This document shows, in pieces, positions 1 through 64,000 of a stretch of DNA of 64,000 nucleotides (within the stretch, counting starts at the first letter, position 1; every line of letters begins with the position of its first letter). The notes below the pieces were generated by a model that saw only the letters and a program-made list of their open reading frames with translations, was not told the DNA's origin and did no database searches. This stretch comes from Eledone cirrhosa. Taxonomy: Eukaryota. The DNA lies in NCBI GenBank assembly GCA_964016885.1, contig OZ024740.1, positions 1,922,001-1,986,000 on the forward strand, given 5' to 3'. The position numbers and the translations under genes are program-made.

Positions 1-3000
1 TGACATAGACATAGTCACATATAGTGACATAGACATACAGTCACATAGTGACATATACATACAGTCACATATAGTGACATAGACATAGAGTCACATATAG
101 TGACATAGACATATAGTCACATATTGTCACATAGACATATAGTGACATAGACATATAGAGTCACATATAGTGATGTAGACATATAGTCACATAGACATAT
201 ACAGTCACATATAGTCACATATAGTGCCATAGACATACACTCACATATAGTGACATAGACATATACAGTCACATATAGTGACATAGACAGTCACATACAG
301 TGACATAGACAGATACAGTCACATATAGTGACATAGACACATAGTAACATATAGTGACATAGACATATACAGTCACATATAGTCACATAGACATATAGAG
401 TCACATATAGTGACATAGACATAGACAGTCACATATAGTGACATAGACATATAGTCACATATAGTGACATAGACATATAGAGTCACAGTGACATAGACAT
501 ACAGTCACATATAGTGACTTAGACATATACAGTCAAATATAGTGACATAGACATATACAGTCACATATAGTGACATAGACATATAGAGTCACATATAGTG
601 ACATAGACATATAGTCACATATAGTCACATAGACATATACAGTCACATATAGTCACATATAGTGCCATAGACATACACTCACATATAGTGACATAGACAT
701 ATACAGTGACATAGACAGTCACATACAGTGACATAGACAGATACAGTCACATATAGTGACATAGACACATAGTAACATATAGTGACATAGACATATACAG
801 TCACATATAGTCACATAGACATATAGAGTCACATATAGTGACATAGACATAGACAGTCACATATAGTGACATAGACATAGACAGTCACATATAGTCACAT
901 ATAGTGACATAGACATATAGTCACATATAGTGACATAGACATATAGAGTCACATATAGTGACATAGACTTACAGTCACATATAGTGACTTAGACATATAC
1001 AGTCACATATAGTGACATAGACATATAGTCACATATAGTGACATAGACATATAGTCACATATAGTCACATAGACATAGACAGTCACATATAGTGACATAG
1101 ACATATAGTGACATAGACATATAGAGTCATATAGTGACATAGACTTATAGTCACATATAGTGACTTAGACATATACAGTCACATATAGTCACATCGATAC
1201 ATATAGTGACATAGACATATACAGTCACATATAGTGACATAGACATATACAGTCACATATAGTGACATATACAGATACAGTCACATATAGTGACATAGAC
1301 ATATGGTCACATATAGTGACATAGACATAGTCACATATAGTGACATAGACATAGACAGTCACATATAGTGACATAGACATAGACAGTCACATATAGTCAC
1401 ATAGACATACAGTCACATATAGTGACATAGACATATAGAGTCACATATAGTGACATAGACATATACAGTCACATATAGTCACATAGACATATAGAGTCAC
1501 ATATAGTGACATAGACATATTCAGTCACATATAGTCACATAGACATACACTCACATATAGTGACATAGACATATAGTCACATATAGTGACATAGACATAC
1601 AGTCACATGTAGTGACATAGACATATACAGTCACATATAGTGACATAGACATAGTCACATATAGTGACATAGACATATACAGTCAAATACAGTCACATAT
1701 AGTGACATAGACATATACAGTCACATATAGTGACATAGATATATAGAGTCACATATAGTGACATAGACATATAGTCACATATAGTGACATAAACATATAG
1801 TCACATATAGTGACTTAGACATATACAGTTACATATAGTCACATCGACACAGTCACATATAGTGACATAGACATACAGTCACATAAAGTGACATCGACAC
1901 AGTCACATATAGTGACATAGATGTATAGATTCACATATAGTGACATAGACATATACAGTCACATATAGTCACATAGACGTATAGTCACATATAGTGACAT
2001 ATACATATACAGTGACATACAGTCACATATAGTGACATAGACATATACAGTCACATATAGTCACATAGACATATAGTCACATATAGTGACATAGACATAT
2101 ACAGTCACATATAGTGACATGAGACATATACAGTCACATATAGTGACATAGACATATACAGTCACATATAGTGACATAGACATAGTCACATATAGTGACA
2201 TAGACATAGTCACATAGTGACATATACATAGAGTCACATATAGTGACATAGACATATACAGTCATATATAGTGACATAGACATATACAGTCACATATAGT
2301 GACATAGACATATACAGTCACATATAGTGACATAGACATAGTCACATATAGTGACATAGACATAGTCACATAGTGACATATACATACAGTCACATATAGT
2401 GACATAGACATATGCAGTCACATATAGTGACATAGACATAGTCACATATAGTGACATAGACATAGTCACATATAGTGACATAGACATATACAGTCACATA
2501 TAGTGACAGACATATACAGTCACATATAGTGACATAGACATAGTCACATATAGTGACATAGACATATACAGTCACATATAGTGACATAGACATATAGAGT
2601 CACATATAGTGACATAGACATATACAGTCACATATAGTGACATAGACATAGTCACATATAGTGACATAGTCATACAGTCAAATATAGTGACATAGACATA
2701 TACAGTCAGATATAGTCACATAGACATATAGTCACATGTAGTGACATAGACATATAGTCACATGTAGTGGCGTAGACACAGTCACATATAGTGACATAGA
2801 CACACACAGTGACATATAGTGACATAGACACACACAGTCACATATAGTGACATATAGTGACATATAGTGACATATAGTGACATAGACACACACAGTCACA
2901 TATAGTGACATATAGTGACAGACACACACAGTGACATATAGTGACATATAGTGACATAGACACACACAGTGACATATAGTGACATAGACACACACAGTGA

Positions 3001-6000
3001 CATATAGTGACATATAGTGACATAGACACACAGTCACATATAGTGACATATAGTGACATAGACACACACAGTGACATATAGTGACATAGACACACACTGA
3101 CATATAGTGACATATAGTGACATACACACACAGTCACATATAGTGATATATAGTGACATAGACACACACAGTCACATATAGTGACATATAGTGACATAGA
3201 CACACACAGTCACATATAGTCACATATAGTGACATAGACACACACAGTCACATATAGTGACATAGACACACACAGTGACATAGACACACACAGTCACATA
3301 TAGTGACATAGACACACACAGTGACATATAGTGACATAGACACACACAGTCACATATAGTGACATATAGTGACATAGACACACACAGTGACATATAGTGA
3401 CATAGACACACACAGTCACATATAGTGACATATAGTGACATAGACACACACAGTGACATATAGTGACATAGACACACACAGTGACATATAGTGATATAGA
3501 CACACACAGTGACATATAGTGACATAGACACATACAGTCACATAGACATATACAGTCACATATAGTGACATAGATACATATAGTCACATATAGTCACATA
3601 TAGTCACATAGACATATACAGTCACATATAGTGACATAGATACATATAGTCACATATAGTCACATATAGTGACATATAGTGACATAGACATATACAGTCA
3701 CATAGACACATATAGTGACAGATACATACAGTCACATATAGTGATATAGACACATATAGTGACATAGACATATACAGTCACATAGATACATATAGTCACA
3801 TATAGTGACATAGACATATACAGTCACATATAGTCACATAGATACATATAGTCACATATAGTGACATAGACATATACAGTGACATATAGTCACATAGACA
3901 TACACTCACATATAGTGACAGATACATACAGTCACATATAGTCACATAGACATATACAGTCACATGTAGTGACATAGACACAGTCACATATAGTGACATA
4001 GACAGTCACATATAGTGACATAGACATATACAGTCACATATAGTGACATAGACACATATTCACATATAGTGACAGACATATACAGTCACATATAGTGACA
4101 TAGACATATACAGTCACATATTGTGACATAGACATAGACAGTCACATATAGTCACATAGATACATACAGTCACATATAGTGACATAGACATATACAGTCA
4201 CATATAGTGACATAAACATAGACAGTCACATATAGTGACATAGACATATGGTCACATGTAGTGACAGACATATACAGTCACATATAGTGACATAGACACA
4301 TACAGTGACATATAGTCACATATAGTGACATCGATACATAGTCACATATAGTGACATAGACACACATAGTCACATATAGTGACATATACAGATACAGTCA
4401 CATATAGTGACATATACAGATAGTCACATATAGTGACATATACAGATACAGTCACATATAGTGACATATACAGATAGTCACATATAGTGACATAGACAGA
4501 TAGTCACATATAGTGACATATACAGATACAGTCACATATAGTGACATAGACACATAGTCACATATAGTGACATAGACATATACAGTCACATATAGTGACA
4601 TATACAGATAGTCACATATAGTGACATATACAGATACAGTCACATATAGTGACATATATAGATACATTCACATATAGTGACATAGCCATATACAGTCACA
4701 TATAGTGACATAGACATATACAGTCACATATAGTGACATAGACAGATACAGTCACATATAGTGACATAGACACATAGTCACATATAGTGACATATACAGA
4801 TACAGTCACATATAGTGACATAGACATAGACAGTCACATATAGTGACATAGACACAGTCACATATAGTGACATAGATATATACAGTCACATATAGTGACA
4901 TAGACATAGACAGTCACATATAGTGACATAGACTTATACAGTCACATATAGTGACATAGACGTAGTCACATATAGTGACATAGACATTTAGTGACAGAGA
5001 TATAGAGTTTCATATAGTGACAGACATATAGTCACATATAGTGACATAGACATATAGAGTCACATATAGTCACATATAAATAGATTCACATATAGTGACA
5101 GATACATAGTCACATATAGTGACATAGACATATACAGTCATGTAGTGACATAGACATATACAGTCAAATATACTCACATAGACATACAGTCACATATAGT
5201 GACATAGACATAGTCACATAGTGACATATACATACAGTCACATATAGTGACATAGACATATACAGTCATGTAGTGACATAGACATATACAGTCACATATA
5301 GTGACATAGACATAGTCACATATAGTGACATAGACATAGTCACATAGTGACATATACATACAGTCACATATAGTGACATAGACATATAGTCACATATAGT
5401 GACATAGACATATACAGTTACATATAGTGACATAGACATAGTCACATATAGTGACAGACATATGGTCACATAGTGACATATACATACAGTCACATATAGT
5501 GACATAGACATACAGTCACATAGTGACATATACATACAGTCACATATAGTGACATAGACATATAGTCACATATAGTGACATAGACATATACAGTCACATA
5601 TAGTGACATAGACATAGTCACATATAGTGACATAGACATATGGTCACATAGTGACATATACATACAGTCACATATAGTGACATAGACATACAGTCACATA
5701 GTGACATATACATACAGTCACATATAGTGACATAGACATACAGTCACATATTGTGACATAGACTTATACAGTCACATATAGTGACATAGACATATAGAGT
5801 CACATATAGTGACATAGACATATAGTCACATAGACATATAGAGTCACATATAGTGACATAGACATATACAGTCACATATAGTCACATAGACATATACAGT
5901 CACATATAGTCACATATAGTGACATAGACATACACTCACATATAGTGACAGACATATACAGTCACATATAGTGACATAGACAGTCACATACAGTGACATA

Positions 6001-9000
6001 GACAGATACAGTCACATATAGTGACATAGACATATACAGTCACATATAGTCAGACATATACAGTCACATATAGTCACATAGACATATAGAGTCACATATA
6101 GTGACATAGACATAGACAGTCACATATAGTGACATAGACATATAGTCACATATAGTGACATAGACATATAGAGTCACATAGTGACATAGACATACAGTCA
6201 CATATAGTGACTTAGACATATACAGTCACATATAGTGACATAGACATATACAGTCACATATAGTCATATAGATACATATAGTGACATAGACATATACAGT
6301 CACATATAGTCACATAGACGTTAACAGTCACATATAGTGACATATACAGATACAGTCACATATAGTGACATAGACATAGTGACATAGACATAGTCACATA
6401 TAGTGACATAGACATAGACAGTCACATATAGTGACATAGACATATACAGTCACATATAGTGACATAGACATAGTCACATATAGTGACATAGACATAGACA
6501 GTCACATATAGTGACATAGACATAGTCATATATAGTCACATAGACATATACATACAGTCACATATAGTGACATAGACATACAGTCACATAGTGACATATA
6601 CATACAGTCACATATAGTGACATAGACATAGACATATAGTGACATAGACATATACAGTCACATATAGTGACATAGACATAGTCACATATAGTGACATAGA
6701 CATATGGTCACATAGTGACATATACATACAGTCACATATAGTGACATAGACATACAGTCACATATAGTGACATAGACACATACAGTCACATATATTGACA
6801 TAGACATAGTCACATATAGTGACATAGACATACAGTCACATAGTGACATATACATACAGTCACATATAGTGACATAGACATAGAGTCACATATAGTGACA
6901 TAGACGTATAGTCACATATTGTCACATAGACATATAGTGACATAGACATATAGAGTCACATATAGTGATGTAGACATATAGTCACATAGACATATACAGT
7001 CACATATAGTCACATATAGTGCCATAGACATACACTCACATATAGTGACATAGACATATACAGTCACATATAGTGACATAGACAGTCACATACAGTGACA
7101 TAGACAGATACAGTCACATATAGTGACATAGACACATAGTAACATATAGTGACATAGACATATACAGTCACATATAGTCACATAGACATATAGAGTCACA
7201 TATAGTGACATAGACATAGACAGTCACATATAGTGACATAGACATATAGTCACATATAGTGACATAGACATATAGAGTCACAGTGACATAGACATACAGT
7301 CACATATAGTGACTTAGACATATACAGTCAAATATAGTGACATAGACATATACAGTCACATATAGTGACATAGACATATAGAGTCACATATAGTGACATA
7401 GACATATAGTCACATATAGTCACATAGACATATACAGTCACATATAGTCACATATAGTGCCATAGACATACACTCACATATAGTGACATAGACATATACA
7501 GTGACATAGACAGTCACATACAGTGACATAGACAGATACAGTCACATATAGTGACATAGACACATAGTAACATATAGTGACATAGACATATACAGTCACA
7601 TATAGTCACATAGACATATAGAGTCACATATAGTGACATAGACATAGACAGTCACATATAGTGACATAGACATAGACAGTCACATATAGTCACATATAGT
7701 GACATAGACATATAGTCACATATAGTGACATAGACATATAGAGTCACATATAGTGACATAGACTTACAGTCACATATAGTGACTTAGACATATACAGTCA
7801 CATATAGTGACATAGACATATAGTCACATATAGTGACATAGACATATACAGTCACATATAGTCACATAGACATAGACAGTCACATATAGTGACATAGACA
7901 TATAGTGACATAGACATATAGAGTCATATAGTGACATAGACTTATAGTCACATATAGTGACTTAGACATATACAGTCACATATAGTCACATAGATACATA
8001 CAGTCACATATAGTCACATCGATACATATAGTGACATAGACATATTCAGTCACATATAGTGACATAGACATATACAGTCACATATAGTGACATATACAGA
8101 TACAGTCACATATAGTGACATAGACATATGGTCACATATAGTGACATAGACATAGTCACATATAGTGACATAGACATAGACAGTCACATATAGTGACATA
8201 GACATAGACAGTCACATATAGTGACATAGACATAGTCACATATAGTGACATAGACATTTAGTGACAGAGATATAGAGTTTCATATAGTGACAGACATATA
8301 GTCACATATAGTGACATAGACATATAGAGTCACATATAGTCACATATACATAGATTCACATATAGTGACAGATACATAGTCACATATAGTGACATAGACA
8401 TATACAGTCACATAGTGACATAGACATATACAGTCAAATATAGTCACATAGACATACAGTCACATATAGTGACATAGACATATAGAGTCACATATAGTGA
8501 CATAGACATATACAGTCACATATAGTCACATAGACATATAGAGTCACATATAGTGACATAGACATATTCAGTCACATATAGTCACATAGACATACACTCA
8601 CATATAGTGACATAGACATATAGTCACATATAGTGACATAGACATACAGTCACATGTAGTGACATAGACATATACAGTCACATATAGTGACATAGACATA
8701 GTCACATATAGTGACATAGACATATACAGTCAAATACAGTCACATATAGTGACATAGACATATACAGTCACATATAGTGACATAGATATATAGAGTCACA
8801 TATAGTGACATAGACATATAGTCACATATAGTGACATAAACATATAGTCACATATAGTGACTTAGACATATACAGTTACATATAGTCACATCGACACAGT
8901 CACATATAGTGACATAGACATACAGTCACATAAAGTGACATCGACATACAGTCACATAAAGTGACATCGACACAGTCACATATAGTGACATAGATGTATA

Positions 9001-9960
9001 GATTCACATATAGTGACATAGACATATACAGTCACATATAGTCAGACATATACAGTCACATATAGTGACATAGACATATACAGTCACATATAGTCACATA
9101 GACGTATAGTCACATATAGTGACATATACATATACAGTGACATACAGTCACATATAGTGACATAGACATATACAGTCACATATAGTCACATAGACATATA
9201 GTCACATATAGTGACATAGACATATACAGTCACATATAGTGACATGAGACATATACAGTCACATATAGTGACATAGACATATACAGTCACATATAGTGAC
9301 ATAGACATAGTCACATATAGTGACATAGACATAGTCACATAGTGACATATAGATAGAGTCACATATAGTGACATAGACATATACAGTCATATATAGTGAC
9401 ATAGACATATACAGTCACATATAGTGACATAGACATATACAGTCACATATAGTGACATAGACATAGTCACATATAGTGACATAGACATAGTCACATAGTG
9501 ACATATACATACAGTCACATATAGTGACATAGACATATGCAGTCACATATAGTGACATAGACATAGTCACATATAGTGACATAGACATAGTCACATATAG
9601 TGACATAGACATATACAGTCACATATAGTGACAGACATATACAGTCACATATAGTGACATAGACATAGTCACATATAGTGACATAGACATATACAGTCAC
9701 ATATAGTGACATAGACATATAGAGTCACATATAGTGACATAGACATATACAGTCACATATAGTGACATAGACATAGTCACATATAGTGACATAGTCATAC
9801 AGTCAAATATAGTGACATAGACATATACAGTCAGATATAGTCACATAGACATATAGTCACATGTAGTGACATAGACATATAGTCACATGTAGTGGCGTAG
9901 ACACAGTCACATATAGTGACATAGACATATACAGTCACATATAGTGACATAGACATATAC
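1..9960. repeat. Complex short-unit satellite (GTCACATATA / GTGACATAGACATATACA variants), running off the window start
   Basis: Continuous array of ~10-28 bp units. Diagnostic variants recur at an offset of ~6.8-7.1 kb (e.g. GTAGTGGCGTAGACAC at ~2764 and ~9889; near-identical ORF-track peptides at 2061/9186 and 2290/9415). Confidence 0.97.
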
Positions 9961-10150
9961 ACACTATCATACAGGCACACTCAGACACACACACATACTC
10001 AGACAAACGTACACACGCACACATTCAGAAATTCTAGCTCTAGTAGTAAGTAGAAAGTGAAGGGGAGGGGGGGGGGGGGGGGGGTAAACAGCTTGGGTCT
10101 TTTACATGAGAAATGTGTGTGTGTGTATTTTTGCATCTCTGTACTTGTCT

Positions 10151-10240
10151 TGACGAAGGACCATGACAAGTGGAGAGATGCTGTGCTGAATAGGGCCTGT
10201 CCAACCCTCGCAAGTAGGGAAAAGCAGACATAAAATGATG

Positions 10241-10241
<1 letters not shown>
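10151..10241 (+). mobile_element. 3' terminal remnant of RTE LINE family B
   Basis: TGACGAAGGACCATGACAAGTGGAGAGATGCTGTGCTGAATA...AGGGAAAAGCAGACATAAAATGATGAT matches the 3' end of the RTE fragment at ~12564-12645 and ends in a (TGA)n tail. Confidence 0.75.
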
Positions 10242-10268
<27 letters not shown>

Positions 10269-10272
<4 letters not shown>

Positions 10273-10670
10273 CACGTAAGAAACGGAGAATCAGTGGTGC
10301 GACGAATTAAAATTTATTAGACATATTACAATCGTTTCTTTGGCGACCAGCTCGAGGCACAATCGATGTAATGCTCGAACCTGACTCTGAAATCTCAAGA
10401 TCCTCAGAAACGTTCCCTTCATTTGGAAACTCTGCTTCAAAGAATCAAGATGTATCTGAGGATCTTGCGATTTCAGAGTCAGGTTCGATCATTACATCGA
10501 TTGTGCCTCAAGCTGGTCACCAGAGAAACAATTGTAATATGTCTAATAAATTTTAATTCGTTACACCACTGATCCTTTATTTCTTACGTGATATCATACT
10601 CTGCCCTGTAAGAGCATCGAGTGCTCAAACAGCCTACCGCATACGGACACTTTAAACATCCAACACCAAT
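10269..10670 (+). mobile_element. Penelope-like (PLE) remnant: inverted partial pLTR + pLTR + 3' extension, between (TA)n tracts
   Basis: ~140-bp imperfect inverted arms at 10269-10408 and 10455-10594. The arm holds a hammerhead core and AATAAA, followed by an unpaired 3' extension at 10595-10670, with (TA)n on both sides. This matches the known architecture of PLE insertions. Confidence 0.7.
10449..10543 (+). ncRNA. Type I hammerhead ribozyme with extended stem II
   Basis: Stem I GATGTAT(10449-55)/ATATGTC(10537-43), with 2 G-U pairs. Core CTGAGGA at 10456-62. ~62-nt imperfect stem II closed by TCT/AGA with an internal TCGAT/ATCGA helix. GAAA at 10525-28, palindromic CAATTG, GUA cleavage triplet ending at 10536, AATAAA at 10545-50. 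Confidence 0.75.
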
Positions 10671-10887
10671 TATATATATATATATATACTGTCTATATGG
10701 CTATGTACCACTAATGTCCTCATTTGCGAGTAACTTTCTTTTATAATCTTTATTATACCCATTGCTACAGACCACAACACCTTCACTCTCTTTAAATATG
10801 ACACAATTGATAGCAACAATAATATCAACGTATCTTTATGATTGTTCTGTTAAATAGGAATTTAATTATATGTTTAAGCTTTGCCAA

Positions 10888-10934
10888 TGCTCTGATGATA
10901 CCAAACAGCTGTTTGGAAGAAACAATTGTCAGCA
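10888..10934 (+). ncRNA. Minimal type I hammerhead ribozyme (PLE-type)
   Basis: TGCT-CTGATGA-TA-CCAAACAGCTGTTTGG-AA-GAAA-CAATTG-TC-AGCA. Stem I is TGCT/AGCA, stem II contains a perfect 16-nt palindrome, the GUC triplet ends at 10930, and AATAAA follows immediately. Confidence 0.85.
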
Positions 10935-11134
10935 ATAAAATGTATTAAACATAGATTTAATTGTTCTGTACTTTATATTGCTGTTCTGTAAGACATCTGA
11001 TGTATTTACATTGAGCTATTTCTCATATTGTTAATAAGGTGGTAAAAAATAAAAAATACTGACCTTTCCTATTTATAATTATATATAGTTTATATATAAG
11101 TATAAATGATATTATATATATATATATATATATA

Positions 11135-11922
11135 CTTAAGAAAATCAACAAAGAGAGGGTAAGGCAAAACGAAAGAGGAAACCTTAAAACATTTTAAAAA
11201 AATTAGGCGATTTAGCGATCTCTTTCTCTTTTTAGATAGATACAGAGATATGACGTCGCACCTTCATTATATCTGTCTGTATGTCTGGCTGTCTGCATTA
11301 CAACATTATGACGCGATCAGTGTGTGTGTGTGTGTGTGTGTATATATAAATATTCTTATGCCAGGGAACATCTTCATGAACCAAAGTATCGTCTTCCTGT
11401 TTTCCTTCGGTTGCAAAGTTTTTCGAAATATTTACATCTGCGTACACAGATTGATTTTTTTAGTTTCAGAAGATCCCGTTAAGGTTGAAAGCAGCGATTC
11501 TTTGCTTAAACATTAATATGTTATTTTAATATAGATATTCGTGTACAGATATTTTTGCATACACAAAAACAAAATATAAACAAACAAGGCCAACGATTAC
11601 ATCAGTTAGTCTTAGTGTACTTCATACTGCTTTCAGGTAGAAGATCCCGTTAAGGGTGAAAGCAGCGATTCATTTTCCTTATTCACAGATTTTTTTAGTT
11701 TCAGAAGATCCCGGTAAGTGTGAAAGCAGCAATTCTTTGCTTAAACTTTAATTTGTTATTTTAATATATATATAATTATATATTTGTATACAGATATTTT
11801 TGCATACACAATAACAAAATATAAACAAGGTATTTATTTCACGAGGCTCGATAAGGATAAATATATATCAAATATATAAGAACCCTAGAGCAAATCCTGA
11901 GCAACACCGGGCCATTCTGCTA

Positions 11923-11923
<1 letters not shown>
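11135..11923 (+). mobile_element. Non-autonomous Helitron-like element in (TA)n
   Basis: 3' end CCTGAGCAACACCGGG (degenerate hairpin)...CTAG|T, internal direct duplication (~11445-11583 / ~11685-11828), (TA)n flanks. No coding evidence. Confidence 0.5.
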
Positions 11924-11972
<49 letters not shown>

Positions 11973-11974
<2 letters not shown>

Positions 11975-12646
11975 AAGGGAAATTAGACAGTAGAAGTCAC
12001 ATTGATAGACACATTTTTCAAATGCAGGCGGGTGCTATAGAAGTGGTGGATAGCGTCCGGTACCTAGGAGATCAGATTAGCATGGGAGGGGTGTTCCGAG
12101 GCCATAGTATCTAGAATAAGGACGGGTTGGAAGAAGTTTAGGGGGCTGCTTCCTCTGCTGATGAAGAAGGGTTTCTCCCTGCGTACGAAAGGCTGGTTGT
12201 ATGATGCCTGTGTGAGGAACGCGATGCTGCATGGTAGTGAGACATGGGCAGCATCTGCAGAGGATATGCAACGGCTGGAGAGAAATGAGGCAAGCATGCT
12301 CCATTGGATGTGCAATGTCAATGTGCGTGAACGACCCAGCATCAATGTGTTGAGAGAGAAACTGTGTCTGAGAGAGATAGAATGTAGTGTGCGGGAGAGG
12401 AGACTGAGGTGGTATGGACATGTGATGCGCATGGAGGATGACCGATGGGTGAGGAAGTGCCAGGAAATGCCAGTTGAAGGAAGACGTGGTAGAGGTAAAC
12501 CACGAAAAACATGGGCGGAGGTGGTGAGAACAGACCTCAGATCGCTGAAGCTCATAGTGAAGATGACGAAGGACCGTGACAAGGGGAGAGATGCTGTGCT
12601 GAATAAGACCCATCCTACCCTTGCAAGCAGGGAAAAGTGATGATGA
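11973..12646 (+). mobile_element. 5'-truncated RTE LINE, family B (C-terminal RT region and 3' end)
   Basis: Encodes IEVVDSVRYLGD and then LYDACVRNAMLHGSETW..RRLRWYGHVMR..RGRGKPRKTW (ORF 12161-12640). The tail ACCCTTGCAAGCAGGGAAAAG(TGA)n sits directly at the ORF end. Nucleotide sequence differs clearly from family A. Confidence 0.9.
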
Positions 12647-12764
12647 GTGTAACTTGGAGTTACTGTAGGTTCACGCGGGTGAGCACTCGATTTTTAGTCT
12701 CACTCCAGTGTCGAGGTATGGAGCTAGACAGTGTATTATAGTGAAATAAAATAACAAGGACGAA

Positions 12765-15417
12765 TCATCATCATCGTTTAACGTCCATCTTCCACGCTTG
12801 CATGGGTTTGGACTGGAATTTTCCCACTTGAGGCAAGATTGGTTGTCTTGCTCGTATAGGACTGTCTGGCGGCTTTTCTACGGCTGGATGCCCTTCCTAA
12901 CACCAACCACATTTACAGTGTGGACTGGGAGGTTCTTACCGTGTTACCTACACGGCCACATTACAGCGTGGACTGTGTGTCTTTTTGTCGTGACACCTAC
13001 ACGACCTCATTTATTTAGGACTGGATGTTGTGGTACCAACATAGCTTTACATTGAAAGGGGTGGTGTGGATGAGGTGGGGGTAGTGTGGGACGGGGGTGT
13101 ATTTTTGTTAGAGGTGCCTACTGACTGTAGGTTTCGCTTTGTACTTAGGCAAGGCGGGTCTTCTGTATTACTGTGTAGCGCCAAAGATCTCGGTCCAGTG
13201 ACATTGTCTTGGAGAGGTGTAAGTGTGTGAGGTCGGAATATATCAGGTCGTCCCAGGTTTTTCTGGGTCTGCCTACTCCGTGGCTACCGTCTATTTTTAT
13301 CACCCTGCACTTTTTTATACAGCTGTCGTCTTTCATGCGCATCACATGACCATACCAACGTAGTCTTCTCTCAAGTAAACATCTGATCCCTCTTATTTCT
13401 AATTTCTCCCTTAGTTCGTTTATGCTTTGCCGTTCACATATATTACTATTACACATCCAGCGGAGCATGCAAGCTTCCTTCCTCTCCAATCTGCGTATAT
13501 CCTCTGCACACAATGCCCAGGTCTCACTGCCATGTAACATTGCTGTTCGTATACATGCATCATACAGCCTGCCTTTCATTTTTAGAGAGAACCCTTTAGC
13601 GGCCAATAGTGGTATAAGCTCTCTGAACTTTTTTCATCCCGTTCTGACTCTAGCTACTGTACTTTCAGAGCACCCTCCACCACTGCTGATTTTGTCACCC
13701 AGGTAACGGAAGGTGTCCACTATTTCTATAGAACCATCTGTGCAATGGAATGAGCTAGTATTCTGTGGGCACTTGCTGCTACTTATTGCACCAGAGCACC
13801 GGCCACATATAAAATCTATATTCTTAGTTAGCTTACCTGTTTAGCCTACATCTTTTATGCACCCATACTTTGCATTTGGGACATAAAATGGAGTTTCTGC
13901 TTACTCCTTTCCTACACACTGAGCATGGCCATTTCCCGGAAGGGACCGGTGCCCTATTTTCCTTCCTACAAACTAGAACTTTAGTCTTAGACAGGTTAAT
14001 TTTAAGGCCTTTTGATTCTAGGCCATGCTTCCATGTTTGGAATTTCTTCTCTAGTTGAGCCATTGATTCAGCTATGAGCGTTAGACCATCTGCATATAGG
14101 ATTTCCCATTGGCAGCCGGTCTTGAACTCTTCTGTTATAGCCTGAAGGGCAATAATAAATAGTAGGGGGCATCACCTTTACCCTTGTAGCAGTTAATGAT
14201 GCTGCTGCTACGCCAGTCCTTCGGAACGACCCCATTCTGTATGACTTGGTTTACTATCCGGGAGACCATAGTGTGTCCCACCGTTCCAGATGCTTTCAGC
14301 AACTATTTCCGAAGGCCCAGCCACCTTACCCGTCTTCATATCTTTGATTGCCTTACTTATTATACAACCTTCAACTAGCACTGCTGGTCCCTCTATTGGA
14401 TCGATGTGCGGGAGACTGTCTTTCTCCCATTTATTCTCCTCATTTAGTAGCCTTTGGTAGTGATACTTCCAAGCTACCTTCTTATCAGCGTCAGTGATGG
14501 CAAGTACACCATCATCATTACGGACACACTTCTCCCCTACAATATCACGGTTCTCCTTGACACATTGCCTAGCAATCCTGAACACCTCACGTTTTTGGTC
14601 CTCGCGTTGTAGAATATGCTTGAACTTTCTTTCCTCTGCTTCCCTTCTTGCGAAGTACACTTGTCTCCTAGCTTCCCTCCTAGCCACTTGATAGTCTTCT
14701 CTACTTCCCCCATCCCACCATACTTTCCAAGCCTGCTTTTTGGCCTTAATTGACTCCTCCACCTTACTGTTCCACCACCAAGTTACTCTCCTCCTGCCTA
14801 TAGGCCTGCTCCAGCCACAGACTTCATCTGCCACCTTCAGCAGGTTAGCTTTCAGGAATACCCACTGTTCCTCTATATTGTACGACTCTAAGTGCTCTTC
14901 CTTACTGTCAAAAGCATCAAGTAATATGCTTTTAAATTTATTACTGGCTGTGGGGTCCTTTAGCTTCCATATTTTTCTCCTGAGGATAGTCCTCCTCTGT
15001 TGTCGAGTATGTCTTGTCCTGACTATGAGTCTATGTTGGGAGGTGCATTCGTCATGGGGAAGGGATTTAGTGTTTACAACAGACACTCTATCACGTCTTC
15101 TGGTAAGGATATAATCTATCTGACTGGCGTGTTCTCCTGATCTATAGGTGATCAAGTGATTGTCTCGTTTTTTAAAGTTAGTGTTACAGATAGTTAGGTT
15201 ATTTGCGTCACAGAATTCCAGGATTCTGGAGCCTTCCTCATTTCTAGTACCAAACCCATAGCCTCCATGGATTCCGTCATAGCCGTCACAATGTTGTCCA
15301 ACATGACCATTTAGGTCACCAGCAATAATTATATAGTCACTGTCTTTTATAACGCCAGGCAGTCCGGATTGGGGTGCGTATGCAGATATTACTGTCACAG
15401 TAGTTCTATTTAGGACT
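12765..15417 (-). mobile_element. Degenerate RTE LINE family A copy (5'-truncated, internally deleted)
   Basis: ORF fragments 14208-15398 (APE endonuclease: ISAYAPQ, AGDLNGHVG, SQIDYIL), 13833-14063 and 13145-13606. 3'UTR and (TGA)n tail at ~12765. A ~0.4-kb deletion of RT core motifs is joined at a GCCC microhomology near 14167. Confidence 0.95.
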
Positions 15418-15764
15418 CACTATATATATATATATATATATTCTTTACAGATTTCAGTCAATAGGCTGTAGTTAAACTGGGTCTCCACGTTCAAGGAATT
15501 TAATTGAACTCAACATGTTTTGTTTTGATTTTCTGCAAATTTTGGCACTTATTTTATCAATTTCTGTTTGTCAAACTGCTAATTTAAGAGTAAATGTAAA
15601 AACACACACATATCATTAAGATAACTACATTGCAAAGACCAGTATTCTTCTGTGAAGCCAGGAATTTACTTCAACCTTAGCCAGTTGCTAAACATCCACC
15701 TTGTATGAGTTAGATGCGGAGTCCTTTGCAGTGAAGCCTCCTTCCACCTAACATATATGCCTGG

Positions 15765-16128
15765 TATACCTGTTACCCCAAGTTAACCCTTATAACATTG
15801 TGACACTCCTAGTTCTGCCTACCCTACCTGTTACCCCAGGTAAACCCTTATAACATTGTGACACTCCTAAATCTGCCTGCTATACCTGTTACCCCAGGTT
15901 AACCCTTATGTCACCCTGACACTCCTAGGTCTGCCTGCTCTACCTATTACCCCAGGTTAACCCTTATGTCACCATTATGACATTATGACACTCCTAAATC
16001 TGCCTGGTATACCTGTTACCCCAGGTTAATCCTTATATCACCACGACACTCCTAGGTCTGCCTGCTATACCTGTTACCCCAGGTTAACCCTTATGTCACC
16101 CTGACACTCCTAGGTCTGCCTGCTATAC
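15765..16128. repeat. ~58-bp minisatellite, ~6 copies
   Basis: ACCTGTTACCCC (one variant) recurs at 15768, 15826, 15884, 15942, 16011 and 16069. Confidence 0.9.
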
Positions 16129-16321
16129 ATGTTGAAATACACAATGTGTTTCAAATGAAATACACAATCTGTGTGTTTCAATTAATTTTGAAAATCATTG
16201 GAAATTCAGAGGAATTTAATATAATAATTAACATTTTCAATACTAAGCTAATGTTTGAAAATTAAATCACTTAACAAAAATTTCTTTGAAAATTTTGGTT
16301 AAAGGTTTAAATATAAGTATT

Positions 16322-16451
16322 AATTCATAAAAATAATTTGAAATTCAATGCAAGGAATAACTATTAAAACAGACAAATGCCACCAATGAGTGTTTGGCTG
16401 TTTTAACAGTTATTCTTCCTGTGTTGAATTTTCAGATTATTTCTATGAATT
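16322..16451. repeat. Imperfect ~57-bp inverted repeat (probable old PLE/MITE remnant)
   Basis: AATTCATAAAAATAATTTGAAATTCAA..TAAAACAGACAAA pairs with TTTGGCTGTTTTAAC..TTATTTCTATGAATT. Confidence 0.65.
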
Positions 16452-16589
16452 TCAAATACACTCTCACTTCATCTTGATATTCAAGATAACAATCTAAACT
16501 ATAATAAAGTAAGGAGTGTGGGACTGTGTACGGTTTATAATTTTTTATCCCCTTAGTCAAATAAGTTGGATTACTTTGAATAAATAATT

Positions 16590-16729
16590 GTTTCTACTTT
16601 AGGCACATTACTGGTACTTTATTTTATCGTCCCCGTAAGGATGAAAGGCAAAGTTAACCTCAGCGGGACGTAACTATGCTAGAAAGCATGGCTTCCAACC
16701 CTCTACCGATACTGCCAATTCACCGCCCC
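16590..16729 (-). mobile_element. tRNA-derived SINE (same family as 58948-59135)
   Basis: The reverse complement reads GGGCGGTGAATTGGCAGTATCGGTAGAGGGTTGG..GAGGTTAACTTTGCCTTTCATCCTTACGGGGACGATAAAATAAAGTACCAG. Confidence 0.85.
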
Positions 16730-17058
16730 TTATTACTTTGAATAAATAATGAATGAATATTACATAATTTATCTACTAAATTTCGTAGCTGTTGATTAAA
16801 TATATTTTATTGTTTAAAGATTCACTTCTTTAAAATTTTCAAATGTCAGCACTTCCGGTTAGCGCCCGTTATATTATAACACTTATAAAAACATTGCATA
16901 TATTTCCGTCACTAATTTTTCTCCTAATGCAGTTTATATATAATATGGTCTTTTTTTAATGTATCATGGATTACGTTACTAATTACATAAGAGAGTGTAA
17001 CACAGTCTTTGTTCAATTTCTGTGGATATTGTCAATTACGATTTTATTTGATCGAAAT

Positions 17059-17310
17059 TGTGTAGGTGTCACGACAAAAAAACACAGTCCACGCTGTAAT
17101 GTGGCCGTGTAGGTAACATGGTAAAAAGTTCCCAGTTACACACTGTAAATGTGGTTGGTGTTAGGAAGGGCATCCAGACGTAGAAAACCTGCCAGACAGT
17201 CCTATATGAGCAAGACATGGTCACCCGAACAACCTTGCCTCAAGTGGGACAACTCCCGTCTAACCCATGCTAGCGTGGAAGATAGACGTTAAACGAAGAT
17301 GATGATGATG
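17059..17310 (+). mobile_element. 3'UTR-only fragment of RTE family A
   Basis: GTGTAGGTGTCACGACAAAAAAACACAGTCCACGCTG..GGAAGGGCATCC..(GAT)n matches 22258-22518. Confidence 0.9.
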
Positions 17311-17862
17311 ATCATCATCATCATATCTACATGCATATATACTTGCGTATAATATCAATATACACTCTACACATGCTAGCAGAAAACCACCCGTAGTGTT
17401 TATAAGTATTAATATTTTATGATGGGAAGTTTTATACCATAAAACCAGAGTTGTCTCAGGTGGTCTCAGGCCATTAAATAGGTTAACTCTGATTTTCATT
17501 CACTCTTTTGCTGCTACGTGCTACATTACTGTTCTGTATTAATATCACTCCAGCCACCCACACTTTCTCCCTCACTTCCATGTTGGCTAATCCAGCTGTA
17601 ATCTCTTTTATGTTGTTGACATATTTACATCATAGCTTAGATCATTGTCAGATAATCAACACTTCTCCATTTGAGAGGATATAAGACAGACAACTAGACA
17701 ACTGCTTCTCTACCTCGTCAGCCACCTTCTGGTGAGCAATTTCGTGCATTAGAGTGAAATTGCTGCTATAATACCAGACTGGAGAAACACTCTATTGGTA
17801 ATTAAAAATAATAATGAAAATTATTGTGCACAGTAGTGTGTGTGTGTGTGTGTGTGTGTGTA

Positions 17863-18060
17863 TCATCATCGTTTAATGTCCATTTTTCCACGCTAGCATG
17901 TGTTAGATAGGTTGTCCCATTTGTGGCAAGCTGGGTCAGGTGACAGTGTCTTGTTCTGGTTTCTACAGCTAGGTGCCCTTCCTAACGCCAACCATATTCA
18001 CAGTGAGTACAGGGAGCCTTTTGTCATGACACCTACATGACCACTTTACAGTGTGGGCTG
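17863..18060 (-). mobile_element. SINE 3' half with RTE-like tail
   Basis: The reverse strand contains GGTTGGCGTTAGGAAGGGCACC and ends GGACATTAAACGATGATGA. Confidence 0.7.
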
Positions 18061-18142
18061 GGTGTTTATATATATATATGATGAAAAATCGCCAACTCGC
18101 TATTTCTGGGATGGCTGTTCCCTTCGGTATAAAGTAACGTTC

Positions 18143-18752
18143 AAATTTTTCTCGATTCTTCTCTCCATTCGAACCCATTCATTCAATCACTTCTATGTCC
18201 TAAATTCACACTATATCATATTTTCACCATTATATATCATATCTTTTCTCTAAAAATCATATTTCCCCTATCACCGCATTTTCTCTACCGTATTTTCTTA
18301 AACAAAACAAATCTTGTATTTTCGTTTATTTTTAAATTATGCCCAAAATTTTTTCTCGATTCTTCTCTCCATTCGAACCCATTCATTCAATCACTTCTAT
18401 GTCCTAAATTCACACTATATCATATTTTCACCATTATATATCATATCTTTTCTCTAAAAATCATATTTTCCCTATCACCGCATTTCCTCTACCGTATTTT
18501 TTTAAACAAAACAAATCTTGTATTTTCGTTTATTGTTAAATTATGCCCAATTTTTCTCGATTCTTCTCTCCATTCGAACCCATTCATTCAATCACTTCTA
18601 TGTCCTAAATTCACACTATATCATATTTTCACCATTATATATCATATCTTTTCTCTAAAAATCATATTTTCCCTATCACCGCATTTTCTCTATCGTAATT
18701 TCTTAAACAAAACAAATCTTGTATTTTCGTTTATTGTTAAATCATGCCCAAA
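18143..18752 (+). repeat. Three tandem ~201-204-bp repeats in the LINE 5' region
   Basis: CTCGATTCTTCTCTCC starts at 18151, 18355 and 18556. Each unit ends in ATGCCCAA. Confidence 0.92.
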
Positions 18753-19102
18753 ATACGGCGATCTTATCTTAAACCTTACATTCTCGCTAACAACCCATCA
18801 TCCCTCCCGCCCCCACGCACCACCATTATTACGTGGACCAATCATAAGTCAGAGGCCCATACTATCGCTTAACTGGTTGCTTTTCGATATGATGGATGGA
18901 CTACGGAATTCTGGAGAGTTGAAGAGAGAAAAATGTGGACGCTCAGCGACAATGCCAAAGATAAAGCCAAATTCACCTCGTGGACGAGAATGCAAGCACT
19001 CCTCCTTGTTTCGGCCCAGGATGGCTAACATAACCCCATCCCCCCCCCGCGCCCCACCGCTCCCACCCTCCAAACGCAATCCAAAACTTCAGAGTCGGTA
19101 CC

Positions 19103-22100
19103 ATGAATGTAGGCACCTTAAAGGGTCGCTCTAACGAGGTTGTAGAAATGCTTGAACGTAAGGAGGTCGATGTTTGTTGTATTCAAGAGACCAGGTGGAG
19201 GGGAGGGTCGGCTAGATTCATCGTGGGTAAAGAGCGATGCTATAAGCTTTTCTGGGTGGGAAATGACAATGGGTTGGGTGGGGTAGGAATCATGGTAGCA
19301 GAAAAGTGGGCAGATAAGATAATAGACGTAAATAGAGTGAACGACAGAATAATTAAAATAAGACTTGTCCTCAATAAAACTACGGTGACAGTAATATCTG
19401 CGTACGCACCCCAATCCGGACTGCCCCGCGCTATAAAAGACAGATTCTACGAGACACTGATGCTCGCTACCTCCCAAATAACCGACAGTGACTATATAGT
19501 TATTGCAGGTGACCTAAATGGTCACGTTGGACAACATTGTGACGGCTATGACGGAATCCATGGAGGCTATGGGTTCGGTACTAGAAATGAGGAAGGCTCC
19601 AGAATCCTGGAATTCTGCGACGCAAATAACTTAACTATCTGTAACACTAACTTCAAAAAACGAGACAATCACTTGATCACCTATAGATCGGGGGAACACA
19701 CAAGCCAGGTAGATTATATCCTTACCAGAAGACGTGACAGAGTGTCTGTTGTTAACACTAAATCCCACCCCCATGAAGAATTCACCTCCCAACATAGACT
19801 GATAATTAGCGACCTCATAGTCAGGACGAGACGTACTAGACAGCGAAAGAGGACTATCCTCAGGAGAAAAATATGGAAGCTAAAGGACCCCATAGCCAGA
19901 AATAAATTTCAAAGCAAATTACTTGACGCTTTCGACAGTAAGGAAGAGCAATTAGAGTCGTATAATATAGAGGAACAGTGGGAATTCCTGAGAGCAAACC
20001 TGCTGACGGCGGCAGACGAAGTCTGTGGCTGGAGCAGGCCTGTAGGTAGGAGGAGAGTAACATGGTGGTGGAACAGTAAGGTGGAGGAGTCAATTAAGGC
20101 CAAAAAGCAGGCTTGGAAAGTATGGCGGGATGGGGGAAGTAGAGAAGACTATCAAGTGGCCAGGAGGGAAGCTAGGAGACAAGTGTACTTCGCAAGAAGG
20201 GAAGCAGAGGAAAGAAAGTTCAAGCATGTTCTACAACGTGAGGACCAAAAACGTGAGGTGTTCAGGATTGCCAGGCAATGTGTCAAGGAAAACCGTGATA
20301 TTGTCGGGGAGAAGTGTGTACTTAACGATGATGGCATACTTGCCATCACCGACGCTGATAAGAAGGTAGCTTGGAAGTGTCACTACGAAAGGCTTCTAAA
20401 TGAGGAGAACAAATGGGAGAAAGACAGTCTCCCCCAGATCGATCCAATAGAGGGACCAGCAGTGTTAGTTGAAGGTAGTATAATAAGTAAGGCAATCAAA
20501 GATATGAAGACGGGTAAGGCGGCTGGGCCTTCGGAAATAGTTGCTGAGATGCTGAAGGCATCTGGTTCGGTGGGACACACCATGGTCACCCGGATAGTTA
20601 ACCAAGTCGTACAGAATGGGGTTGTTCCGAAGGAATGGCGTAGCAGCATCATCGTTAACTGCTATAAGGGAAAAGGAGATGCCCTAGATAGGGGTAACTA
20701 TAGAGGCATTAAATTAATCGACCAGGTCATGAAGGTCACGGAAAAAGTAATAGCGCAACTAATCAGAGAGAGAATTGATCTAGATGAAATGCAGTTCGGG
20801 TTTGTGTCAGGCAAAAGTACCACAGACGCTCTTTTCATTGTACGACAACTACAGGAGAAGTACCTAGCTAAAAGTAAACCCCTATACTTAGCTTTTGTCG
20901 ACTTGGAGAAAGCCTTCGACAGAGTCCCCCGTTCCATTATCTGGTGGTCTCTTAGAAAACTAGGTGTTGACGAATGGCTTGTGAGAGCTATACAAGCCAT
21001 GTATAAAGAAACAGTCAGTAAGGTTAGAATTAACAACGAATATAGTGAAGAGTTTAGCGTAAAAGTTGGTGTCCATCAGGGCTCTGTACTTAGCCCCCTA
21101 CTATTTATTATTGCCCTTCAGGCTATAACAGAGGAGTTCAAGACCGGCTGCCCATGGGAACTCCTATACGCAGATGATCTAACGCTCATAGCTGAATCAA
21201 TGACCGAACTAGAGAAGAAATTCCAAACGTGGAAGCACGGCCTAGAATCAAAAGGCCTTAAAATTAACCTGGCTAAGACTAAAGTTCTAGTTTGTAGGAA
21301 AGAAAATAAGGCGGCGGTCCCATCGGGGAAATGGCCATGCTCAGTGTGTAGGAAAGGCGTAGGTAGAAACTCCATTTTATGTCCCAAATGCAAAGTATGG
21401 GTGCATAAAAGATGTAGTGGGATCACAGGTAAGCTAACTAAGAACATAGATTTTACATGTGGCCGGTGCTCTGGTGCAATAAGTAGCAGCAAGTGCCCAC
21501 AAAATACTAGCTCCTTCAACTGCGCAGAGGGTTCTATAGAAATAGTGGACAGCTTCCGTTATCTGGGTGACAAAATCAGCAGTGGGGGAGGGTGCTCTGA
21601 AAGTACAGTAGCTAGAGTCAGAACTGGATGGAAAAAGTTCAGAGAGCTTATACCACTATTAGCCGCTAGAGGGTTCTCCCTAAAAATGAAAGGCAGGTTA
21701 TACGATGCCTGCATACGAACAGCAATGCTGCATGGCAGTGAGACCTGGGCATTGTGTGCAGAGGATATACGCAGACTAGAGAGGAACGAAGCTTGCATGC
21801 TCCGCTGGATGTGCAATAGTAATATACGTGAACGGCAAAGCATAAACGAACTAAGAAAAAAATTAGAAATAAGAGGGATCAGATGTTGTTTACTCGAGAG
21901 AAGGCTACGTTGGTACGGTCACGTGATGCGCATGAAAGACAACAGCTGTATAACAAAGTGCAGGGCAATAAAGATAGACGGTAGCCACGGAGTAGGCAGA
22001 CCCAGATAAACATGGGACGAGCTGATAAATTCCGACCTCACACGCTTACACCTCTCCAAGACAATGTCACTGGACCGAGACCTTTGGCGGCACTCAGTAA

Positions 22101-22123
22101 TAGAGAAGACCCGCCTTACCTAA
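19103..22123 (+). pseudogene. RTE LINE endonuclease-reverse transcriptase ORF with a late nonsense codon at 22007-22009 and a probable 5' frameshift
   Basis: EN motifs FRVGTMNVGTL, CCIQETRW, GDLNGHVG and SQHRL. RT motifs NYRGIKLI, FVDLEKAFD, GVHQGSVLSP, LLYADD and FRYLG. AGA-TAA-ACA here corresponds to AGA-AAA-ACC in the 62-64 kb copy; the native stop is at 22121-22123. Confidence 0.93.
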
Positions 22124-22485
22124 ATACAAAGTAAAAACCTACTACAGTCAGTAGGCACCTCTATCAAAACACACCCCCGTCCCACCACCTCCACACCGCC
22201 CCTTTCAATGTAAAGTTATGTTGGTCCCACAACATCCAGGCCGAAACAAATGAGATCGTGTAGGTGTCACGACAAAAAACACACAGTCCACGCTGTAATG
22301 TGGCCGTGTAGGCAACACGGTAAAAACCTCCCAGCCCCACACTGTAAATGTGGTTGGTGTTAGGAAGGGCATCCAACTGTAGAAAACCCGCCAGACAGTC
22401 CTATGCGAGCAAGACAACCACTCTTGCCTCAAGTGGGAAAACCCCCGTCCAAACCCATGCAAGCGTGGAACACGGACGCTAAACC

Positions 22486-22519
<34 letters not shown>

Positions 22520-22581
22520 AAGTAAGGAACTAGAGCTTGGTAGAAGTGTTGGGATTTGTGTGTGGTATACATTCGGATCTA

Positions 22582-22632
22582 GCTGTCAAAACGTCCGGAG
22601 CTCAGCCATCGGGGTCCTGACTCTTTTCCTAT
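22582..22632 (+). mobile_element. Single arm of the PLE-like hairpin element found at 56300-56401
   Basis: GCTGTCAAAACGTCCGGAGCTCAGCCATCGGGGTCCTGACTCTTTTCCTAT is nearly identical to 56351-56401. Confidence 0.8.
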
Positions 22633-22636
22633 ATAT

Positions 22637-23760
22637 AAAGTTCTAGTATGTAGGAAGGAAAATAGGGCACAGGTGCCATCTGGGAAATGGCCATGCTCAG
22701 TGTGTAGGAAAGGAGTAGGCAGAAATTCCATTTTATGTCCCAAATGCAAAGTATGGGTGCATAAAAGATGTAGTGGGATCACAGGTAAACTATCTAAGAA
22801 CGTAGATTTTATATGTAGCCAGTGTTCAGGTGCAATAAGTAGCAAGTGCCCACAGGATACGAGCTCCTTCTATTGTCCAGATGGCTCTATAGAAATAGTG
22901 GACACCTTCCGTTACCTGGGTGACAAAATCAGCAGTGGTGGAGGGTGCTCTGAAAGTACAGTAGCTAGAGTCAGAACGGGATGGAAAAAGTTCAGCTTAT
23001 GCCACTATTGGTCACAAAAGGTGTCTCTCTAAACATGAAAGGCAGACTGTATGATGCCTGCATACGAACAGCTATGTTACATGGCAGTGAGACCTGGGCA
23101 TTGTGCAGAGGATCTGCGCAGATTGGAAAGGAACGAAGCATCCATGCTCCGTTGGATGTGTAATAGTAATATACGTGAACAGCAAAACATAATAGAACTG
23201 AGAAATTAAGAATAAGAGGAAGCAGATGCTGTTTACTCGAGAGAAGACTACGTTGGTATGGTCACGTGATACGCATGAAAGACGACGGCTGTATAAATAA
23301 GTGCAGGGCGACCAAAATTGACGGAAGTAACAGAGTAGGCAGACCCAGAAAAACCTGGGACGATTTGATAAATTCCGACCTTACACACTTGCACCTCTCT
23401 AAGACAATGCCACTGCAGTAATAGAGAAGACCCACCTTGCCTAAGTACAAAGCGAAACCTACAGTAGGCACTTCTTAATCAAATATACACCCCCATCAAC
23501 ACCTAAAGTTATGTTGGTACCACAACATCCAGTCCTAAATAAATGAGGTCGTGTAGGTGTCACGACAAAAAAACAGTCCACGCTGTAATGTGGCTGTGTA
23601 GGTAACACGGTAAAAACCTCCCAGTCCACACTGTAAACGTGGTTGGTGTTAGGAAGGGCAGACAGTCCTACACGAGCAAGACAACCAATCTTGCCTCAAG
23701 TGGGACCCCGTCTAAACCCATGCTAGCTTGGAAGATAGACGTTAAACGATGATGATGATG
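22637..23760 (+). mobile_element. 5'-truncated, decayed RTE family A copy (PHD to 3' tail)
   Basis: ORF 22673-23032 GKWPCSVC..HKRC..CSQC..FRYLGD, frameshifted C-terminus, 3'UTR and (GAT)n tail. Confidence 0.92.
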
Positions 23761-24732
23761 ATATATATAACCCGGCCAAAATACAGTTCTGTTTGAGAAA
23801 GGTATGGCACAGCCAACTGGCCAGACTTGCCTCATAACATGGACACCCTGTCTGACCCATGGAAAATAAGATGTTAAACAGTGATGATGATACACACATA
23901 TAAATTATCCTGCTTGCTTATCAATGCATCTCCATTATTCTGTGATGATTAATGTTTTAGGGGGTTTTGTTACTGTTTAGTGAGGGAGGAAAGGGCAGTG
24001 TTCATGGTCCTACTCAGGACTTCTTAGATTGCTGGGAGAGAGGAACGGAGGAAGTTATCCTCAGTTGGGAAACCTGGCTCAAAGTCCATATGTTTGTATT
24101 AACTCTTAACATGCCATCTTTCGTGTAACTGCATTCATCAGACATTCTTGAAATATATACCAGCTCAATGACTACATTACATAAGATATTTAAGTCTTTA
24201 CTGCATTGATCTATCCACTAGATGGCAAATTGGCAGAGTTGTTAGGACATCAGAATGCTTTGTGGTCAACTTTGCCTTTTATCCATTCAAGGTCAATAAA
24301 AACATACCAGTCAAATACTGGGGATCATTCTTCCTCTATATCTCTGCCTCACTTCCTCTCTCTAACTCCCTCTATCCTTCTCTGGAAGAAATCTGCTGTA
24401 TTCAGATCTGGAGAGGAGATGGGGCTCTGCCAGATTTAAAAAAATGCCCTACAAACACTGTATACAGTCAATACAGGTCCCCTACAACTCCCTCGAGAGT
24501 TAGGCTACCATGAATGCATGATCTATCCACTCGTAAAGATACTACGTGCAAATCTACATTTTTTTTTTTCTGCTAAATTATTACAGGATGTTAAGAATTA
24601 AATTAGATGATAGATTAAATTTACTACCCAAGTAGGTCACAGCACTATGACTGCATCACATAAAAAAATTGAAGACTTTACTTTAATACTACAAATTTTC
24701 AAAACAATCTGTCCACTGGTAAAGATACTGTA

Positions 24733-25045
24733 AGCTTAATGGTTCGAGTGTTGAGCTCACAACCACAAGGTTGTGAGTTGGAATCCCAGACCAGGCTGTG
24801 TGTTGTGTTAGCTGAGCTCCAAGACACTTTATTTCACGATGCTCCAGTTCACTCAGCTGTAGAAATGAGTTGTGATGTCACTGGTGCCAAGCTGTATCAG
24901 CCATTCCCTTTCCCTTGGACAACATCGGTGGTGTGGAGAGGGGAGACTGGTATGTATGGGCAACTGCTGGTCTTCTACAAACACATATTGCCTAGGAGGG
25001 GAACTTTCTAGGTTTAAAAGCATGGTCATTGGTGACCAAAGGGGC
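24733..25045 (+). mobile_element. tRNA-derived CORE-like SINE
   Basis: Degenerate A/B boxes (GCTTAATGG..GAGTTGGAATCCC), followed by CAAGACACTTTATTTCACGATGCTCCAGTTCACTCAGCTGTAGAAATGAG, which resembles 55430-55490 and the CORE domain. Confidence 0.7.
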
Positions 25046-60879: not shown

Positions 60880-62200
60880 TATCTATGTCTCTCTGTCTCT
60901 CTCTCTCTCTCTGTCTCTCTCTCTCTCTCTGTCTCTCTCTCCCTGTGTCTCTCTGTCTGTCTCTCTGTCTCTCTCTCCCTGTGTCTCTCTGCTTCCGTAT
61001 ATCTATATCTTTCTCTTTCTCTCTATATATGTCTGTGTGTGTCTCTCTCTCTATATATATGTCTGTGTGTCTCTCCCTCTCTGTCTCTATATGTCTCTGT
61101 GTGTCTCTCTCTCTCTATATATATCTCTGTGTGTCTCTCTCTCTCTATATATATATCTATATATATGTCTGTGTCTCTCTCTCTATATATGTCTGTGTCT
61201 CTCTCTCTATATATGTCTGTGTGTCTCTCTCTATATATATATATGTCTGTGTCTCTCTCTCTATATATGTCTGTGTCTCTCTCTCTATATATGTCTGTGT
61301 CTCTCTCTCTATATATGTCTGTGTGTCTCTCCCTCTCTGTCTCTATATGTCTCTGTGTGTCTCTCTCTCTCTATATATATATCTATATATATGTCTGTGT
61401 CTCTCTCTCTATATATGTCTGTGTGTCTCTCTCTCTATATATGTCTGTGTCTCTCTCTCTATATATGTCTGTGTCTCTCTCTCTATATATATATCTCTGT
61501 GTCTCTCTCTATATATATGTCTGTGTCTCTCTCTCTATATATCTCTGTGTCTCTCTCTCTATATATGTCTGTGTGTCTCTCTCTATATATATATGTCTGT
61601 GTGTCTCTCTCTATATATGTCTGTGTCTCTCTCTCTCTATATATATGTCTGTGTCTCTCTCTCTCTATATATATGTCTGTGTCTCTCTCTCTATATATAT
61701 ATGTATGTGTCTCTCTCTATATATATGTCTGTGTCTCTCTCTCTATATATATGTCTGTGTCTCTCTCTATATATATATATGTCTGTGTGTCTCTCTCTAT
61801 ATATATATATGTCTGTGTCTCTCTCTCTGTCTATATATATATGTCTGTATATATATGTCTGTATATATGTATGTCTATATATATATGTCTATATATATGT
61901 CTGTATATATATGTATGTCTGTATATATATGTATGTCTGTATATGTCTATATATATATGTCTGTATATATATGTATGTCTGTATATGTCTATATATATAT
62001 GTCTGTATATGTCTATATATATATGTCTGTATATATATATGTCTGTAGATATATGTCTGTATATATATATGTCTGTATATATATGTCGGTATATGTATGT
62101 CTATATATATATATGTCTATATATGTATGTCTATATATATATGTCTGTATATATATGTCTGTATATATATATGTCTATATATATATATGTATATATATGT
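60880..62200. repeat. Compound (CT)n/(TA)n/(TG) microsatellite array
   Basis: Units like ATATATGTCTGTGTCTCTCTCTCT grade into ATATATGTCTGT. Confidence 0.95.
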
Positions 62201-62204
62201 TCCC

Positions 62205-64000
62205 CCCGCCCCACATCGACCCAATAGAGGGACCAGCAGTGTTAGTCGAGGGTAGTATAATAAGTAAGGCAATCAAAGATATGAAGACGGGTAAGGCGGC
62301 TGGGCCTTCGGAAATAGTTGCCGAGATGCTGAAGGCATCTGGTACGGTGGGACACACCATGGTCACCCGGATAGTCAACCAAGTCATACAGAATGGGGCT
62401 GTTCCGAAGGACTGGCGTAGCAGCATCATCGTTAACTGTTATAAGGGTAAAGGAGATGCCCTAGATGGGAGTAACTATAGAGGCATTAAATTAATCGACC
62501 AGGTCATGAAGGTCACGGAAAAAGTAATAGCGCAACTAATCAGAGAGCGAATTGATCTAGATGAAATGCAGTTCGGGTTTGTGTCAGGAAAAAGTACCAC
62601 AGACGCTCTTTTCATAGTACGACAACTACAGGAGAAGTACCTAGCTAAAGGTAAACCCCTCTACTTAGCTTTTGTCGACTTGGAGAAAGCCTTCGACAGA
62701 GTCCCCCGTTCCATTATCTGGTGGGCTCTTAGAAAACTAGGTGTTGATGAATGGCTTGTGAGAGCTATACAAGCCATGTATAAAGAAACAGTCAGCAAGG
62801 TTAGAATTAACAACGAATATAGTGAAGAGTTTAATGTAAAAGTTGGTGTTCATCAGGGCTCTGTTCTTAGCCCCCTACTATTTATTATTGCCCTCCAGGC
62901 TATAACAGTGGAGTTCAAGACCGGCTGCCCATGGGAACTCCTATACGCAGATGATCTAACGCTCATAGCTGAATCAATGGCCGAGCTAGAGAAGAAATTC
63001 CAAACACGGAAGCACGGCCTAGAATCAAAAGGCCTTAAAATTAACCTGGCTAAGACTAAAGTTCTAGTTTGTAAGAAAGAAAATGAAGCGGCGGTCCCCT
63101 CCGGGAAGTGGCCATGCTCAGAGTGTAGGAAAGGCGTAGGTAGAAACTCCATTTTGTGTCCCAAATGCAAAGTTTGGGTGCATAAAAGATGTAGTGGGAT
63201 CACAGGTAAGCTAACTAAGAACATAGATTTTACATGTGGCCGGTGTTCTGGGGCAATAAGTAGCAGCAAGTGCCCAAAAAATACTAGCTCTTTCAACTGC
63301 GCAGAGGGTTCTATAGAAATAGTGGACAGCTTCCGTTACCTGGGTGACAAAATCAGCAGTGGGGGAGGGTGCTCTAAAAGTACAGTAGCTAGAGTCAGAA
63401 CTGGGTGGAAAAAGTTCAGAGAGCTCATACCACTATTAGCCGCTAAAGGGTTCTCCCTAAAAATGAAAGGCAGGTTGTACGATGCCTGCATACGAACAGC
63501 AATGTTGCATGGCAGTGAGACCTGGGCATTGTGTGCAGAGGATATACGCAGACTAGAGAGAAACGAAGCTTGCATGCTCCGCTGGATGTGTAATAGTAAT
63601 ATACGTGAACGGCAAAGCATAAACGAACTAAGGAAAAAATTAGAAATGAGAGGGATCAGATGTTGTTTACTTGAGAGAAGGCTACGTTGGTATGGTCACG
63701 TGATGCGCATGAAGGACGATAGCTGTATAACAAAGTGCAGGGCAATAAAGATAGACGGTAGCCACGGAATAGGCAGACCCAGAAAAACCTGGGACGAGCT
63801 GATAAATTCCGACCTCACACACTTACACCTCACCAAGACAATGTCACTGGACCGAGACCTTTGGCGGTACTCAGTAATAGAGAAGACACGCCTTACCTAA
63901 ATACAAAGTAAAACCTACTACAGTCAGTAGGCATCTCTAACAAAATACACCCCCGTCCCACCACCCCCACCCCATCCACACCGCCCCTTTCAATGTAAAG
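62205..64000 (+). mobile_element. 5'-truncated young RTE family A copy with uninterrupted RT + PHD + C-terminus (stop at 63900); 3'UTR runs off the window
   Basis: [15 protein letters not shown]...YADD...CSEC..CPKC..HKRC..CGRC...KTRLT*. It lacks the endonuclease and is fused at its 5' end to the microsatellite. Confidence 0.95.

Follow-up and report, generated by a model that had tools for sequence, protein, structure and literature searches.

The two same-strand hammerhead motifs in the analyzed window (64,000 nt, C1:1922001-1986000 of the 3.0 Gb Eledone cirrhosa genome) are best explained, with a probability of roughly 85%, as the truncated 3′ ends of two different Penelope-like elements (PLEs), likely of the Hydra clade, that lie at one (TA)n site and likely do not act jointly. 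Both pieces are multi-copy and flanked by TA runs, their longer copies have an RT/GIY-YIG ORF upstream, and the hammerhead fold covaries across subfamilies. Joint action is disfavored by folding predictions, in which a 143-bp hairpin locks up motif 1. All positions given without a prefix refer to the window.

Inspection of the + strand confirmed the coordinates given in a preliminary description for two type I hammerheads with predicted cuts after 10536 and 10930, 394 nt apart. Motif 1 (10449-10543) is composed of a CUGAGGA core (CTGAGGA, 10456-10462), a stem I of 7 bp including two G-U pairs (10449-10455/10537-10543), a 62-nt stem II region (10463-10524), GAAAC at 10525-10529, and a GTA site ending at 10536. 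Motif 2 (10888-10934) contains a CUGAUGA core (CTGATGA, 10892-10898), a 4-bp stem I (10888-10891/10931-10934), a 20-nt stem II region (10899-10918) with a U-A pair, an A.A mismatch and 6 bp, GAAAC at 10919, and a GTC site ending at 10930. The same stem III palindrome, ACAATTGT, was indeed found in both (10528-10535 in motif 1, 10922-10929 in motif 2, both on +). CUGANGA, GAAA, A15.1-U16.1, an NUH site, and stems I and II, which together define type I hammerheads, are present in both motifs; the first stem II pair is U-A in both, G10.1-C11.1 being absent. A relaxed descriptor applied to 10001-31000 gave two matches, motifs 1 and 2, and none in each of 100 first-order Markov resamples; thus, the motifs are not chance matches. 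In the Rfam hammerhead scan that had been proposed as a check, the motifs stood by inspection but received no Rfam support: the whole window gave no match at the gathering threshold, no hammerhead family was found at E≤1 in 9500-12000, and the weak matches obtained were hairpin models on the inverted repeat and the TA runs. A third hammerhead motif, missed in the preliminary description, is located on the − strand in an inverted arm, with a CTGAGGA core, GAAAC at 10338, and a GATT loop. AATAAA occurs at 10545-10550 and 10934-10939, and within about 10 nt after stem I in most families; on the intron's sense strand, it could serve as a polyadenylation signal.

PF01237 exons flank both motifs on the + strand (C1:1905611-1905745 and window 26162-26259, the latter marking the end of the intron), which places them, as had been presumed, on the sense strand of a 42.4-kb intron of an OSBP-family gene. 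A (TA)-rich run at 10242-10268 forms the left end of insertion A and its target site, and TA runs likewise flank other family A copies. The two insertions are separated by (TA)9 at 10671-10688, in line with the earlier assignment, and insertion B ends on its right side at (TA)11 (11113-11134). Elsewhere in the window, a tandem repeat of 24-28 nt units precedes the locus (9000-10000, just 5′ of it), several LINE copies with AP endonuclease and RT lie at 12064-23480 (one of them with a 991-aa open frame at 19034-22009, −), and a G/T-skewed tandem array of 22 kb occupies about 32000-54000 in another intron of the same gene.

Repeat comparison identified the forward part (10412-10670, +) of insertion A (10269-10670) as the 3′ end of a family A PLE with a pLTR extending to 10594 and a 76-nt tail (10595-10670). 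It is preceded by an inverted, 5′-truncated and tail-less family A pLTR (10269-10411, −), which carries the third motif and of which 130 of 143 nt are complementary to 10452-10594, so that the two segments pair in the sense RNA. The tail is on one arm only, the arm-arm junction varies from one family A copy to another, and TA runs were found on both sides of the copies. The resulting hairpin (10269-10594, 143 bp) had a folding energy of −224 kcal/mol when 10260-10600 was considered, and is a possible substrate for dsRNA editing or small-RNA formation. A genome search gave 3,648 first-look candidates, 40 of which were scored, yielding 80 matches; other copies among those scored were 81-90% identical to the window copy. 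The exact family A hammerhead pattern was present in 1,832 genome copies versus none in the control.

Covariation was evaluated in 29 family A copies, comprising 28 of the first 30 pattern loci (2 near repeats were left out) and one more. In this set of related copies, whose core columns were constant owing to the search pattern, 92.6% of stem cells were paired versus 27-42% with slid partners. Six pairs changed on both sides, a number reached in 85 of 500 shuffles; none of the 500 reached the observed cell count or score. In stem I, A-U was replaced by G-C in five copies, and stem II pairs also changed on both sides. These compensatory changes support, though they do not prove, the assignment of motif 1 as a real hammerhead despite its 62-nt stem II. 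A first ORF search in 20 longer family A stretches gave no clear link. By walking through 660 nt of common 3′ UTR, a GIY-YIG endonuclease was reached at a distance of about 1.8 kb on the upstream side; it was present in 6 of 30 longer loci (L152, L154, L160, L163, L164, and L169), and the link so made runs through a sister subfamily whose identity to the window copy is about 82-87%. The translated endonuclease contains CNCRVGEEC (CxC-x5-C), and RT motifs were found only in a candidate downstream ORF at L164. The family A 3′ UTR also contains a 52-nt unit that has grown into long minisatellites in some copies (L116, L149, and L174-L180).

Insertion B (10687-11112, +) was assigned by repeat comparison to the 5′-truncated 3′ end of a family B PLE, with a pLTR to 10978 and a tail of about 134 nt to about 11112. 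From 2,911 candidates in the genome search, 40 were scored and gave 51 matches. Other copies reach further 5′ than the window copy, inverted copies end at the equivalent of 10978, and no inverted arm is located near insertion B. At L091, an ORF with RT and GIY-YIG (3530-5949) is followed on the same strand by family B sequence (7162-7615); three more of six family B stretches show an inverted arrangement. The translation contains RWR, DKT, and CNCRTNRTC. The motif 2 core reads CCGAT in 22 of 27 other copies (CCGAUGA, U4C) and CTGATG in three; that the window copy has the canonical CTGATGA, unlike most of its family, counts against our preferred explanation. Families A and B are different repeat families with a TA run between them, and both motifs reside in PLE 3′ ends; both the two independent insertions and the PLE-type hammerheads with palindromic stem III of the preliminary description were thereby borne out.

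Judged from their motifs and (TA)n targets, both families are likely PLEs of the Hydra clade, whose members insert at (TA)n and contain hammerheads (PMC8557442). The Hydra hallmarks RWR, DKT, CxC-x5-C, and FNPP were present in the translated ORFs and were matched by eye to published Hydra proteins, and a Pfam search with six PLE ORF pieces gave nothing above the cut-off. An RT and GIY-YIG ORF upstream of the hammerhead-bearing pLTR is found in the longer copies; the window copies have no ORF. The insertions further exhibit 5′ truncation, an inverted 5′ copy (family A), and a tail at one end only, all marks of PLEs. File S2 of Craig et al. (2021, PMC8557442), which already includes a Hydra family from an octopus, lists elements that, like those described here, have an ORF with C-terminal GIY-YIG, RWK-like, DKT, and CxC-x5-C motifs; (TA)n targets; and a type I motif close to the 3′ end. 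Also shared with elements of that source are a short near-palindromic stem III, as in Penelope-2_NV (acaa-gt-ttgt), and a 7-bp stem II with an extra base on each side, as in Penelope-1_SK; U.U is common there as the first stem II pair of Hydra motifs. However, all 26 Hydra rows of this file have a CTGA core and a loop 2 of ≤10 nt, whereas CCGA predominates among the short motifs here and the stem II region of family A measures 62 nt; the 3′ UTRs of 1.2-1.8 kb were counted as another difference from the Hydra PLEs published there. The tails (76 and about 134 nt) exceed the 30-40 nt described for PLEs. The minimal PLE hammerheads reported by Cervera and de la Pena (2014, PMC4209133) are similar in having a larger stem II, a stem I of 4-5 bp, and a palindromic stem III. 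According to that report they are mostly single truncated copies, and pairs 100-700 bp apart lie on opposite strands, whereas the pair studied here combines two families on one strand; their consensus keeps G10.1-C11.1, which the motifs here do not. Other Hydra-type families with stem II regions of 81-82 nt were located beside RT/GIY-YIG ORFs (L087:620-720, L090:4560-4670, and L094), and the stem I sequence differs between families yet stays complementary in each. L087 contains two same-strand motifs 3,992 nt apart around an ORF. Two near full-length Hydra-type elements (L095 and L096, at C1:4.41 Mb and 14.07 Mb) have same-strand motifs 4,234 and 4,258 nt apart, an inverted copy upstream, and broken ORFs.

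The stem III pattern GAAACRATTGTH, i.e. GAAAC(A/G)ATTGTH, gave 63,731 matches in the genome versus 2,587 for the reversed control, with the loop states AATT in 56,824 and GATT in 6,907. Tandem arrays account for part of the forward-strand excess; those of 27-nt and 34-nt units containing the stem III word begin at C2:219999028 and C4:361754613. Since these 63,731 matches are spread across many families, ACAATTGT is a common stem III of many families, and its sharing by the two motifs is no local coincidence. In the closest family A copies, stem III is mostly ACGATTGT (24 of 38 arms with GATT, three with AATT, and three with the other CpG decay product), and the same form prevails in family B (GATT in 21 of 27, AATT in none); the inverted family A arm of the window itself retains GATT. 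Because both families mostly have ACGATTGT and the family B core is mostly CCGATGA, the perfect palindromes of the window and the CTGA core of motif 2 likely reflect three CpG transitions. An origin of ACAATTGT solely by CpG decay was too narrow an explanation: families A and B agree with it, but most genomic matches are AATT, and other families have this state fixed. The GATT form also self-pairs in folding predictions (−5.8 versus −6.4 kcal/mol for the AATT form); CpG decay thus explains away the coincidence, not the pairing. Of the 9,689 complete short motifs that share this stem III genome-wide, 7,660 have the U4C core (CCGANGA). This exchange considerably lowers hammerhead activity in vitro, yet suffices for a viroid according to Perreault et al. 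(2011, PMC3088659), and C or T at the same position is reported among deep-sea viral hammerhead motifs (PMC13481778). Our literature search, in which few subscription papers were covered, retrieved nothing on U4C or a long stem II in Hydra PLEs, nor on cross-family dimers. The 2017 study of PLE hammerhead dimers by Lunse and colleagues may already cover such core variants or cross-pairing.

Neighbors of this kind are not restricted to the window. Among the matches listed for the first ~1.6 Gb, and with two satellite arrays set aside, same-strand stem III matches 382-412 nt apart occur at at least 24 non-array places, versus about 7 pairs in a hand estimate for independent placement (about 3-fold excess). 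A TA run lies between the motifs in 21 of the 24 pairs; by a simple rule, both cores are present in five, three of which are cross-family (the window locus, L206, and L209). The excess likely reflects shared TA targeting, which is not separated from selection in these counts. Extrapolated to spacings of 100-1000 nt, these counts would imply cross-family pairs with both cores numbering in the order of a hundred. Of the first 30 family A pattern loci, four, the window locus included, have a partner on the same strand no more than 1.4 kb away; at 19 of 19 further top-hit family A loci and 19 of 19 further family B loci, the other family was absent. Cross-(sub)family pairs with both cores and ACAATTGT are located at L206 (C3:320022461-320022870, +, 398 nt apart), L209 (C3:365377846-365378257, −, 400 nt apart, with no inverted arm in 1.6 kb), and L127 (C1:47.38 Mb, −, 325 nt apart). 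PLEs have been described to insert next to PLEs, and their hammerheads to act as dimers (PMC6765202).

In the model put forward by the preliminary description, the 8-nt palindromes bring the motifs together, cleavage takes place after 10536 and 10930, and the 394-nt RNA thereby set free may circularize. In isolation, the active folds were predicted at +4.7 (motif 1) and +5.7 kcal/mol (motif 2). In a fold of 10200-11000, a segment contained in any host pre-mRNA, motif 1 was paired to the upstream arm with a mean probability of 0.94 and its stem I had a probability of 0.000, so that sequestration of ribozyme 1 by this arm, named in that description as an example of what would refute its proposal, was obtained in silico. 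The active fold of motif 1 in this segment was predicted at +121.8 kcal/mol and the heterodimer, estimated by parts, at +120.2 kcal/mol. With the arm present, the two motifs are predicted not to be free to swap stem III strands in one transcript. As motif 1 lies within the 143-bp inverted arm, with an active fold about 120 kcal/mol uphill in the pre-mRNA, a working heterodimer is highly improbable. It is further disfavored by the chimeric composition of the 394-nt piece, in which two unrelated tails are joined (33% GC, no tandem unit), by the absence of a second A-B copy (0/19 A and 0/19 B top-hit loci), and by the likely origin of the perfect palindromes from CpG decay; no further exact stem III motif on + within the host gene was present among the matches listed. 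Such a dimer would nevertheless combine two canonical cores through an 8-bp duplex of −6.4 kcal/mol, PLE and retrozyme hammerheads are reported to act as dimers (PMC4209133, PMC6765202, and PMC7229834), and A-to-I editing might open the hairpin, as might an internal start. In the arm-free segment 10430-10960, the gap between the heterodimer and the free fold shrank to about +4.8 kcal/mol (by parts, core contacts uncounted), so that heterodimer formation would be open to an RNA with its start between about 10412 and 10449. The in vitro construct suggested earlier, 10430-10960, is without the inverted arm; hence, a positive result there could fail to apply in vivo. Contigs from three sequencing runs of a single study gave many short pieces of repeat copies and no signal bearing on expression or RNA ends. 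Published dimers cleave to a limited extent: those of minimal PLE motifs are reported to cleave weakly, single motifs showing no detectable cleavage in vitro (PMC4209133), and Xenopus retrozyme dimers cleaved in 1/9 (Li et al. 2026, 10.64898/2026.07.22.740005).

Slow cutting of the intron by motif 2 alone, whether by a monomer whose stem III has 2-3 bp or in trans with one of many palindrome-compatible copies, and with little consequence for the host, is likewise very unlikely. Its context is permissive in that no inverted arm is near insertion B, its active fold was predicted at +7.0 kcal/mol with stem II 88% formed, its core is canonical, and about 50,000 compatible palindromes are dispersed in the genome; however, the probability of stem I was about 0.05, and stem II opens with U-A and A.A rather than G-C. 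The lack of detectable cleavage by single minimal motifs (PMC4209133) argues in the same direction, as does the finding that in an active Anolis PLE no RNA-seq reads end at the cut site (Frangieh 2024, PMC11167929). The same study describes cleavage as unneeded for insertion in vitro. Hardly credible is a foldback DNA element (MITE) as the source of insertion A, with motif 1 as a chance match. The 143-nt inverted arms, the TA flanks, the missing Rfam hammerhead match, and the unusual 62-nt stem II would fit such an element; its arm junction, however, varies by copy, one arm has the 76-nt tail, compensatory changes affect stems I and II, and longer copies run on into a 3′ UTR and a GIY-YIG ORF. 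The endonuclease upstream of longer family A copies largely refutes this reading. A non-LTR retrozyme was also considered, as these elements have same-strand type I motifs 170-400 nt apart, which fits in monomer size (Cervera and de la Pena 2020, PMC7229834; Li et al. 2026). Retrozymes are described as tandem repeats of one unit (PMC7229834), whereas two unrelated PLE ends are found here; with no tandem repeat unit and only a 12-nt word in common between the two halves, this origin was rejected.

For two truncated PLE ends at one (TA)n site, we infer that endonuclease targeting of (TA)n placed A beside B, and that the inverted arm of A was formed in the course of insertion, a usual event in PLEs. 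Subsequent CpG deamination would have converted ACGATTGT to ACAATTGT in both motifs, and CCGA to CTGA in motif 2. During pre-mRNA synthesis, the left arm, being transcribed first, is predicted to capture motif 1, and motif 2 would be left without a cis partner, cleaving weakly or not at all, with no 394-nt RNA formed.

The motifs are thus real and of a known kind, and are likely neighbors by chance. The locus itself is ordinary, with two fossil PLE ends in an intron that represent one of an estimated hundreds of such neighbors. The genome-wide yield amounts to about 9,700 short and at least 1,800 long-stem Hydra-type PLE hammerhead motifs; most of the short ones are U4C and are missed by CUGANGA descriptors and Rfam. 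Compared with all 26 Hydra rows of File S2 (PMC8557442), the variant features are the 62-nt stem II, U4C, and one palindrome shared across families. It is unlikely that TA-stacked neighbors form heterodimers that cut intronic RNA into chimeric circles of 300-400 nt, with U4C and stem II regions of 60-80 nt as active variants. In that case, the window locus would work only with the hairpin opened, and L209, arm-free in 1.6 kb, would be the better case. One stem III palindrome would then make tens of thousands of hammerheads cross-compatible. The motif set makes it testable whether PLE hammerheads need to cleave, and whether cross-family motifs can dimerize via their common palindrome.
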